This document shows positions 1 through 64,000 of a DNA stretch of 64,000 nucleotides, one piece after another. Within the stretch, counting starts at the first letter, position 1, and each line of letters starts with the position of its first letter. The DNA is from Myxococcota bacterium (lineage in GTDB: Bacteria; Myxococcota_A; UBA9160; UBA6930), in NCBI GenBank assembly GCA_965223705.1, contig OZ245015.1:1856001-1920000 (forward strand), read 5' to 3'. The notes under the pieces were generated by a model. That model saw only the letters and a program-made list of their open reading frames with translations. It searched no databases and was not told the origin of the DNA. The position numbers were made by a program, and so were the translations under genes.

Positions 1-757
1 CGGGCATCGCGTGAAACTCGGCCAGCGCGTATCCGCATCGTTCGAGCTCACCGACGGAAATTCGGTTCGCGCGCAGGTCATCCGACAGGGGAATGCCCGG
101 CAGCCACTCGTAACCAAACGCCCGGCGCTTCGGACTCACCCCCAGAAGCCGCGGGAGTCTCAGCACATCGAAGCAACCGTGCGGGCGAAGGGTTCGAACC
201 GCTGCGTCGTATCCGCCCTCCGTGTAGAGGCGAAGGGTGCCCAAGATGCGGCCGTCGCCCCGGATCCTTCCGACGAACCGACGCTCCGCTTTGTACGCCA
301 GGAGATCGACGTCGAGGTTGTCCGCTTCGCACCCGGCAAATTCTTTCACCAGTCGAGCACGCCCTTTCGCGTCTGCCAGCCGTCGCAGCGCCCGCACGCG
401 TCGGTCGTTGGGGAAGAGCGAGAACAACAGCCCGCGCGCGGGGTCTTCGACGCGACCCGGCAGGTCGTCGGAACCGACCGAGACGCGGGTCCTCGCCTTC
501 GCGAGTCGCAGTCCGGCGCTCTTGTCCCAGGCGCTGGCGTGTACGAGCAGCGAACGATCGCCGACACGAACCCGCCGCTGGACGAGGCACGAAGCCCCCG
601 GCTTGTAGCGCGTGTAGCGCTCGCCGCAGAAACTCAGGTCGTCGCGCGACCACGCGGCAGCCAGGATCTCCGAGAGGATCTCGTCGTCGAGGAGCAGCGC
701 CAGGCCGGGGATCTCGCGATCGCGAAGAACCAGCGCTTCGTCACCCCAAGAGAGCAC
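1..757 (-). CDS. aminoglycoside phosphotransferase (APH)-like kinase family protein, runs off the window edge
   Basis: Absent from the ORF track. Manual translation from GTG 757 gives MLSWGDEALVLRDREIPGLALLLD..RYTRYKPGASCL..LFPNDRRV..LLAYKAERRFV..LPRLLG..YEWLPG..ALAEFHA, open to base 1. This resembles APH-like proteins found with ABC-transporter/glycosyltransferase clusters. Confidence 0.7.
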   Translation of the reverse strand, partial: MLSWGDEALVLRDREIPGLALLLDDEILSEILAAAWSRDDLSFCGERYTRYKPGASCLVQRRVRVGDRSLLVHASAWDKSAGLRLAKARTRVSVGSDDLPGRVEDPARGLLFSLFPNDRRVRALRRLADAKGRARLVKEFAGCEADNLDVDLLAYKAERRFVGRIRGDGRILGTLRLYTEGGYDAAVRTLRPHGCFDVLRLPRLLGVSPKRRAFGYEWLPGIPLSDDLRANRISVGELERCGYALAEFHAMP

Positions 758-1010
758 GACGCGTTCCTTCCCGGACTTCCGTCGACTCGCTCGGGCTCTC
801 GCTGCGAATCGTTCCCTCGGAGATGTTGAGGACCGCGTCGCAACGCTTCGCCTCGTCCGCCCGGTGGGTTACGACCAGGATGGTCTGCGCGCCGCGGAGT
901 GCCTCAATCGCCCGCCAGATTTCCTCGCGACTGGTCTCGTCGAGCCCGGTGGTCGGTTCGTCGAGCAGAAGGATGGGCACACGTCGAAGCAGCGCCCGCG
1001 CCAGCGACGC
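741..1010 (-). pseudogene. C-terminal remnant of an ABC transporter ATPase domain
   Basis: SLARALLRRVPILLLDEPTTGLD (Walker B/D-loop) and TILVVTHR (H-loop). No Walker A, LSGGQ or TM domain. The frame is closed upstream by the LLM stop codon. Confidence 0.7.
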
Positions 1011-1040
1011 TCCTGTGGCTCCCGGCGCGAGCCTCCCGAA

Positions 1041-2045
1041 CTACCGGAAGCGCGGCATGACTTCCCGCGCGAACCGCTCGAGACTCTCGCTGAAGATCTC
1101 GCCCGGCACACCCGGCGAGGCTCCCCAGGTGATGAGGTCGGTGATCCCGAAGCGCGAAGTAAAGGCCTCGATCTCATCGCCGACCTGCTCTGGCCCGCCG
1201 ACGATGAGGTTCTGCGGGATGGCGTCGTCGCTGGGAGCACTGTGCAGCACTTCCTGATCGCCTGCCTCGCCGAGCCACTTCTCGTAGATGGAGAGGCGAT
1301 AGCGCTCGCCGGCCAAGACCTTTGGCATCACGGAATCCCGATCGTTCGTCACGATGAAGGGACGCAGGATGCCCACGCGATAGTCGGCCACGGAACCGCC
1401 TCGAGCCTCGAGCTCCTCGCGCCAGGGATCGAGCACGACGTGGCGGCGACCCTGGGGCAAGAGATGGGCGCCGAGCCGCGCGGCGCGTCGCGCTCCCGCT
1501 TCGCTCATCGCCGCGATCCAGAGGGGCGGGCCGCCGGGCTGGACAGGGCGCGGACGCACTGCGACATCCTCGAATTGGTAGCGCTTGCCGGCGAAGTCGA
1601 AGCGCTCTTCACTCCAGGCACGTCGCAGGATCTCGAGCCCTTCTTCGGTGAGCGAGACCCGGTTGCGGCGCTCGACGCCGAAGGCGCGAAATTCGTGGTG
1701 GGCGTAACCGAGACCGGCGCCGAGCATCATGCGGCCGTTGCTCAGGTTGTCGAGGACAGCGAGATCCTCCGCCAGCCGGACGGGATGATGGAAGGGCATG
1801 AGCAGCACGTTCGACGAGATCGCCACGCGTTCCGTGGCCGCCGCGACAGCTCCCGCCACCGCGACGAACGACGGCACGTAGCCGTCCTCGACGAAGTGGT
1901 GCTCGGTGATCCATACGCTGTCGTAGCCCCAGCGATCTACCGCGCGGATCTGATCGAGACACTCGCGGTAGATCTCGGGCAGGCTTCGTCCACTGTCCGG
2001 TGGATTGCGAAAGTCGTAAGCGACGCCGAAACGTAAGCCGGGCAT
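1041..2045 (-). CDS. LLM class flavin-dependent oxidoreductase (luciferase-like)
   Basis: WITEHHF, HPVRLAEDLAVLDNLSNGR, PRPVQPGGPPLW. Confidence 0.9.
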   Translation of the reverse strand: MPGLRFGVAYDFRNPPDSGRSLPEIYRECLDQIRAVDRWGYDSVWITEHHFVEDGYVPSFVAVAGAVAAATERVAISSNVLLMPFHHPVRLAEDLAVLDNLSNGRMMLGAGLGYAHHEFRAFGVERRNRVSLTEEGLEILRRAWSEERFDFAGKRYQFEDVAVRPRPVQPGGPPLWIAAMSEAGARRAARLGAHLLPQGRRHVVLDPWREELEARGGSVADYRVGILRPFIVTNDRDSVMPKVLAGERYRLSIYEKWLGEAGDQEVLHSAPSDDAIPQNLIVGGPEQVGDEIEAFTSRFGITDLITWGASPGVPGEIFSESLERFAREVMPRFR

Positions 2046-2066
2046 GTGCCCTCCTCCGAGCGCTAG

Positions 2067-2753
2067 CTACCAGTCGTGGCGCTCTCCGTTCCACTTCCAG
2101 AACCCGCCGGTGTTGTCGAGCGAGAGCTGATCGCAGACGGCGACGACACCTGCCGCGCTCTCTTGCGGCGTGATGTCGGCGTTCGCACCGCCCATATCCG
2201 TCTTCACCCAACCCGGGTGCACGAGGCCGACGGCCACGCCTTCCTTCTTGAGGTCGAGCGCGGCGAGGCGCATGAATTTGTTCACCGCGGCCTTGCTCGC
2301 GCAGTAGGCGTGCGCGTGAGCGATATCGAGAGAAAGGGCGCCCATCTGACTCGTCACGGTCATGACCTTCCCGGCATTCGCGGCTTTCAGGTTCGCCATG
2401 AGCGCTTGCATGAGACGGACCGGTCCCAGCGTGTTGACGTTGAACGTCTCCGCCCACCCGTCGAAATCCATGCGGAGCGCGGTCTGTTCGGCGAGCTCCG
2501 GCCCGACCATGCCCGCGTTGTTGATGAGAAGATCGATCGGGCGGCCAGCGAGCGAAGCGGCGAGCTGTTCGACCGATTCGTCTTCGCCCACGGCCAGTCG
2601 ATGGATCTCCGTCGGCCCGCCCACCGCGCTGAGGTCAATCGCCTGGTCGGGGTTGCGGCAGCAGGCGAGCACAGTGTCGCCCCGGCCGGCGTAGCGTTTC
2701 GTCAGTTCGAGGCCGACACCTTTGTTGGTGCCGGTGATCAGGACAGTGGCCAT
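2067..2753 (-). CDS. SDR oxidoreductase (CsgA/C-factor-like)
   Basis: ATG 2753. ITGTNKGVG, NNAG, YCASK, HPGWVKTDMGG. Confidence 0.9.
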   Translation of the reverse strand: MATVLITGTNKGVGLELTKRYAGRGDTVLACCRNPDQAIDLSAVGGPTEIHRLAVGEDESVEQLAASLAGRPIDLLINNAGMVGPELAEQTALRMDFDGWAETFNVNTLGPVRLMQALMANLKAANAGKVMTVTSQMGALSLDIAHAHAYCASKAAVNKFMRLAALDLKKEGVAVGLVHPGWVKTDMGGANADITPQESAAGVVAVCDQLSLDNTGGFWKWNGERHDW

Positions 2754-2798
2754 GAAGTCTCCGCTCGAGTGAAGGCGGAGCATAGCGGGGGACCGAGG

Positions 2799-3998
2799 TC
2801 AGGCACGCTCCGACTGTCGCGCGGGAAGGGTCACCTCGAAACACGACCCGCCGCCCGCGCGGGGTTCGAACTCGAGTGAGCCTCCGTGCCGCTTCGCGAT
2901 CTCGCGCGCCAGCGCGAGCCCCAGCCCGACGCCTCGATCCGGCTGCGCCGAAGCGGAGGAACGAAAGAAGGGCTCGAAAATCCGCGCTCGGTCCGCCTCG
3001 GGAATGCCCGGCCCTCGGTCGAGAACGCGAAGGACGACGTCGTCCTTCCGCGCCGCCAGCTCCAGTTCTACCCGGTCGCCGGCGTAGCGTCGCGCGTTTT
3101 CGATCAAGTTCCGGACGAGGCGCCGCAATTCGCGCGGGCTGCCCGTCACGGGCGGGACCACACCATCCACTCGAAGCGGGAGTCCTTCGCTTTCACGTTG
3201 CACGAGAGCCGTCAGTTCCACGGGCTCGACTGGGACGTCGACGTCGGCGTCGAGACGCGCGGCGAGGAGCACTTCTTCGATGAGCTCGTCGAGCTCATCG
3301 ATGCTCGATGCGACGTCCGTCTGAAGATCCCGCCGGTCGCTTTCTTCCGCGAGGAGTTCCGCGGCGACGCGCAGTCGCGCAAGCGGCGTACGCAGTTCGT
3401 GGGAGGCGCCGGCCATCACACGTCGTTGCGCGGTCACCAGCGCTTCGATGCGGTCCGCCGAACGGTTCAAGCTCTTGGCGAGCTCGGCGACTTCGTCGCG
3501 GCCCTCGACGGGGACTCGCGCGGAGAGGTCACCACTTCCGAGTTGATCGACGCCATCGCGCAGGCGTTCCAAGCGCCGCGTGATCCGGCGGGAGACAGGA
3601 TACGCACCCGCGGCGATCGCCAACCCGAGCACGAGAAAACCCGCGGCCGGGCTGGGTCGTCGTCCCCGGGGTCCGGGACGTACGCGAAGCCAGCGCCCGT
3701 CCGAAAGTGCGATGCTCGCCGCGGCGGGCGCATGCAGGCGTCGATGGTGGGGCGGGCGAGGCTCTTCGTCGGTTGGGGACACCCGCGCGCGGACCCCGAG
3801 TTCACGGGCGCGTTCTCGGAGACCCTCGACTCCCCCTTGTTCAACGTAAGCGGCGAGCTCGCGAGCCGAACGCTCCAAGCGTTCCGAGGGCGGTTCGTGC
3901 ATCCAGACCGCGCGCCCGACGAGCGCGGCGAGCAGCACGACGACGATGGCGACGCCCACTACCGAGAGATAGATCTGCAGATAGAGGCGGTGCCTCAC
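2799..3998 (-). CDS. HAMP-domain sensor histidine kinase (CpxA/RstB-like)
   Basis: Two TM segments, HAMP, SHELRTPL H-box, NLIENA, DRGPGI, GLGL. Confidence 0.92.
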   Translation of the reverse strand: MRHRLYLQIYLSVVGVAIVVVLLAALVGRAVWMHEPPSERLERSARELAAYVEQGGVEGLRERARELGVRARVSPTDEEPRPPHHRRLHAPAAASIALSDGRWLRVRPGPRGRRPSPAAGFLVLGLAIAAGAYPVSRRITRRLERLRDGVDQLGSGDLSARVPVEGRDEVAELAKSLNRSADRIEALVTAQRRVMAGASHELRTPLARLRVAAELLAEESDRRDLQTDVASSIDELDELIEEVLLAARLDADVDVPVEPVELTALVQRESEGLPLRVDGVVPPVTGSPRELRRLVRNLIENARRYAGDRVELELAARKDDVVLRVLDRGPGIPEADRARIFEPFFRSSASAQPDRGVGLGLALAREIAKRHGGSLEFEPRAGGGSCFEVTLPARQSERA

Positions 3999-4690
3999 GT
4001 CGTTTCGGTGCCTTGGGGGGCGAGCTGGTAACCCACGCCGCGGACGGTCAGAACACGCTTCGGGCTTTTCGGGTCGTCTTCGATCGCGGCTCGAATGCGC
4101 GAGATGTGGACATCGATGCTGCGGTCGAAGGGGCCCAGCCGATCGCCGTTCACTTCACGCATCAGGCGATCGCGTGAGACGGGCCGGCCGGCGTTCTCGG
4201 CGAGGACCTGGAGGATTCTGAACTGGTGGTGGGTGAGATCGGCGCGTCGATTCTCGACACGCACCTCGAGGCGTTCGCGGTCGATGCGGAGGGCGCCGAC
4301 TTCGAGCACCGCGCTCGGATTCGTGGTGTCGCGGGTCTGTCGACGCAACACCGCCCGAATTCGCGCGAGGAGTTCACGGGGATTGAAGGGCTTCGGGAGA
4401 TAATCATCGGCGCCGAGCTCGAGCCCCACGATCCGATCCGTTTCGTCGCCGCGTGCCGTCAGCATGATGATGGGGACGTCCGATTCGGCCCGTAGCGTGC
4501 GACACAACTCGAACCCGTCTCCGTCCGGGAGCATGACGTCGAGGAGAATGACGTCGAAGGCTTGACTTCTCGCAAGGGCGAGCGCTTCGTGCACCGTCGG
4601 GCAGGCGCACAACTCGAAGCCCTGGCCTTCGAGGTATTCGACGACCAGGGCAGCGAGTCGTACATCGTCTTCGACGACGAGAATTCGCAC
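3995..4690 (-). CDS. OmpR-family response regulator (CpxR-like)
   Basis: REC (VVEDD, LDVMLP, KPF) plus winged helix (RSIDVHISRIR, TVRGVGY). Overlaps the kinase start by 4 bp. Confidence 0.95.
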   Translation of the reverse strand: MRILVVEDDVRLAALVVEYLEGQGFELCACPTVHEALALARSQAFDVILLDVMLPDGDGFELCRTLRAESDVPIIMLTARGDETDRIVGLELGADDYLPKPFNPRELLARIRAVLRRQTRDTTNPSAVLEVGALRIDRERLEVRVENRRADLTHHQFRILQVLAENAGRPVSRDRLMREVNGDRLGPFDRSIDVHISRIRAAIEDDPKSPKRVLTVRGVGYQLAPQGTETT

Positions 4691-4693
4691 GCG

Positions 4694-5179
4694 TTAGTGA
4701 CGCCCGAACCGGTGCATGCGCTCCTCCATGAGGTCGGCCAGCTCGATGCGCTGCTCCTGCGTCAGCACCGACCCGACGTCGCCGATGGTCGAAGCGATCC
4801 GCTGGGAAATCGCTTCCATCCGCAGCGCGTGCTCGGCCCGCAGGCTTTCGAGCTGCGCGCGGTCGACTTCTTCGCCGGTCAACGCGACACGGAGCTCCTC
4901 TTGGAGTTCCTTCCGGTCGGGACGCAGCTCGCGAATCTCGCCCATTGCGGTTTCGACGATCGCCTCGATCTCGTCTCGCTGGTCGTCGGTGGCGTCGACC
5001 GCACCCAACATCCGGTCGATCTTCCACAGCACGAACTCCGGCCCGTGTCCGCGGTGACGACCGCCGAAAGCGAGCCCGGGCAGGCTCGAAGCGAGCAGGA
5101 TGGCTGCGGTTGCAACGAGGACGACGCCCCCGGCCGCCGCGGCGCGCCAGCGTCGTTTTCGTGTGGCTTCTTGCGACAT
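4694..5179 (-). CDS. Spy/CpxP-family periplasmic protein
   Basis: ATG 5179, signal peptide, helical body, C-terminal VLTQEQR (LTxxQ motif). First gene of the two-component operon. Confidence 0.85.
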   Translation of the reverse strand: MSQEATRKRRWRAAAAGGVVLVATAAILLASSLPGLAFGGRHRGHGPEFVLWKIDRMLGAVDATDDQRDEIEAIVETAMGEIRELRPDRKELQEELRVALTGEEVDRAQLESLRAEHALRMEAISQRIASTIGDVGSVLTQEQRIELADLMEERMHRFGRH

Positions 5180-5260
5180 CTCGGTTCTCCTGTTTCGCCC
5201 GGTGATTTCCGGGTCGATTGGGAGCATCGGGCGGCCGGATTGCTGGCGAATGTCCCCGAT

Positions 5261-5275
5261 GTAAAGAAGTGTAAA
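5261..5275. promoter_or_regulatory. CpxR-type box GTAAA-N5-GTAAA
   Basis: gtaaa-gaagt-gtaaa in the intergenic region upstream of the Spy/CpxP-regulator-kinase operon. Confidence 0.7.
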
Positions 5276-5284
5276 GGCCGGCTC

Positions 5285-6412
5285 TCAGCGGATCCCGAGC
5301 CTTTTCAGCAAACGGTCGCGTTTGTCGAGCCACCAGCCGAACTCCGGCGGCCAGCTCGAGTAATCGCCGTCCACCAAGGCGCGCTTCGCGGCGAGCGGCC
5401 AGTTCGGCTGCTCGAGCAGTTCGCGGGCTAAGGCGATCGCATCCGCCTGGCCGCTTTCGAGGATGGCTTCGGCCTGCGCGGGCTGCCAGATGAGCCCGAC
5501 CGCGATCGTCGCGATCTCGGCCTCGCGCCGCAGTTGCGCGGTGCGCGAAGCCATGAACGCGGGGCCGAGGGGCATCTTCGGTTTGTGCGGCCCGCCGATG
5601 CCGCCGCTCGAGCAATCGATCGCGTCGACGCCGCGCCCTTTCAGTCGCTTCGCGAGCTCGACGGATTCCGCAAGCGTCCAACCGCCGTCGACCCAATCGG
5701 TGAGCGAGAGTCGGAAGACCAAGGGAAAGCGTTCCGGCCAGGTGCTGCGAATCGCGTCGGCGACTTCGAGTGAGAAGCGAATCCTTCCTTCGAAGTCGGT
5801 TCCGTACCCGTCGGTTCGGTCGTTGGCGAGCGGCGAGTAGAACTGGTGCGCGAGGAAGCCGTGCCCCGCATACACCTCGATCACGCGGAACCCGGCGTCA
5901 TCGGCCCGCTTTGCTGCGTCCGCGAAGGCTCGCAGCACGGTCTCGATATCCGTTTCGGTCATCACCTTGGGCTCGGGCCACGCGTCGCCGTAGCGGAGGG
6001 CGCTCGGAGCGATCGCTTGCCACGGGGCTTCGCCTCGGAGCGCGATGTCTTCTTCGGTGACCGGTGTTTCGCCGTCCCAGGGACGCCGCTCGCTCGCCTT
6101 CCGCCCGGCGTGTGCGAGCTGCACCCCGGGCACGGCGCCGTGTTCGGCAAGGAACCGCGTCACCCGCTGCAGAGGCTCGATCTGCTCGTCGCACCAGAGG
6201 CCGAGATCACCGTGGGTGCGGCGACCGCGTTCTTCAACCGCTGTCGCCTCCGTAAAGACCAACCCCGCGCCGCCCAAAGCGAAACGGCCGAGATGAACGA
6301 GATGCCAATCGTTCGCCACACCGTCGCGCGCCCTGTATTGGCTCATCGGGGAGACCACGATGCGGTTCGGAATTACAACGTCTCGCAGCTTGAGAGGATC
6401 GAACAATGCCAT
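5285..6412 (-). CDS. NADH:flavin oxidoreductase / old yellow enzyme (YqjM-like)
   Basis: NRIVVSPMSQY, QLAHAGRKA, NDRTDGYG, ALARELL. Confidence 0.92.
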   Translation of the reverse strand: MALFDPLKLRDVVIPNRIVVSPMSQYRARDGVANDWHLVHLGRFALGGAGLVFTEATAVEERGRRTHGDLGLWCDEQIEPLQRVTRFLAEHGAVPGVQLAHAGRKASERRPWDGETPVTEEDIALRGEAPWQAIAPSALRYGDAWPEPKVMTETDIETVLRAFADAAKRADDAGFRVIEVYAGHGFLAHQFYSPLANDRTDGYGTDFEGRIRFSLEVADAIRSTWPERFPLVFRLSLTDWVDGGWTLAESVELAKRLKGRGVDAIDCSSGGIGGPHKPKMPLGPAFMASRTAQLRREAEIATIAVGLIWQPAQAEAILESGQADAIALARELLEQPNWPLAAKRALVDGDYSSWPPEFGWWLDKRDRLLKRLGIR

Positions 6413-6490
6413 GTGCTAGACATAGCGCGGGTTCGGCCGGCGCGATGCGTGCAGGGCGCAGAGCGACCCGAGGGGTAACCTCTCTTCGCT

Positions 6491-7684
6491 ATGGCGGGAC
6501 CCCTCGATGGAATTCGCATCCTCGATCTGACGAGCATGATCTCGGGGCCGATGGCGACGATGATGCTCGGGGATCAAGGCGCCGACGTGATCAAGATCGA
6601 GCCGCCGGGTGGCGACCGGGCACGCGGAATCAGCCGCACCGGAACCACCAGCATCTTTCTCTCGGCCAATCGGAACAAGCGATCCGTTTGCATCGACCTC
6701 AAGCGACCCGGCGCCCTCGAACTCGTCCTCGACATCGCGAAAACCGCGGACGTGTTCGTCCAGAACTTCCGGCCGGGAGCGGCGGAGCGCGTGGGCCTCG
6801 GCGAGGCGGCTTTGCGGCAAGTCGCGCCGGACATCGTCTACGTATCGATCAGCGGTTTCGGCGAGCGCGGGCCCTTCGCCCACCAGCGCGTTTACGATCC
6901 CGTCATCCAAGCCCTCTCCGGCCTCGCCGATATCCAGGCCGACGCCGGAACGCGCCGGCCGCGCATGGTGCGAACGATCATCCCCGACAAGACGACGGCG
7001 CTCACCGCGGCACAAGCGATCACCGCAGCGCTCTTCGCGCGGGAGCGCGGAAGGCCAGGCCAGCACGTGCGGTTGGCGATGCTCGACGCGACGGTGGCGT
7101 ATCTGTGGCCCGAGGGGATGTCGGAACTGACGCACACCGGTCGCGAAAAAGATCCCGGCGAAGGTCACGTCGCTCACGACATGATCTACGAAACGAGGGA
7201 CGGCTACGTCACCGCCGGCGTGATTTCAGACGCCGAGTGGGAAGGGCTTTGCCGCGCGCTCGGGCGGGAAGACTGGCTCGAGCGCGAGGAGTTCCGAACC
7301 ATCGCCGGCCGTTTCGCGCATCGCGAAGAGCGTATCCACATGACGGCGGATGAATTTCAAAAGCGAACAACCGCCGACCTCCTCGAGCGGCTCGACCGTT
7401 GCGAAGTTCCCGCGGCTCCCGTGCTGCGGCGCGAAGAGCTGCTCGATCACCCGCAGATCGCGGCGAACGAGCTGCTCGAGATCCACCATGACGAGCACCA
7501 CGGACCGATTCGCCAGCCGCGACCCGCCGCGCGCTTCGAGGAGACACCGGCATCGATCCGCCGCATGGCGCCGCTGCTCGGCGCCGACAACGCCGCGGTT
7601 CTATCGGAGATCGGGCTCGGCGCGAAACAAATCGAAGACCTCGAGAGAGCCGGCATCATCGCGAAAGCGCGCCCGCCGAGGTAG
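6491..7684 (+). CDS. CaiB/BaiF family (class III) CoA transferase
   Basis: PLDGIRILDL, GADVIKIEPPGGD, NRNKRS, NFRPG. Confidence 0.92.
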   Translation: MAGPLDGIRILDLTSMISGPMATMMLGDQGADVIKIEPPGGDRARGISRTGTTSIFLSANRNKRSVCIDLKRPGALELVLDIAKTADVFVQNFRPGAAERVGLGEAALRQVAPDIVYVSISGFGERGPFAHQRVYDPVIQALSGLADIQADAGTRRPRMVRTIIPDKTTALTAAQAITAALFARERGRPGQHVRLAMLDATVAYLWPEGMSELTHTGREKDPGEGHVAHDMIYETRDGYVTAGVISDAEWEGLCRALGREDWLEREEFRTIAGRFAHREERIHMTADEFQKRTTADLLERLDRCEVPAAPVLRREELLDHPQIAANELLEIHHDEHHGPIRQPRPAARFEETPASIRRMAPLLGADNAAVLSEIGLGAKQIEDLERAGIIAKARPPR

Positions 7685-7696
7685 CCTGCCGCTCGT

Positions 7697-7773
7697 GGCC
7701 CGGTAGCTCAGCTGGATAGAGCGCCAGCCTCCGAAGCTGGAAGTCGCGCGTTCGAATCGCGCCCGGGTCACCA
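7697..7773 (+). tRNA. tRNA-Arg (CCG)
   Basis: Cloverleaf: GGCCCGG/CCGGGTC acceptor, GCTC/GAGC D-arm, CCAGC-CTCCGAA-GCTGG anticodon arm, GCGCG-TTCGAAT-CGCGC T-arm, encoded CCA. Confidence 0.97.
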
Positions 7774-7786
7774 CGATGCATCACTG

Positions 7787-8740
7787 CTACCGCTGAACAC
7801 AGTAGAGACGGTTCAGCTCGGAACAGTCCTCGTCGACGGAGTCCAACCACCCGTCGTCCGTACCGACGGTGTTACCGATACGGCCCGAATCGTTGCTGTC
7901 GTCGCTTTCCCAATTCAGGCAAGCCATGTTGAGGCGATATCTGCCATGCCCCGTGGTTCCCGTCCAAACGCCGATAACACCGAGACTCTGGTAGGAGGCC
8001 CCGAGTTCGTCGTTCCCGATGAAATTCACCAGATGGGCGTTCTCGGTGTTGAACAGGTCCGGCGTGCTATGGGCCACCGGCAGACCTCGGGCGCTGATGT
8101 AAGGTCCGCCCGCCGGCGTGGGTCTCGTTCCACCATCGACCTGATCCGTCGACAGCAGCGCGACATACTCCCCTTTCGGCACGATCGAGGAGGGAGAATC
8201 CGCCAGGGATTGGCAGATCGCATCGGCACCCGTGAGCCCGCCCAAGTCTCCCGTGTGAGTGGTCGAGGTGACGAAGATGGTTTTGACGCCGGGCTTCCCG
8301 GGCTCGCTGGTGTTCCCGTAGCTTTCCGCTGTGCCCGCTGGTAGCCCGTCCGAAGAGTCGCTCACGTCACCGTTGAAAAAGACACGCCTGAAGGCCATGC
8401 GTATCTTGGCGCCCTGGGTGACCTTCTCTACCTCGCAGTAGGCGGCCCGTTTGTTCGCCGTGAGTGCTTGATACGGCAGCGTCAATGACAAGCCCGCCGG
8501 AATCACCACGCCGCTAGCAGAGTTGAGCGCATTGCTCGTTGCGGCGTCGATGATGAAGATCCCGACCGTGGCCGCATCGGTCCCAGCGTTCACCACAGTG
8601 CACTGGCCTTCGCCGAGGTAGTTGAGACCGATGGTGGCGGAAACCAAGCGCTCGGCGGAGGCGGAGTTCGAGGCGGTGAGTGCGGTCGCAACTGCGAGCG
8701 CTAGTCCAACTCGTGTCGGTACGAGAGAGCGGCTCAGCAT
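7787..8740 (-). CDS. secreted protein with C-terminal DUF1554 / endostatin-like domain
   Basis: Signal peptide ending ASA-E. TIFVTSTTHTGDLGGLTGADAICQSLA, VWTGT, CLNWES, RLYCVQ. Confidence 0.75.
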   Translation of the reverse strand: MLSRSLVPTRVGLALAVATALTASNSASAERLVSATIGLNYLGEGQCTVVNAGTDAATVGIFIIDAATSNALNSASGVVIPAGLSLTLPYQALTANKRAAYCEVEKVTQGAKIRMAFRRVFFNGDVSDSSDGLPAGTAESYGNTSEPGKPGVKTIFVTSTTHTGDLGGLTGADAICQSLADSPSSIVPKGEYVALLSTDQVDGGTRPTPAGGPYISARGLPVAHSTPDLFNTENAHLVNFIGNDELGASYQSLGVIGVWTGTTGHGRYRLNMACLNWESDDSNDSGRIGNTVGTDDGWLDSVDEDCSELNRLYCVQR

Positions 8741-8894
8741 CTAGAGGAGCCCCTGTCTGTCCACCTCCAACCCGCCAACGACGAGCATACATCCCGCCAG
8801 GGCCTATTGGCCAGAGCTCCATGCCTGCTCTCTGGCGTCGGTTGTCGGGGTCTTCAGGACCGCGCTCCGATCGCCCGAAATGACGGCACCAGGG

Positions 8895-10010
8895 TCAGTT
8901 CCCCGCGCAGACCGCGTATACGTGCGGCCCGCAGACGAGTTCGAGTTCTTCTACCCGTTCTACGCGTTCGGCCTCTTGGGCAGCTGCGAGATCCGCAATG
9001 GCCGATCCTCCGGACAACTCTTCCTCCTTGGCGAGGAGGCTCGCCTGAATTGTCGCGAGCTCTTCGGCGGTGCAGCTCGGATCTTCTGCACACTCTCCCG
9101 CTTGAAGCTGAAGGACGGTAATTTGCTGTCGCACATCGAGCTGTCGCCGCGGGTCGTTGATGTGCTCAAGCAGTGCTGCCATCGCAGCCGCGTGGGTGGC
9201 CAGTAGCTCACGGTATGCCGCCTGGGCGGCGGGGTCGCCTGCGCAGTCTCCGAGCCCCGGTGGTGTGATGCCAGACCGGGTGACCATCCATGAGTCGCCG
9301 GACGGGTAGCTTCCCGTTACATCTCGCAAGCCCGAAAAACCGCCGCCGATGGCCCGTTGCCCCTCGTCGCAAGAGGCCTGTAGGACCAGCTCATCCTCAA
9401 AACTCTGCGTTCGCACGTAGACGACCATCGGACCCCCCGGCGGTCCTGCCGGTCCAACCGGACCCGTTTCGCCCGCCGGCCCGGCCGGCCCCATCTCGCC
9501 CGTCGGACCGGTCGCTCCAGTCGGACCTGTCGGTCCAGTCGGACCCGTTGCGCCCGTCGCACCTCTGGGACCTTCGGGTCCGGTCGGTCCGATTGCGCCT
9601 GGCGGACCCGCCTCGCCCGGACGGCCGGCGGGGCCTTCGGGACCTTCCGGGCCGACCAACGCGCGGGGGTCGAGCAACGTGACCTCAAAGCTGTCGATGT
9701 GCCAGGGTTTCCAACCGGTCGACACCACCAGTCGATAGTCACCGTCGGGAAGGACAGGCAGTACGGCAAAGATCTCGGTCGGGCTCACGTCGAGAACGCG
9801 GAGCGGGCCGAACTCTCCAAGCTTCACGCGCAGGTGACGCCGCCCGCGATCGAAGTGCTTTCCCCGGATCTGCAATTGACCATCCTCGTGAAGCACAAAC
9901 ACTTCGTCGATCTGCACCTTGCGCGGGCGCCGGTCGTCCGCACGGCTACGCTCCGGGGCCGCGGCCAGGAGCAGCGAAAGGCAAAGTGAAAGCAACAGGA
10001 TGCGACACAT
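8895..10010 (-). CDS. secreted collagen-like protein (Ig/IPT-like N-domain, Gly-X-Y tract, Cys-containing C-domain)
   Basis: ATG 10010 with signal peptide [40 protein letters not shown] Ig-like domain, then 24 G-X-Y triplets. Confidence 0.8.
9438..9653 (-). repeat. collagen Gly-X-Y coding repeat (24 triplets)
   Basis: [18 protein letters not shown] ... GPV GPA GPP. Confidence 0.9.
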
Positions 10011-10145
10011 AACGATTCCCTCGTCGAATCGGGGTTCGGGTCGGCGAGTGAGTGTCGCGGCAGGCAATTTCGTGACGGAAGCAACGCCGCGCTGTTTTGA
10101 GAGGTATCGAAGCAAAAACGCGATCCTACGAGAAAGGATCCTGTG

Positions 10146-10937
10146 ATGGCCCTCCGACAGGTTCTCTTTGCACAACTTGATCCAGAGGAATGGCGCGGGC
10201 CCGACGTATCGCCCCTCAATGCTTTTATCCTCGGCGTCGTCGCCATAAGTATCGCGGTTGCCGTCCTCCAATCGGAGGCGCAGCTCGAGGAGCAGTACCG
10301 CTACGCATTTCGCGTATGCAACTTTGCGATCGGGACACTGTTCTCGATTGAGTACGTCATGCGACTCTGGGCGATGGGCGAGAAGCCCCGATACTCCGGA
10401 GCCGCCGGACGATTCCGGTACGCCGCCACCTGGCCGGCGGTACTCGATCTGATCGCGACCTTGGCAATCTGGGTCGATTTGTTCTCTGGGATGGCAGGGG
10501 TCTACGGCGTTCTCTTGAGGCTTCTCCGGGCGATCCGAATTCTCACGCTGACTCGGAACAGTCGGTTCGGAATCGCGATTCGCTTGCTCGCGACGGCAGT
10601 TCGGGAGAGACGCATCGAGCTGACGCTGAGCCTGCTTCTCGCGATCTTGGTCTTGCTGCTTTCCGCTGTGCTCCTCTATCTCGTCGAGGGCCATCTCGTC
10701 GAGGGCCATGCCCAACCGGAGGCCTTCGGGTCCATTCCGAGAGCGGCTTGGTGGTCGATGGCGACGCTCACGACCGTCGGCTACGGAGACGTCTACCCGG
10801 TCACAACGCTGGGAAAGCTATGCGCTGGGATCACCGCTCTCTCTTCGATCGCGATCGTCGCGATGCCGGCGGGGATCATGGCGGCGGCGTTCTCGGACGC
10901 CTTTCAGAACCTGAGTCACACCGACGACTCAGCGTAG
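10146..10937 (+). CDS. 6-TM voltage-gated-type potassium channel
   Basis: S4 [15 protein letters not shown], pore helix and filter [17 protein letters not shown]. Confidence 0.92.
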
Positions 10938-10946
10938 CTGACCGGC

Positions 10947-12269
10947 TCACGGAAAGACGCCGCGGCGTCGCTTCGCTTCGGCGACGCGCCCCACGCCCAG
11001 CATGAGGGCGGCCGTCCGCAGATTGACGTCTTCCGAACGTGCACGTTCGAGGACGCTTTTGAATGCGCGTTGCATCAGGGAAATGAGGCGATTGTTCACC
11101 TCTTCTTCCGACCAGAAGAACTGCTGAAGTCCCTGCACCCATTCGAAGTACGACACCGTGACGCCGCCCGCGTTGGCGAGGATGTCGGGGACGACGAAGA
11201 TTCCGCGGTCGTCGAGGATCGCGTCGCCGGCGAGATCGGTGGGGCCGTTCGCGGCTTCGACGACGATGCGACATTGCAGGCGCTCTGCGTTGTCCGCGGT
11301 GATCTGGTTTTGCACGGCCGCCGGGATCAGGACGTCGCACGGGAGCTCGAGAAGCGTGCGGTTGTCGATGGCCTCGCTGTCGGGGAAGCCTTCGACGAAG
11401 TCGTGCGCCTCGACCCAGCGCTCGAGACTAGCGATGTCGATGCCGGCCTCTCGGTGGATCCCGCTTTTCACGTCGGAGACGGCGATGACGCGCGCGCCCA
11501 AGTGCGACGCGATTCGGGCCGCCGCAACACCGACCTGCCCGAAGCCCTGGATTACGATACGCGCTCCCTCGAGCTCGAGCGATTTCGCGCGGCATGCCTC
11601 CACCAAGCAGGTCACGACGCCACGTCCGGTCGCCTCGGCGCGCCCCTGCGAGCCGCCGATCTCGATGGGCTTCCCGGTGACGACTCCCGGTACGGCGTGT
11701 CCTTTCTGCTGGGAGTACGTATCGAGGATCCAGGCCATCACCTGCTCATCGGTGCCGAGGTCGGGAGCGGGGATGTCCCGGTCGGGGCCGATCATGTCAA
11801 TGATTTCCGAGGTGTAGCGACGGGTGATGCGCTGGAGCTCCGTCCGCGAAAGGCTCCGCGGATCGACCCGCACGCCGCCCTTGGCGCCGCCGAACGGAAG
11901 GCCCATGAGCGCGCACTTCCAGGTCATCCACATGGCGAGTGCGGTCACCTGGCCGAGCCCCACGTCGAGGTCGTAGCGAAGGCCGCCTTTGGTGGGACCC
12001 ATCGTGAGGAGATGTTGCACGCGGTAGCCGTAGACCGTCTCGACGGTGTGGTAGTTGTCGCGTCGGAAAGGGAACGAGACGACCAACGCGCGCTGAGGCG
12101 CGCGCAGGCGCTCCCAGATGTTGTCGTCGAGACCCATCCGCTCTGCCGTGCGGTCGAGTTGGTCGACCGCCAACCGATGCATCGGTGAGTCCCACTCGGC
12201 CGGTTCTTCAGTCGTCGCCACCGGGGGCGGTATCGCTACGTCATTCACGGTGGGGCCTCGCCTCCTCAT
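10947..12269 (-). CDS. gdhA: Glu/Leu/Phe/Val dehydrogenase (glutamate dehydrogenase)
   Basis: GPTKGGLR, LPFGGAKGG, DIPAPD, QGFGQVG, NAGGVTVSYFEW. The start may be GTG 12248. Confidence 0.9.
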   Translation of the reverse strand: MRRRGPTVNDVAIPPPVATTEEPAEWDSPMHRLAVDQLDRTAERMGLDDNIWERLRAPQRALVVSFPFRRDNYHTVETVYGYRVQHLLTMGPTKGGLRYDLDVGLGQVTALAMWMTWKCALMGLPFGGAKGGVRVDPRSLSRTELQRITRRYTSEIIDMIGPDRDIPAPDLGTDEQVMAWILDTYSQQKGHAVPGVVTGKPIEIGGSQGRAEATGRGVVTCLVEACRAKSLELEGARIVIQGFGQVGVAAARIASHLGARVIAVSDVKSGIHREAGIDIASLERWVEAHDFVEGFPDSEAIDNRTLLELPCDVLIPAAVQNQITADNAERLQCRIVVEAANGPTDLAGDAILDDRGIFVVPDILANAGGVTVSYFEWVQGLQQFFWSEEEVNNRLISLMQRAFKSVLERARSEDVNLRTAALMLGVGRVAEAKRRRGVFP

Positions 12270-12423
12270 GCGGCGCGCTAAGGTCGGGTCGACGAGATCA
12301 CCGACGCGTCACGCGCTTCGGGTGAACTTGATACCGTTCCAAGTGACCGCGGTCGATGTCGGCGTGGCCGAGTGCTCGCCGGGTCACCATCCTGCGCCAC
12401 GGCGTTTCGGGGAGTTTTGCGCC

Positions 12424-13572
12424 GTGGAGACGAGCCTTCGACCGAGACTGGCCATTGCGAGCGGCCTCGCGGCGCAAACCTCCGGAGCGTTGCCGATGGC
12501 GCTGGTGGGCGCGATCGCGCCGGAACTCCAGGCCGAATTCGCTTTTGGCGACTCGGAGCTCGGCATCATCGCCGCGTTGTACTTCCTTTCCGCCGCGCTC
12601 CTCGGCCCTTACGGCGGGCGACTCGTCGATCGCATGGGACCGGCGCTGGGTCTGCGCGCGACGGGTGCGATCGTCGCCACGAGTCTCGTCGTTCAGGCGA
12701 CCGCCGATTCCCTCGCGATGTTCGTCGTGGGTTCGCTGCTTGGCGCGATGTCGATGGCGCTCGCGACGCCCGCCTCGAACGTCGCGCTCTTGCACCACGT
12801 CGCGGAAGCGCGGCGCGGCTTGGCCTTTGGCGTCAAACAATCCGCGGTCCCGCTGGCGGCGACCTTGTCGGGGCTGGCCTTGCCCTTGGTGGCGCTGCGC
12901 GCGGGCTGGCGCTGGGCGTTCGCGGTGATGATCGTCTTTCCACTGGCGAGCTTGTTATTCGCTCCGAAGACGCCGGTCGAACACCGAGCGTACGGCGCGC
13001 GTCCCTCACAAAGACCGAGACCGCCGCGCACGTTGCTGATGTTGGCGGGCGTCGGTGTCTTCGCGGCGACGGCTGTCGGAACACTCAACCCGTTCCTGGT
13101 CCGCGCCGGAATCGAAGCCGGCTTCTCCACCGGAGCCGCCGGCGTGCTTCTCGGAGTGGCCGCCGCGAGCCTGATCGTGAGCCGTGTCCTCTGGGGCGCC
13201 GTCCTCGACCGCACGGGTATCGAACCGATCGTGGTGATCTTCGGGCTGCTCGGCGTCGGGGCGTTCGGGTACGCGTTGCTCGCAACGTCATCCCTCGTTC
13301 CTTTCGCGGTGGGTGCGGTGATCGCGTACGCGTTCGGCTGGGCCTGGCCGGGCGTTCAGTTCCTCGCCGGGGTTCGGCTGTGGCCTGAGAATCCGGGTGA
13401 AGCGAGCGGACTGTTGCAGATGGGGGCCTTTGTCGGAGCGACCGTCGGCCCGCTCGGGTTCGGTTTTCTCGCCGAGCGGACGAGCTTCGCCACGGGCTAT
13501 GCCGCGTCCGCTCTCTTCGCCGCCTTGGCAGCCGGGCTCGCTGCCCTCCTGGTCCGCAACGTCCGCCGTTAG
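12424..13572 (+). CDS. MFS transporter
   Basis: About 12 hydrophobic segments and motif A GRLVDRMG. Start taken as GTG 12424 because the longer ORF overlaps gdh. Confidence 0.85.
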   Translation: METSLRPRLAIASGLAAQTSGALPMALVGAIAPELQAEFAFGDSELGIIAALYFLSAALLGPYGGRLVDRMGPALGLRATGAIVATSLVVQATADSLAMFVVGSLLGAMSMALATPASNVALLHHVAEARRGLAFGVKQSAVPLAATLSGLALPLVALRAGWRWAFAVMIVFPLASLLFAPKTPVEHRAYGARPSQRPRPPRTLLMLAGVGVFAATAVGTLNPFLVRAGIEAGFSTGAAGVLLGVAAASLIVSRVLWGAVLDRTGIEPIVVIFGLLGVGAFGYALLATSSLVPFAVGAVIAYAFGWAWPGVQFLAGVRLWPENPGEASGLLQMGAFVGATVGPLGFGFLAERTSFATGYAASALFAALAAGLAALLVRNVRR

Positions 13573-14009
13573 GGCGCAGCCACCACAGCCACCGCTTCGA
13601 TCTCTACCCGCCATTCCGGAAGCGCCAGCGACTGCACACCGATGAGCGTACTCGCCGGCATGTCCGTGTCCCCCATGAATTCCTTGCGAACTGTGCGAAA
13701 CGCTTCGAGATCTTCCGGCCGGTAATCGACGATAAAGGTCGTGGTCTTCACGATGTCGGCGTAGGACGCGCCCGCTGCCGCGAGCTGCTCGCCGAGGCGC
13801 GTATAGACGGATCGCAGCTGTGCGGTCAGGGAGTCCCCGTCCCCAATCTGGCCCGAGATGTAGATCGTCTTCATCCCGCCGTGGGTGACGGCCACGGCCT
13901 GGGAGTAGCCGGTGGCGGGGTTGATGATCTGCCGCTTGATTCCGTTGGCGTTGGCGGCGAGGGGCCACAAAACGAGTAGGGGCAACAAGAGGTATCGATG
14001 GAGTCGCAT
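13569..14009 (-). CDS. RidA/YjgF/UK114 family protein with N-terminal signal peptide
   Basis: YSQAV, IYISGQI, DIVKTTTF, PASTLIGVQSLA, VEIEAVAV. ATG 14009 with GGA RBS. Confidence 0.85.
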   Translation of the reverse strand: MRLHRYLLLPLLVLWPLAANANGIKRQIINPATGYSQAVAVTHGGMKTIYISGQIGDGDSLTAQLRSVYTRLGEQLAAAGASYADIVKTTTFIVDYRPEDLEAFRTVRKEFMGDTDMPASTLIGVQSLALPEWRVEIEAVAVVAAP

Positions 14010-14022
14010 CGGAGTTCCTTTC

Positions 14023-14394
14023 TCAATCGGGCAGGGGCGCAAAGCACGGCGTGCGGCCGTCGGGAAGTGCGTCGCAGCGCGCGATGCGACTGCGCGCATT
14101 CGGATCGACCGGAATCGTTACGGCGTAGACGCCATCGTCGCCGCAATCGATGTTCCAAAAAGCCTCGCGCGTTTTTCCGAGCCCCTGAAAGTAGATCCGA
14201 CGCGCGGCGGGACACGCCTTTCCGCTGGCCTCGAGAAGGCCGGCGAGGGCGACGCGGCGGTCGCCGCGAGGCGCTTCCATCAAGACATCGTGGACGATGT
14301 TGCCCGTCCGCTCCGAAGCGTTGCAAGCGGTGCAGCCGACGATTGCCAGGCCCGCGACGAGTCGAGCGATCTTTGCGCGGCGAACAGCGTGCAT
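14023..14394 (-). CDS. hypothetical Cys-rich exported protein / possible lipoprotein
   Basis: ATG 14394, hydrophobic N-terminus LVAGLAIVGCTAC, four further Cys. Ends 13 bp before the Rid gene start. Confidence 0.55.
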   Translation of the reverse strand: MHAVRRAKIARLVAGLAIVGCTACNASERTGNIVHDVLMEAPRGDRRVALAGLLEASGKACPAARRIYFQGLGKTREAFWNIDCGDDGVYAVTIPVDPNARSRIARCDALPDGRTPCFAPLPD

Positions 14395-14454
14395 CTGCGC
14401 GACGATAACGCAACGAAATCGACCGCGAACGCGGTTACTGAAAGGGAGGTCGCC

Positions 14455-15183
14455 ATGGCGAAGCCGGTCTGCGTGTTGATTGGGGCGGGAGAGGGGCTCG
14501 GCCAATCCCTCGCCAAGAAGTTCGCCGCCGAAGGGTTTCGGATCGGTCTCATCTCTCGCTCCGAGGCGGGGAGCGGCGCCGCCCTTCGCGAGGCGCGAGC
14601 GGCCGGGGGCGATGATGCGGCGGCATTCTTCGCGGCGGACGCTCGGGATCCGGCTTCGATCGAAGCGGCGTGCGCCGAAAGCGCGAAACAGCTCGGGCCC
14701 GCGGAGGCGCTGATCTACAACGTGCGCGGTTACTACGCGCCAAAGTCGCCTCTCGAGCTCGCGTACGAAGAGCTCGAGATCAACTTCCAGGAAGAAGTGG
14801 TGGGGGCACTCGCCGCGGCGAAGGCCGTGATGCCGGCGATGATCGAAGCGGGTACCGGAACGATCATCTATTCGAGCGCGACCGCCGCCTTGCGCGGGTC
14901 GAAGAGCAATCCGCTGTACGCGCTCGGGAAGTTCGGGCTTCGCTCACTTTCGCAGAGCTTGGCCAAGGCCTACGCGTCGGACGGCGTGCACGTCGTCCAC
15001 GTGCGCCTCGACTGTACCCTCGATACGCCCGGAATCCGCGAGTACTACCCGAGCATCAAGACGGAAGAAATGTCGAACACGGATGACGTGGCCGAGACCT
15101 ATTACTGGGTCCATCGGCAACCTCGATCCGCTTGGAGCAACGAGATCGAGTTGCGGCCCTACACCGAGGAGTGGACGTTCTGA
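14455..15183 (+). CDS. SDR family oxidoreductase
   Basis: GGAGG RBS, ATG 14455. IGAGEGLG, SSATAALRG, YALGKFG. Confidence 0.9.
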   Translation: MAKPVCVLIGAGEGLGQSLAKKFAAEGFRIGLISRSEAGSGAALREARAAGGDDAAAFFAADARDPASIEAACAESAKQLGPAEALIYNVRGYYAPKSPLELAYEELEINFQEEVVGALAAAKAVMPAMIEAGTGTIIYSSATAALRGSKSNPLYALGKFGLRSLSQSLAKAYASDGVHVVHVRLDCTLDTPGIREYYPSIKTEEMSNTDDVAETYYWVHRQPRSAWSNEIELRPYTEEWTF

Positions 15184-15196
15184 GCGTTCGCGCCCG

Positions 15197-17029
15197 CTAG
15201 CGGATCTCGCATCCCTCGAGCTCGCCGCTCTCGCGCCAGGCATCGAGGATCTGAAAGAACTTGATCGGGCCCGCACCGTAGCTTCCCGAAAAGAAGCCGT
15301 TCGGGTTCCCGGCCTTGCCCTCGTTGTTGTAGTAGCCCGGTGTGCACTCGGCGCGGAACTTCTCGCCGAGCTTGGCCTTGCTCTCCATTTCGCGCACCCA
15401 CGCTTCTTCGCCTTCGACGGTCGCCTCGACGAGCGTTCCGCCGCGACGCTTGGTCTCGTTCAAGATGTAGGTGACGTGGCGGGCTTGTTCGTTCAGCGCC
15501 ATCGGAACGTTGACGGTCACCGCACTCTGGGTGAAACCGAGGAAGAAGCAGTTCGGAAAACCATGGGTCTGCAGCCCGTGGAGCGTTCGCAGCCCTTCTT
15601 CCCATTTATCGCTCAGCGCCTGTCCGTCGCGGCCGACGATGTCGTAGCCCGCACGGCGCGTGTAGGACGTTCCGACCTCGAACCCGGTCGCGAAGATGAG
15701 GCAATCGAGTTCGTACTCGGTGCCGTTCGCGACGACGCCGCGCTCGTAGATGCGCTCGACGCCGCGGCCTTCCGTGTCGACGAGATCGACGTTCGGCAGG
15801 TTGAAGGTCGGCAGATATTCGTCGTGAAAGCACGGTCGCTTGCAGAACTGCCGGTACCAGGGCTTGAGCTGCTCGGCGGTCGCCGGATCTTCGACGATCG
15901 CCTCTGCCCGCGCGCGCACCGCGTTCATTTTCTTGTAGTCGGCGAGCTCCATCAGCTCCGCGCGCTCGCCCGGCGTGAGGCGTCGACCGAGCGTCCGCGA
16001 TGCCGTCTTCGCCGCGACACCCGTCAGGTTGCGAAAGATGTCCGTCCATCCGTCGGCGACGAGATCTTCGTCTTGGTCGCCGCCCGAGACGAGGGTATTG
16101 AAGTTGTGCATCCGGCGTTCTTGCCAGCCCGGTTGCAGAGACTCGGCCCACTCGGGATCGGTCTCGCGGTTGTTTCGCACGTCGATCGACGACGGGGTGC
16201 GCTGGAAGACGTAGAGATGTTTCGCCGAGGCTCCTAGGTGCGGAATGCACTGCACGGCGGTCGCTCCCGTGCCGATGATGCCGACGCGCTTGTCCCGCAG
16301 ACCCGTCAGGTTTCCGTTCGCGTCGCCTCCGGTGTATGCGTAGTCCCAACGGCTGGTGTGGAACGTGTGGCCTTGGAACCGATCGATCCCGGGGATGCCT
16401 GGGAGCTTCGGCCGAGAGAGCGGCCCGTTCGCCATCGCGACGAACTGCGCGGTCATCCGGTCGCCGCGGTCCGTCTCGATCGTCCAACGCCGCTCCTCCT
16501 CGTCCCATCGCATGCCCGTGACCGTCGTCTGGAGCAACGCGTTGTCGTAGAGACGGAAGTGTCGGGCGATCGCCTTCGAGTGCTCCATGATCTCGGGAGC
16601 GAACGAGTATTTGTGCTTCGGGACGTAGTTGAGCTCTTCCAGCATCGGCAGGTAGCAGTACGACTCGACGTCGCACATGGCACCGGGATAGCGGTTCCAG
16701 TACCAGGTCCCGCCAAAGTCGCCCCCCTGTTCGATGACCCGCAAATCTTCGTAGCCCGCTTCGCGCAGACGGCCGCCCATGAGGAGCCCGCCGAAGCCGC
16801 CGCCGATGATGACGACCTCGACGTGATCCGAGACCGGCTCGCGCGCGGTGCGTGCGCAGTAGGGATCGTCGACGTAGTTCGAGAAGTCGCCTTTGACCTC
16901 GATGTACTGATCGTTCGCGTCGTCGCGCAGGCGCCGATCGCGCTCTTCGAGGTAGCGCGCTTTGAGCGCGGCGGGATCGAAATCGATCTCGCCCAAGGTT
17001 TCGAGAAGTACGTCGTTAAGAGCTGTCAT
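15197..17029 (-). CDS. type I Baeyer-Villiger monooxygenase
   Basis: GGGFGG, GGTWYWNRYPG, BVMO fingerprint FQGHTFHTSRW, GTGATAVQ, ATGF. Confidence 0.93.
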   Translation of the reverse strand: MTALNDVLLETLGEIDFDPAALKARYLEERDRRLRDDANDQYIEVKGDFSNYVDDPYCARTAREPVSDHVEVVIIGGGFGGLLMGGRLREAGYEDLRVIEQGGDFGGTWYWNRYPGAMCDVESYCYLPMLEELNYVPKHKYSFAPEIMEHSKAIARHFRLYDNALLQTTVTGMRWDEEERRWTIETDRGDRMTAQFVAMANGPLSRPKLPGIPGIDRFQGHTFHTSRWDYAYTGGDANGNLTGLRDKRVGIIGTGATAVQCIPHLGASAKHLYVFQRTPSSIDVRNNRETDPEWAESLQPGWQERRMHNFNTLVSGGDQDEDLVADGWTDIFRNLTGVAAKTASRTLGRRLTPGERAELMELADYKKMNAVRARAEAIVEDPATAEQLKPWYRQFCKRPCFHDEYLPTFNLPNVDLVDTEGRGVERIYERGVVANGTEYELDCLIFATGFEVGTSYTRRAGYDIVGRDGQALSDKWEEGLRTLHGLQTHGFPNCFFLGFTQSAVTVNVPMALNEQARHVTYILNETKRRGGTLVEATVEGEEAWVREMESKAKLGEKFRAECTPGYYNNEGKAGNPNGFFSGSYGAGPIKFFQILDAWRESGELEGCEIR

Positions 17030-17059
17030 GACGGGAGGTTAGCAGAATCTAATACTCGT

Positions 17060-18298
17060 TCAAAAACGTGCGAGCGCCTCCAGGCGGGATGAGAACAAGC
17101 GTTTGACCGCCTCGTTGTCGGTCAAGTCGCGGGCGCGTTCATATTCGGTGCGGGCTTCTGCGTACCGCTCGAGACGCCGCAGGAGATCCGCACGGGCGGC
17201 GTGGAATTCCGGCGTCTGGTCGAGTGATTCCGCCAGCGCCGAAACGTCGTCGAGGACGGCGTCCGCCGGCTCGATCTGCGCGCGCGCGATTGCCCAATTG
17301 AGTTGCACGACCGGCGAGGGAGCCCGTTCGGCGAGCGCGGCGTACAGCCCCACGATTTGCGTCCAATCCGTCGCCTCGAAACTTTCCGCCTCGGCGTGGA
17401 GAGCGCTGATCGCGGCCTGGATCTGATAGGGGCCCGGTTGTCGGAACGCGAGCGCGTGGCGCAGCGTGGCCGTGCCGTCTTCGATTTTGTCGCGATCCCA
17501 CAGCGCGCGGTCCTGTTCGTCGAGAGGAACGATCGCGCCGTCCGCCGCCACGCGTCCTGGCCTCCGCGCTTCGTGAAGCGTCATCAAGGCGAATAAACCG
17601 TCGTTCTCGGGATGGGGAATGAACTGCCGGAGCAAATCTGCGAGCCGCAGGGCTTCGTGGCAGAGGTCCGCGCGGGTCGCCGCATCGCCGACCGTCGCGG
17701 AGTGACCCTCGTTGTAGATCAGGTACAAGACCGCCTGCACCGCGGCGAGCCTCTCGGGCAACGCTTCGGGCGGGGGCACGCGGTAGGGGATACCCGCGTC
17801 GCGAATCTTTCGCTTCGCCCGCACCAGACGCTGGGCCAGCGTGGTTTCCGAGACGACGAAGGCGCGAGCGATCTCGCGCGGGGTCAAACCGGCGAGGGTT
17901 CGCAGCGTCAACGCGACCTGGTGTTCCCGACGCAGGGCGGGGTGGCAGCACGTGAACATCAAACGCAGGCGCTCGTCGGGGATCCCTTCATCATCGTGCT
18001 CGTCGAGGAGCGCCTCTTCATGGGAAACCGCGTTCATCGCGGCCGCGCTCTTTTGACGTTGCGCGCTGCGCCGCATCCGGTCGATCGCGCGACGGCGAGC
18101 GACTGTCAGGAGCCAGGCGCCCGGTTTGCGGGGCGAGCCCTCGCGCCGCCACGTCGACAGCGCCTGGGACACGGCGTCTTGAAGCGCTTCCTCCGCGAGA
18201 TCGAAGTCTCCGAAGCGCGCGATGAGCGAAGCCAACACCTGGCCCGATTCTTCGCGAAAAACTCGGGCCAGGTGTTCGTCTGACGGCGATTCACTCAC
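17060..18298 (-). CDS. ECF sigma factor with C-terminal TPR-like extension (ECF42-like)
   Basis: GTG 18298 overlapping the YciI stop. AEEALQDA, IPDERLRLMFTCCHPAL, AQRLVRAKRKI, GPYQIQAAISALH. Confidence 0.9.
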   Translation of the reverse strand: MSESPSDEHLARVFREESGQVLASLIARFGDFDLAEEALQDAVSQALSTWRREGSPRKPGAWLLTVARRRAIDRMRRSAQRQKSAAAMNAVSHEEALLDEHDDEGIPDERLRLMFTCCHPALRREHQVALTLRTLAGLTPREIARAFVVSETTLAQRLVRAKRKIRDAGIPYRVPPPEALPERLAAVQAVLYLIYNEGHSATVGDAATRADLCHEALRLADLLRQFIPHPENDGLFALMTLHEARRPGRVAADGAIVPLDEQDRALWDRDKIEDGTATLRHALAFRQPGPYQIQAAISALHAEAESFEATDWTQIVGLYAALAERAPSPVVQLNWAIARAQIEPADAVLDDVSALAESLDQTPEFHAARADLLRRLERYAEARTEYERARDLTDNEAVKRLFSSRLEALARF

Positions 18299-18621
18299 GC
18301 GCTGACGAGAATGGGCCGGACTTCGATCGTGCCGCCTTGGGCGTCGGGGATGCGCGCGGCGATCTCGATCGCTTCGTCGAGGTCGCTGCACTCGAGGACG
18401 TAGTAGCCGCTCAGTTGCTCTTTGCTCTCAATGAACGGTCCGTCCGTCGTCATGGTGTTGCCATCGGCGCCAACCCGGACACACGTCGCGGTGCTCGCCG
18501 GTTGAAGCGCGTTCCCGGAGTGGAAGTTTCCCTTGGCGATGATGTCCTGGGTGAACGGCCCGTAGGCTTCCATCCCTTTATCGCTTTCGGGGTCGCAGAA
18601 GATCAGGGCGATGTACTGCAT
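18295..18621 (-). CDS. YciI / DGPF family protein
   Basis: TDGPFIESKEQLSGYY, IEVRP. Typical ECF42 partner gene. Confidence 0.9.
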   Translation of the reverse strand: MQYIALIFCDPESDKGMEAYGPFTQDIIAKGNFHSGNALQPASTATCVRVGADGNTMTTDGPFIESKEQLSGYYVLECSDLDEAIEIAARIPDAQGGTIEVRPILVSA

Positions 18622-18666
18622 CGTTTGGGTCTCCTATGCGGCGCGTTGTGGCGCCGTCAACGGAAC

Positions 18667-18693
18667 GTCGCGCGAGCCCGGCGAAAAACGACA
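18667..18693 (-). promoter_or_regulatory. putative ECF42-type autoregulatory promoter
   Basis: Minus strand TGTCGT-N17-CGAC upstream of the DGPF-sigma operon, close to the ECF42 consensus as I recall it (-35 TGTCGA, -10 CGA/TC). Confidence 0.55.
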
Positions 18694-18708
18694 CACGCCG
18701 CAGGCGGG

Positions 18709-19530
18709 CTAGGCGCCGCGGAAGTTCGGAGGCCGCTTTTCGAGGAAGGCTCGGACCGCTTCGCGGTGATCTTCCGTTTCCCGGCAACGAATGAGCCGCT
18801 CGGCTTCGCGACGCAGCGAATTGCGCAGATCGCCCCCAATCGCGTCGTTGAGATTGGACTTCATGTGCTGGAGAGCGATCGGGGGCCCGGCGGCGATCTT
18901 CGCGGCCAGCTCCTGGGTGTGCTTCTCCAAGTCCGCGTCGGGCACCACCGCGTTTACGATGCCCAGTTCCGCGCACTCGGCGGCAGGAACCCGTCGGGCC
19001 GTGAAGTAGAGCTCTTTGGCGATCGACGACCCGACGAGACGGGTCAGAAACCAGGTGCCGCCGTAGTCGCCGGAGAGGCCGATGTTCGCAAAGGCGGTCG
19101 TGATGAAAGCGCTCTCGGCTGCGATCCGGAGGTCGCAGGCGAGGGCGATCGACAGTCCGGCCCCGGCGGCGGCGCCGGGAAGGGCCGCAATCGTCGGCTT
19201 GCTGAGCTCGTGCAGACGGAGGCTCAGCGTCTCTTCCCCTCGAACGAGATCGCGAACCAACTCGTCGCGCGACCGGGTGGGTCGGGTGTCCGCCTGTCTC
19301 GCGCTCATGGCGGACACGTCTCCGCCCGCGCAAAAGGCGGTTCCGGCACCCGTCAACACCACGCAGCGCACTTCGGCGGATTGGTCGAGCTGAAGCAGGA
19401 TCTCGCGCAGCGCCGGCGTCAACTCGTTGGACAGGGCGTTGCGTTTTTCCGGGCGATTGAGCGTCACGGTCGCGACGCCGTCTTCGACGCGACACAAAAG
19501 TTGGTCGGTACCGGTGTCGAGGGATGTCAT
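18709..19530 (-). CDS. enoyl-CoA hydratase/isomerase (PaaG-like)
   Basis: LNRPEKRNAL, AFCAGGD, AGAGLSIALACD, GLSGDYGG. Confidence 0.9.
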   Translation of the reverse strand: MTSLDTGTDQLLCRVEDGVATVTLNRPEKRNALSNELTPALREILLQLDQSAEVRCVVLTGAGTAFCAGGDVSAMSARQADTRPTRSRDELVRDLVRGEETLSLRLHELSKPTIAALPGAAAGAGLSIALACDLRIAAESAFITTAFANIGLSGDYGGTWFLTRLVGSSIAKELYFTARRVPAAECAELGIVNAVVPDADLEKHTQELAAKIAAGPPIALQHMKSNLNDAIGGDLRNSLRREAERLIRCRETEDHREAVRAFLEKRPPNFRGA

Positions 19531-19564
19531 AGGATTCACGGTAGCACCTCGGGAGAACCAAGAG

Positions 19565-20302
19565 ATGTACGACTATCTGAAGCTCGAGCGCTCGGACCGG
19601 ATCGCGACCGTGACGCTGAATCAGCCGGAGAAACGAAACCCGATTCACGAGGGCATGCTCGCGGAGTTCGAGCGGATCCTCGCGGAGCTGCGAGACGATG
19701 CGGAAACGCGGGTCGTCGTGGTGACGGGTGCGGGCCCGGCGTTTTGCGCCGGCGCGGATCTGTCGGTAATCGCCGATGTCGACGACCCCGAGGCGCGGCA
19801 GCGCTTGTTCGCGAAAGCGCGCAGCCGACGCATTCGGCTCATCGCGCGCACCTTCGGCATGCTCGAGCAGCTCGAACAGCCGACCATCGCCGCCGTGAAC
19901 GGCCCCGCCGTCGGCGGAGGATGGGGGCTGGCTCTGGCGTGCGATTTTCACCTCGCCGCGACGGGGGCGCGTTACTGGTTCCCGGAGGTCGATCTCGGGG
20001 TGCCGCTCAGTATGGGCTCTTGCGCCCGGCTGTTCGGAATGGTCGGCACCGCTCGGGCGAAGCGGATCGTCCTGACCTGCAGTCGTCATAGCGCCGAGGA
20101 GCTCGAGGCGTGGGGAATGATCCACCGCGTGGTACCGCCCGCAGAGCTCCAGGGCGCAGCCGTCGAGCTCGCCGAGCAACTTCTCGCGAAGGAGCCACGA
20201 GCGCTTACGACCTCGAAGCTGCACGTCAATATTCTCGCCGCCGTCGCCGCGCGCGAAGGCGGGGTCTACGACCCCGACGTGTTCATCCACAAAACGAGGT
20301 AG
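19565..20302 (+). CDS. enoyl-CoA hydratase/isomerase family protein
   Basis: ATG 19565. LNQPEKRN, AFCAGADL, AVGGGWGLALACD, FPEVDLG. Confidence 0.9.
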   Translation: MYDYLKLERSDRIATVTLNQPEKRNPIHEGMLAEFERILAELRDDAETRVVVVTGAGPAFCAGADLSVIADVDDPEARQRLFAKARSRRIRLIARTFGMLEQLEQPTIAAVNGPAVGGGWGLALACDFHLAATGARYWFPEVDLGVPLSMGSCARLFGMVGTARAKRIVLTCSRHSAEELEAWGMIHRVVPPAELQGAAVELAEQLLAKEPRALTTSKLHVNILAAVAAREGGVYDPDVFIHKTR

Positions 20303-20303
20303 C

Positions 20304-20729
20304 ATGCTGCGAATGGCCCGCCTCGACGAACTTCGCGCTGGAGATTCGCTCCCCGAGCGCACCTTCGAACCGAACGAAGTGGAGCTTTTCTTCTTCAACG
20401 CGTCGCTTTGGAACGGGCACCGCATTCACTACGACGCGCCCTACAGCGAAAGCGTCGAGGACTACCCAGCAATTGTCGTCGACGGGCCGCTCCAGGGTGA
20501 TTGGCTCAGTCAAGTTGTGACGGACTGGCTCGGTCCCGACGGGCGAGTGCTCGAGTTCGGTTACAGCAATCGAGGCGCCGCGTTCGTGGGCGAGCGGTTG
20601 ACAGCGGGGGGTGAGATCGAGTCGGTCGAGCCTCGCGCGCAAGAAGTGAAGCTTCGACTGACGCTTCGCAAAGACGACGGAACGCTGACGACGACGGGCG
20701 AAGCCCGCGTCCGTTTGGAAACGCCTTAG
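20304..20729 (+). CDS. MaoC-like dehydratase (single hotdog)
   Basis: NGHRIHYDAPY..IVVDGPL hydratase-like motif. Confidence 0.8.
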   Translation: MLRMARLDELRAGDSLPERTFEPNEVELFFFNASLWNGHRIHYDAPYSESVEDYPAIVVDGPLQGDWLSQVVTDWLGPDGRVLEFGYSNRGAAFVGERLTAGGEIESVEPRAQEVKLRLTLRKDDGTLTTTGEARVRLETP

Positions 20730-20741
20730 GCGAGGGAGTCG

Positions 20742-21524
20742 ATGGCCAACTACATCTCGGTAGAAGAAGCGCGAAATCGGACGGGACTACGCATTGTTGT
20801 GTCGCCCGGGCTCCCGGCACCTTGGACGGAATCGTGCAAGAACATCTATCAAATCAAAGGGCTCGATTTCGTGCTCGCGGCGCAGGAGTTCGGTCAGGAG
20901 AGAGGCGCACTCTACGACTGGTCGGCCCAGACGTCGGCGCCCGTCGTCGCGTGGGAATCCGAGCGCCCGCGCTCGACGTGGATCGAACAGCTCTACCTGG
21001 CCGAGAGACTGTCCGACACGCCCCCGCTCATCCCCGAAAGCACCGAAGAGCAGGTACAGATGTTCGGGCTGGGCCATGTCCTTCTCGGCGAAAACGGCTT
21101 CGTCTGGAATCGCCGGCACCAACTGATTGAGGATCTCAGGCGAGAGCCGGAGCTTCTCGGGGAGGCCACAGGTCCGCTCACCGACTACTTCGCAAAGATC
21201 TATCTCTACAACGACGCCGACGCGAAGGCAGCTCTGGGCCGCTGCGTCGCCGTGCTCGAGCTCTTCACCGCGCAACTCGAGCGCCAGCACGCGGCGGGCA
21301 GCCGATTCTTGGTCGGCGACAGGCTTTCCGCGCTCGATATCTACTGGGCGTGTTCAGCGACCCTGGTCGAACCACTGCCGGAAGACGTAAATCCGATGCC
21401 GGCGCATTTCCGCAAGATCTACGCGAATTCCGCGCCGGAAATTCGAGCCGCGGCGGAGCCGCTTTTGATGGCTCACCGCGACTTCATCTACCGGGATTTC
21501 TTGCGACTGCCCCTCGATTTCTAA
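20742..21524 (+). CDS. glutathione S-transferase-like protein
   Basis: PAPWTE, QTSAPV, FLVGDRLSALDIYW. Confidence 0.7.
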   Translation: MANYISVEEARNRTGLRIVVSPGLPAPWTESCKNIYQIKGLDFVLAAQEFGQERGALYDWSAQTSAPVVAWESERPRSTWIEQLYLAERLSDTPPLIPESTEEQVQMFGLGHVLLGENGFVWNRRHQLIEDLRREPELLGEATGPLTDYFAKIYLYNDADAKAALGRCVAVLELFTAQLERQHAAGSRFLVGDRLSALDIYWACSATLVEPLPEDVNPMPAHFRKIYANSAPEIRAAAEPLLMAHRDFIYRDFLRLPLDF

Positions 21525-21542
21525 CGCCTCAAGGAGAGCCCC

Positions 21543-21971
21543 ATGGCCTATTCAGCCTTACTCGAACGCACCTTGCCCAAGACCCGAAGTGAGGTCTTCG
21601 CCGCGCTGGCGGATTTCGGCGGAATCGGGCGAATCGTTCCCCAGATCGTGAAGAACGTCGATCTCGCGGGCAGCGGCATCGGTTCCTGCCGCACGGTCGA
21701 ACTCAATCCGGACAGCGGTCTTCGAGGGACCGTCGTCGAACGCGTCGAGGTGTCTCACGACGAGCGGATCTTCTCCTACTCGATCATCGGCGAAAGCCCG
21801 CTCCCGCTCTCGGACTACGTCGCCGTCGTCGAGCTCGAGGACGCGCCGAACGGCCAGTGCAAGGTTCGCTACGGAAGTAACTGGGTGCCCGACGGCCTCC
21901 CCGAGGCCGAGCTGAAGACCATGTTCGAAGGTCTCTACGGACAAATTCTCGACGGCATCGAAGCGCTGTAG
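21543..21971 (+). CDS. SRPBCC / polyketide cyclase-like protein
   Basis: LADFGG, GIGSCRTV, VVER, FSYSII, C-terminal helix. Confidence 0.8.
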   Translation: MAYSALLERTLPKTRSEVFAALADFGGIGRIVPQIVKNVDLAGSGIGSCRTVELNPDSGLRGTVVERVEVSHDERIFSYSIIGESPLPLSDYVAVVELEDAPNGQCKVRYGSNWVPDGLPEAELKTMFEGLYGQILDGIEAL

Positions 21972-21978
21972 AGCGGCG

Positions 21979-23232
21979 CTAACGGAGTGTGAGTCCGGCG
22001 AGGTCGATCTCGGGCTCGCGCCCCTCGATGCAATCCGCGAGAACGCGACCGGAACCACACGATAGGGTCCAGCCGAGGTGTCCGTGGCCCGTATTCACGA
22101 ACACGTTCGGGATCGGTGTCGCTCCGAGAAGCGGCGTCCCGCTCGGTGTCACGGGGCGAAGCCCCGCCCACGGCTGCGGGGTGCCGGCCGCATAGCACGC
22201 CGCAAACTCCGGGAACACCTCGATCGCGTTGTCGACGATGGCTCGGCAGCGCCGGGGATCCGGCGTCGCGTCGTAGCGCGTGACTTCCGCTGAACCGACG
22301 ACGCGCAGCCGGTCGCCGATGGGTGCCAGCGCGTAGAACCGGCTCTCGTCGATCACCGGCATTCGCGGCGGGCGTTCCCAAGCGGTTGCCTCCACCGTGA
22401 CCGACACGCCTTTTACGGGATAGACCGGAAGCCTGATTCCCAGAGGACGGAGGAGTTCCGGCGAATGAACGCCCGCGGCGACGACGACGCCGTCGGCTTC
22501 GATGCGATCGCCGTGGAGTATGACGCCCCGAACGGCGCCTCCCGAAACGTCGAGTCCGCGCACGCCGGTCTTCAGATGAAACTCAGCACCTTGCGCGCGG
22601 CAATAGTCGGCGACGGCGTGGGTGAACTTGTAGCAATCGCCCAGTTCGTCACCGGGGAAGTAGATTCCGCCCGCGAGCTGACTCGACGCACCATCGAGCG
22701 CGGGTTCGAGGCGAACGCAGGCCCCTCGGTCGAGCACTTCGAAACGCATACCGTGATCTCGCATCGACTCGCTGAGTTCGGCAGCCGCGTCGAGGGCGGA
22801 CGCTTCGGTATAGATCTTGATGCACCCCTCGGTGTTTAAGTCATACGCCGTACCGATGTCGTCGCGGACTTCGCGAAACGACTGCTGGCTCAGCAGCGCG
22901 AGGCGGAGGTTCGCGAGGGTGTTCGCGCGAAATCGCTTCGGTTGACACTCGCGCAGAAACGCCGTGCCCCAGCGGAGGACGTGGGGGATGGCGCGCGCCC
23001 GCAGGAGGACCGGCGCTTCTTCCTTGCCGAACCAACGCGCCAGTTGGAGCGGCATCCCCGGCTGCGACCAGGGCATGACCTCGCTCGCGTGAACGATTCC
23101 GCCGTTCGCAAAGCTCGCCCCCACGGCGAGGTCCTCCTCGCGCTCGAGGACGACGACGCGGTGCCCGCGCTTCGTCAAGTAGTAGGCCGTCATCGTTCCG
23201 ATGATGCCGGCTCCGACGACAACGACCTTCAT
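21979..23232 (-). CDS. dadA: D-amino acid dehydrogenase
   Basis: ATG 23232. VVGAGIIG, ASFANGG, PVYPVKG, WAGLRPVTP, NTGHGHLGWT. Confidence 0.85.
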   Translation of the reverse strand: MKVVVVGAGIIGTMTAYYLTKRGHRVVVLEREEDLAVGASFANGGIVHASEVMPWSQPGMPLQLARWFGKEEAPVLLRARAIPHVLRWGTAFLRECQPKRFRANTLANLRLALLSQQSFREVRDDIGTAYDLNTEGCIKIYTEASALDAAAELSESMRDHGMRFEVLDRGACVRLEPALDGASSQLAGGIYFPGDELGDCYKFTHAVADYCRAQGAEFHLKTGVRGLDVSGGAVRGVILHGDRIEADGVVVAAGVHSPELLRPLGIRLPVYPVKGVSVTVEATAWERPPRMPVIDESRFYALAPIGDRLRVVGSAEVTRYDATPDPRRCRAIVDNAIEVFPEFAACYAAGTPQPWAGLRPVTPSGTPLLGATPIPNVFVNTGHGHLGWTLSCGSGRVLADCIEGREPEIDLAGLTLR

Positions 23233-23948
23233 GTCGCGCCTCCCGTTGCTTGGCCGAGCAGAACCCCGACGCCGAACGTGATGCCCCCGGCGAGCAAACC
23301 GAACAGCAACTGTCGGCCGGCTCCTTTCCAAACGGGCTGGTGCGTCACCCGGGTGGCAGCGGCTCCGACGGCGAGCAGTGCCGCGCAGGAAGCGAGCGCC
23401 GACGCGACGAAGGCGTTCTCGAGGATGAGCCACGGCAGGAGCGGCACGGCGGCGCCCGTGACAAACGAAAGAAACGAGTAGAGGGCGGCCCGCACCGGGG
23501 CACCGATTTCATTCGGATTGATACCGAGCTCCATCAGCGCGTGTAGGTGCAGCGCGCTCTCCTTCTTCTCGTGCACCGCGTGGGCCAAGTGGAACGCCAC
23601 GTCCGCGGACACTCCGTTGTCCAAGAGAAGCTGGGTGAGGTCGGCGCGTTCTTCGTCCGGGTAGGCTTCGAGGTGCTCGCGTTCGAGGGCGAGCTCACGT
23701 TGGAAGACCTCGCGCTGGGTCTGCATCGAGACGTACTCGCCCGCCGCCATGGAGCAGCCGCCGGCCAGAAGCCCCGCGACGCCCGCGACAATGACCGTAG
23801 CGGGGTCGCCTTGGCCGGCGGCGACGCCCATGACGAGGGCTCCGTTCGAGACCAAGCCGTCCGAGACGCCGAAGACGCTCGCTCGCAGAACGCCGTCGGC
23901 GCCTCCGGCGGAGTGCTCGCTTCGGTGCGGGTGGGGATCGTCGCTCAC
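23229..23948 (-). CDS. VIT1/CCC1 family Fe/Mn transporter
   Basis: LRASVFGVSDGLVS, SMAAGEYVS, acidic cytosolic segment, GAAVPLLPW. Confidence 0.9.
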   Translation of the reverse strand: MSDDPHPHRSEHSAGGADGVLRASVFGVSDGLVSNGALVMGVAAGQGDPATVIVAGVAGLLAGGCSMAAGEYVSMQTQREVFQRELALEREHLEAYPDEERADLTQLLLDNGVSADVAFHLAHAVHEKKESALHLHALMELGINPNEIGAPVRAALYSFLSFVTGAAVPLLPWLILENAFVASALASCAALLAVGAAATRVTHQPVWKGAGRQLLFGLLAGGITFGVGVLLGQATGGAT

Positions 23949-24007
23949 AGTGGGCCTCGTCCAATCGGAAGTCGCTCAGAGACCGTAGCTTTGCGTACTA
24001 TTGCGAA

Positions 24008-24463
24008 GTGGCCAGCTTGCTCACGTCGGAAATCCTCGATCACGTCGGTCGCGAGGCGCCGCCGCGGACCGAGACGGTCACGCGACGCGATATTCGCCGC
24101 TACGCGCTGGCCACGCGTCAGCGCGATCCCCGCTTCATCCGCGGGGACGAGGCGCCGCCGCTCTTCTACACCGCGCTCTTCTGGCCCGAAGCACCCCTCG
24201 ACAAGCTGCGACCCGACGGGTTGACTGCCGATGCCCTGCTGCCGGCCCTTCCGCTTCCCCGCGTGATGGCTGGGGGGAGTTCGGTCACGCCTGTTCGGAG
24301 CATCCGCCCGGGCGACGTCCTGGTCGCGACGAGGAAGATCACGGATATCCGCGAGCGGGAGGGGCGGACCGGCCCGCTGATCTTCGTCGAAACGGAAACG
24401 GCTATTCGAACGGCGGACGGCGAGCTGGTGCTCACCGATCGCACCACGATGATTGCGCGCTAA
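24008..24463 (+). CDS. MaoC dehydratase N-terminal-type (FAS1_N-like) hotdog protein
   Basis: DIRRYALA, APPLF, MAGG, IRPGDVL, EREGRTGPLIFV. Confidence 0.8.
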   Translation: MASLLTSEILDHVGREAPPRTETVTRRDIRRYALATRQRDPRFIRGDEAPPLFYTALFWPEAPLDKLRPDGLTADALLPALPLPRVMAGGSSVTPVRSIRPGDVLVATRKITDIREREGRTGPLIFVETETAIRTADGELVLTDRTTMIAR

Positions 24464-24470
24464 GACCTCG

Positions 24471-24905
24471 ATGCTCGACGACTCCGAAGACGATCGCGAT
24501 CGACGCGCCGCCGAAGCAGCCGAGGCCATGATGGGCCGGGACCGAGCGTCTCGCGAACTGGGGATCGAGATCCAGGAGATCCGGGCGGGGTACGCACGGA
24601 TGACGATGTCTGTACGCCCCTGGATGCTCCAGGGAATCGGGGTTTGCCACGGCGGGCTGCTCTTCACCTTGGCGGACACCGCAATGGCCTTCGCGAGCAA
24701 CAGCCACGGGGAGACCCACGTTTCGACCGGCGGGACGGTCGAATTTCTCCGCCCGGGAGAAGAGGGACAGACACTCACGGCCGAGGCGACCGAGCTTCAT
24801 CGAAGCCGCCGAACCGCCGTGTACGACGTCCGCGTCACCGCGGACGACGGCAAGGTGGTCTGCCATTTTCGCGGACGCACGCTCACCGCCCAGGCCAAGC
24901 GATGA
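24471..24905 (+). CDS. paaI: PaaI-type acyl-CoA thioesterase
   Basis: DRASRELG, CHGGLLFTLADTAMAFASNS, AVYDVRV. Confidence 0.85.
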   Translation: MLDDSEDDRDRRAAEAAEAMMGRDRASRELGIEIQEIRAGYARMTMSVRPWMLQGIGVCHGGLLFTLADTAMAFASNSHGETHVSTGGTVEFLRPGEEGQTLTAEATELHRSRRTAVYDVRVTADDGKVVCHFRGRTLTAQAKR

Positions 24906-24940
24906 GTACCGATTCCGCCCGAATCTGTTAGACCCTCGCC

Positions 24941-26749
24941 ATGGCTTCCTTCGGCGAATTGTGGTCCATGACGAAGACTCTGGCGCGCGCGGTCCGTTCG
25001 AAACCGCTCGATGAAGACGTGGCGATGTCCCTCGGCCAGCTCGTGGCCGACAACGCCGCGGCATTTCCCGAACGCCATTTCTTGTCGTGTGAAGGTGAAG
25101 AACTCACATGGCACGAATTCAACGCGCGTGCGAATCGCTACGCTCACAAGCTCCGGGGCGAGGGTGTCGCGCAGGGCGACGCGGTCGCTCTCATGGTCGA
25201 AAATCGGACCGAGTTCCTGACCGCGCTGATCGGCATCGTCAAAGTCGGTGCGGTCGCCGGTTTGATCAACACGCACCAGCGGCGCGATGTCCTACGCCAT
25301 TCGATCAACCTCGTCGAAGCCAAGCAGCTCATCGTCGGGGCTGAATGTCTCGACGCTGTGGCGGAAGTGCGGGAAGGGCTCGATATCGACGCCGGGGCGA
25401 CGCTCGTCATTCCCGATGGGCAGGATGTCCAAGCTCCCGCCTGGGCGACGCTCTTTCACAGCGCGACGGATGGCGGCCCGACAGGCGACCCTCCTGAGAC
25501 ACGGGGCGTCAGGCAACGCGATCCGTGCTTTCTCGTCTTCACTTCGGGGACGACCGGGCTCCCCAAGGCCGCGGTGGTGCGCAACGGGCGGTTGTTCCGA
25601 GCGATGGAGGGCTACGGGAAGATCTGCCTCAACGTCGGGCCCGACGATCGTCTCTACAACTGCCTCCCGCTGTACCACTCGACGGGCCTCATCGTCGGTT
25701 TCGGATCGATCGCGTACGGGGGCGCTTCGATGTTTCTCCGCCGACGCTTTTCGGCGTCGCGTTTTCTGCCCGAGGCCCGCGAACAGGGCACCAACACGTT
25801 CATCTACGTCGGGGAGCTGTGCCGTTACCTCATGAGTCAGCCGGAAGGCCCGGACGATGCGAACAACCCGGTGGTTCGCGCGATCGGAAACGGTCTTCGA
25901 CCGGATATTTGGATGGGCTTCAAACGCCGTCTGGGCATTGAAGAGGTGTATGAAATCTACGGCGCGTCGGAGGGCAACGCGGGCTTCGTGAACGCGTTCA
26001 ACAAGGATCGCACGATCGGTTTCGGCGTCACGCCCCACGTGCTCGTTCGCTATGACGTGGACCGCGACGAGATCGTGCGCGATGAAAACGGCCGTTGCCT
26101 CGAGGTCGAGGCCGGCCAGCCGGGGCTCTTGTTGACCGAGATTTCCGACAAGGCCCGCTTCGACGGCTACACCGACCCCGCTGCCAGTGAAAAGAAGCTC
26201 GTTCGCGGTGTGCTGAAGCCCGACGACGTGTACTTCAATACAGGCGATCTCATCCGGCAGATCGACGTCGGTTTTGCGTTCGGGCGCGTGCACTATCAGT
26301 TCGTCGACCGAACGGGCGACACGTTCCGCTGGAAGGGCGAGAACTGCTCGACGAACGAAGTGGCGGAAGTCCTCAACGGCGCCCCGCAAATCGCGACGGC
26401 GAACGTCTACGGGGTGCAGCTGCCCGGGTGCGACGGTCGAGCCGGAATGGCGACGATCACCCTCGAAGACGCGAAGGAAGGCGTGGAAGACGCCGACTGG
26501 GCCGGGCTCAGCGCCTACCTCGAGGAGCGGCTGCCACCGTACGCGCGCCCGGTTTTTCTGCGCGTCGTAGCGCAGCAACCGAGCACCGAGACGTTCAAAC
26601 TTCAGAAGACGAAGCTGCGCGAAGAGGCCTACCACCCTGCGCGCGTCGACGGCGACCCGATTCTGGTGCAGCTGCCCGGCTCCAAGGTGTACGAGCCCAT
26701 GTCCGACGCGGTCTATCGCTCCATCGAGTCAGCGGGCGCTGGGTTCTAG
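24941..26749 (+). CDS. long-chain acyl-CoA synthetase (FATP-like)
   Basis: FTSGTTGLPKA, YGASEGN, FNTGDL, FVDRTGDTFRWKGEN. Confidence 0.92.
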   Translation: MASFGELWSMTKTLARAVRSKPLDEDVAMSLGQLVADNAAAFPERHFLSCEGEELTWHEFNARANRYAHKLRGEGVAQGDAVALMVENRTEFLTALIGIVKVGAVAGLINTHQRRDVLRHSINLVEAKQLIVGAECLDAVAEVREGLDIDAGATLVIPDGQDVQAPAWATLFHSATDGGPTGDPPETRGVRQRDPCFLVFTSGTTGLPKAAVVRNGRLFRAMEGYGKICLNVGPDDRLYNCLPLYHSTGLIVGFGSIAYGGASMFLRRRFSASRFLPEAREQGTNTFIYVGELCRYLMSQPEGPDDANNPVVRAIGNGLRPDIWMGFKRRLGIEEVYEIYGASEGNAGFVNAFNKDRTIGFGVTPHVLVRYDVDRDEIVRDENGRCLEVEAGQPGLLLTEISDKARFDGYTDPAASEKKLVRGVLKPDDVYFNTGDLIRQIDVGFAFGRVHYQFVDRTGDTFRWKGENCSTNEVAEVLNGAPQIATANVYGVQLPGCDGRAGMATITLEDAKEGVEDADWAGLSAYLEERLPPYARPVFLRVVAQQPSTETFKLQKTKLREEAYHPARVDGDPILVQLPGSKVYEPMSDAVYRSIESAGAGF

Positions 26750-26764
26750 CCCGCGTCGGTACGC

Positions 26765-27934
26765 ATGAAAGCGATCGTTCTCGACGGAGAGACCCGCGCC
26801 GCTCTGGCGGTAACGCGGTCTCTCGGCCGAGCGGGTGTCGACGTGACGGTTCTGGCCAGTGAGGCCCGCTCGCTCGCGAGTTCTTCTCGGTATGCCGCCA
26901 GGTCCCACCGTGTTCCCGATCCCAATGACGAGCCAGAGAGGTTCTGCGACGCGCTCCGCGCCTACTGCCGCGAGAGAGAACCCGCCGTGTGGCTGCCGCT
27001 CACCGACGCGAGCCTGACGTTGGTTTCAGCGATTCGCGGGTCGCTCGTCGGGGCCGCGTTGCCCTTTCCGGAGGACCACGCGCTCGCTGCGGCCTGGAAC
27101 AAGGAAGAAACGCTCCGGGTCTCCGCGGCCGCCGGGTTGGCGACTCCGCGCTACGACGTGCTCAGGTCGCGGCGCGATGCAGAAGCCGCGGCGGTAACCC
27201 ACGAATTCCCCGTCGTGTTGAAGCCGCGTTTCTCGCGCTGGCGCGCGCCGGACGGCTCGCTCCGGACCGGAACCGTGGCCCGGGTGGAGCGCGCGGAGGA
27301 CCTCGTACCCGCCTGGGAGAAGCTCCACGAGGGGATCCCCGATCCCCTCCTCCAACCGTTTATTCCCGGCTCGGGCATGGGTGTCTTTGCGCTCGCCGAG
27401 CGCGGCCATGTGGTCGCGACCTGCGCGCACCGCCGTTTGCGAGAGTTTCCGCCGAGCGGCGGCGTGAGCGTCTTGCGCGAATCGGTCCCGGTTCCGGAGG
27501 TTTTAGGACGAGCGACCACTGCGCTCCTCGAATCGCTGGCGTGGCACGGGGTGGCGATGCTCGAGTTTCGCGTCGACGCGCGCGACGGAACGCCTTTCGT
27601 CATGGAGATCAATCCCCGCTTTTGGGGCTCCCTTCAACTGGCGATCGACGCGGGCCTCGATTTCCCGCACTTGGTTTACCGTTTGGCCTGTGGCGAGCAC
27701 CTCGAGGGGCCGCTCACGGCGCGAACCGGTGTGCGAAGTCGTTGGATCCTCGGAGACCTGAACCATCTCTGGCTACGTTTGAAGGGCGACACGGACTCCG
27801 CCGGGACGACCCTGGGGCGCGCGTTTCTCGCGTTTCTCAACCCATTTGCCGGTCGACCTGAAGTGTGGCGCGCGAACGATGTCGGTCCTGGGTTCCACGA
27901 ACTGAAACTCTACGTGAGAGACCTCTTCCGGTGA
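26765..27934 (+). CDS. ATP-grasp domain protein (carboxylate-amine ligase-like)
   Basis: ALAVTRSLGRAG, FPVVLKPR, LLQPFIPG, HRRLRE, MEINPRFWGSLQL. Confidence 0.85.
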   Translation: MKAIVLDGETRAALAVTRSLGRAGVDVTVLASEARSLASSSRYAARSHRVPDPNDEPERFCDALRAYCREREPAVWLPLTDASLTLVSAIRGSLVGAALPFPEDHALAAAWNKEETLRVSAAAGLATPRYDVLRSRRDAEAAAVTHEFPVVLKPRFSRWRAPDGSLRTGTVARVERAEDLVPAWEKLHEGIPDPLLQPFIPGSGMGVFALAERGHVVATCAHRRLREFPPSGGVSVLRESVPVPEVLGRATTALLESLAWHGVAMLEFRVDARDGTPFVMEINPRFWGSLQLAIDAGLDFPHLVYRLACGEHLEGPLTARTGVRSRWILGDLNHLWLRLKGDTDSAGTTLGRAFLAFLNPFAGRPEVWRANDVGPGFHELKLYVRDLFR

Positions 27935-29025
27935 CTGACGCCCACGTTCTCAACATGATCGAAACGAGCGGGCCGGGCGGTGCGGAACGCGTGCTGATCA
28001 ATATCGCCGGGACCCTGATGCGCGATCCGGGTTTTCGATCGAGCGCAATTCTGCAGCGGGAAGGGTGGGTCGCGACGGAGCTTCGCGCGCAGGGCATCGA
28101 GCCGCGATTCCTGCAGCTTCGGCACATGCTCGATCTCGGTTTTGTTCGCCGAGTCGTCTCCCAGGTGAAGCGGGAACAGGTCGGTCTGATCCACGCTCAT
28201 GAGTTCGGAATGAATGTCCACGGCGCGCTGATCGCGCGCCTGGCGGGGATTCCCGCGATTGCGACGGTTCACGGCCGTACGTACTACGGCGACAACACGC
28301 GCCGCATTCTCGCGATGAGGGCGCTCCGGCGGTTGGGTGCGACGGTGGTCGCCGTGTCCGCCGACATTCGAGATCTCCTGGAACAGCTCGGGGTGCGCGA
28401 CGTGCGGGTGATCGCGAACGGGATCGATCTCTCGGTGTACGAGAACGTGGACGCTCTGCCCCGAGAAGCCCTCGGGCTCCCCGCGGACGCCAAGGTGATC
28501 GGCGCCGTGGGAAACCTCTACGAAGTCAAAGGCCACCGCGTCTTGGTCGAGGCACTCGCCGCGTGCGGTCGATCGGACCTCCACGCTGTCATCGCCGGGC
28601 GGGGAGACGAGGAGGAGCCCCTACGGCGGCTCGCCGAGGAGCGACATGTCGCCGACCGCGTGCATCTCTTGGGCTTCCGATCGGACGTGCCCGCGCTTCT
28701 CAAGACGTTCGACGTGTACACACTGCCCTCGTTTTCAGAGGGGCAATCGCTGGCATTGATGGAGGCGATGGCAGCGAGCTCCGCCATTGTCGCGACCGAC
28801 GTCGGAGGGAACTCCGAAATCGTACGGACCGGGCGCGAGGGTGTCCTGGTGCCGGCGGGGGATCCCGAAGCTTTAGCTCGCGCGATCGAGCGGCTGGTCG
28901 ATTCTCCCGAGGAAGGGACGCGCTACGGGGAGGCGGCGCACGCGCGCGCGCGCGCGGAGTTCAGCTTGGACGCCATGATCGCGGCGTACCGCGCGCTCTA
29001 CCGAGAGCGGGGCGTCACGGATTAG
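27931..29025 (+). CDS. glycosyltransferase family 4
   Basis: GTG 27931 overlapping the upstream stop. GGAER, VKGH, SFSEGQSLALMEAMA, ATDVGG. Confidence 0.92.
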   Translation: MTDAHVLNMIETSGPGGAERVLINIAGTLMRDPGFRSSAILQREGWVATELRAQGIEPRFLQLRHMLDLGFVRRVVSQVKREQVGLIHAHEFGMNVHGALIARLAGIPAIATVHGRTYYGDNTRRILAMRALRRLGATVVAVSADIRDLLEQLGVRDVRVIANGIDLSVYENVDALPREALGLPADAKVIGAVGNLYEVKGHRVLVEALAACGRSDLHAVIAGRGDEEEPLRRLAEERHVADRVHLLGFRSDVPALLKTFDVYTLPSFSEGQSLALMEAMAASSAIVATDVGGNSEIVRTGREGVLVPAGDPEALARAIERLVDSPEEGTRYGEAAHARARAEFSLDAMIAAYRALYRERGVTD

Positions 29026-30439
29026 CGCGCTCGCGGATGCGCCAGATGTCGAGACGGCGGACATGGCGGTCGACCCGACGCGCCCAACGCGTCTCCATTT
29101 TTTGCGCGTTCGCGATCAGCCAGTTCTCGAGGCCCCGTGCGTAGCCGCGGCGGCCGACTTCGTAGACGAACCAGGTCGCCGGACTCCTGTCGAGCTCTTC
29201 GGACCACGGGTATTCCGCGTCCCAGACTTCGCTTCGGTAGTCGGAGATGGTGACCTCATCGCCAAATCGCAGCTCGATGTTGGTCTCGACGATGTCGCCC
29301 TTGGAAGCGCGATCGACCACGTACGCGTAGGCCGCCGCGTACGAGATGGCCGACCGCTCGATGAAGTAGGACGCTGTTGCGGGCAGTGATGCTGCGACCA
29401 GCAGGCCGAGCGGGGCGAGAGCCCCGATGGATCCGACGGTTTTCCTCGTCTCATCGTAGATTCCGCCGCAACACATGCCCGCGGACAGGTAGAACCACGG
29501 AAAGGCGACCGTCACGTAGCGCGGCACGACATTCATCAGGTACCCAGCGATCGCCAGGACGGGAAGAGTCACCCCGACAGCGATGAGGGCGAGCGCGGCC
29601 ACGTGGCGGTCCGCACGGCGCCACAGCCACCAGAGGCCGAACCCGACGGCGGCCGTCACCGCGAGCGTCAGGTGATCGAGGGTGAGGACCGGGATCTGGC
29701 GCCACGGCGGTGTCTTCCAGGGCTCGTACCCGAGCCACACCGAGAAGAGGCGGATGACGATCGGCGAGGCCGCGAGCGCTCCGACCGCGCCGAGCCCCAA
29801 GCTGATGGCGAAGGTCTTCCGCACGCGCGGCTCCGGCACGAGGGCGTCGAGCCGGAGCGCGAGCAGGCAGTAGAGACCGGTGATCACGAGCGAGAGCGAG
29901 GCCACGAAGTGACTGCTCGTCGCCGCTGCGGCGCACACCAACGCGAGAATCCAGTCGCGGAGGTTCGCATGGCGCAGATACCGGAGGAAGAAGCCGAAGT
30001 GGAGCGAGCCGAAGAGAAAGACGGTCGCGTAGTAGCGGGCGAACTGTGAGATCTCGACGTGGAACGCGCTCACGCAAACGAGCGCCGTACCGCAGGTCGC
30101 GCCGACACGGCCGATCGCCTGACGCGCGAACCAGTAGAACGCGAACAGGCCGAGGATCCCCGAAATGATGGCCGGGAGCCGACCGGCCCAGGCGCGATCG
30201 AGGGGGAGCTCGAGGAAGACGCGGGTGATGTAGTAATAGAGCGAGAACAGACCGCGGGCACCGGGATTTTCCAGCGCGGTCGCCAAGGTGATCGGCTCGT
30301 CGCCCCGGATGTCCCACGTGCCGGCTCCGTAGACGCGCAAGATCGCGCCGACGACCAGCGCGCCTACGAGGACAAGCGTGATGATGACCTCGCGCCGCTC
30401 TCCCGTTTCGGCGGCGGCTCCCGGGTGTGACTGACTCAA
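29015..30439 (-). CDS. multi-pass GT-C glycosyltransferase (PMT/ArnT-like); start uncertain
   Basis: AILR..DIRGDE first-loop DE motif, RLPAII, SQFARYYA, about 11 TM segments. Confidence 0.75.
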   Translation of the reverse strand: MSQSHPGAAAETGERREVIITLVLVGALVVGAILRVYGAGTWDIRGDEPITLATALENPGARGLFSLYYYITRVFLELPLDRAWAGRLPAIISGILGLFAFYWFARQAIGRVGATCGTALVCVSAFHVEISQFARYYATVFLFGSLHFGFFLRYLRHANLRDWILALVCAAAATSSHFVASLSLVITGLYCLLALRLDALVPEPRVRKTFAISLGLGAVGALAASPIVIRLFSVWLGYEPWKTPPWRQIPVLTLDHLTLAVTAAVGFGLWWLWRRADRHVAALALIAVGVTLPVLAIAGYLMNVVPRYVTVAFPWFYLSAGMCCGGIYDETRKTVGSIGALAPLGLLVAASLPATASYFIERSAISYAAAYAYVVDRASKGDIVETNIELRFGDEVTISDYRSEVWDAEYPWSEELDRSPATWFVYEVGRRGYARGLENWLIANAQKMETRWARRVDRHVRRLDIWRIRERANP

Positions 30440-30602
30440 GCTCGTGGGCCTCGTGCGGTGGATAGGCAGCACAGCGGACGCTCGCCGGCGCCGCAACCGC
30501 AGCTTCGGTGAATTCCTCTACCTTCGTAGAAAGAAACGATCTTTCCAGTCAAGTGCGAAATAGGTCAGGACGATGGGTTTTTCACCACGCAGGAGCTGTG
30601 TG

Positions 30603-30689
30603 CTCCTCGAAGAGGCAAACCTGTGGAAACGCAGGGACGCAAAGCCGTTGCCCTCGCTCTGTGCAGGGTCGAACGGCCGTCGAAGGGAG
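30603..30689 (+). ncRNA. c-di-GMP-I (GEMM-I) riboswitch, variant with U at the C92-equivalent position
   Basis: Core GGCAAACCTGTG-GAAA-CGCAGGGACGCAAAGCC. P3 is GCCGTT/AACGGC plus GCCCT/AGGGT with a bulged G. P1 is CTCCTCG/CGAAGGGAG. Confidence 0.85.
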
Positions 30690-30694
30690 AACGG

Positions 30695-30781
30695 ATGCCT
30701 TTTTTGCTCCTGGGCCTGCTCGGCCTGCTCGGCCTGACGCTCGCGGGTTCTCGCTATGCGGAGCTCACGACGCGCCGCTAG
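30695..30781 (+). CDS. putative 28-aa hydrophobic small protein MPFLLLGLLGLLGLTLAGSRYAELTTRR
   Basis: SD GGGAG (the riboswitch P1 3' strand) 5 nt before the ATG, one TM-like segment, basic C-terminus. Below the ORF-track cutoff. Confidence 0.55.
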   Translation: MPFLLLGLLGLLGLTLAGSRYAELTTRR

Positions 30782-30793
30782 CGACCGCGCCGA

Positions 30794-31807
30794 CTACGCC
30801 TTCGCCGGAATCCACGGGGACACGTACACGCGTACGGAGCCACCGATGCCCTTGAGGTCGTCGGCGTCGATCAACATGCGAAACGAGTGGAAGAGATCCG
30901 GGTTCGACACTTCGGTCTCGTCCAGAACCGGTTGGGTGGCCACGATGCCGGCCGCCGGCGCGAGTTTGAGAATCCGCGAAGCCCGTGGGACACAGGGGCC
31001 GATCAAACCGACCCCGCGGCGAAAGCGGCTGCCCACCATGCCGACGACGACACGACCGTGATCGAGTGAAAGCCTCGGGAGCGGCAACGCGGGGTTCTTG
31101 TCGCGCAGGGCGACCAACCGACGGCGCATTTCGAACGCGGCAGGGACGGCCTCTCCGGGACCTTCGAAATAGAGCAGGGCGCCATCTCCTTCGAAGTCGT
31201 GGACGTCGCCGCAGTGGTAGACGCCGATCTCCGCGACGGTCTCCATGAACTCCTGAACCAGCGCGAGCACGTCGGGCGGCTCGAGTTCCATGACCAGCGG
31301 TGTCGAGTCGACCATGTCGACGAACAGCACCGTCAGGTCGCGCTGAAACGGAAGCTCGCGCCCGTGGAGGAACGAGCGATCTTCGAGGCTCGAGAGAAAC
31401 GGGTCGCCGCCCCCGGCATCGAGCTCCGGAGGCGAGTCGCCCGCCACCCAGGTGTACGAATCGCGGCGGCTCGCGTCGACGTTGGGTGTGTCCTGTCCCG
31501 CGAGGGCCCATGCGGAATAGCCGCCCGCGAGGACCGCGACGTCTCGGTAACCCAGGCTGAGGAGGAGCCGCGCCACGCGCGAGCTTGAAGACTCGCCGCT
31601 TCAGAGGCAGTACGCGACGATCGGCGTGCCCCGATCGATGTCGGGCAGCAGGATCGGATCGTCGTCGAGAAAAATCGGGACCGCATTCGGCAAACCCTTG
31701 GGCAGCTCCTCGAAGCCTTTCCGTCGCCGGACATCGAGCACCAGAGGTGCGTCGCTCGAGGCGAGCATCGGAGCCAGCAGGGCCGGCGTGAGGGTGTGGA
31801 TCGACAT
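30794..31807 (-). CDS. rhodanese (selenocysteine, CxU) - class III adenylate/guanylate cyclase fusion, 337 aa with UGA readthrough at 31601-31603
   Basis: ORFs 31601..31807 and 30794..31576 are in one frame, separated only by TGA. The joined sequence LVLDVRR..PIVAYCL-U-SGESSSSRVARLLLSLGYRDVAVLAGGYSAW is a complete rhodanese domain. Cyclase motifs TVLFVDMVDST and FEGDG follow. There is a strong SD (GGAGGAG) at 31807 and none before 31576. Confidence 0.8.
31566..31585 (-). promoter_or_regulatory. putative bacterial SECIS element
   Basis: mRNA +16 to +35 after the UGA reads AGC-U(bulge)-CGCGC-GUG-GCGCG-GCU. The apical loop starts with GU at +25. Confidence 0.6.
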
Positions 31808-31854
31808 GTTTTCTCCTCCCCGGAACGGTAGCGGTCCGCGCTACGCTCCGGCCT

Positions 31855-32640
31855 ATGCGCAGGTTTTTTGCCGCTGTTCTCGCCATCGCCTTCCCGGTAG
31901 CCGCTCCGGCCGTCGATTTTCCGATCGAAGACGCCGAAGTGCGTTCGTGCATCGATCGCTCTCTGCCCGAAAAAGCGATGACGCAGGAAATCGAGGTCCA
32001 CGTCCGCGATCAAGACGGGCCGGTGAGCGACTCCGCCGTCGAGCTCTACTGGAAGCGCTTCGAGCCGGATAGCTCCCGAGCCCTGCTGCGGTTTACGGAT
32101 CCGCCGCGACGCGCCGGGGTCGGCGTGCTCCTCATCGAAACCGAGGAGCCCGAGCCGGAGATGTACCTCTACTTGCCCGAGCTTCGGCAGACGCGCCGGG
32201 TGACCGGGAAAACCCTGGCCGGATCGATGCTCGGAACCGATTTCAGCTACGAGGATTTCGCTCATTTTCAGGGGATTGCCCTCGCGAGCGAAGTCGAGCG
32301 CATCGAGGATCGAGATCTCGACGGTCGGGCCGCGTTCGTCCTTGAGACGACGCCCCTCGACGAGAACTCCGGCTACCAGCGGATCCTGACCTTCATCGAT
32401 CGGGAACAGTGCATCCCTGTGCGGATGGAGTTCTTCGCCCGGAACGGCAACCTCCGCAAAGAGCTCGTCGTGCATCGCGACCAGATCCGAGAGATCGGCA
32501 ACCGGTTCATTCCGCATCGAATCGTGATGTCCGATCTCAAACAGGGCAGTCACACCGAGCTTGTCGTCGTCGACGTCGAAGTCGATCCGAAGTTGCGAGA
32601 TCGTTTCTTCGAGCCGTCCGAGCTCGAGATCGGTCGCTAG
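31855..32640 (+). CDS. outer-membrane lipoprotein-sorting (LolA-like) protein
   Basis: Signal peptide, LLRFTDP, MYLYLPELRQTRRV, MLGTDFSYEDF. This family usually accompanies MMPL/RND genes. Confidence 0.85.
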   Translation: MRRFFAAVLAIAFPVAAPAVDFPIEDAEVRSCIDRSLPEKAMTQEIEVHVRDQDGPVSDSAVELYWKRFEPDSSRALLRFTDPPRRAGVGVLLIETEEPEPEMYLYLPELRQTRRVTGKTLAGSMLGTDFSYEDFAHFQGIALASEVERIEDRDLDGRAAFVLETTPLDENSGYQRILTFIDREQCIPVRMEFFARNGNLRKELVVHRDQIREIGNRFIPHRIVMSDLKQGSHTELVVVDVEVDPKLRDRFFEPSELEIGR

Positions 32641-32647
32641 GCACCGA

Positions 32648-35359
32648 ATGTGGGGTCACGTGCTCTTCGGGCCGGCCCGGCGGCCGTGGCTCATCGGCGC
32701 GTTCGTCCTCGGCTTGAGCGTCGTCGCAGCGCACACCTTGTTCGATTTCCCGTCGGGTCGGTTGCGCCTCCCGATCGACGCCTCCATCGAAGGGCTCTTG
32801 CCGGCCGGTGATCCGGCTCTCGAGGTCTTCGAAGCCACGAAGGAAACGTTCGGCGACGACGATGTGCTGTTGATCGCGTGGTTCTCCGATGCGCTGTTTT
32901 CGCCGTCGGTCCTCACCGCGCTGAAGACATTTCACGGCGAGCTCGTCGCGATGGATTTCGTCGAGGCGGTCGACAGCCTGGTGTCCGCCGAGCGTCTGAC
33001 GACCGATGACGAGCAGACGCACGTCGAATCGTTCTTGGCCGAGATTCCGGAAGATGGGAAGGCTGCGCAGGACCTCGCCGATGCGCTCCTCAGCGACCCG
33101 CTCTACCGCGGCCAGATCGTTTCGAACGACGGCACGGGGACACTTTTCGTGGTTCGCTTCGCGCCCGGTGGGAGCGACGAGCTCGAAGCGCGGGTAGCGG
33201 CGGTGGCCGCCTCGGCCGCCGAGGCGGCACCGCCCGGCACGCAGAGCTTCGCGTCGGGACCGGTCTTCGCGCGGATCGAGACGAACCGGCTGCTGTTCCG
33301 GGATCTCCGCCTGGTGCTCCCGCTCGCCGTCCTCGGCACGCTCCTCGTGGCCACGCTCGGGATGAGGTCGCTCCACGGTGTGCTCCTGCCGCTGCTGGCG
33401 AACGGTGTGTCGCTCCTCGTGACCCTCGCGATCTACGCGGCGTCGGGCTTCTCGCTGAACTTCGTCACCGTCGTCATGCCGCCCGTCGTCTTTGTCGTGG
33501 GCTTCGCGTACGCGGTCCACGTGGTAAGCGATTTCGATCGTCAGGTAGCGAACGGGCTCGTGGGACGGGAGGCGATCGAAGCGGGGCTCACGGGCGCGAT
33601 CCTGCCGCTCACCTTGACTGCGTTCACGACGGCCATCGGTTTCGCTTCACTCGCGGCGAGCGCCATCGAGTCGATCCGGTTGTTCGGCCTGTTCTCGGCG
33701 CTGGGAACCCTCCTGGCCTGGGTCGCTTCCTGGGTCGTCGTGCCCATCGGCTTGCGGGCGATCGGAGCAAGCTCCGGCAAACGGGTCGGCACGGGCCGAC
33801 TCTTGGCGCTCGCCCCCAAGCTCGCGCATTTCGACGTTCGCCACCGCGGCGCGATCGTGATCGCCGGCGGGCTCATCGCTCTGGTGAGCCTACTCGCATC
33901 GACGCGGATCGAGGTCAGCACGGATTTCCTCGGGAACTTTCCGGAAGACAGCGCCGTGAGGCGAGACTTCGAAAGACTTTCGGGGAGCTTCTCCGGCGCC
34001 GTGCCGATTCAGGTGCTTCTCCGCGCGGACCGCGCCGGTGCGCTCCTCGAGCCCGGCGTCCTGCGCCAGATCGCCGAGCTCGATCGCTGGCTCACGGAAC
34101 AACCGGAAATCGGCGGCGTCGCGTCCTTCGCGGATGCCGTCGCGCTTCTCTACCGCGGTTTTGCGCCGGGCATCCCCGAGGAGGAAGTCCCCGGGAGCGC
34201 CGGGCTCACCGAGCAGCTGCTGCTCCTGGGCGGAGGCGACGAGATCGCTCGCTTCGTCGACGCGCGCCACCGCGAGACACTGCTTCACGTCCGAAGTCGG
34301 GCCGTCGCGTCCGGCGACCTCGCCGCGTTGATTTCTCGCATCGAGCATCGCCTCGCGGAACTGGGGGGCGGCATCGAGGCGCACGTCACGGGAAGTTCGG
34401 TCCTGGTCGCGCGCACCATCGACGACATCACCCGCGGCCAGATGCGGAGCTTGCTCGGCGCGCTGCTCGTGATCTACGGGGTGCTCGCGACCCTGTTCGG
34501 CTCCTTCCGTATCGGAGCGCTGGCCCTGGTTCCCAACGCGTTGCCCATCCTGGTGTACTTCGGGCTCCTCGGCTTGTCGGGGATCACGCTCAACGCGACG
34601 ACCGGCCTCGTCGCCTCCATCGTCCTCGGCATCGCCGTCGACGACAGCATTCACTTTCTGTCGCGCTTCAACACCGAAGCGCGTCGCGTGGCGGACGAAA
34701 GAATCGGTGTCGAGCGGGCGCTCTCGACGGTGATCCGCCCGGTGACGTTCACGACCGCGGCGATGTGCCTGGGCTTCTTGGCCCTGCTCGCCAGCGAGCT
34801 CCGCAATCCGATGGATTTCGGAGTGCTCGCCGCGGCAACACTCGCGTTCGCCTGGTTGCTCGACTTGACGTTCACGCCCGCACTCGCGAGTCGTTTGAGG
34901 TTCGTCACCTTGTGGGAGGCGCTCACCGTCGACCTGGGCGCGGCGCCCCACCGCACGATCCCGCTCTTCTCCGGCTTGACGCACCGACAAGCGCGGGTCG
35001 CCGCACTGATGGGGACGATTCAGTCCTTCGACGGGGGGACGCGGGTGCTTCAGATCGGCGACGAGGGGAGTGAGATCTGCGTTGTGATCGACGGGGAGCT
35101 CGTCGCGACGCTCCCCCGCGAAGGAGGTGACCGCGTGCTTCGCCCGCTCGAGCGCGGCGACCTCATCGGCGAGGTGGCGTTGTTTCACGGGACGCGCACG
35201 GCCAATGTCGATGCGCGCACTCCGGTTCGGGTGCTGCGGCTCAACGACCGGTGTCTCGAGCGCCTGCAGGATCGCTATCCCCGAATCGCCGCCCAGCTGT
35301 ATCGGAACCTGGGAGATATTCTCGCGTCGCGGCTCGCCGACACGACGGGCCGGCTGTAG
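32648..35359 (+). CDS. MMPL/RND-family transporter with C-terminal cyclic-nucleotide-binding domain
   Basis: ATG 32648. Two TM repeats (TTAIGFASL; LGIAVDDSIHFL). CNB domain IPLFSGL..GDEGSEICVVIDGEL..GDLIGEVALFHGTRTANV. Confidence 0.88.
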   Translation: MWGHVLFGPARRPWLIGAFVLGLSVVAAHTLFDFPSGRLRLPIDASIEGLLPAGDPALEVFEATKETFGDDDVLLIAWFSDALFSPSVLTALKTFHGELVAMDFVEAVDSLVSAERLTTDDEQTHVESFLAEIPEDGKAAQDLADALLSDPLYRGQIVSNDGTGTLFVVRFAPGGSDELEARVAAVAASAAEAAPPGTQSFASGPVFARIETNRLLFRDLRLVLPLAVLGTLLVATLGMRSLHGVLLPLLANGVSLLVTLAIYAASGFSLNFVTVVMPPVVFVVGFAYAVHVVSDFDRQVANGLVGREAIEAGLTGAILPLTLTAFTTAIGFASLAASAIESIRLFGLFSALGTLLAWVASWVVVPIGLRAIGASSGKRVGTGRLLALAPKLAHFDVRHRGAIVIAGGLIALVSLLASTRIEVSTDFLGNFPEDSAVRRDFERLSGSFSGAVPIQVLLRADRAGALLEPGVLRQIAELDRWLTEQPEIGGVASFADAVALLYRGFAPGIPEEEVPGSAGLTEQLLLLGGGDEIARFVDARHRETLLHVRSRAVASGDLAALISRIEHRLAELGGGIEAHVTGSSVLVARTIDDITRGQMRSLLGALLVIYGVLATLFGSFRIGALALVPNALPILVYFGLLGLSGITLNATTGLVASIVLGIAVDDSIHFLSRFNTEARRVADERIGVERALSTVIRPVTFTTAAMCLGFLALLASELRNPMDFGVLAAATLAFAWLLDLTFTPALASRLRFVTLWEALTVDLGAAPHRTIPLFSGLTHRQARVAALMGTIQSFDGGTRVLQIGDEGSEICVVIDGELVATLPREGGDRVLRPLERGDLIGEVALFHGTRTANVDARTPVRVLRLNDRCLERLQDRYPRIAAQLYRNLGDILASRLADTTGRL

Positions 35360-35373
35360 CCCGCGAGCAGCGG

Positions 35374-35886
35374 CTAGGGGATTCGCCCCTTTTCCATCGC
35401 TTTTCGATAGGAGCAGTCCGCGGGCGAGCGGCACTCGGCATAGATCTCGTGCCGGTGGTCGCGGATCGTGAGCCCATGAGCGGCGGCGACCTCGCGCTGT
35501 CGCGCCTCGATCGCCTCGTCTTCGAACTCGAAAATCTGTCCGCAGGTGGTGCAGATCAGATGGTCGTGATGGGCGCCGAGATCCGCGAGTTCGTAGCGCG
35601 CCTGGCCGTCCGTGAAATGGCGCTCCTCGGCGACCGAGGCGTCCACCAGTAAACGCAGCGTTCGATATACCGTGGTGAGGCCAACACTTGGATCGAGTTT
35701 CTTAACGTTGTCTGTGAGCTCTTGGACGGTGAGGTGGCCGTTCGATTCCAAGAACACGTTGAGCACGAGGTCCCGTTGCCGCGTGTGCTTCAGCCCTTCA
35801 CCTTCCATGTGCCGAGCGAGGAGCGAGCGCGCGCGCTCCGCGCGGGCGACTGCCGCGCGGCTTCGTTCGCTGTCGCTGTTCTCCAC
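35374..35886 (-). CDS. fur: Fur-family transcriptional regulator; start uncertain
   Basis: TRQR, HLTVQEL, VGLTTVYRTL, HHDHLICTTCG, HRHEIYAEC. Confidence 0.88.
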   Translation of the reverse strand: MENSDSERSRAAVARAERARSLLARHMEGEGLKHTRQRDLVLNVFLESNGHLTVQELTDNVKKLDPSVGLTTVYRTLRLLVDASVAEERHFTDGQARYELADLGAHHDHLICTTCGQIFEFEDEAIEARQREVAAAHGLTIRDHRHEIYAECRSPADCSYRKAMEKGRIP

Positions 35887-35961
35887 CCGAACCCCCTCGC
35901 AGACCTCCCGGCAATGAAATCCCAGAATGGGATCGCTTGCCAACTCATCGCCTGCACGGGG

Positions 35962-36912
35962 CTACCGGACGGTGACTCCGAGCGCCTCGAGGGTTCGCAA
36001 GGTCAGCGTTCCCACCGGTAGCCCTTGCGCCGTCTGGAACGACTCGACCGCGTGCGCCGTCTCTCGCCCGTACACCCCGTCGATCTCACCGGGGCTGTGT
36101 CCGGCGTTTCGCAGGGCGCGTTGGACCTGGGTCACGGTTGCGGCGGACATGTTGGTCTCGCAGAGAATCTCCCGCCATTCCATCGCCCCGTCCCGAACGA
36201 GCTTCCGTTGGCTGACGGTCGCGTATTCGGCCGGTACCTCGACCTTCTCCTCCCGGGAGGGCTCGACCATCTTTCGGACCTTCACGGTCTTGTACTCGGC
36301 GGGAATCGGCACGCGGCGCGTGGTCGCAGGTCGCTTGAGCACGCGTTTCCGCACGGTGTCGTATTTCGCCGGCTGGATCACTTCGCGCGTTGACTCCGGC
36401 GTCTTCAGGACGCGGCGCCGGACGGTTTTGTACTCCGCGGGGACCTCCACGAGGCACATGATCTCGCCGGTCGCGTTGTCGACGCGTTGAATGGGGCCCG
36501 TCCCTTTTTTCCAGACCGTGTGGGCGGGTTTCACGAGGACTTGCTCCTCGATCCATTCAAACTGCGCGGGGACTTTCTCGAGCGTGGCCATTTCCGGAGA
36601 CACCAGCACTTGCTGAGATTCCCACGCGTAGACCGGCGGGACGACTTCGATTTTCTCTGAAGCCTCCTTTACGAGAACTTCTTCTTCGACCCAGGCGTAT
36701 TTCGGCGGAATCACTTCGATGCGCGACGACGCTTCTCGCGTAATCACCTGGCGGTTCTCCGTTTCGTACTGCGGCGGGACGAACACACGCGCGTAGCAAT
36801 GTCCGGGCTGCGCATTCGGCGGGAGGAACTCTTCCGAGGCGCGGGTTGCCGGGGAGGTGGTCAAGATGGTCACCGCAGCGGCCACGGCGGCGACGAAACG
36901 GGGGATGGACAT
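35962..36912 (-). CDS. secreted repeat protein with C-terminal peptidoglycan-binding domain
   Basis: Signal peptide, repeated V/IPAxYxTVxxxVLxxPA units, PG_binding_1-like VQRALRNAGHSPGEIDGVYGRETAHAVESFQ. Confidence 0.85.
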   Translation of the reverse strand: MSIPRFVAAVAAAVTILTTSPATRASEEFLPPNAQPGHCYARVFVPPQYETENRQVITREASSRIEVIPPKYAWVEEEVLVKEASEKIEVVPPVYAWESQQVLVSPEMATLEKVPAQFEWIEEQVLVKPAHTVWKKGTGPIQRVDNATGEIMCLVEVPAEYKTVRRRVLKTPESTREVIQPAKYDTVRKRVLKRPATTRRVPIPAEYKTVKVRKMVEPSREEKVEVPAEYATVSQRKLVRDGAMEWREILCETNMSAATVTQVQRALRNAGHSPGEIDGVYGRETAHAVESFQTAQGLPVGTLTLRTLEALGVTVR

Positions 36913-37042
36913 CGAGCACGGCTCCTCGTTCAATCAGAAAGCGAACGGCGTTTTGTCTGCGAGTCTTCGCATGCTGCCCGGAGCGGCGAAACCATTTCAA
37001 GCGTTTCGATGCAGGCCCACAGGCGTTTTCGAAAAAGGCAAG

Positions 37043-37076
37043 AAAAAGCCCCTCAACCGCAATGGCGTTGAGGGGC
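37043..37076 (-). terminator. Rho-independent terminator after the sigma/anti-sigma operon
   Basis: 10-bp stem GCCCCTCAAC/GTTGAGGGGC followed on the minus strand by TTTTTCTT. Confidence 0.75.
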
Positions 37077-37103
37077 CTTCGCTACTCCGCTTTCCAAGGG
37101 CGT

Positions 37104-37961
37104 TCAGCGGTTGCTCTCGAAAACAACCGGTCCGTGAGGTTGGCTTCGCCACTTCTCCCACGGCTCTACCGTGACCATCAGATCTTTCGCGCGCGAAAGC
37201 GCGCGATCGGCGTAGGTGTGGAAACTCGCGTTTCCCGACGTGTCCGCGTCGAAGCTCCCGAGGTTCACGACGTCGCCGTCTTCCGTGCGCAGCCAGAGGA
37301 CGTAGACGCGACTCGGCCCGACCCGATCGACGCCGGTCGCCTCCAAGTAGCAGTTGAGGCCCTCGCGCAGGCAGACGATCGAGCCGATCGGCCGCCCGTC
37401 TCGGTCGCGCACGAGCCACGGATCGCGGTCGTGGAGCTCGTGGACCGCGGGCGCTGCGCGTCGGTCGTGTGCGAGCGCGACGTCGGGGTCGCCCGAGAGG
37501 CGACGCACTTCCGCCTCGCTGTGGGCCAGCGCCGCTTGGTAGCGGCGCTCCAAGGACCGGACTTTCTGTTTCGGCTCGTTCCACGGCGGCGTCACCCAAT
37601 ACGTGGACGAGAAGCCGACGCCCGTCGCCACGACTAGACTCGCCGCGACCGCCAACCGGCGCAGCAACCTGCGCCGACGGGGATTCCCGAGGCGGAACCG
37701 AGCCGTCTCGAGCGCGGGTCGACTCGCGTCGGCGACGACGCGAGCCATCAGTCGTCCCCGCACCGCCGCGGGCGGTTCTTCCGCGGGAAGCGCCAAGCAA
37801 AGCTCCGCCGTGAGCCGCTCTTCGCGCGCGAGACGCGCACGACACGTCGCGCAGGTCGCGATGTGTTGCTCCATCTTGTCGGCGACATCTTCCTCGAGCG
37901 AACCCGTCAACCACAGGAAGATGTCTTCAGCGGTGAAATCGCAAGACCGGTTGTCGCTCAT
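37104..37961 (-). CDS. anti-sigma factor (zf-HC2, TM helix, RskA-like C-domain)
   Basis: ATG 37961 overlapping the sigma stop. HIATCATC, PPAAVRGRL, VYVLWL, MVTVEP. Confidence 0.85.
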   Translation of the reverse strand: MSDNRSCDFTAEDIFLWLTGSLEEDVADKMEQHIATCATCRARLAREERLTAELCLALPAEEPPAAVRGRLMARVVADASRPALETARFRLGNPRRRRLLRRLAVAASLVVATGVGFSSTYWVTPPWNEPKQKVRSLERRYQAALAHSEAEVRRLSGDPDVALAHDRRAAPAVHELHDRDPWLVRDRDGRPIGSIVCLREGLNCYLEATGVDRVGPSRVYVLWLRTEDGDVVNLGSFDADTSGNASFHTYADRALSRAKDLMVTVEPWEKWRSQPHGPVVFESNR

Positions 37962-38590
37962 CGGCGTGACTCCAAGTGTTCGAACTCCGGCAAGCCGTCG
38001 AGGATCGTCCGCAACGCGAGCAAGCCGCGCCGGATTCGCGTCTTCACCGTGCCCAACGGCTCGCCCAGGCGTTCGGCGATCTCCTTGTGGGTCAGGCCGC
38101 CGAAGAACGCCATCGTGATCGCGCGGCGATGCGCTTCGGACAGCTGCTCGAGACCGGCGTTCAACTTCGCCCGACGTTCGTACGCGAGGACACCGCCCAA
38201 AGGATCGGGTTGGGTCGGGGCGAGCGCGCGATCCCAATGCGCCTCGTCGACTTCCTCGCACCACACCGCCGCACGCCGCCTTCGGAAACGCAACCGATCA
38301 ATGGCGCGGCTCCGAGCCAGGGTCATGAGGTAGGTCAGCGGCGTTGCGCGCGTCGCGTCGTAGCGCTTTCGATGCTGCCAGAGTTGCCAGAAGACCTCTT
38401 CCAGCAGCTCTTCCGCTTCTCCTCGGTCGCCGAGGATTCGCGTGCAGAGGCCGAACACGGAAGCGCTGTGGCGCCGGTAGAACTCCTCGAGAGCGGCCGC
38501 GTCGTTCTGCGATACCCGCACCATCAGGGCTTCATCCGTGGCTCGGACCGGCACACGGGCTCGAGGATGCTCGCTCGGGGTCTCTCTCAT
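37958..38590 (-). CDS. ECF sigma-70 factor (SigK-like)
   Basis: AEELLEEVFWQLW, ARSRAIDRLR, GLTHKEIAERLGEPLGTVKTRIRRGL. Confidence 0.92.
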   Translation of the reverse strand: MRETPSEHPRARVPVRATDEALMVRVSQNDAAALEEFYRRHSASVFGLCTRILGDRGEAEELLEEVFWQLWQHRKRYDATRATPLTYLMTLARSRAIDRLRFRRRRAAVWCEEVDEAHWDRALAPTQPDPLGGVLAYERRAKLNAGLEQLSEAHRRAITMAFFGGLTHKEIAERLGEPLGTVKTRIRRGLLALRTILDGLPEFEHLESRR

Positions 38591-38645
38591 CGGCCTCTAC
38601 TGGATAGTACGACGCCTCGAGACGATCAGATGTTTCCCCGAGGGG

Positions 38646-39440
38646 CTAGGCGTTCGCGCCCATCCGGTAGATCGCCCGGTGGAGTACGCGCATCACCGGG
38701 CGGTCCCCGGTCAGGATGGCAATGTCGAAATCCGCGTAGTCGTTCCCCTTGCGCTCGTAGAGCTTCCCGGCCTGGGCCCGCACGGAATAGGGGGCCCCGA
38801 GAGGGAGGGGCTCGAGAAGGTCGAGGTCACTCGCCGTGTGGATCCAAGGGCCCACGTCGAGATTCCGATCGATCACGATGTTGGCTTGCCGGAGCAGCCA
38901 TGCGGGGTGCACGAACTTCCGGAAGAGCGGAAGCGCGTCACCCAATTGCCGGTTGAGCGCCGCGAGTCGCTCCGTCGTCGCTTCGCCGTGAAGGGTTCCA
39001 AGCAGAGGCCGGGCGGCGAGCTCTTCGGGCGTCGCGGGACGCCGAACGTCGGGCAGCGGTGCTTCTTCGGGAAGCTCCACCGCATCGCGCCGCGGGAGGG
39101 GGTGTTGTCCTTCGCCGGTCGCGCAGACATCGCCCTCCTCGTTCGCGACGGAGACCTCGAAGCGGTCGCCTTCGAGCGGAGACGCGCTCGCCGAGACGTG
39201 CTGACCTTCGTAAACCGGGCGGCGCAGCCGGAGCGAGAACCGCCCATTCGCGAGAAACCGCTCTCCGAAGCGTTCCGCCACGGGCTGCAGTGCGAAGGCG
39301 AACACGGTGACGCCGGGCACCAGAGCGCCGCTGTACCCGAGGCGTTTCGCGGTCGCGTCGTCGTGGATCGCGTTGCGGCTGTCGGCCGCATCATTTTCCG
39401 CGCGGACGCGGAAGGTCGGAAAAACCTCTGTACTCGACAT
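38646..39440 (-). CDS. hypothetical protein, probable double-hotdog (MaoC-like) fold
   Basis: NAIHDDATAKRLGYSGALVPG, LRRPVYEG, PWIHTAS. Confidence 0.7.
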   Translation of the reverse strand: MSSTEVFPTFRVRAENDAADSRNAIHDDATAKRLGYSGALVPGVTVFAFALQPVAERFGERFLANGRFSLRLRRPVYEGQHVSASASPLEGDRFEVSVANEEGDVCATGEGQHPLPRRDAVELPEEAPLPDVRRPATPEELAARPLLGTLHGEATTERLAALNRQLGDALPLFRKFVHPAWLLRQANIVIDRNLDVGPWIHTASDLDLLEPLPLGAPYSVRAQAGKLYERKGNDYADFDIAILTGDRPVMRVLHRAIYRMGANA

Positions 39441-39457
39441 GGATCCCTCGATCGGCC

Positions 39458-40228
39458 TCAGGGCGCCGTGTAACCCCCGTCGACCGGCATGGCCGTACCG
39501 GTGACGAACGACGAATCATCCGAAAGCAGGAATACCGTAGCCGCGGCGATTTCCTCGGGTTTCCCCAAGCGCCCGAGGGGTTCCAGCTGCGTCAGCTGTT
39601 CTCGCGCGACGGGACCCTCCCGCGTGAACTGCTCGATCATGGGGGTGTCGATGACGCCGGGGCACACCGCGTTGACTCGTATTCCCTTCCGCGCGTATTC
39701 GAGCGCCGCCGTGCGCGTCAGGCCCACGACGCCGTGTTTGGCAGCCGAGTAGACAGGCGTGCCGGCGGCGCCGACGAGCCCTGCGACCGACGCTGTGTTC
39801 ACGATCGCGCCGCCTCCGGCGTCGAGCATGGCGCGGATCTCTTCCTTCATGCACAGCCAGACACCTTTCAGGTTGATGGCCATGATGCGGTCGAAGTTGT
39901 CTTCGCTGCACCGCGCCGTGATCGCCGTATCCCCGCTGATCCCGGCGTTGTTGAAGGCGCCATCGAGCGCACCGAATCGCTCGACGGTCGAGAGGACGAG
40001 CTGCTTGACGGAAGCCGCATCGGACACATCGGTCGGGATGTAATGCGCCTCACCGCCGGCATCTGCGATCGCACGAACGGTCTGTCCGGCCGCCTCATCC
40101 GCGACGTCGGCGACGACCACGCGCGCACCGCGTTCCGCCGCGAGCTGTGCCGTTGCGCGTCCGATTCCGGTCGCGGCGCCCGTGATGAGAATCGTCTTTC
40201 CGTCGAGACGGCTCGCGGATGTCGGCAT
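39458..40228 (-). CDS. classical SDR oxidoreductase
   Basis: ATG 40228. TGAATGIG, NNAG, YSAAKHG, NAVCPG, VDGG. Confidence 0.93.
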   Translation of the reverse strand: MPTSASRLDGKTILITGAATGIGRATAQLAAERGARVVVADVADEAAGQTVRAIADAGGEAHYIPTDVSDAASVKQLVLSTVERFGALDGAFNNAGISGDTAITARCSEDNFDRIMAINLKGVWLCMKEEIRAMLDAGGGAIVNTASVAGLVGAAGTPVYSAAKHGVVGLTRTAALEYARKGIRVNAVCPGVIDTPMIEQFTREGPVAREQLTQLEPLGRLGKPEEIAAATVFLLSDDSSFVTGTAMPVDGGYTAP

Positions 40229-40334
40229 GGTCCGTCGATCTCCGAGAGACGTGATATAGCAGACCGTTCGGTCCGTCGGGGTACCGCGCGGAACGCGCAT
40301 TCGAGATACTCTCGTCTAACCGGACAGAGGAGTG

Positions 40335-41474
40335 ATGGGTTTGGATAGCAACCGTGCTGTCGATCGCGCGTCGATTGGGGAGCGGCCGACGATCCGCGTG
40401 GGAATCGTGGGCGTCGGAAACTGCGCGAGTGCGCTGCTCCAGGGCATTGAATACTACCGGCGTCGCTCGGACGCTTCGGCCGAGGGCCTCATGCATTGGG
40501 AGATCGGAGGGTACCGGCCGGGAGACCTCGAGGTTTCGATCGCGTTCGATATCGACGTACGCAAGGTGGGCAAGGACGTCTCGGAAGCGATCTTCGAGGA
40601 CCCGAACTGTACGGCGGTCTTCTGCTCCGATCTGCCGAAGAGCGGCACCGTCGTTCGGATGGGACGACGACTCGACGGCGTTTCGCAGCACATGCTCGAC
40701 TACCGCGAGGACCGATCGTTCCAGCCTTCGGATGATCCCGAGCCGGATCACGGCGCGGTCGTCGGTGCACTGCAAAGCACGGGCACCCAGGTGCTGGTGA
40801 ACTACCTGCCCGTCGGTTCAGAGGAGGCGACGCGGTTCTACGCGGAGTGCGCGCTCGAAGCCGGCGTGGCTTTCGTGAACTGCATCCCGGTTTTTATCGC
40901 CAGCGATCCCGCGTTCTCCGAACGCTTTCGCGAAGCCGGGGTCCCGATCGTCGGAGACGACATCAAGGCGCAACTGGGGGCGACCATCACCCACCGAGCG
41001 TTGACCGATCTCTTCCGGCGGCGGGGCGTGTCCCTCGATCGGACGTACCAACTGAACACGGGCGGCAACACGGATTTCCTCAACATGCTGAATCGCGACC
41101 GGCTGGCGTCGAAGAAACGCTCGAAGACCGAGGCCGTGCAGTCCGTCGCAGCTTCGAGGATGGACGACACCGACATCCACGTCGGCCCGAGTGACTACGT
41201 GGCCTGGCAGAACGACAACAAGGTCTGCTTCATCCGTATGGAGGGGCGGCTCTTCGGAGACGTCCCGATGAACCTCGAACTTCGTCTCTCCGTCGAGGAT
41301 TCCCCGAACTCCGCGGGCGTGAGTATCGACGCGATTCGCTGCGCGAAGCTCGCCAGCGACCGCGGGATCGGCGGCGTGCTCGAAGGACCGTCCGCTTTCT
41401 TCATGAAGCATCCGCCGCGCCAGCTGCTCGATGACCAGGCCTACGACGAGACCGAAGCGTTCGTCCGCGGTTGA
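40335..41474 (+). CDS. ino1: myo-inositol-1-phosphate synthase
   Basis: GVGNCAS, NYLPVGS, GDDIKAQLGATITH, GGNTDFLNM, DSPNSAG. Confidence 0.93.
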   Translation: MGLDSNRAVDRASIGERPTIRVGIVGVGNCASALLQGIEYYRRRSDASAEGLMHWEIGGYRPGDLEVSIAFDIDVRKVGKDVSEAIFEDPNCTAVFCSDLPKSGTVVRMGRRLDGVSQHMLDYREDRSFQPSDDPEPDHGAVVGALQSTGTQVLVNYLPVGSEEATRFYAECALEAGVAFVNCIPVFIASDPAFSERFREAGVPIVGDDIKAQLGATITHRALTDLFRRRGVSLDRTYQLNTGGNTDFLNMLNRDRLASKKRSKTEAVQSVAASRMDDTDIHVGPSDYVAWQNDNKVCFIRMEGRLFGDVPMNLELRLSVEDSPNSAGVSIDAIRCAKLASDRGIGGVLEGPSAFFMKHPPRQLLDDQAYDETEAFVRG

Positions 41475-41487
41475 ACCGCCCGTCCCC

Positions 41488-42438
41488 TCAAGGCAGGGAG
41501 CGAGCCACCGGTTCGATCACCGTCTCATAGAGTTGCGCGATTTCATCGAGGGCACCCTCCGGCGGACCGGTCGGAATGAAGACGAAATGCCGAACCCCCG
41601 CTTCGATGTACTGGTGGAGGCGTTCCACGCAGGCCGCGGGCGAACCGGCCACGGCAAACCGCGCCACTTTTTCCGGGTCATAGCTCCGTCCATACCGCTC
41701 GCTCAGGTGTAGGGCCGCCTGATTCTTCGCCTGGGCTGCGTCGGGAGCGACGGCGATCGGGAGGGTTTGACCGAAGACAATCTCGTCGACGGAGCGTCCG
41801 CAGGCGTCCGCTTCGCGCGCGATCGCTTCCCAGTCGGAGCGCACGCGCTCGGGTGAGGCGGGGTACGCGAGCCAGCCGTCTCCATGCCGGCCGGTTCTGC
41901 GCAGCGCAGCCTCGGAACGACCGCCGACCCAAATGGGTGGCCCGGGGCGTTGAAGCGGCGGCGGCGCGATGTGAACGTCGGAAAAGTTGAAGAAGCGCCC
42001 GGCGTGGGACACGGACTCGCCGGTGAACAACAAGCGCAGCACGTCGATCGCCTCGTCGGTTCGCGCGCCGCGCTCCCGAATGGGAATTTCCACCGCCTCG
42101 AAGTCTTTGGCGCCTTCGCCGCCAACGCCGATTCCCAGGATCGTTCGGCCGCCCGACAAGTAATCGATCGAAGCCACTTGTTTTGCCACGAGGCTCGGGT
42201 GTCGGAGGGGCAAGAGCAGAACACCAACGCCCAGGGCAACGCGTTCTGTCGCGCCCGCGAGCGCTGCCAGAGCGACCAGGCCTTCGAGGATCGGGTTGAC
42301 GAAAGAGATGTGGTCCGTGGTCCAAAGCGAGTCGAAGCCGAGTGCCTCGCCCCGCTGCGCGAGAGCGCGAAACCGCTCAGGCGGAGGCATCCCGCCCGGG
42401 TTTTGCCCACTGACAACGAGACCAAACCGCACCGGCAC
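41488..42438 (-). CDS. LLM class (probably F420-dependent) oxidoreductase
   Basis: GFDSLWTTDH, RHPSLVAKQVASIDYLSGGR, PPIWVGG. Confidence 0.88.
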   Translation of the reverse strand: MPVRFGLVVSGQNPGGMPPPERFRALAQRGEALGFDSLWTTDHISFVNPILEGLVALAALAGATERVALGVGVLLLPLRHPSLVAKQVASIDYLSGGRTILGIGVGGEGAKDFEAVEIPIRERGARTDEAIDVLRLLFTGESVSHAGRFFNFSDVHIAPPPLQRPGPPIWVGGRSEAALRRTGRHGDGWLAYPASPERVRSDWEAIAREADACGRSVDEIVFGQTLPIAVAPDAAQAKNQAALHLSERYGRSYDPEKVARFAVAGSPAACVERLHQYIEAGVRHFVFIPTGPPEGALDEIAQLYETVIEPVARSLP

Positions 42439-42483
42439 GAGCGCAGGCTACCCCGACGGACCAAAGCGCGCGACTATGGGGCG

Positions 42484-43689
42484 GTGTCGATCTCCCGCTA
42501 TGCCAGCCGCCTCGCTTCCATGGGGCACTCCGACGTCGTCGAGATCCTCAGGCTCTCCGAAGAACCCGGTGTGCTTTCACTCGCCGGAGGTCTTCCGGCG
42601 CCGGAATCGTTCCTGCTGGAGGACACTGCCGGCGTCATCGCCTCTCTTCTCCACGAGCGGGGGCGGGTCGCGTTGGGGTACGGACCGACCGAGGGCGTCG
42701 GCTCGCTGCGCGAAGCACTGGCCGAGCGGATGTGCGACAAGGGACGCCGGACGACGCCCGGAGAAGTCCTGGTCACCACGGGCGGTGTTGCGGCACTCGA
42801 CTTGGTGGCGAAAGCGCTCGTCGATCCAGGCGACGTGGTTCTGGTGGAAGACCCGAGCTACTTGGCCGCTCTACACGTCTTCCGCAGCTACCAAGCTCGC
42901 TTTGTCGGGGTGGCGACGGACGAAGGCGGCGTCGATCTCGCGTCGTTGCGGGATGTTCTGGCCGATTGCGAGCGGCGGGGTAGCCCGCCGAAGCTCTTCT
43001 ACATCGTCCCGAACTTCCAGAATCCAACCGGTCGCTGTCTCGACACCGATCGCCGAGACGAACTGCTCGAGATCTGCCGTTCGTTTGGCGTTCCGGTCGT
43101 CGAAGACGCGGCCTACGAAGACCTTCGGTTTCGAGGCGACGACTCACCGAATTTGGCGGCGCGCGATTCCGACGTCATCTACGTCAATACGTTCTCGAAA
43201 ATCCTCCATCCGGGCGTTCGGCTCGGTTGGATCACGGCGCCTCGCAGCGTGATCGACGTCGCGGCCCTGTGCAAACAGGGACAGGATCAGTGCTCTGCGA
43301 CGTTGGGACAACAAATGGCCGACCGATTCCTTCGCGAGCGATTGGTTGAGCGCCAACTCGAGAGCGCACGGCGGATTTACAGGGCTCGTTGCGACATCAC
43401 GCTCGAGGCGGTGCGCTCCGCTTTTCCGTCGGGGACGCAGGCGACCGAGCCCGAAGGCGGGTTCTACTGTTGGATCACGCTTCCGGAAGGTCTTCATGCA
43501 GGCGATCTCTTGCCGAAGGTCGTCGCGGACGAGCGCGTCGCCTACGTCGCCGGTCCCGCGTTCTTCCACGACCGAGAGCGCGGAGGCAGGAACCTCCGCG
43601 TCGCGTTCAGTTACGTCGACGAGGCGGAGCTGGGCGACGCGGTTCGCCGGTTGGGACGATTCTTTGAGCGGATGCTGACCGGCGGGTAG
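42484..43689 (+). CDS. PLP-dependent aminotransferase class I (LysN-like)
   Basis: GTG 42484. SLAGGLP, PNFQNPTG, EDAAY, TFSKILHPGVRLGW. Confidence 0.9.
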   Translation: MSISRYASRLASMGHSDVVEILRLSEEPGVLSLAGGLPAPESFLLEDTAGVIASLLHERGRVALGYGPTEGVGSLREALAERMCDKGRRTTPGEVLVTTGGVAALDLVAKALVDPGDVVLVEDPSYLAALHVFRSYQARFVGVATDEGGVDLASLRDVLADCERRGSPPKLFYIVPNFQNPTGRCLDTDRRDELLEICRSFGVPVVEDAAYEDLRFRGDDSPNLAARDSDVIYVNTFSKILHPGVRLGWITAPRSVIDVAALCKQGQDQCSATLGQQMADRFLRERLVERQLESARRIYRARCDITLEAVRSAFPSGTQATEPEGGFYCWITLPEGLHAGDLLPKVVADERVAYVAGPAFFHDRERGGRNLRVAFSYVDEAELGDAVRRLGRFFERMLTGG

Positions 43690-43719
43690 CCTCCAGACCG
43701 AACGGAAGAAGGAGCCTCG

Positions 43720-44940
43720 ATGACCGAACCGAACCACATCCTCGACGGGCTGCGGGTTCTCGACTTTACGCAAGTCTTGGCGGGGCCGACGACCACGCGA
43801 CTTATGGCGGAGCTCGGCGCCGAAGTGATCAAGCTCGAGCTGGCGCCGACCGGCGACTTCTCGCGATTCTTGCCGTTCCGCAATGAAGCGGGTCGCAGCG
43901 CTTATCACGTTCAGCAAAATCGCGGCAAGAAGAGCTTGTGCCTCGACGCGAAGAGCCCGGAAGGTCGCGAGATTATCTCGGAGCTGATCGGTCGAGCGGA
44001 CGTGGTGATCGAAAACTACGCGCCGGGCACCATCGGACGGCTCGGTTTTTCCTGGGAGAAAGTTCACGAGATCAATCCGAGTGCGGTGATGTGTTCCCTG
44101 TCGGCTTTCGGCCAATCGGGTCCGCTCGCTCATTTGCCCGGTTACGACTACATCGCCCAGGCGTACGCGGCAGTCACCCACATGATCGGAGATCCGGACG
44201 GTGCCCCTTCTTTCCCTGTGTTGGGGATCGGCGACGTCATGACCGGGGTACACGCGGCGGCGGCCATCGGTTTTGCATTGCTCTACCGGGAGCGGACGGG
44301 ACGGGGACAACACCTCGACATTTCGCTCCTCGACTCATACTTCCACTGTCACGAAGTCAACATCCAGATGTACAGCGCGACGCGCGGCGCCTTCGAACCG
44401 AACCGCTCGGGCTCTCACCACTATGCCGTCGCTCCCCTGGGCTTGTTCAAGGGCAAGGACCGCTACATGTTCATCATCGCGCTGGACCACCAATGGCCGT
44501 CGCTTTGTCGGGCGATGGGACGTCCCGAGTTGATCGATGACGAGCGGTACAGCGACAACGCGAAACGGACGGAACGGATCACCGAGGTCGCCAGCCTGAT
44601 CGAGGATTGGCTTCGAAGCACGCCCGACGATGAGACGGCGCTCAAGCAGCTCGAAGAAGCGCGCGTTCCCTGTGCCCCGGTCCTCTCGATCGCCGAGGCA
44701 GTCGCACACCCGCACCTCCGGGAGCGCAAGACGATTCGGACCATCGAAGACCGGATCCTGGGAGAGCTCGATATCCCCGGGATGCCGCTTCGCTTCTCCG
44801 AGTTTCCCGACGCGCTAGAACTCGAAGCGCCGCTACTCGGGGAGCACAACGCCGACGTTCTCGGAGCCGTCCTCGGCTACGACGCCGCCCGCGTCGAAGA
44901 CCTGACGAACCGAGGCATCCTCGTGCGAGGCGATACCTAG
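43720..44940 (+). CDS. CaiB/BaiF family CoA transferase
   Basis: LDGLRVLDFTQVLAGP, NRGKKS, ENYAPG, APLLGEH. Confidence 0.92.
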   Translation: MTEPNHILDGLRVLDFTQVLAGPTTTRLMAELGAEVIKLELAPTGDFSRFLPFRNEAGRSAYHVQQNRGKKSLCLDAKSPEGREIISELIGRADVVIENYAPGTIGRLGFSWEKVHEINPSAVMCSLSAFGQSGPLAHLPGYDYIAQAYAAVTHMIGDPDGAPSFPVLGIGDVMTGVHAAAAIGFALLYRERTGRGQHLDISLLDSYFHCHEVNIQMYSATRGAFEPNRSGSHHYAVAPLGLFKGKDRYMFIIALDHQWPSLCRAMGRPELIDDERYSDNAKRTERITEVASLIEDWLRSTPDDETALKQLEEARVPCAPVLSIAEAVAHPHLRERKTIRTIEDRILGELDIPGMPLRFSEFPDALELEAPLLGEHNADVLGAVLGYDAARVEDLTNRGILVRGDT

Positions 44941-45059
44941 GGAGCGTGTCACCAACGGCGCGGGGCCGCGGTTGGGCAGTGCGTCGCGAGGCCGTGGCAG
45001 GTGGGGGTACCGCGCGCAGTTCCGCAGCGCCGCCGACTGCCACGGCCCGACCGCGATCT

Positions 45060-45650
45060 CTACTGCTTGTGCGCTTCGACCTCGATCCAGATCGTGACGT
45101 CCGAGCCGATGCCGCCTTCTCCGTATTTCATGCCGAAGTCGGTGCGGTCGATCGTGAGCTTTCCGGAGAAGCCCGCGACCAGCACCCCGTTCATGGCGGG
45201 AATCGGGTGCGGGGCGTGCTTGTTGAACGTCACTTCCATCGTCACGGGCGCCGTCTTGCCGAGCAGGGTGAGGTCGCCCGCGATCTTCGCGGTCTTGTCG
45301 CCCGTCATTTCGACCGATGTCGACGAGAATTTCATCGTCGAGAACTCGGCCGCGTTGAAGAAGTCCGGTGATCGGAGATGCTCGTCGCGCTTCGCCTGGC
45401 CCGTATCGACGGAGTTCGTCTGAATCGTGACCGAGACCGTAGACGCCGCGAGGTTTTCCGGGTCGAGCGAGAGCTCCCCCTCAATTTCGTTGAAGCGTCC
45501 GGCCACCCTCGCGTAACCGAAATGATCGACGGCGAAGAATACGCCGGTGTGCGCGGGATCGAACTTGTAGGAAGCGGTCGCTGCGCTGGCGCCAGCGGAC
45601 ATTCCGCAAGCGACCAGAGCCGACATCAAGAACCTGAACAGGGGAGCCAT
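45060..45650 (-). CDS. yceI: YceI family periplasmic lipid/polyisoprenoid-binding protein
   Basis: ATG 45650, signal peptide, DPAHT, RDEHLRSPDFF, IDRTDFGM. Confidence 0.92.
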   Translation of the reverse strand: MAPLFRFLMSALVACGMSAGASAATASYKFDPAHTGVFFAVDHFGYARVAGRFNEIEGELSLDPENLAASTVSVTIQTNSVDTGQAKRDEHLRSPDFFNAAEFSTMKFSSTSVEMTGDKTAKIAGDLTLLGKTAPVTMEVTFNKHAPHPIPAMNGVLVAGFSGKLTIDRTDFGMKYGEGGIGSDVTIWIEVEAHKQ

Positions 45651-45691
45651 AAACTCTTCTCCTTCGAACTTTCTTCGTAAATCACTTCTAG

Positions 45692-46498
45692 TTAGTAGCC
45701 ACTCGAGGTCTGCTGAGACCAGGAGACGAGGACGGCGAGAGCCGTCGGAATGAGACATAGACCCGCTAGGGCGAGCGCGCGCGTCGCCCGACCGCGTGCC
45801 GGTAGACCTTTCGGAAGCCACACGACCAGGAACGAGCACGCGAGCAGGAGAAGTGCCGCGTTCGAGGTTCGCGAGAACAGAGCCGCTTGGTGGGAAAGGA
45901 GAAGAAAGCTCCCGATGCCCACGACAACCGCCGCCGTGCCGTGATGCCACCGCTGGCGCGGCCAGTTCCAGAGCAGAAGACCGCCGGTGGCTGCCGCGAG
46001 GCCGCCCGATGCCTGCGCGATCGACGCGGAAGAGCCGAAAAAAGCCACGGGGATGAGACCCAAGGACGCGACGAGCAACATCACCAACACATCCTGCTGT
46101 TCTCGCCACAAACAGATCGCGAGGAGTGCCGAAGCGAGAGCCGTTGCGACGATCGCCTCGAGCGTCCCGTCGCCGCCGAGCCGCGGCCATGCGACATAGG
46201 CACACGAGACCACGGACCAAAGCACGGTGCCGGACACCCGCCACGGCAAAGCCGCCGGCAGTACGGCGAGGAGCACGCCTCCAGCCGCGATGAGATACGG
46301 GATCTTCTGTGTCGACGAAACGGGTGGGAACGCGGGAACGCCGATCGCGGCTACGTAGGCCGCGATGAAACCGATCCCGACCGCGAATCCCGTCCAGTCG
46401 TGGCGCAGAGCGGCCCAGGCCGGCGCGCTGATCAGCGCGAGGGCGAGTGGGATGATCGCCGACTGGACCGCCGGGTTTTGGAGGGAGAAGAATTCCAT
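45692..46498 (-). CDS. hypothetical integral membrane protein
   Basis: About 9 hydrophobic segments. Starts 3 bp after the kinase stop. Confidence 0.75.
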   Translation of the reverse strand: MEFFSLQNPAVQSAIIPLALALISAPAWAALRHDWTGFAVGIGFIAAYVAAIGVPAFPPVSSTQKIPYLIAAGGVLLAVLPAALPWRVSGTVLWSVVSCAYVAWPRLGGDGTLEAIVATALASALLAICLWREQQDVLVMLLVASLGLIPVAFFGSSASIAQASGGLAAATGGLLLWNWPRQRWHHGTAAVVVGIGSFLLLSHQAALFSRTSNAALLLLACSFLVVWLPKGLPARGRATRALALAGLCLIPTALAVLVSWSQQTSSGY

Positions 46499-46501
46499 GA
46501 T

Positions 46502-48763
46502 TCAGTCCGTTTCGTCAGCCTCGCCGAGCACGCTCCGGAGCGCCGACGAGAGCGTCTCGATACGAAACGGTTTCTTGACGAAGGCGGTCTTTCCTTTGCC
46601 CGCGACGAGGTCATTTCCGAATCCCTCGGCGTGCCCGCTGAAGAATACGACGCCGATGTCCGGGCGGGCCTTGCGAACTTCTTCGAACACGTCTTCGGCG
46701 CGGCAATCGGGCATCGTCACGTCCAGGATCGCCGCGGAAAACGCGTCCGGGTCGCGTCCGAATGCCTCCAAGGCATCGGTGGCGGTGGTGTAGGTCGCGA
46801 CCTCGAACGCCTCCAGCCGCAGCGCGCGCTCGGTCATCGTGAGAACTTGCGATTCGTCATCGAGGATGAGGACACGCCGAACCGATCGGCCCAAACGGGC
46901 TTCTTCTCTGCCCTCGGTTCCCTCGCCACGAGGCACTTCCGCGAGCGGCAGCAACACGCGAAACCGCGTTCCTTGCCCCGGGCAGCTTTCCACTCGAAGC
47001 GCGCCGCGATGCCCGCGCACGATGCCCAAGACGGCGGCCAACCCGAGCCCGCGACCGGCGAACTTCGTCGAGTAGAACGGATCAAAAATTCTGGGCAGCG
47101 CTTCGTCGTCGATGCCGGCGCCGGTGTCCTCGACATCGAGGAAGGCGGATGAGCCGATCACGAGAGGGTCGCTGATGACATAGTCGTCGAGATCGCCAGC
47201 TTCGACGGAGACGACTCCCGTCGCGATGCGAACGCGCCCCCCCGCCGCCGGCAGTGACTCCGCACCGTTGGTCGCGAGATTCATCAAGACCTGGCGGATC
47301 TGAGTCACGTCGGCGCGCACCCAAGGGATCTCCTCGCCGGCGTCGAGGTCGAAGAGGGCGCGCTTGGACACGGCGCTCTGTACGAGGGGCACCGTATCGT
47401 TCACCAAAGCCGTCAGGTTGACCTTGCGGGGCACCAGTTCGTGCCCGCCGGAGTACGCCAACAGTGCGTTCACCAACTCCGCCGCTTGTTCGCCGGCCTT
47501 CGCGATCTCCGCGAGGGCGCTGCGATTTTCCTCGGGATCATCGCTTCGCATCGCGTACTGAGCGTTTCCGAGGATCCCCACGAGCAGATTGTTGAAGTCA
47601 TGGGCGATGCCCCCGGCCATGACGCCCAGGCTTTCGAGTTTTTGGGTCTGGAGCATCTGTTCGCTCAGCCGTCGTCGCTCCGCGTCGATCCGAAGGCGTT
47701 CGGCGACTTCGCTCTCGAGGGCGCGGTTCTTTGCCTGGATCTCCGCATAAGCGCGCGCGTTCTCGAGGGCCACCGCGATCCACGGCAGGATGTCATCGAG
47801 GTCGAGCGCGTTTTCGTCTGCAACCGCCGCATCCCAAAGCTTGAGCCGGCCGATACAGCGCCCGCCGACGCGAAGCATGTGCTCTGAAGCGGCGTCTCCC
47901 GCGGAAAGTGGATCCGCATAGAGGACCCGCAAAGAGCCGTCGCGTTCTTCGAGGCCGATGGAGATCCGCTGGAACGGGCCATTCGCTTTCAGCAGCGCCA
48001 CGATGGTGCGCGTCAGCGGTTCCAGCTCGATTTGATTCGTGAGCTCTCGCGCCCACACGTTTTGTCGCTCCAGGCGGCGCGCTTGCCGCGCGATGCGCGC
48101 GTGGGCTCGCGACAAGGCCTGGTACCCCTCGGCGACCCGTCGCTGTTGGTCTCCCAGCTCGCGCAGAGCGGCGGGTGCGTCGACCGTGCGGCGCAGCAGA
48201 CGCTTGAGAACCGAGGGCAGGGAACCCGATGGTGGCGGCGTGATCGTGTAGCGCGCGCGTCGCGGTTCGAGCTCCATGTCGACCTGTGCATCGGGAAGGT
48301 CGAGTTGTCTCGGGGCCGCACGCATCGCTCCCCGCATGGCGTAAAAGAACTCGGGGCAATCGCGATAGGGTTCCGGGATCCGCAGCGTCTCGCGGATGCG
48401 GCCGTCCGGCAGCGTCTCCAGGTGGTCCCGGACGATCGTGAACAGCGCCCGCCCCACTCGGAGGCTGCCCTTCGAATAGAGCGCGCGCGGGTGGACCACC
48501 AAGCGCGCGATTTTTCGGACGCTGCGGAGGCTCGGAGCGTCGCGGTGGTCCAAAGCGAGGTTCTCGAGGGCCTCGTGGGAGCCCAGGAGCTTGCCGGCAC
48601 GGCGCATCAGCTCCGCGAAGACGTCCCAATCGATGCGGCGTTCCGGGTCTCGCAGGAGGTCCGGGGTGACGGGGAGTTCACCACAGATATCGGCGATGTC
48701 GTGGCCTTTTGAACGCAGGCCACTCATCAGTAAGGCGCTGACGCGGCACGAGACCTCGTTCAT
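46502..48763 (-). CDS. cytoplasmic hybrid histidine kinase (N-terminal putative ligand domain, GAF-like segment, HisKA, HATPase, REC)
   Basis: QKLESLGVMAGGIAHDFNNLL, QVLMNLATN, DTGAGI, GRGLGL, REC ILDDE..LDVTMP..KPF. No TM segment. Confidence 0.92.
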   Translation of the reverse strand: MNEVSCRVSALLMSGLRSKGHDIADICGELPVTPDLLRDPERRIDWDVFAELMRRAGKLLGSHEALENLALDHRDAPSLRSVRKIARLVVHPRALYSKGSLRVGRALFTIVRDHLETLPDGRIRETLRIPEPYRDCPEFFYAMRGAMRAAPRQLDLPDAQVDMELEPRRARYTITPPPSGSLPSVLKRLLRRTVDAPAALRELGDQQRRVAEGYQALSRAHARIARQARRLERQNVWARELTNQIELEPLTRTIVALLKANGPFQRISIGLEERDGSLRVLYADPLSAGDAASEHMLRVGGRCIGRLKLWDAAVADENALDLDDILPWIAVALENARAYAEIQAKNRALESEVAERLRIDAERRRLSEQMLQTQKLESLGVMAGGIAHDFNNLLVGILGNAQYAMRSDDPEENRSALAEIAKAGEQAAELVNALLAYSGGHELVPRKVNLTALVNDTVPLVQSAVSKRALFDLDAGEEIPWVRADVTQIRQVLMNLATNGAESLPAAGGRVRIATGVVSVEAGDLDDYVISDPLVIGSSAFLDVEDTGAGIDDEALPRIFDPFYSTKFAGRGLGLAAVLGIVRGHRGALRVESCPGQGTRFRVLLPLAEVPRGEGTEGREEARLGRSVRRVLILDDESQVLTMTERALRLEAFEVATYTTATDALEAFGRDPDAFSAAILDVTMPDCRAEDVFEEVRKARPDIGVVFFSGHAEGFGNDLVAGKGKTAFVKKPFRIETLSSALRSVLGEADETD

Positions 48764-48995
48764 GGCACTGATCTCCCCCCGAGGATCCTAACGCCTGCGG
48801 GGATCACCCGGTACCAAGGTACGTCCTTCCACCGGGTTTGGTTTCGAAAAATCTGCGTCTTTCCGCTGAGTTTGGACTCGGCGAATCACTCGAAGCACGT
48901 TCAGGCAAACCCCCAATGCGCCGAAAGGAACCGTAGCGAGACTAGAACAGCGATTTCATCACCTGATTCTGTCGATTTCAGACGTTGGAGATCAT

Positions 48996-50276
48996 TTGTC
49001 GGACCGTTTAGAGGAAGCGCACCGCATCATCGGCGCGGCGAGAGATCTCGGACTGGCGCATCAGGTGGCGGAAGACGACGCGTTCAGCGGCCGAACGTTC
49101 AGGCTCGGCGGTCGAGACCTCGTCCACTTCGGCTCCTGCAGCTACCTCGGGCTCGAGCTGGACCCACGGTTGATCGACGCGGGGATCGACGCGTTACGCC
49201 GCTACGGCGCGCACTTCTCTTCGTCGCGAAGCTACGTGTCGTGTCCGCTGTATCGCGGCTTGGAAGAGCGGCTGGAAGAGCTCTTCGGTCGGCCCGTGCT
49301 GGTCACGGCGACCACCACCCTGGGTCATTTGGCGGCCCTGCCGATTCTCTGTCAAACGGGTGACGTCGTGCTCGTCGATCAGCAGGCTCACTCGAGCCTG
49401 CAGCTCGCGGCGAATCAACTGCGTGCTCTCGGCGTGCGCGTGGAGACCGCGGCGCACAATCAAGTCGGCCGTCTACGCCGTCAGGTCGCTTCGCTGCGAG
49501 AGGGGGCGCGACACATCTGGTATGTCGGTGACGGTGTCTACTCGATGTACGGAGATCGGGCTCCCCTCGAGACGCTGCTCGAATTGACGCGGCAATACGA
49601 ACAATTCCACGTCTATCTCGACGACGCGCACGGCATCTCCTGGTCGGGACGACGCGGGGTCGGTTTCGTCCTCGACCGCGTCCCCGATGAGGAACGCTGG
49701 GTCGTCGCCGTAACCCTGGGGAAAGCTTTCGGTGCAGGAGGAGCGGCCCTCGTACTGCCGAAGCGGGACTGGCAGCGCCGTATCCAACACTGTGGAGGGA
49801 CCGTCGTGTTTACCGGTCCCGTGCCTCCGGCGATGCTCGGGGCGGCGATCGCGTCCGCCGACATTCACCTGTCGGGAGAAATCGAAACGCTGCAGGCACT
49901 GCTTCACGATCGCATCGAGCGCTGCAACCGGGCATTGATCGAAGCGGACGTCCCTTTGGTATCGCGGGAAAAGACGCCCGTTCGTTTTGTGGCGACGGGT
50001 GCTGCCGCTGTGACGCAGGCCGTGCTCGGTCGTGCCATCGCGCGCGGCTACTTCATCAACCCGGCCGTCTTCCCCGCGGTTTCTCGAAAGCGCTCCGGAC
50101 TCCGCTTCACCCTGACGCTGCACCAGCGAGACGACGACGTGGAACATCTCGTTGCGTGTCTGGCGGAAGAGCTTCCGAAGGCGCTCCGCGCCGCTGGGTT
50201 GTCGATGTCGGAGCTGCGTCGCCGTTTTCGATTACCGCCGCCGGCGTTCGCCGAAAGAGACTCCCGCGCCGCTTGA
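48996..50276 (+). CDS. PLP-dependent alpha-oxoamine synthase (BioF/CqsA/SPT fold)
   Basis: TTG start with GGAG RBS. FGSCSYLGL, DQQAHSS, DGVYSMYGD, DDAHG, TLGKAFG. Confidence 0.88.
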   Translation: MSDRLEEAHRIIGAARDLGLAHQVAEDDAFSGRTFRLGGRDLVHFGSCSYLGLELDPRLIDAGIDALRRYGAHFSSSRSYVSCPLYRGLEERLEELFGRPVLVTATTTLGHLAALPILCQTGDVVLVDQQAHSSLQLAANQLRALGVRVETAAHNQVGRLRRQVASLREGARHIWYVGDGVYSMYGDRAPLETLLELTRQYEQFHVYLDDAHGISWSGRRGVGFVLDRVPDEERWVVAVTLGKAFGAGGAALVLPKRDWQRRIQHCGGTVVFTGPVPPAMLGAAIASADIHLSGEIETLQALLHDRIERCNRALIEADVPLVSREKTPVRFVATGAAAVTQAVLGRAIARGYFINPAVFPAVSRKRSGLRFTLTLHQRDDDVEHLVACLAEELPKALRAAGLSMSELRRRFRLPPPAFAERDSRAA

Positions 50277-50321
50277 CCGACGCCCGGGGTTGCGGTGTGA
50301 TCCACTTCGCGGGGTGGATCC

Positions 50322-51512
50322 ATGGCAACTTCCATCAGTCACTCGGCGCGAGCAGGGTCGCCGCTTCGCTTGGTCGCCGCGCGGCGTATCGACGAGCTGG
50401 ATACCGCGAGCTGGGACGCCGCTTTCGCTGGCCGAGGCCTTTGTGTGAGCTCTGCGCTGCGGGTTCTCGAACGGGCCTACGACGCGCCGGGTGCGCTTCC
50501 CGAACACGAGTGGCGGTTCTTCTACTTCGAAGTCTATTCGGGCGGCCGCTGCGTGCTGCGCACGTTCTTTACGAGCGCGCTGTGCAAGGAAGACATGCTC
50601 GCGCCGGCGCCGGTCTCGCGGCTCGCGGAAGAAAAGCGCGCCGACGACCCCGATTTCCTCGTCTCGCGCCTGTTCCTCATGGGAACGCTGCTCGGGGAAT
50701 GCCGACAGATGTGGTGGGACGAAGACGCCGCGTGGCGCGACGCTCTCGATCTGGTGCTCGACGCGGCGGCACAAGAAGCGGAGCGCGAGGGGGCAGCGAC
50801 CCTGGTGCTCGGTCAGTTCGCCCGCGAGGCCGAGTCGCTCGCCGAGCCCCTGATCGCCGCCGGTTTCCACCCGAGTCCGTTTCCGCGGGCCTATGACCTA
50901 CGCGGATTTTCAGTCCCGGAGACGTGGCTCGCGGGCTTGTCGCCGAAGTCGCGCCGGCACGTTCGGACCGAGGTTCTTCCCTACACCGAACAGTTCGTTG
51001 CGGAGGCGTCGCCGGCAAGTGGCGCAAGCGCCGCCGAACTCCGCTGCGCCTACGAGCTTCACCTGCGGCTCAAAGCGCGCTCGTTCGAAGTGAATGATTT
51101 CCCGCTGCCCGCATCGCTCTGGCGCGAAGCGGCCGCCCCCGGCACCGGTTTCGACTTGCTGCGTCTGCGGCGGCCCGGTGGGGAACTGCTCGCGGCGGGG
51201 TTGGGATTCGCCGAGAGCGGGGCGTACACGCCGGTGGTTCTCGGATTGGCGGCCGGGCCGCAGCGAATACCGGGTCTCTACCGACGCGCGCTCCTACAGG
51301 CGATCGAACGCGCTCGGGAGCTCCACTGTGAGGTGGTTCGTTTCGGCCCCGGGGCCGATCTCGAAAAGAGGAGAATGGGCGCCACACCCGTTCCCCTGCG
51401 CTTGTTCGTCCGCTTCCTGCAGCCCGAACGTCTCAAAGCCCTGGCGGAGCTCGTGGCCGAAACCGAGGCGCGCCGCGCGCCTTCGCTTGACAGCGCCGAC
51501 GCTCTCGCCTGA
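50322..51512 (+). CDS. GNAT / Fem-like acyltransferase domain protein
   Basis: IDELDTASWD, ETWLAGLSPKSRRHVR, GLYRRALLQAIERA..VRFGPGADLEKRRMGA. Confidence 0.75.
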   Translation: MATSISHSARAGSPLRLVAARRIDELDTASWDAAFAGRGLCVSSALRVLERAYDAPGALPEHEWRFFYFEVYSGGRCVLRTFFTSALCKEDMLAPAPVSRLAEEKRADDPDFLVSRLFLMGTLLGECRQMWWDEDAAWRDALDLVLDAAAQEAEREGAATLVLGQFAREAESLAEPLIAAGFHPSPFPRAYDLRGFSVPETWLAGLSPKSRRHVRTEVLPYTEQFVAEASPASGASAAELRCAYELHLRLKARSFEVNDFPLPASLWREAAAPGTGFDLLRLRRPGGELLAAGLGFAESGAYTPVVLGLAAGPQRIPGLYRRALLQAIERARELHCEVVRFGPGADLEKRRMGATPVPLRLFVRFLQPERLKALAELVAETEARRAPSLDSADALA

Positions 51513-51544
51513 AGCTTCCTTCTGACAACCCTCAAGGAGACTCT

Positions 51545-52441
51545 ATGTCGCAAGCACAGCTAGATCAGGTGATCGAGGACGTCGTCGCCACGTTCTCGTC
51601 ATGGGGTCCGGACACCACCCTCGACGAAATGCGCGCGGGTTGGGACGGAATTTTTGCCGATGTCGTTCCCTCGGTGGGCGCGAGCTCCGAAGCGGTCGAC
51701 GCCGGTGGCGTCAAAGCCGAATGGATCACCGCGCCGGGCGCCGCACCGGACCGGGTGATCCTCTACCTGCACGGCGGCGGCTACGTCCTCGGATCGATCG
51801 ACTCCCACCGCGACCTTTGCGAACGCTACTCCCGAGCGGCGAGCGCGCGCGTCCTGGCCCTCGACTATCGGCTCGCTCCAGAGAACCCGTTCCCGGCCGC
51901 AGTGGACGATGCGACGGCGGCGTACCGCTGGCTCCTCGACCAGGGGATCGCGCCCGCGCATATCGCGATCGCCGGCGACTCGGCGGGCGGCGGCTTGACC
52001 TTTGCCACGCTCGTCGCACTGCGCGACGCCGGTACTCCGTTGCCCGCTTGTGCGACGCCCATCTCACCGTGGGTCGACCTCGAGGCCACGGGTGACAGCA
52101 TGGCGCTTCGCGCCGACGTCGATCCGATGGTCCAGAAGGAGATGATCCAGCAGATGGGTCACACCTACACGGCGGGCGGCGACCTGCGCAACCCGTTGGC
52201 GGCGCCCCTCCACGCGGATCTCAGCGGTCTGCCGCCGTTGCTGATCCATGTCGGATCCCGCGAGACGCTCCACGATGACGCGGCTCGCATGGCCGAGAAG
52301 GCGAGGGCCGCCGGCGTCGATGTCGAGCTCGACGTGTGGGACGGGCAAATCCACGTGTGGCACGTCTTCGCAAGTCGGCTCGACGAAGGCGAAGAAGCGA
52401 TTCAGCAGCTCGGCGCTTTCGTGCGCAAGCACACGACGTAA
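51545..52441 (+). CDS. alpha/beta hydrolase, HSL-like esterase
   Basis: HGGG, DYRLAPE, GDSAGG, HVW. Confidence 0.93.
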   Translation: MSQAQLDQVIEDVVATFSSWGPDTTLDEMRAGWDGIFADVVPSVGASSEAVDAGGVKAEWITAPGAAPDRVILYLHGGGYVLGSIDSHRDLCERYSRAASARVLALDYRLAPENPFPAAVDDATAAYRWLLDQGIAPAHIAIAGDSAGGGLTFATLVALRDAGTPLPACATPISPWVDLEATGDSMALRADVDPMVQKEMIQQMGHTYTAGGDLRNPLAAPLHADLSGLPPLLIHVGSRETLHDDAARMAEKARAAGVDVELDVWDGQIHVWHVFASRLDEGEEAIQQLGAFVRKHTT

Positions 52442-52474
52442 GCGCCAACCGTTTCGCGCAAGCACACGACGTAA
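52423..52474 (+). repeat. 19-bp direct repeat duplicating the esterase 3' end
   Basis: GCGCAAGCACACGACGTAA at 52423-52441 and 52456-52474. Confidence 0.85.
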
Positions 52475-52488
52475 CCGTCGTCCGGTTT

Positions 52489-52515
52489 CGCGCGGGGCGC
52501 CCGTCGCCCCGCGCG
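52489..52515. terminator. GC-rich hairpin between convergent genes
   Basis: Perfect 11-bp stem CGCGCGGGGCG/CGCCCCGCGCG with a 5-nt loop and no clear U-tract. Confidence 0.55.
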
Positions 52516-53613
52516 CTACAGCTCCCGCAACCCCGAGCCCGGCTTTACCAACACCTTGGCGTGTCGCTCGGGATTCCCCAGCGCGGAAAACGCTTCGGCG
52601 ACGTGCTCGAGGTCGACCCGCCCCGTGATCAGGGGAGCGACGTCGATCTCGCCCTCCGCGATATGTCGCAGGGTCCTTTCGAATTCTTCCGCGCTGTAGC
52701 CGAGTACGTACTGCAGGTTGAGCTCCTTGTTGATCGCGTACATCGGCTCGAAGTGATCGCGCTCCATACAGACGCCCGCGACCACAATCCGCGCGCCCGA
52801 GGGCGCCTGCGTGACGATCTCGTCGAGGACGCCCGGAACGCCGACGCATTCGAAGATGACGGCGGGACGCAGGAGCGGTCCGGTGACCCACGGCGGCGGT
52901 GCCGGCGCATCCGCGGGGTCGGGCCAGGGCGCCCGGGCCGCCCATGCTTCGTACGGAGAATTCGCGCGCGGGTCGACGACTTCGTCGGCACCCATGGCAA
53001 TCGCCAATTCGCGCCGCCTCGGCGAGTAGTCCGCGGCGACGATCGGACCCGCGCCGGCCAGCTTCAGTGCCGCGACGACGGAGAGGCCCACGGGTCCACA
53101 GCCCACGACGAGCGGGACGTCGTGCCGTTCGAGGCGGGCCTTCTCCACGGCGTGCACGCCGACCGCCAGAGGCTCGGTGAGCGCGGCGTGTTCTGGTGCC
53201 AACCCGTTCGGCACCGGAAGTAGGAGCGATTCCATGAGCCGCATCGACTCACCGTAGCCGCCGGGGTGGTCGTTCGAGTAGCCGACGGTCGAGAGCGCGC
53301 TCGAGCGGAGCAGCAGAGGCATGGAACACACCGCGCTTCCGGTCTTGATCCGGCGCTGGGTGTCGGGGCCGTAGTCGAGCACCTCCGCGCAAAACTCGTG
53401 TCCCATGACGACGCCGCGGTCGAGGTCCATGTCGAATACTCCCCCACAACGCCGCCCGACTTCGACGAGTTTCTCGGTGTGCACCAGAGCGTGGAGGTCC
53501 GAGCCGCAGATGCCACACGCCAATGTCTTGACCAAGACCTCGCCAGGTCCCGGGTCGGGTGTCGCGATGTCTCGAACTTCGAGTTCATGGTTTTGCATAA
53601 CCACTGCGCGCAT
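52516..53613 (-). CDS. zinc-binding (MDR) dehydrogenase
   Basis: CGICGSDLH, GHEF, EPLAVG, GCGPVG. Lacks the 4-Cys structural zinc lobe. Confidence 0.9.
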   Translation of the reverse strand: MRAVVMQNHELEVRDIATPDPGPGEVLVKTLACGICGSDLHALVHTEKLVEVGRRCGGVFDMDLDRGVVMGHEFCAEVLDYGPDTQRRIKTGSAVCSMPLLLRSSALSTVGYSNDHPGGYGESMRLMESLLLPVPNGLAPEHAALTEPLAVGVHAVEKARLERHDVPLVVGCGPVGLSVVAALKLAGAGPIVAADYSPRRRELAIAMGADEVVDPRANSPYEAWAARAPWPDPADAPAPPPWVTGPLLRPAVIFECVGVPGVLDEIVTQAPSGARIVVAGVCMERDHFEPMYAINKELNLQYVLGYSAEEFERTLRHIAEGEIDVAPLITGRVDLEHVAEAFSALGNPERHAKVLVKPGSGLREL

Positions 53614-53651
53614 ACGTCCTCCGGTCGCCTTCCTCTGATAGACTGGGAACT

Positions 53652-54404
53652 ATGCCGGAAAACACGACGGAACGCGTCGCTTTCGTGACGGGCGGAGGCG
53701 GCGGTATCGGCGGTGCCATTTGCGACGCATTGGCGGCGGACGGTCACCGGGTCGCGGTAGCGGACCTCGCGCTTGAGAATGCCGAGGCCGTCGCTAAGCG
53801 ATGCGGCGGTCTTGCCGTCCATCTGGACGTGGCCGACGCCGAATCCCTCGAGCGCGCGGCGGAGTCGGTCGAGGCGCAACTGGGAGCGGTCGACATCCTG
53901 GTCAACTGCGCGGGCTGGGACCGCTTCATGCCGTTCCTCGATACGGACGACGCATTCAGTGATCGCGTCCTGGCCATCAACCTCGCCGGGCCGATTCGCA
54001 TCACGCGCCGGTTCCTGCGCGGCATGGTCGAGCGCCGCTACGGGCGGGTGGTGAACGTCGCATCCGATGCCGGGCGCGTCGGCTCCTCCCTCGAGGCGGT
54101 CTACTCCGGCGCCAAAGGCGGGCTCATCGCGTTCACGAAAACGGTTGCGCGCGAATCGGCGAGCCGCGGAGTGACGGCGAACTGTGTCTGCCCGGGCCCG
54201 ACAGACACCCCTCTCCTCCGGGAGATTATCGGCGAAGGTGAGCGCTCCGATCGCGTGATGCAGGCGATCGTGCAAGCCGTGCCGATGAAACGTCTCGGTG
54301 AACCCGCCGATCTGGCGCCGGCCGTCGCGTTCTTGGCTTCGGACGGGGCGGCTTTCATCACCGGCCAGACGCTCTCGGTGAGCGGCGGCTTGACGATGTC
54401 CTAG
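53652..54404 (+). CDS. SDR oxidoreductase (BadH-like)
   Basis: TGGGGGIG, NCAGWD, ASDAGRVGSS, YSGAKGG, CPGPTDT. Confidence 0.88.
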   Translation: MPENTTERVAFVTGGGGGIGGAICDALAADGHRVAVADLALENAEAVAKRCGGLAVHLDVADAESLERAAESVEAQLGAVDILVNCAGWDRFMPFLDTDDAFSDRVLAINLAGPIRITRRFLRGMVERRYGRVVNVASDAGRVGSSLEAVYSGAKGGLIAFTKTVARESASRGVTANCVCPGPTDTPLLREIIGEGERSDRVMQAIVQAVPMKRLGEPADLAPAVAFLASDGAAFITGQTLSVSGGLTMS

Positions 54405-54412
54405 GCCGGTTC

Positions 54413-55642
54413 ATGGCTCACCGACCGTCCGACCCGTTTGTCAGTGCCTACCTCGAGCCGCCGAAGGAATCGCTCGTCTGCGCGCCGCTCCTTCCGGCCA
54501 TCGCGGCACAAGCGGCCGAAGCGGATCGCACGCGGAGCGTGTCCTCCGACGTGATCGCAGAGATCAAAGCGTCGGATCTGATGCAAATGAGCGCATCACG
54601 CGAGCTCGGCGGCGGCGAAGCGACCGTTGCGGCCATCGCCGATGAACTCGAAGCCGTCGCAGGTTGCTGTTCGTCGACGTCGTGGTGCCTCTGGAATCAC
54701 TTGTGCGTGTTCCATTTTTATTGCGGCACCCTCGGGCCTTCGGGGAAGAACCTGCTCGCCGGAATTACGGCCGCCCGAGAATGGGTGAGCTTGCCCGCGG
54801 GAGCGGGCAGCCAAGTGATCGGCCGCCGCGACGGCGACGATTGGGTGATCAGCGGAAGCGCGTCGTTCGCTTCCGGCGCTCGCTACGGCGAGTGGGCCGG
54901 TGTGGTCTTCACCGATGACGGGGGGACCGGGGCCAAGGGAAGCGCTCCCGAACTCCTATTCGGAGTGGTTCGGACCGATCAGCCCGGCGTGCGCGTCGAA
55001 GCGACGTGGAACGGCTCGGCGCTGCGCGCTTCCGCGACGGATCACATCCACTACGAAGACGCGCGGATCCCGCCCGAGGCGCAAGGGCGCTGGCTCGACG
55101 AGTACCGCAAGACCTATCGCCGTTCGGACTACGCGGTCTTCTCCGAGCGCTACCGTGAAGACTGGGTCGGTTTGTCCGACCTGTGGTTGGGCGCCCAGGC
55201 CGTGGGATGCGCTCACGCGGCACTCGACGACGTGGCGAGCAGCGTGCGCAACCGCATCGCCATTTTCGGCGTCAAGATGTCCGAACGTCCGATGGTCCAG
55301 GTGAACCTCGGACAGGCCGCCGCGAAAATCGCCAGCGCGCGGAGTGTCGTCCAGACGGGCTGTCGCGAGACCGACGAACGGATTCACGCGGGCGTCGCGC
55401 CGACGGAAGCGGACTACCTGCGGCAGCTTTCTCTCTCGATGGCCGCGCTCGAGCTCTGCGACGACGCGATGAAGCTCCTGCTGCGCGTCCTCGGCGGCAA
55501 CGGGCTCCGCGAGGGCAACGATTTCGAGCGTCGCTACCGCGACATGCAGGCGATGCCGCTTCACATCAACGCTCACCGGGATCGCGTCTCCGAGCAGCTG
55601 GGTCGCCACGTGCTCGGGCTCGATACCGACAACCCATTCTGA
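54413..55642 (+). CDS. acyl-CoA dehydrogenase-fold flavin-dependent monooxygenase (HsaA/HpaB-like)
   Basis: AAEADRTR, CSSTSW, FASG, LRASATDH, ERRYRD. Confidence 0.75.
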   Translation: MAHRPSDPFVSAYLEPPKESLVCAPLLPAIAAQAAEADRTRSVSSDVIAEIKASDLMQMSASRELGGGEATVAAIADELEAVAGCCSSTSWCLWNHLCVFHFYCGTLGPSGKNLLAGITAAREWVSLPAGAGSQVIGRRDGDDWVISGSASFASGARYGEWAGVVFTDDGGTGAKGSAPELLFGVVRTDQPGVRVEATWNGSALRASATDHIHYEDARIPPEAQGRWLDEYRKTYRRSDYAVFSERYREDWVGLSDLWLGAQAVGCAHAALDDVASSVRNRIAIFGVKMSERPMVQVNLGQAAAKIASARSVVQTGCRETDERIHAGVAPTEADYLRQLSLSMAALELCDDAMKLLLRVLGGNGLREGNDFERRYRDMQAMPLHINAHRDRVSEQLGRHVLGLDTDNPF

Positions 55643-55654
55643 GCCCAAAGGACT

Positions 55655-57256
55655 ATGCAGAGAATCGAAACGGCCCTGGATATCAACGGCCGCGCGTTTC
55701 GCGAGAACCGTGAGGCGAGCGAGACGCGCAACGCCACCCTTCGAGAGCGACTGCAGCACGTCGTTTCAGGCGGACGTGCGAGGTCCATCGAGCGTCACAA
55801 GAGCCGCGGCAAGATCATGGTCCGCGACCGCATCGACATGGTGGTCGACCCGGACAGCGCCTTTCTCGAGCTGTCGAGCTTGGCGGGTTTCGGTCAGTAC
55901 GGCGACGAGGCTCCCGGCGCCGCCATCGTGACCGGCATCGGCGTCGTGCACGGAACGCCCTGCATGTTCATCGCGAACGACGCGACCGTGAAAGGCGGAT
56001 CGCTACTCCCGGCATCGATCAAGAAGCACGTTCGCGCTCAGGAGATCGCCCTCGAGAACGAGCTTCCGACGCTCTACCTCGTCGATAGTGGGGGCGCCTT
56101 CCTGCCGCTGCAGGACGAAGTCTTCCCCGACAAGGACCACTTCGGCGGCACGTTCTATCAACAAGCCCGGATGTCGGCAGCTGGCCTGCCGCAGATCTCG
56201 GTCGTCCTCGGCGGGTGCACCGCCGGCGGCGCCTACGTGCCGGCGCTGTCCGACGAAGTTGTCATCGTGAAGGGGATCGGTCGGATCTTCCTGGGCGGAC
56301 CGCCCATCGTAAAAGCGGCGCTCAACGAAATCGTCGACGCGGAGACGCTGGGCGGAGCGGACGTGCACACCCTCGAATCCGGGGTCGCCGACTACGTCGC
56401 GTACGATGAGGCGGAGGCGTACGGAAAAGTCCGCGACCTCGTGAAGCACCTGAATCGGCCGCGCGGGAACTTCGTCACGCCTCGCGAAGCGAAGCCGCCG
56501 CGGTACGCGCCGGAGGAGCTCGGCGGCGTCATCAGTGCCGACCCCCGAATCCCGTTCGACGTGAAGGAGATCATCGCGCGCATCGTGGACGATTCGGAGT
56601 TTCAAGAATGGAAGCCGCGCTATGGCACGTCCATCGTCTGCGGCACGGCCTGGATCCACGGGTATCCCGTCGGGATCATCGGAAACAACGGCATCATTTT
56701 CTCGGAGGCCGCGCTCAAAGCGACCCACTTCATCGAAATGTGCAATCAGCGCGAGATCCCGCTGTTGTTCCTGCAGAACACCACGGGGTACATGGTGGGA
56801 AAGGACGCCGAGGCCGGCGGCATCGCGAAGGATGGCGCGAAGATGGTCGCCGCGGTCGCCAACAGCACGGTCCCGAAGTTCACCGTGCTCGTCGGAGGCT
56901 CCTACGGCGCGGGCAACTACGGGATGTGCGGTCGTGGCTTCCGACCGCGATTTCTCTTCTCGTGGCCGAACGCGCGGATCGCGACGATGAGCGCCGAGAC
57001 CGCTGAAACGGTACTGGTCGATATCCGCCTCGGGGGTCTCAAGGCGGAGGAGACGAGCGAAGACCAGATCGAGGCGCTGCGCGCCGAAGTGCGCGACCAG
57101 TACGAGACCCAGTCGGATCCCTACTACGCGACCTCGCGTATCTGGGACGACGGACTCATAGAACCGGCACAAACCCGCGACGTGATCGGCCTTTGCCTGG
57201 CCCTGGCGGCGGGGCAGGAGCCGACACCCGGGCGCTACCGCGTCTTCCGGATGTAG
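55655..57256 (+). CDS. acyl-CoA carboxylase beta subunit (methylcrotonyl/geranyl-CoA carboxylase-like)
   Basis: ANDATVKGG, VDSGGAFLP, CTAGGAY, GGSYGAGNYGMCGR. Confidence 0.92.
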   Translation: MQRIETALDINGRAFRENREASETRNATLRERLQHVVSGGRARSIERHKSRGKIMVRDRIDMVVDPDSAFLELSSLAGFGQYGDEAPGAAIVTGIGVVHGTPCMFIANDATVKGGSLLPASIKKHVRAQEIALENELPTLYLVDSGGAFLPLQDEVFPDKDHFGGTFYQQARMSAAGLPQISVVLGGCTAGGAYVPALSDEVVIVKGIGRIFLGGPPIVKAALNEIVDAETLGGADVHTLESGVADYVAYDEAEAYGKVRDLVKHLNRPRGNFVTPREAKPPRYAPEELGGVISADPRIPFDVKEIIARIVDDSEFQEWKPRYGTSIVCGTAWIHGYPVGIIGNNGIIFSEAALKATHFIEMCNQREIPLLFLQNTTGYMVGKDAEAGGIAKDGAKMVAAVANSTVPKFTVLVGGSYGAGNYGMCGRGFRPRFLFSWPNARIATMSAETAETVLVDIRLGGLKAEETSEDQIEALRAEVRDQYETQSDPYYATSRIWDDGLIEPAQTRDVIGLCLALAAGQEPTPGRYRVFRM

Positions 57257-57258
57257 CG

Positions 57259-59223
57259 ATGATCGAGTCGCTTCTCATCGCCAACCGCGGGGAAATCGCG
57301 GTACGGATCATCGAAACCTGCCGCCGTCTCGGCATCCGTTCGGTCGCCGTCTATTCCGACGCCGATCGCGAAGCGCTCCACGCACGAAGTGCGGACGCCG
57401 CCGTCGGCATCGGGCCGCCGCCGGCCGCGGAGAGTTATCTCGATCCGGAGCGACTGCTTCGCGCGGCCGCCGTCGCCGACGTCGAAGCGGTGCATCCGGG
57501 CTACGGATTCTTGTCGGAGAACGCGGCTTTCGCCGAGGCCGTCGTCGCGGCGGGACTCACCTGGGTGGGGCCCCATCCCGAAGCGATGCGCCGGATGGCC
57601 TCGAAGATCGAGGCTCGAAAACTCGCCGAAGAGCTCGGCATTCCGATCATTCCAGGGACCGACGACGTCAAAGATCCCGCGCTGTGGTCGCGCGCCGCAG
57701 AATCGGTCGGCTTTCCCCTGATGATCAAGGCGAGCGCGGGAGGGGGGGGCCGCGGCATCCGCATTGTTCACGCCGCCGGCGACCTCGAGAGCTCCGCGAA
57801 GCAAGCCCGTGCGGAGGCCGAGGCGGCTTTCGGCGACGGGCGGCTGATCTTCGAGCGTTACGTCGCGGTGCCTCGCCACGTCGAAGTGCAGGTTCTGGGA
57901 GACCGCCACGGGAACGCCGTCCACCTGTTCGAACGAGAGTGCTCGATCCAGCGCCGCCACCAAAAGGTCGTCGAGGAGGCGCCGGCTGCGTACCTGACGG
58001 AAGATCAGCGCGCCGCACTGTACGGCCACGCGCTGCGCCTCTGCGAGGCGATCGGCTACGACTCTGCCGGGACCGTCGAGTTCTTGATCGATTCCGAATC
58101 GGGTGACGTCTTCTTTCTCGAGATGAACACCCGGCTTCAGGTCGAGCACCCGGTGACGGAGTGTGTGACGGGTGTCGATCTCGTGGCGTTGCAGCTGCGG
58201 AGTGCTTCGGGAGAGGTGCTTCCCATGAGGCAAGAGGATCTTCGCGTCGAAGGTTCCTCGATCGAAGTGCGCGTCAACGCAGAGGATCCGGATCGCGGCT
58301 TCCTACCCCAGACCGGTCGGATCTGGGCCTATCGGCCGCCGCCCGGTGCGCGCCTCGACAGCGGCGTGGCGTCCGGCAGCGAGATTCCCCAGCACTACGA
58401 TTCGCTGCTCGCGAAGTTGATCGTGCACGGTGCGGATCGCGATGCGGCGTGCGGCAAGCTCGCGCGCGCGTTGACCGAGACCGTGCTCGCTGGCGTGACC
58501 ACGAACTTGGGGTATTTGCAACGCCTGGTTCGGTTGCCGGCGTTTCGCACCGGGCGTCTGTCGACGCGTTTCCTCGAAGACAACGAAGCGGCGCTCTCTG
58601 CGGCGGGGAAGGGGCTTCCCGCCCCGGTGTTCGCCGCCTTGGCCCTCTCGACGCCGTCGGGCCCGTCGGCGGGCTCGCCGTGGCAAGCCCTCGGTCGCTG
58701 GCGCTTGCTGGCAGAAGCCGGCCATCCCGGCGTGACACGCTGGTTCCTCGAGGGAGCGGACGGCGTCGAAGAAGTCGAGATCGAGGGCGAGATCGCGCGG
58801 CACCGTGGCCGGACGTACGACGTCGAAGCTTCGTGGCTCGGCGAAGATCAGCTCTCGGTGACCTGGGACGGTGTGCGCCACCGCGTGGCCGTCGCGCGGG
58901 CGATGGACCACATCGAGGTCACCGCCCCCGACGTGCGCGCCGCGTTTCGGATCGTGCCGGCCGAAGAAGTGTGGGCCCGCCGCTCAGGGGGCTCGACCGG
59001 CGAGGCCGAAGGCATCGTCGCGCCGTTCCCGGGCCTCGTCACGGAAGTCCGGGTCGCCGCCGGTGACCACGTCGAAGAAGGTTCGGTCGTGGTCGTTCTC
59101 GAGGCGATGAAAATGATGCACAACCTGGTCGCGAGCGGCGCGGGCGAGGTCGACGCCGTGCTGTGCGAGGTCGGCGCGTCCGTCGAGGGCGGCCAGGTCT
59201 TGGTGCGCTTTACCGACGCTTGA
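57259..59223 (+). CDS. acyl-CoA carboxylase alpha subunit (biotin carboxylase + BCCP)
   Basis: ATG 57259. LIANRGEIA, HPGYGFLSEN, ERECSIQRRHQK, EMNTRLQVEHPVTE, biotin site EAMKM. Confidence 0.93.
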   Translation: MIESLLIANRGEIAVRIIETCRRLGIRSVAVYSDADREALHARSADAAVGIGPPPAAESYLDPERLLRAAAVADVEAVHPGYGFLSENAAFAEAVVAAGLTWVGPHPEAMRRMASKIEARKLAEELGIPIIPGTDDVKDPALWSRAAESVGFPLMIKASAGGGGRGIRIVHAAGDLESSAKQARAEAEAAFGDGRLIFERYVAVPRHVEVQVLGDRHGNAVHLFERECSIQRRHQKVVEEAPAAYLTEDQRAALYGHALRLCEAIGYDSAGTVEFLIDSESGDVFFLEMNTRLQVEHPVTECVTGVDLVALQLRSASGEVLPMRQEDLRVEGSSIEVRVNAEDPDRGFLPQTGRIWAYRPPPGARLDSGVASGSEIPQHYDSLLAKLIVHGADRDAACGKLARALTETVLAGVTTNLGYLQRLVRLPAFRTGRLSTRFLEDNEAALSAAGKGLPAPVFAALALSTPSGPSAGSPWQALGRWRLLAEAGHPGVTRWFLEGADGVEEVEIEGEIARHRGRTYDVEASWLGEDQLSVTWDGVRHRVAVARAMDHIEVTAPDVRAAFRIVPAEEVWARRSGGSTGEAEGIVAPFPGLVTEVRVAAGDHVEEGSVVVVLEAMKMMHNLVASGAGEVDAVLCEVGASVEGGQVLVRFTDA

Positions 59224-59305
59224 TGGCAGCGGGAGCTTGCTAGCCTCAGCCGGTGTCTAACGGCGAGTAGGCATGCCGAAGGGCATGGGATAGGGGGACG
59301 CAACT

Positions 59306-60202
59306 ATGCGCATCATGTTGTTTTTATTGACGAACGTGGCCGTCATCGTCGTGGCCAGCATCGTGCTGAGTTTGCTCGGGGTCGAGAGCATCCTCCAAGA
59401 GAACGGAGTCGATCTCAACCTAACGAGCCTGCTCATCTTTTCGGCCGTCTTCGGCATGGCGGGTTCTTTCGTCTCGCTGTTGATGTCGAAATGGATCGCC
59501 GTCCGCAGCACGGGCGCGCAGGTCATCAAAGAGCCCCGCGGTGAGGGGGAGATCTGGCTGGTCGAGACCGTCCGCCAGCAGGCCGCCGCTGCCGGGATCG
59601 GCATGCCCGACGTCGCCATCTTTCAGTCCGACACGCCGAATGCGTTCGCCACGGGGGCCAAGAGGAATTCCGCGCTGGTCGCCGTCAGCACCGGGCTCCT
59701 TCGCGGGATGAACCGGGATGAAGTCGAGGCCGTGCTCGCCCACGAAGTGAGTCATGTCGCGAACGGCGACATGATCACCCTCACGTTGATCCAAGGGGTG
59801 GTGAACACGTTCGTGATCTTCTTCTCGCGCGTCGTCGGCCACGTCGTCGATCGCACGGTCTTCAAGACCGAGCGAGGCTACGGCCCGGGCTACTACATCA
59901 CGTCGATCGCCGCGCAAATCATCTTCGGCATTCTCGCGAGCGTTATCGTCCACTGGTTCTCGCGGCGCCGCGAGTTCCGCGCGGACGCGGGCGGCGCGCG
60001 TTTGGCCGGCGCCGACAAGATGATCGCTGCGCTCGAACGCCTCAAGCGCGGCGTCGAAGGCGAGCCGCTGCCGGAGTCCCTGTCGGCCTTCGGTATCTCG
60101 AGCGGAGGCAAGAAGAGCCTCGCGGCGATGTTCTCGACGCACCCGAGTCTCGACGACCGGATCGCGGCGCTACGCGCCGCTTCCGGTCACTCGCGCGCCT
60201 AG
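59306..60202 (+). CDS. htpX: membrane zinc protease HtpX
   Basis: [18 protein letters not shown] (HExxH), [15 protein letters not shown]. Confidence 0.95.
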
Positions 60203-60678
60203 CGGCGCACTTCTGCGATGAGGTGGAGGCGCAGATCCGGCGCGTGCAGCGGCGCTTCGATCTCGCCGGCGCGGACTTCCTCGCTACCGCGCAGCCGGAT
60301 CTTCGTGCCGCGGCGCTGGCCGTTCGCGTCGGTCACTTCGAGCCGTAGCCAACGTCGGCGCTCGAGCGACAGGGGGCGGACTTCGACGGGGCCGTGACCC
60401 TCGACCTCGATGCGCAGCGGCTGGAACAACGCCAGCCGCACTCGCTCGTCGTGGAGCGGCAGAGCCTGCCGTTCTCGCAACACACGGACGTGTAAGTCGA
60501 CGATGACCGGGCGCGGACGGATGCGCGGCGGGGATCCGAACTGAGCCCGGCCGGGGAGCGCCGAGCACACGCTGAACAGGATCGCCCAGAGCCACGTCCA
60601 AACCCATGTTCGAGTGGGGATCGGTCGCCTCTTGAAAACGCCTCGGGTAGGGTGCGGGGCGATGACTGTGAGGACCAT
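60199..60678 (-). CDS. hypothetical, possibly exported protein; start uncertain
   Basis: Fills the gap between htpX and the next gene. Hydrophobic segment [14 protein letters not shown], beta-rich remainder. Confidence 0.4.
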
Positions 60679-60681
60679 GCC

Positions 60682-62913
60682 GTGAGGATAGTCGCGTGGG
60701 CGCTGTGGGTGTGCCTTCTGTGTGCCACCCCTGCCTTCTCGGAGATTCCGGTCTCCGAGCTGCCGGCGCGTGCGCAGGCCTTGGCCGCTCGAGTCGCTTC
60801 AGGCGCGCGTCCACCGGCTCTGGCCGCAGCGGCCGAAGAGTTCGGTCAGTTGGTCGATCGGGCTCGAGCCGCGAACGCCCGGGCGCCCGCCGTCGATCGG
60901 CTGCTCTCCGCGGGCGTGGCCCTCGCGGATGCCATCGAGCGTGAGCGGGACCGCCTCGAAGATGCGACCGGCGATCGCGAAGACGCGCTCGAAGCCCTCT
61001 ACGCGTCCGACGATTGGCGACGGCTCGATTACGCCGCCGTGTTGCACCGCTACTGGACGGGCTGGGCCGAGATCCGCCGCGGTGAGGTCTCGGAAGGCGC
61101 CGCGCGCAAGAAAGCCTTCCAACGCGCGGAGCGGGCGTTCTCGCGGACGTCCCTCGAAGTCTCGCTCCCGCGCGTCGCGACGCTCTCGCTTCTCGGGGCG
61201 GCGATCGCTCGGCGTGAGCTGGGAGCGACGGCCCGGGCCCGGCAGGCCCTCGAGCGATTCGAGGCGCAAGTCACGCGTTCGGGAGATGCCGAGCTCCTGG
61301 CACCGGCGCTGCTCGAAGCGACGCGACTGGCTCTCGACGAAGGGGATCTCGAGCGAGCGGATGCCTTGTTTGCGCGGATTCCCGCCGATCGGATCGGGAC
61401 CGAACAGCGCATGGGTTTCGAGCAGCTCCGCACCGAAGCGCTGCTCGCCGCGGCGAAGAAAGGGGATCCGGGCGCTGCAGCTCGCGCCGCCACCTCGCTG
61501 CGAAAACTGCTCGCCGCCGGGGGCGACTACGCTCGCGCTGCGGTGGCCATGGCGATGACCCACCGCGAGCAACTGGCCGCTGCGGACCTTGGAACGCTCG
61601 GCGCCTGGCTCGCCGCGGAAGACGCCTACGCCGACGGACGCTACGCCGACGCCCGGGATCGCTACGCCGCGCTTCTCGGCGAAGGGAACGCACCGCCCGG
61701 TCTCGATCGCAACGTCGCCCGCTACAAGTTCGCCGCTGCGGTCAGTCAGGCGGGCGGGAACCGCGCCGCGGCCCTTGCGGCGCTCGACGCTCTCCTCGCC
61801 GGCGACCAGGGCGGGGAGCTCCGACAGCCGGCGGCCCGCATGGCCTTCGCACTCGCCGCCCTCGAGCACGACGCGAAACGCGACGCGAACAGCGAGGCGC
61901 GCCTTTCGCGCGAAGCGCGTCGCCTCCTCGCCGTCGATCCCGGGGCGCCGGCGGCCGATCAAGCCCGAGTGATTGTCGCCCGTTCGGGCAAGGGAGACTC
62001 CCTCGCACTGCTCGACGCCGTCGCACCTGAGAGCCCGACGTTCGGGAACGCGCTCGCCGAGCGCGTTCGCCTCCGCGGCGTGCGTCTTCAGCGGCGAGAG
62101 AATCGCGGTCGACGTCCGGACGCGTCCGAAGCGCGACGGCTCCTCGCGGATCTCGACACGTTGGTGGCGCGCGAACGCGCGCCCGACCCGACGAGGGATC
62201 GCCAGCTGCGTCTCCTCGCCGCCAAGGCGAGCCAATGGTCCGGGGCGCCGGTCGACCGCGTGCTCGCGCGCGTCGCGGCAGCGGAGGTGCCAGGGCAGAG
62301 CGCTTCGCAGAGCCGCGCCCTGCTGCGGGTGAGGCTCGCAGCACTCGCGGGAGCGCGTCGCTTCGACGCCGCCCTCGCCGAGTTTGCACGCGCCACGGAC
62401 CGGGACGTGCGCCGCGACTACGCCGTCTGGAGCGAGGCCGCCAGGCGCCTGGCCGCAGCCGGGCTCCCCGCGCGCCGGCGCGAGCCCCTGTGGGCGAGGC
62501 TCGCGCGCAATGCACCGGACGCGTCCGAGGCGTCCGCGCGGCTCGAGTGGGCGAAGACCCTCCACGCGACGGGAGACTCAGCCGGCGCGGTCCGCGAAGC
62601 CGACCTCCTCCTGGCCGCCGATCCGACCTGGGGCGATCCGGCCCTCCTGAGGGCGCGGGCACTCACCGGATTGCCCGACCACGCCGCGAGCGTCGAAGCC
62701 TGGGGGGCGGTGGTGAGCGGCGTCGAGCCAGGCGAGCCTCTCTGGGCGGAAGCGCTGCTCGAGATGGCGGCCGCCGCACGGCGCGCTGACGACGAAAAGG
62801 CGGCATGCCTCCCGGTCGCAGCTCTCCGGGCGCCGGAGTGGGCCGACGCCCCTTGGATGAAAAAGGTCGAGGAAAGGCTCGCCGAACTCGAGGTCGGTTG
62901 CCCCGGAAGCTGA
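60682..62913 (+). CDS. large exported alpha-helical (TPR-like) hypothetical protein
   Basis: GTG 60682, signal peptide ending PAFS-E, Ala/Arg/Leu-rich helical repeats such as AEDAYADGRYADARDRYAALL. Confidence 0.7.
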   Translation: MRIVAWALWVCLLCATPAFSEIPVSELPARAQALAARVASGARPPALAAAAEEFGQLVDRARAANARAPAVDRLLSAGVALADAIERERDRLEDATGDREDALEALYASDDWRRLDYAAVLHRYWTGWAEIRRGEVSEGAARKKAFQRAERAFSRTSLEVSLPRVATLSLLGAAIARRELGATARARQALERFEAQVTRSGDAELLAPALLEATRLALDEGDLERADALFARIPADRIGTEQRMGFEQLRTEALLAAAKKGDPGAAARAATSLRKLLAAGGDYARAAVAMAMTHREQLAAADLGTLGAWLAAEDAYADGRYADARDRYAALLGEGNAPPGLDRNVARYKFAAAVSQAGGNRAAALAALDALLAGDQGGELRQPAARMAFALAALEHDAKRDANSEARLSREARRLLAVDPGAPAADQARVIVARSGKGDSLALLDAVAPESPTFGNALAERVRLRGVRLQRRENRGRRPDASEARRLLADLDTLVARERAPDPTRDRQLRLLAAKASQWSGAPVDRVLARVAAAEVPGQSASQSRALLRVRLAALAGARRFDAALAEFARATDRDVRRDYAVWSEAARRLAAAGLPARRREPLWARLARNAPDASEASARLEWAKTLHATGDSAGAVREADLLLAADPTWGDPALLRARALTGLPDHAASVEAWGAVVSGVEPGEPLWAEALLEMAAAARRADDEKAACLPVAALRAPEWADAPWMKKVEERLAELEVGCPGS

Positions 62914-62925
62914 GCGTCTGCCAGA

Positions 62926-63222
62926 ATGCGCCCCGTGCCGAAGCAGGACGACTCGGAGCCGAAGGAAAGCACCCGCGCAACCGCCTACTGGCGCGCCAAT
63001 CTCCGCATCATGGGGTGTCTGCTCTTGGTGTGGGCACTCGTGTCCTACGGGCTGGGCATCGTTTTCTCCGAAGCGCTCGACGCCTACCGACTCGGCGGCT
63101 TTCCCCTGGGCTTCTGGTTCGGGCAGCAGGGCGCGATCTACGTCTTCGTCGTCCTGATTTTCGTCTACGCGATTTGGATGGACCGGCTCGATCGTCGCTA
63201 CGAAGGGGATGACGCGCGGTGA
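62926..63222 (+). CDS. DUF4212-type small membrane subunit of a solute:sodium symporter
   Basis: AYWRANL, GFPLGFWFGQQGAI, MDRLD. Confidence 0.9.
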   Translation: MRPVPKQDDSEPKESTRATAYWRANLRIMGCLLLVWALVSYGLGIVFSEALDAYRLGGFPLGFWFGQQGAIYVFVVLIFVYAIWMDRLDRRYEGDDAR

Positions 63223-64000
63223 GCGTCCAGGCGTGGACCTACCTCCTGGTCGGCGTGACCTTCGCGATCTACGTCGGGATCGCGGTCTGGAGCCGCGTGG
63301 GCTCGACCAGTGGGTTCTATGTCGCGGGCCGGGGTGTGCCCGCCCTCGCAAACGGAATGGCGACCGGGGCGGACTGGATGAGCGCGGCGTCGTTTATCTC
63401 CCTGGCCGGCCTCGTCTCGTTCATGGGCTGGACCGGCGCGATGTATCTCATGGGGTGGACCGGCGGGTACGTGCTCCTCGCGCTCCTGCTCGCCCCGTAC
63501 CTCCGCAAGTACGGGAAGTTCACCACCTCGGAGTTCATCGGCGATCGTTACGATTCCCAGACGGCGCGCGTCGTCGCTGCGCTCTGCACCCTTTTTGTCT
63601 CCTTCACCTACGTCGCGGGCCAGATGCGCGGGGTCGGGGTCGTGTTCTCGCGCTTCCTCGAAGTGCCGGTCGACGTCGGCGTCGTCATCGGGATGGGGCT
63701 GGTGTTCCTCTACGCGACTCTCGGCGGGATGCGTGGGATCACATACACCCAAGTCGCGCAGTACGGCGTGCTCATCGTCGCGTATCTCATCCCGGCGGCC
63801 GCCATCTCGTGGCAAATGACGGGGCACGTCGTTCCACAAATAGGTTTCGGGGCTGAGATCCAAGTCGGCGAAAATGCTGGGATGTTTCTTCTCGAGACAC
63901 TCGATGCGCTGCATCGCGAACTCGGCCTTCCCGAATACACCGCAGCGTTCGTGCCGGGTAAGCGCACGATGGCCGACGTGCTGGCGATCACCCTCGCGCT
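63219..64000 (+). CDS. sodium:solute symporter (ActP-like), truncated by the window edge
   Basis: Manual translation from GTG 63219: FYVAGRGV..NGMATGADWMSAASFISLAG..APYLRKYGKFT..GGMRGITYTQVAQY. Confidence 0.92.
   Translation, partial: MSVQAWTYLLVGVTFAIYVGIAVWSRVGSTSGFYVAGRGVPALANGMATGADWMSAASFISLAGLVSFMGWTGAMYLMGWTGGYVLLALLLAPYLRKYGKFTTSEFIGDRYDSQTARVVAALCTLFVSFTYVAGQMRGVGVVFSRFLEVPVDVGVVIGMGLVFLYATLGGMRGITYTQVAQYGVLIVAYLIPAAAISWQMTGHVVPQIGFGAEIQVGENAGMFLLETLDALHRELGLPEYTAAFVPGKRTMADVLAITLA

Follow-up and report, generated by a model that had tools for sequence, protein, structure and literature searches.

Within the window, the whole 64,000-nucleotide stretch of Myxococcota DNA that was analysed, two sets of genes diverge from a 47-bp intergenic region (31808..31854). 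On the minus strand, 30794..31807 encodes a 337-aa protein, read through one in-frame TGA, in which a rhodanese domain (residues 14-101, 31505..31768; Pfam PF00581, E 1e-9) is fused to a class III nucleotide cyclase domain (residues 151-337, 30797..31357; assigned by alignment and fold comparison). On the plus strand, a 261-aa LolA-like periplasmic protein (31855..32640; PF17131, E 1.4e-42), whose N terminus reads as signal-peptide-like, is followed by a 903-aa MMPL/HAE3-type RND transporter (32648..35359) that carries a C-terminal cyclic-nucleotide-binding (CNB) domain. The first-pass annotation had placed the cyclase gene and the LolA-like/MMPL operon 47 bp apart, and these positions were reproduced, with start codons at 31807 (minus strand) and 31855 (plus strand). 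Within the intergenic region lie an imperfect inverted repeat (31820-31851) and the ribosome-binding site of the cyclase gene. No sigma-70 consensus was found there, and scanning for promoters and terminators yielded no match. Beyond the cyclase stop lie a c-di-GMP-I riboswitch aptamer (30604..30684, plus strand; Rfam) and, directly behind it, a 28-aa hydrophobic ORF (30695..30781, plus strand) that converges on the cyclase gene; these form a unit separate from the cyclase–pump pair.

The rhodanese–cyclase is a predicted selenoprotein

The in-frame TGA (31601..31603, minus strand) is codon 69 and would encode the selenocysteine of a C67-x-U69 loop (motif YCL-U-SGES). It aligns with Cys in 115 of the 115 database homologs that cover the site, TGA recurs at this position in 23 genome loci of the rhodanese–cyclase family, and selA, selB, selC, and selD are all present in the genome. 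From these comparisons, the protein is predicted to be a selenoprotein, as had been proposed. A sequencing error or pseudogene stop was ruled out because the TGA is shared by the 23 loci and by contigs of four DNA runs, which show no letter difference at this codon (one study, possibly the same source). Folding energy did not discriminate a SECIS element: a hairpin is present behind the UGA, with a z of -0.20, and Cys forms fold equally well. The loop codon CGG occurs in 14/20 Sec forms and 0/31 Cys forms; the window cyclase gene has CGC. Cys versions occur in cultured environmental bacteria (Sinimarinibacterium, Solimonas, and Hydrocarboniphaga).

The pump carries an intact CNB pocket

The domain at the end of the transporter (residues 792-876, 35021..35275, plus strand) matches PF00027 with an E of 1e-12, and PF03176 is found in two stretches of the same protein. 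The Gly, Glu, and Arg named as part of the CNB phosphate-binding cassette (PMC11224242) correspond to Gly841 (95/95 homologs), Glu842 (83/95), and Arg850 (83/95), so that the earlier statement that the MMPL protein ends in a CNB domain holds and the pocket is intact. The acidic transmembrane motif Asp665/Asp666 is present in 91 and 92 of 95 MMPL-CNB homologs, respectively, and the corresponding first-repeat Asp is missing across the whole family. The window transporter scores below every NCBIfam cut-off; its function as a lipid exporter is a putative assignment based on family. MMPL-CNB proteins are near-core in the order Nevskiales (127/161 genomes) and are found in 64/193 genomes of the order to which the window genome belongs.

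Class III cyclases recur upstream of LolA-like/MMPL-CNB units

The rhodanese–cyclase/MMPL-CNB pair was found only in a single narrow clade of about five close relatives, within which it is retained down to about 65% identity. One metagenome species carries both genes on one contig, and three further close relatives have both on contigs of the same size and source. Elsewhere, LolA-like/MMPL-CNB genes adjoin 0/61 other loci of the rhodanese–cyclase family, and a rhodanese–cyclase adjoins 0/123 other MMPL-CNB loci. The adjacency suggested by the first-pass annotation is thus not unique to this genome, but a cross-genome module is not supported, and at the loci counted this particular pair was not found to be conserved across phyla.

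What does recur is the position. Directly upstream of LolA-like/MMPL-CNB, a class III cyclase is encoded in 14/26 Nevskiales-order loci, 13 as a co-oriented Zn-ribbon–cyclase–AAA protein and 1 as a divergent, unrelated cyclase. Within the window's order, 3/79 loci from 2 genera have a head-to-head cyclase in this slot, against an expectation of 0.18-0.25, and 75/79 have no adjacent cyclase; the held-out family f13 has none at 0/17 loci. The slot cyclases found elsewhere are unrelated to the rhodanese–cyclase, and the cyclase type differs by lineage. LolA-like/MMPL-CNB units therefore repeatedly recruit class III cyclases into the upstream slot. Our leading reading, which we hold at somewhat short of even confidence, is that the divergent genes encode a cyclase-coupled RND exporter in which the Sec rhodanese–cyclase would supply a cyclic nucleotide to the CNB domain of the pump.

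Genome co-occurrence was dropped as evidence. It is at background in Nevskiales (24/27 versus 103/134, p 0.2), and in the window's order the count of 9/13 versus 54/179 is confounded by kinship, includes one CNB-only match among the nine, and weakens to p 0.07 when restricted to family f9. No MMPL-CNB match was obtained in four genomes of that order or in 4/5 Sec-form genomes belonging to other phyla; these genomes are incomplete.

The cyclase family has a metal-resistance context

Copper or heavy-metal resistance genes lie within 6 kb of 27/31 Cys forms (25/25 in one gammaproteobacterial clade and 2/6 elsewhere) and of 3/23 Sec forms. The neighbors include genes for multicopper oxidase, TolC, DUF411, MerR, P1B ATPase, CusA/B, and CDF proteins. 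Because so many Cys forms adjoin such genes, redox or sulfur chemistry as the sole input, which had been put forward previously, is not supported.

This context also lends substance to the principal competing explanation, namely that the two are independent neighbors. A mobile sensor cyclase for copper or thiol stress would have landed once in the ancestor of the clade and would signal to other receptors, and the MMPL-CNB protein would read the general cAMP pool. The metal-resistance setting appears in four lineages on the tree (eight f9 entries lie outside the tree), and the spread of the rhodanese–cyclase is patchy, reaching 14/193 genomes of the order and 0/32 others in its own family. In Nevskiales, both systems exist side by side with a different cyclase in the pump slot, and in genomes outside the clade the rhodanese–cyclase and MMPL-CNB genes are far apart. 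A copper-activated class III cyclase is also already known (PMC4626032). The explanation nevertheless requires that a cyclase landed by coincidence in a cyclase slot, 47 bp from the LolA-like gene, and was kept there to about 65% identity, and the Sec form in the window has no metal-resistance neighbors. We regard independence as a serious possibility, if on the improbable side. Two further observations count against coupling: vertical inheritance alone would explain a pair limited to so narrow a clade, and the genome encodes class III cyclases at three other places, as well as a further MMPL-CNB protein whose gene has no adjacent cyclase.

The cyclase domain retains most catalytic residues

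An AlphaFold2 model of the window cyclase (pLDDT 90.8, pTM 0.88) adopts a class III cyclase fold, an assignment also made by Foldseek. By VIA-align, the model matches the Synechocystis guanylyl cyclase Cya2 (PDB 2w01; Z 22.3, rmsd 2.3, 181 aligned), in a tie with CyaB and others, adenylyl cyclases among them, and its rhodanese domain matches GlpE (Z 13.9). Among 120 fusion homologs, the metal-binding residues Asp164 and Asp208 are kept in 119 and 120, respectively, Arg245 is found in all, and the catalytic Arg278 is found in 115, with Lys in 4.

The adenylyl cyclase pair of base-selecting residues (Lys plus Asp/Thr) is absent. Its first site, which aligns with the adenylyl cyclase Lys, is Asp204 (invariant, 120/120), and its second is Gly267 (Ala in 56, Ser in 56, and Gly in 5 of the 120). 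Compared with the guanylyl-type pair (Glu plus Cys/Gly/Ser/Ala), Asp replaces Glu and the second residue is small. Acidic/small pairs of this kind mark guanylyl cyclases in the published account of Mycobacterium avium Ma1120 (PMC4215837), which, like Cya2, shares the acidic/Gly pair with the window cyclase. The window protein differs from both in having Asp rather than Glu, in its rhodanese input domain, and in overall sequence (22-27% identity). Judged by sequence, these proteins form an uncharacterized family in which a CxU/CxC rhodanese is joined to a class III cyclase whose specificity residues are predicted to be non-adenylyl. For the product itself, cGMP is our first, tentative guess; cUMP and cAMP, which we rate equally, are each unlikely, and the absence of any product would be less likely again. 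In the remaining slot cyclases, Lys or Gln occupies the base-selecting site, and the CNB domain of the window pump has no change to match that of its cyclase (Thr900 is the commonest residue at its position, 55/95). If the product is cGMP, it may therefore not suit a receptor of the cAMP type.

It is improbable, in our estimation, that the domain is a pseudo-enzyme that makes no cyclic nucleotide and binds a nucleotide or partner protein under rhodanese control. The exchange of Lys for Asp would fit such a role, as would the variability of the transition-state Asn site (Asn in 72, His in 31, and Pro in 16 of the 120), which is Pro274 in the window cyclase and Pro throughout its clade, and Pfam, including Guanylate_cyc, leaves the cyclase domain of the window protein uncalled. 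The near-invariance of the metal aspartates and both arginines argues for catalysis, and Ma1120 is reported to be active despite lacking the Asn (PMC4215837).

Cys199 (31211..31213, minus strand; motif HCGDV) could partner the CxU pair in a redox or metal switch. It is present in 120/120 fusion homologs and in 0/118 scored rhodanese-less relatives, all of which have gained CxxxC in its place. No relative of the family was found among viral contigs, and a metagenome scan for it returned two short contigs only, from one species.

The riboswitch is a bystander

The aptamer scores 48.1 bits against an Rfam gathering score of 35, and the consensus GGCAAA is matched. Position 20 of the aptamer, as we assume the mapping, is G in the window riboswitch. 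A G20/A20 rule separates c-di-GMP from c-GAMP aptamers (PMC6140456). The first-pass annotation was correct in placing a riboswitch at the 3′ end of the cyclase gene, but the element is on the opposite strand, antisense to the cyclase and 110 bp past its stop, and it is followed immediately by a ribosome-binding site and the ATG (30695) of the 28-aa ORF. It therefore lies outside the cyclase mRNA and was rejected as a 3′ regulator of that gene. The LolA-like start is 1.17 kb away, beyond one whole gene on the opposite strand. The ORF, which has no family match above cut-off, is possibly a gene remnant.

A link between c-di-GMP and the cyclic-nucleotide module through a riboswitch transcript that extends, in antisense, into the 3′ end of the cyclase gene is very improbable. 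The end of the ORF and the cyclase stop are separated by 12 bp, and no intrinsic terminator was found between them, but the aptamer has its own start signals, a second copy in the genome has the same layout before a PilZ gene, other members of the aptamer family stand in front of genes for PilZ-like, transglycosylase-like, or secreted proteins (read from translations), and 0/9 homolog loci scanned contain any Rfam hit. The riboswitch is no part of the proposed cyclase–pump circuit.

Comparison with known systems

An open-access literature search found no paper on either the rhodanese–cyclase or MMPL-CNB. The copper-activated Mycobacterium phlei YHS adenylyl cyclase likewise joins a soluble class III cyclase to a small Cys-bearing sensor; as described, its YHS sensor is C-terminal, it has no Sec, it makes cAMP, and it has no known linked transporter (PMC4626032). 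Form 3 of the rhodanese-like selenoproteins (CxU; NF041203, rhodanese_LYCAU) shares the rhodanese fold, the C-x-U loop, and Cys homologs, but the window protein is fused to a cyclase and reaches 47.4 bits against a cut-off of 115; the word "cyclase" is absent from the main text of the corresponding selenoproteome review (PMC13188914). A Sec-peroxiredoxin/PP2C phosphatase fusion, also uncharacterized by its published description, similarly combines a selenoprotein domain with a signaling enzyme bearing a subfamily-specific Cys, and differs in sensor and output (PMC2398784).

HAE3/MMPL lipid exporters of the RND superfamily (HpnN, BstA, and MmpL; TIGR00921) are described as having two MMPL repeats, a GxAVDDxIH helix, and an adjacent LolA-like gene (PMC6304351), as is seen here. 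The window pump differs in its added CNB domain, in a first-repeat helix without Asp, and in scoring below NCBIfam cut-offs. Pycsar and Pucsar systems (PycC/PucC), according to the accounts consulted (PMC11224242; bioRxiv 10.64898/2026.08.12.744502), also place a class III cyclase with a non-adenylyl pocket beside a CNB-fused protein, but the effector in the window is a full RND transporter rather than a TIR or short membrane killer, and the genes are divergent rather than operonic. Membership was ruled out: PADLOC PycC matches were weak and generic (E 1e-11 to 1e-16, three homologs only), and no TIR or short transmembrane effector recurs among neighbors of the family loci.

A proposed mechanism and its implications

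Under the coupled-exporter reading, the predicted class III fold, which retains the two metal-binding aspartates and the catalytic Arg, sits behind an N-terminal rhodanese domain with C67-x-U69. An oxidant, sulfane sulfur, or a soft metal, for example Cu(I), would react at the selenol/thiol pair; relayed from there to Cys199 in the cyclase domain, the signal would switch the dimer. By the usual rule, the product would be a nucleotide other than cAMP. Class III cyclases appear upstream of LolA-like/MMPL-CNB far above chance in two lineages; this clade would have placed a rhodanese–cyclase in the slot, and its nucleotide, the predicted CNB ligand, would gate the transporter and so tune lipid export via the LolA-like carrier. 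In its fullest form, the model has a Sec69-Cys199 relay that converts redox, sulfane-sulfur, or copper signals into cGMP or cUMP, and this nucleotide would act directly on an RND lipid exporter to gate it. A selenoprotein that makes a second messenger and the pump that responds to it would then form one plug-and-play module, with different lineages exchanging the cyclase. This full sequence of events is unlikely to be right in every part. Given a sensor-bearing pump and a Sec cyclase in a slot that is used by unrelated cyclases, the pump would likely be modulated by redox or metal stress.

Should the enzyme prove active, the selenoproteome would gain a nucleotide cyclase, and the control of a class III cyclase by a selenol or thiol switch would become tractable to test. 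If the CNB domain gates transport, an RND/MMPL pump would be under direct second-messenger control, and the exchangeable cyclase slot would predict, lineage by lineage, the signals that control envelope-lipid export.

Organization of the Sec-cyclase locus

The three genes and the RNA lie on the window sequence where the first-pass annotation had placed them. Reading through a single TGA (31601–31603) in the minus-strand frame 31807–30794 gives a 337-aa protein with a rhodanese domain match at residues 14–101 and a class III cyclase fold at residues 151–337 (AlphaFold2 pLDDT 90.8, pTM 0.88; Foldseek; VIA-align), whose best VIA-align rows, Cya2 (Z 22.3) and CyaB (21.9), are tied. A gap of 47 bp separates the start of this gene from a plus-strand LolA-like gene (31855–32640), and 7 bp past the latter begins a 903-aa MMPL transporter with a cNMP-binding (CNB) domain at its C-terminal end (MMPL-CNB). 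An imperfect inverted repeat (31820–31851) occupies most of the divergent gap, and the LolA-like ATG lacks an obvious ribosome-binding site. The only metal-related genes nearby encode a Fur-family regulator (35374–35943, minus strand), which converges on the MMPL stop with a 14-bp gap, and a VIT1/CCC1 metal transporter (23229–23948, minus strand) 7 kb off. The same genome carries a second LolA-like/MMPL-CNB operon (L077, C1 2981915–2985400), 40% identical, which faces a glyoxalase-like gene and whose CNB is missing the conserved Arg.

The cyclase belongs to a selenoprotein family

A database search yielded 306 cyclase homologs, and residues were scored in the best 120. Cys is present at both positions 67 and 69 in 115/115 of these that cover the site, and the five nearest homologs end just past it, as expected for a TGA. 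Among genome loci, position 69 is TGA in 23 and Cys in 31; selA, selB, and selD score above the cut-off in the genome, which also contains tRNA-Sec. These data uphold the earlier Sec assignment, and on sequence grounds the cyclase is a selenoprotein belonging to a real family. Evidence for a SECIS in the window gene is weak (z −0.20); the codon at the predicted SECIS loop is CGG in 14/20 Sec forms versus 0/31 Cys forms, with five Sec loci left out of parsing. In one genome (G025) the rhodanese-cyclase is found as two overlapping halves on opposite strands 125 kb apart (L074 and L076), reflecting rearrangement or misassembly.

The cyclase–pump pair is conserved within one clade

One metagenome species, represented by two short contigs, has a Sec-cyclase head-to-head with a LolA-like gene (identity to the window 65–67% for rhodanese and 65% for LolA-like). 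The three nearest LolA-like homologs (95, 73, and 73% identity) and three of the nearest cyclases (91, 72, and 72%) come from contigs matching in size (13048, 16088, and 5485 bases) and source; because these are identical, the homologs very probably share contigs. Outside this narrow clade the cyclase occurs in 14/193 genomes of the order and 0/32 others of the window's own family (18/225 in the class), MMPL-CNB occurs in 64/193 genomes of the order, and the two lie on different contigs or far apart. Other genomes contributed 61 family loci once duplicates were removed (flanks 2–18 kb); none has a LolA-like gene or window-type MMPL-CNB, and one has a CNB-less MMPL 7 kb off. Thus, of the neighborhood conservation on which the proposed circuit had been staked, head-to-head adjacency recurs in another species and is not unique to this genome, but it does not extend to the other family loci; the pair is conserved narrowly.

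Metal-resistance genes flank most Cys forms

Recurring neighbors in the family are multicopper oxidase, cytochrome c, TolC, DUF411, MerR, P1B ATPase, CusA/B, CDF, and DUF326, with MerB once. Metal-resistance genes lie within 6 kb of 27/31 Cys forms versus 3/23 Sec forms. Twenty-five of these 27 represent a single gammaproteobacterial clade; the remaining metal-resistance-flanked forms are spread over three other lineages. No neighbor of the listed types was found beside the window's Sec form. A redox or sulfur input, as proposed previously, is therefore not supported as the only one. Given these neighbors and the precedent of a class III cyclase that carries a Cys-rich YHS sensor and is activated by copper (PMC4626032), the input may be copper in Cys forms, and Sec forms may respond to an oxidant or a sulfur species.

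Cys-form loci L013–L022, L025, L027, L029–L031, L033–L041, and L044 sit inside copper-resistance islands, usually co-oriented (TolC, multicopper oxidase, cytochrome c, P1B ATPase, DUF411, and MerR; 25/25 gammaproteobacterial loci), which makes the gammaproteobacterial form, available in cultured hosts, a candidate for a cyclase that senses copper. At L043 and L050, Sec-form rhodanese-cyclases cluster with HAMP-type cyclases; a CNB-fused ion channel, also at L050, is a further candidate receptor for the family.

Other cyclases occupy the same position

The order scan covered 79 MMPL-CNB loci in 62 genomes among the matches listed, after 2 CNB-only matches were dropped from 81. A class III cyclase is in the flank at 6/79 loci (1.5–2.1 expected) and head-to-head directly before the LolA-like gene at 3/79 (0.18–0.25 expected), as tandem cyclase-AAA in genus g35 (twice) and zinc-ribbon-cyclase-AAA-TPR in genus g48; one locus has a tail-to-tail cyclase. 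Kin are not independent, per-genome counts have a cap, and p is ~0.01–0.03 for two events. Held-out family f13 has 0/17 adjacent cyclases and one in the flank, and no cyclase was found in the 480 bases scanned in a g48 sister genome. In the Nevskiales order, to which Sinimarinibacterium belongs, MMPL-CNB occurs in 127/161 genomes, and a cyclase lies directly upstream of the LolA-like gene at 14/26 loci (6 from genomes chosen for rhodanese-cyclase, 20 spread over the ranking), of which 13 are co-oriented zinc-ribbon-cyclase-AAA and one is a divergent unrelated cyclase. Rhodanese-cyclase, present in 27/161 of these genomes, is located elsewhere; at one Binatia locus no cyclase was found in this position. 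Therefore, at least four other cyclase arrangements occupy the position taken by the Sec-cyclase in the window.

The Nevskiales gene order (zinc-ribbon-cyclase-AAA, LolA-like, MMPL-CNB) is conserved and operon-like at L262–L265, L269, L270, L273, L274, L278, L280, L282, L284, and L286, with a tandem second cyclase-AAA gene at three loci and Gln and Thr as base-selecting residues. MMPL-CNB variants with extra domains (L144:6467–9484, L137, L145, L151) have a C-terminal TerB-like domain or long N- or C-terminal extensions, and a CNB-patatin gene lies directly upstream of MMPL-CNB at L146.

The CNB keeps Gly841, Glu842, and Arg850 (95, 83, and 83 of 95); in solved CNB structures these are the residues that bind the ribose and the cyclic phosphate (PMC11224242). 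We tentatively favor, at slightly under an even chance, a cyclase-coupled RND exporter whose cyclase was swapped for a selenol/thiol switch. The main rival, a mobile metal or thiol sensor parked beside the pump by chance, is somewhat less likely. The strongest points in its favor are that the base-selecting residue of the other slot cyclases is Lys or Gln, with no compensating change in the window CNB, and that the genome holds three other cyclases.

Predicted product and redox relay

In the best 120 of 306 homologs the family keeps Asp164, Asp208, Arg245, and Arg278; a pseudo-cyclase is improbable. The adenine-selecting Lys position is Asp204 in 120/120, the second base-selecting site is Ala, Ser, or Gly, and the position of the catalytic Asn holds Asn in 72, His in 31, and Pro in 16. 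Guanylyl cyclases use Glu and a small residue, Ma1120 without the Asn is still active (PMC4215837), and an Asp-containing UTP pocket has also been described (PMC11224242; bioRxiv 10.64898/2026.08.12.744502). Together, these residues and parallels make cAMP an unlikely product, with cGMP as a first guess.

Cys199 stands for the usual Gly in 120/120 fusions; the sister clade without rhodanese has it in 0/118 scored and a new CxxxC in 120/120, which amounts to one evolutionary contrast. A published Sec-peroxiredoxin/phosphatase fusion likewise has its own Cys (PMC2398784), and the contrast, which fits that pattern, suggests an intramolecular relay to Cys199. The stand-alone cyclases (L054–L057; P0124–P0243; loci mostly titled Methylomirabilota) have lost rhodanese and Cys199, and their invariant CxxxC insert, often with a C-terminal Cys, may form a second switch that binds metal.

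The riboswitch stands apart from the pair

The c-di-GMP-I aptamer (48.1 bits) occupies the plus strand and runs antisense to the cyclase gene. Directly behind it are GGGAG and an ATG that begins a 28-aa hydrophobic ORF (30695–30781, plus strand), rich in Leu/Gly with a basic tail. This ORF, which no family HMM matched above the cut-off, looks somewhat like a C-terminal sorting signal and could be what is left of a gene for a secreted protein. The one other aptamer copy in the genome has the same layout (L078:7717–8214, minus strand) and precedes genes for a PilZ-domain protein and a DEAD-box-like helicase. The aptamer is present in 7/33 genomes of the family; among eight copies in relatives, the seven caught by the search pattern precede PilZ-like, transglycosylase-like, or secreted proteins (translations read by eye). 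No Rfam match was found at nine cyclase-homolog loci scanned, and the aptamer's ligand class is established to exclude single-purine 3′,5′-cNMP (PMC6140456). The riboswitch, formerly counted as a circuit member, is thus separate from the cyclase–pump pair, and its antisense control of the cyclase is very unlikely.

A proposed selenol/thiol-switched exporter

The two halves are variants of kinds already known: class III cyclases fused to a sensor, and exporters of the HAE3/MMPL type. Neither the rhodanese-cyclase fusion nor CNB-fused MMPL pumps turned up as the subject of a paper in the open-access literature searched; a 2026 selenoproteome review (PMC13188914) lists a CxU rhodanese, and its main text makes no mention of a cyclase. 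JGI records carry an automatic name for the fusion, and an ESM Atlas cluster exists for it. Anatomy and gene-order statistics are what has been shown so far. In the swapped-cyclase exporter, a stimulus would act at C67-x-U69, from which a relay would pass to Cys199; the cyclase would then make a cNMP that would bind the CNB tail of the MMPL and alter lipid hand-off to the LolA-like carrier.

Follow-up and report, generated by a model that had tools for sequence, protein, structure and literature searches.

Gene organization and reading frame

The analysed window, a 64,000-nucleotide stretch of the genome of a Myxococcota bacterium, harbours on its minus strand a gene (30794..31807) for a predicted fusion of a selenocysteine (Sec)-containing rhodanese with a class III nucleotide cyclase, extending from an ATG at 31807 to a TAG at 30796-30794. 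An earlier note, which gave no strand, had described two in-frame ORFs separated by nothing but a TGA and proposed that read-through restores an intact rhodanese domain. Frame 1 of the minus strand indeed contains a single internal stop, TGA at codon 69 (31601..31603, minus strand, read from 31603 to 31601), in the context YCL-[TGA]-SGESSSSRVA. Read-through yields a product of 337 amino acids, which scores 39.2 bits with the Pfam Rhodanese model (cut-off 22.2), whereas the 260-aa downstream ORF alone scores 14.6 bits and stays below the cut-off. Reading 30794..31807 on the plus strand yielded no meaningful protein.

A Shine-Dalgarno motif (GGAGGAG; 31813..31819, minus strand) is located 5 nt before the ATG at 31807, with a predicted anti-Shine-Dalgarno duplex of -11.0 kcal/mol. 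For the first start codon past the TGA (GTG at 31576) this value is only -2.5, in agreement with the earlier assignment of a ribosome binding site to the upstream ATG, and for an internal TTG (codon 39) upstream of the TGA it is -8.1. Third-position GC content amounts to 0.82 before the TGA, 0.80 just after it and 0.82 well after it. A scan for promoters and terminators at the locus found none. In the public protein collection the gene appears as two separate entries, P0282 (68 aa) and P0296 (260 aa), which is the split that had been anticipated for standard gene calling. Contigs (rather than raw reads) of four public runs, all from one sample that is possibly the source itself, match the stretch without differences and carry the same TGA. 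Taken together, the gene is confirmed as a real, mis-annotated selenoprotein gene, and the original observation holds up.

Selenocysteine machinery and conservation of the UGA codon

Genes of the Sec machinery were identified in the source genome (G000; 95% complete): selA (486 bits), selB (320.7 bits) and selD (269.6 bits) all exceed their curated cut-offs, as does the gene for tRNA-Sec (score 78.2). The selD gene is part of an open frame of 736 aa that directly precedes selB (G000:C1:22501-27564), which suggests a fused selD.

The protein search returned 306 matches among 8000 scored candidates, 120 of which were listed. The site of codon 69 is covered in 115 of these listed proteins and is occupied by Cys in every case. 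The five remaining are the closest relatives among the matches listed (67-91% identity) and start just after the TGA site; one of them, P0003 (90-91% identical), has a 68-aa partner, P0284, that ends at the same residue as the TGA cut. The first residue of the CxU motif, Cys67 (31607..31609, minus strand), is Cys in 115/115 listed covering proteins and in all 97 other DNA loci.

At the DNA level, 151 loci were screened, 133 of which scored above 150 bits; 31 of these lack the site and four misaligned ones (L105, L108, L192 and L163, the last showing TGA upon inspection) were dropped. In the 98 remaining loci, the site codon is TGA in 44 (window included), TGC or TGT in 54, and never any other; the 97 loci besides the window thus comprise 43 with TGA and 54 with a Cys codon. 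The 43 further TGA loci span several phyla and represent 36 distinct 69-nt sequences, with named records from Myxococcota, Binatia, Methylomirabilota/Rokuibacteriota, Tectomicrobia and one Spirochaetales bin. Since the column is Cys in 115/115 listed proteins and TGA or Cys in 98/98 loci, the coincidence of TGA with this position goes beyond chance. The family is sparse, being carried by 7 of 301 sampled genomes of the phylum, G000 included.

Both selA and selB were present in 15/15 tested genomes with TGA, as compared to selA in 6/29 and selB in 5/29 genomes with the Cys form and neither in any of the 23 gammaproteobacterial Cys genomes; this tally leaves out L093 (site in an N gap; selA only), many of its genomes are incomplete bins, and related genomes are non-independent. 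A comparison for excess TGT at the site, which would hint that Sec was lost recently, gave no signal (9/41 vs 7/41 at Cys67). None of the three findings that the earlier note had named as contradicting Sec insertion was encountered, i.e., absence of the machinery, homologues with a residue other than Cys, or a discrepancy in the reads. The UGA almost certainly encodes Sec, inserted at residue 69.

When the whole genome was scanned for Sec genes on the basis of codon scores, two candidates emerged but the known positive was missed, and the scan was discarded; it pointed to a candidate in-frame TGA near G000:C1 322673 (minus strand; following a 383-codon ORF, GHUGG context).

In a quick tree built from 80 full-length sequences (site masked, rooted at the midpoint), four Sec/Cys changes are needed, at least two of which are forced by well-supported branches; the mean for shuffled states is 26. 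The window row groups on a long branch with two Cys-form Myxococcota rows (support 91). Sec may be the older state that was replaced by Cys in several lineages, among them Gammaproteobacteria without Sec machinery that carry the gene inside copper operons; this is a reading of the tree rather than a result, because the root is only a midpoint and the window lies on a long branch.

A SECIS-type hairpin downstream of the UGA

A crude model of the selenocysteine insertion sequence (SECIS) proved weak, passing 32/37 TGA loci but also 20/41 Cys loci. Instead, pairs were counted in fixed register across 37 distinct TGA loci and 41 Cys loci. In 27 of the 37 TGA loci, a common stem of 5 bp was found whose loop, of the CG(G/U)GU type, is placed at +22 to +26; all five pairs are intact in 27/27, and the stem is kept in 4/41 Cys loci. 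Its pair 18-30 occurs as U-A (20), C-G (6) or U-G (1), involving two synonymous positions. Nine other TGA loci have in common a stem of 8 bp topped by a GGU loop at +24, intact in 9/9 and kept in 1/41 Cys loci; here, pair 18-32 is C-G (5) or U-A (4), the two versions differing in Ser vs Asn. Moreover, the Arg77 codon is CGG in 33/37 TGA loci vs 2/41 Cys loci. At the family level, a hairpin is thus found within 16-37 nt after the UGA and displays compensatory changes, which constitutes strong evidence for a covarying SECIS-type element kept across TGA loci.

The candidate hairpin of the window itself (31566..31585, minus strand) represents a third register. Its loop begins at +24 from the UGA and can be drawn as a GUG triloop or as a CGUGG pentaloop, with a bulged U. 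It matches the bacterial SECIS model given in the legend to Fig. 2 of PMC13188914. It is not more stable than shuffled sequences (z +1.47 to -1.40), and its stem also occurs in 4/41 Cys loci; taken alone it lacks significance, and as a SECIS element it is no more than plausible.

This non-significant hairpin, shared with the Cys-form tree neighbour L063, is what could be cited for the TGA being a real stop, arising from nonsense mutation or assembly error and leaving either a pseudogene or a 68-aa peptide next to a 260-aa cyclase. Such a stop is very improbable in view of the 43 other loci from several phyla in which this codon is likewise TGA, with selA and selB always present where tested, of the relative with 90-91% identity that is cut at the same residue (P0284, P0003), and of the downstream ORF being devoid of a Shine-Dalgarno motif.

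Rhodanese domain

The N-terminal rhodanese domain (aa 1-110; 31478..31807, minus strand; PF00581, 39.2 bits) bears the active-site loop with C67-L-U69. Its modelled structure matches that of GlpE (Z 13.7, rmsd 2.3, 105 residues aligned), and by helix register in the alignment U69 takes the position of the catalytic Cys of the rhodanese fold. Thiosulfate sulfurtransferases of the GlpE type have a six-residue loop of the C-x-x-G-x-R/S type. The loop of the window protein differs from this type in having no Arg at the respective place, and according to the alignment it is two residues longer than those of solved sulfurtransferases and lacks their Arg-Ser ending.

Table 1 of a recent review (PMC13188914) lists five forms of rhodanese selenoproteins, form 3 of which carries CxU. 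The corresponding model NF041203 (rhodanese_LYCAU, rhodanese-like selenoprotein form 3) is the best NCBIfam match of the window protein and resembles it in rhodanese fold, CxU motif and the occurrence of Sec/Cys pairs. The score of 47.4 bits (E 1.4e-12), however, does not reach the cut-off of 115, and seven homologues likewise score 41.3-75.5 bits; while the model comprises 126 positions, the window protein possesses an additional C-terminal cyclase domain. It is regarded as a CxU-type rhodanese with a new domain architecture and not as belonging to NF041203.

Two further rhodanese genes with one in-frame TGA each were detected in G000. One of them (L058, G000:C1:146096-146413), a paralogous sensor-like domain, has the same CxU...SS.RVA type of loop and a clean CGGGU-loop hairpin after the UGA; it encodes a membrane protein with C-terminal rhodanese and without cyclase domain, whereas the window gene is a cyclase fusion. 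A class III cyclase gene is located about 4.5 kb from L058. The other (L207, G000:C1:942170-942469) has its TGA at the catalytic position in a UxGG motif followed by a strong hairpin (z -2.5), and probably represents a known UxxG form.

Cyclase domain

The C-terminal part (aa 151-337; 30797..31357, minus strand) adopts a class III nucleotide-cyclase fold in the structure model, in which both domains together reach a pLDDT of 90 and a pTM of 0.86 and are connected by a loose linker (129-138). Residues 151-337 match Cya2 (2w01) with Z 23.1, rmsd 2.0 and 181 aligned residues, and Foldseek reports a cyclase-fold match at E 6.6e-15. Together with the Pfam rhodanese match, this is in line with the product originally proposed, a 337-aa fusion of CxU rhodanese and class III cyclase fold. 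Fold scores are nearly tied between Cya2 (Z 23.1), CyaB (22.3) and CyaC (22.0) and leave guanylyl and adenylyl cyclases undivided.

With Cya2, CyaB (3r5g), CyaC (1wc1) and Rv1900c (1ybt) the window protein shares the fold (Z 21.6-23.1), the two metal-binding aspartates and the catalytic Arg; it differs from these class III cyclases in Asp204 instead of Glu/Lys and in Pro274 at the place of the transition-state Asn, and adds a conserved Cys199 as well as the putative sensor domain of rhodanese type. Among the 120 proteins listed, the metal-binding Asp164 and Asp208 are kept in 119 and 120, respectively, and the transition-state Arg278 in 115. The position of the transition-state Asn is more variable in this set (Asn 72, His 31, Pro 16). 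Asp204, at the first specificity position, is invariant among the 120; at the second one, occupied by Gly267 in the window protein, Ala (56) and Ser (56) prevail over Gly (5).

Asp204 and Gly267 align with Glu and Gly of Cya2, whereas CyaB and OaPAC carry Lys and Thr. Glu as the guanylyl-cyclase residue and Gly as the second residue of Cya2 are described in passages of PMC4215837, which also present K101E/D157G as the best GTP-using, yet ATP-preferring, double mutant of Ma1120. The window protein thus has Asp for Glu of the Cya2-type guanylyl pair, plus Gly, and does not display the ATP-specific adenylyl pair (Lys plus Asp/Thr). From these residues, a predicted cyclase activity would likely lean towards GTP.

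The same substitutions (Lys to Asp204; Asn to Pro, His or Ser) could also signify that the cyclase-fold domain binds a nucleotide and synthesizes no cyclic nucleotide, instead regulating, or being served by, a rhodanese domain that acts as a metal- or sulfur-handling enzyme. This view would agree with the Pfam cyclase score of 15.1, below the cut-off of 21.9, with the common fold of the 'adenylyl cyclase-like ATP-binding protein' 6yii (Z 16.1), and with the lack of a recurrent cyclic nucleotide (cNMP) receptor among the neighbouring genes. It is considered unlikely, as hardly any of the proteins listed deviates at the two metal aspartates or the catalytic Arg, Ma1120 and Rv1900c are active cyclases without the transition-state Asn (passages of PMC4215837 and PMC4886424), and genes for cNMP-binding proteins do occur nearby, namely an MMPL transporter in the divergent unit of the window and an ion channel beside the gene of locus L101. 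It is quite probable that the cyclase domain is an active enzyme.

A conserved third cysteine

Cys199 of the cyclase domain (HCGD motif; 31211..31213, minus strand) is a candidate third thiol partner of the CxU motif. It is present in 120/120 listed proteins and in every one of the 95 fused loci spanning this position (42 with Sec, 53 with Cys). Among 34 cyclase-only loci, 25 lack Cys199 (Ala in 23, Gly or Arg in the rest). The nine that possess it are probably cut fused genes, as they start at or near a contig end, a gap, or a frameshifted or joined stretch. In P0138, CxC and Cys199 are lost together, yet this protein may simply be decaying, since Asp164 is lost as well. A strict coupling of CxU and Cys199 is argued against by context-free cyclase-only proteins that keep Cys199 (P0139, P0142, P0145, P0146, P0149, P0158).

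Stand-alone cyclase relatives without rhodanese domain (L105-L108, L186-L206) mostly have Ala at the position of Cys199; named records belong to Methylomirabilota and one Burkholderiales bin. The Cys199-Ala group may form one clade.

Genomic context

Neighbouring ORFs of 99 loci were clustered and 25 representatives named by Pfam; classes counted as metal genes were multicopper oxidase, P-type ATPase with heavy-metal-binding domain, CDF/HMA, CusAB-like, MerR, DUF411 and DUF326. When the count is confined to genome loci spanning 7 kb or more, with L093 omitted and L090 and L097 removed for being too short, copper or heavy-metal genes are present in 26/30 with the Cys form, often on the same strand and abutting, and in 2/14 with the Sec form (L053, L061). 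For metagenome loci of at least 5 kb the counts are 12/16 (Cys), 0/9 (Sec) and 0/10 (others). A gene order typical of Cys-form loci runs, on one strand, from an outer-membrane efflux protein through multicopper oxidase, cytochrome c and the fusion gene to DUF411; other Cys-form genes directly adjoin a gene for a heavy-metal P-type ATPase or one of the CDF/HMA class. These copper-operon cases are non-independent, because most belong to one gammaproteobacterial clade. The Sec-form genes of L053 and L061 lie about 0.7 kb from a heavy-metal-binding P-type ATPase gene and about 1.2 kb from merB, respectively. Overall, the genes surrounding the Cys forms speak for copper or heavy-metal stress rather than for the sulfur, selenium or redox signals suggested earlier.

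A Pfam scan of 101 out of 212 neighbouring ORFs of 22 Sec loci revealed a mixed context that includes lipid metabolism genes. Further neighbours are other class III cyclases (L094, L101) and the merB of L061; in L173, genes for a double rhodanese and sulfur transport adjoin. In L101 (2338-5676), the Sec-form gene is followed by genes for a cNMP-binding ion channel and a HAMP-domain cyclase.

In the window, no metal gene is adjacent to the fusion gene. A Fur-family gene (35374-35943, minus strand) and a VIT1-family transporter gene (23229-23948, minus strand) are located at distances of 3.6 and 6.8 kb, respectively. A divergent unit comprises genes for a LolA-like protein (31855-32640, plus strand) and an MMPL/RND transporter (32561-35359, plus strand), the latter with a C-terminal cNMP-binding domain, one of seven such domains in the genome. 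The MMPL gene is unsupported as a conserved partner, as it found no match among the ORFs of the 98 other loci.

Proposed function

The following proposal, in which a Cys/Sec-based sensor of soft metals or thiol state gates a cyclase, is given a probability of roughly 0.4. The gene would encode a single soluble selenoprotein, with SelB-dependent insertion of Sec at residue 69 being its strongly supported part. The rhodanese fold would serve as a sensor and not as a classical thiosulfate sulfurtransferase, and C67-x-U69 together with Cys199 of the cyclase domain would supply soft thiol and selenol ligands. As input, either binding of a thiophilic metal, with Cu(I) as the likeliest one, or thiol oxidation caused by such metals would displace the rhodanese domain relative to the cyclase domain and thereby switch the class III cyclase, presumably a homodimer as usual in this family. 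From Asp204 and Gly267, cGMP or a mixture of cGMP and cAMP appears a more likely product than cAMP alone. Its most specific version is advanced tentatively, namely that a soft metal such as copper is bound by the Cys-x-Sec loop and the cyclase-domain Cys and so controls cGMP synthesis in bacteria, within a widespread, unreported family of Sec-gated second-messenger enzymes.

The same selenoprotein cyclase might instead respond to reactive sulfur or peroxide, with U69 accepting sulfane sulfur or becoming oxidized, C67 resolving it and a relay to Cys199 switching the cyclase. U69 at the position of the catalytic Cys in a rhodanese fold would fit such chemistry, section 7 of PMC13188914 regards most uncharacterized selenoproteins as probably redox-active, the double rhodanese and sulfur-transport genes adjoin L173, and the coupling to Cys199 suits a relay equally well. 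On the other hand, the loop exceeds that of solved sulfurtransferases by two residues and has no Arg-Ser ending, sulfur genes accompany a single locus among the 101 neighbouring ORFs of 22 Sec loci, and the Cys forms are located in metal operons. A sulfur or peroxide input is, accordingly, regarded as possible but rather doubtful.

Relation to described selenoproteins and significance

The prokaryotic selenoprotein families covered in passages of a 2026 review (PMC13188914) are mostly redox enzymes; its table of 119 families contains no nucleotide cyclase, and the term 'cyclase' is absent from these passages and section 7. A term search likewise found no 'cyclase' in PMC12013277 (main text and four supplements) and neither 'cyclase' nor 'rhodanese' in PMC13326102 (main text and one supplement), the supplement being uninformative because even 'rhodanese' is missing from it. 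Full-text literature searches for a rhodanese-cyclase fusion, from the scope of which most subscription papers fall outside, retrieved nothing relevant for either form. The earlier suggestion of an undescribed fusion therefore stands in so far as no paper was found; the architecture as such is already labelled by automatic annotation, JGI entries named 'class 3 adenylate cyclase/rhodanese-related sulfurtransferase' representing the same architecture and family with 45-57% identity over most of the length. These labelled fusions are Cys forms, whereas Sec forms, which gene callers interrupt at the UGA, sit in the protein collection as split fragments and thereby escape protein databases.

Cys forms occur inside copper-resistance clusters of cultured strains, by record titles Sinimarinibacterium flocculans, Solimonas fluminis and Hydrocarboniphaga effusa, so that input, product and the advantage of Sec vs Cys are accessible to ordinary biochemistry and genetics. 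A Sec-bearing cyclase, if true, would place selenium in second-messenger signalling; selenium would then be a direct signalling sensor, and cyclic nucleotides would be tied to metal resistance.
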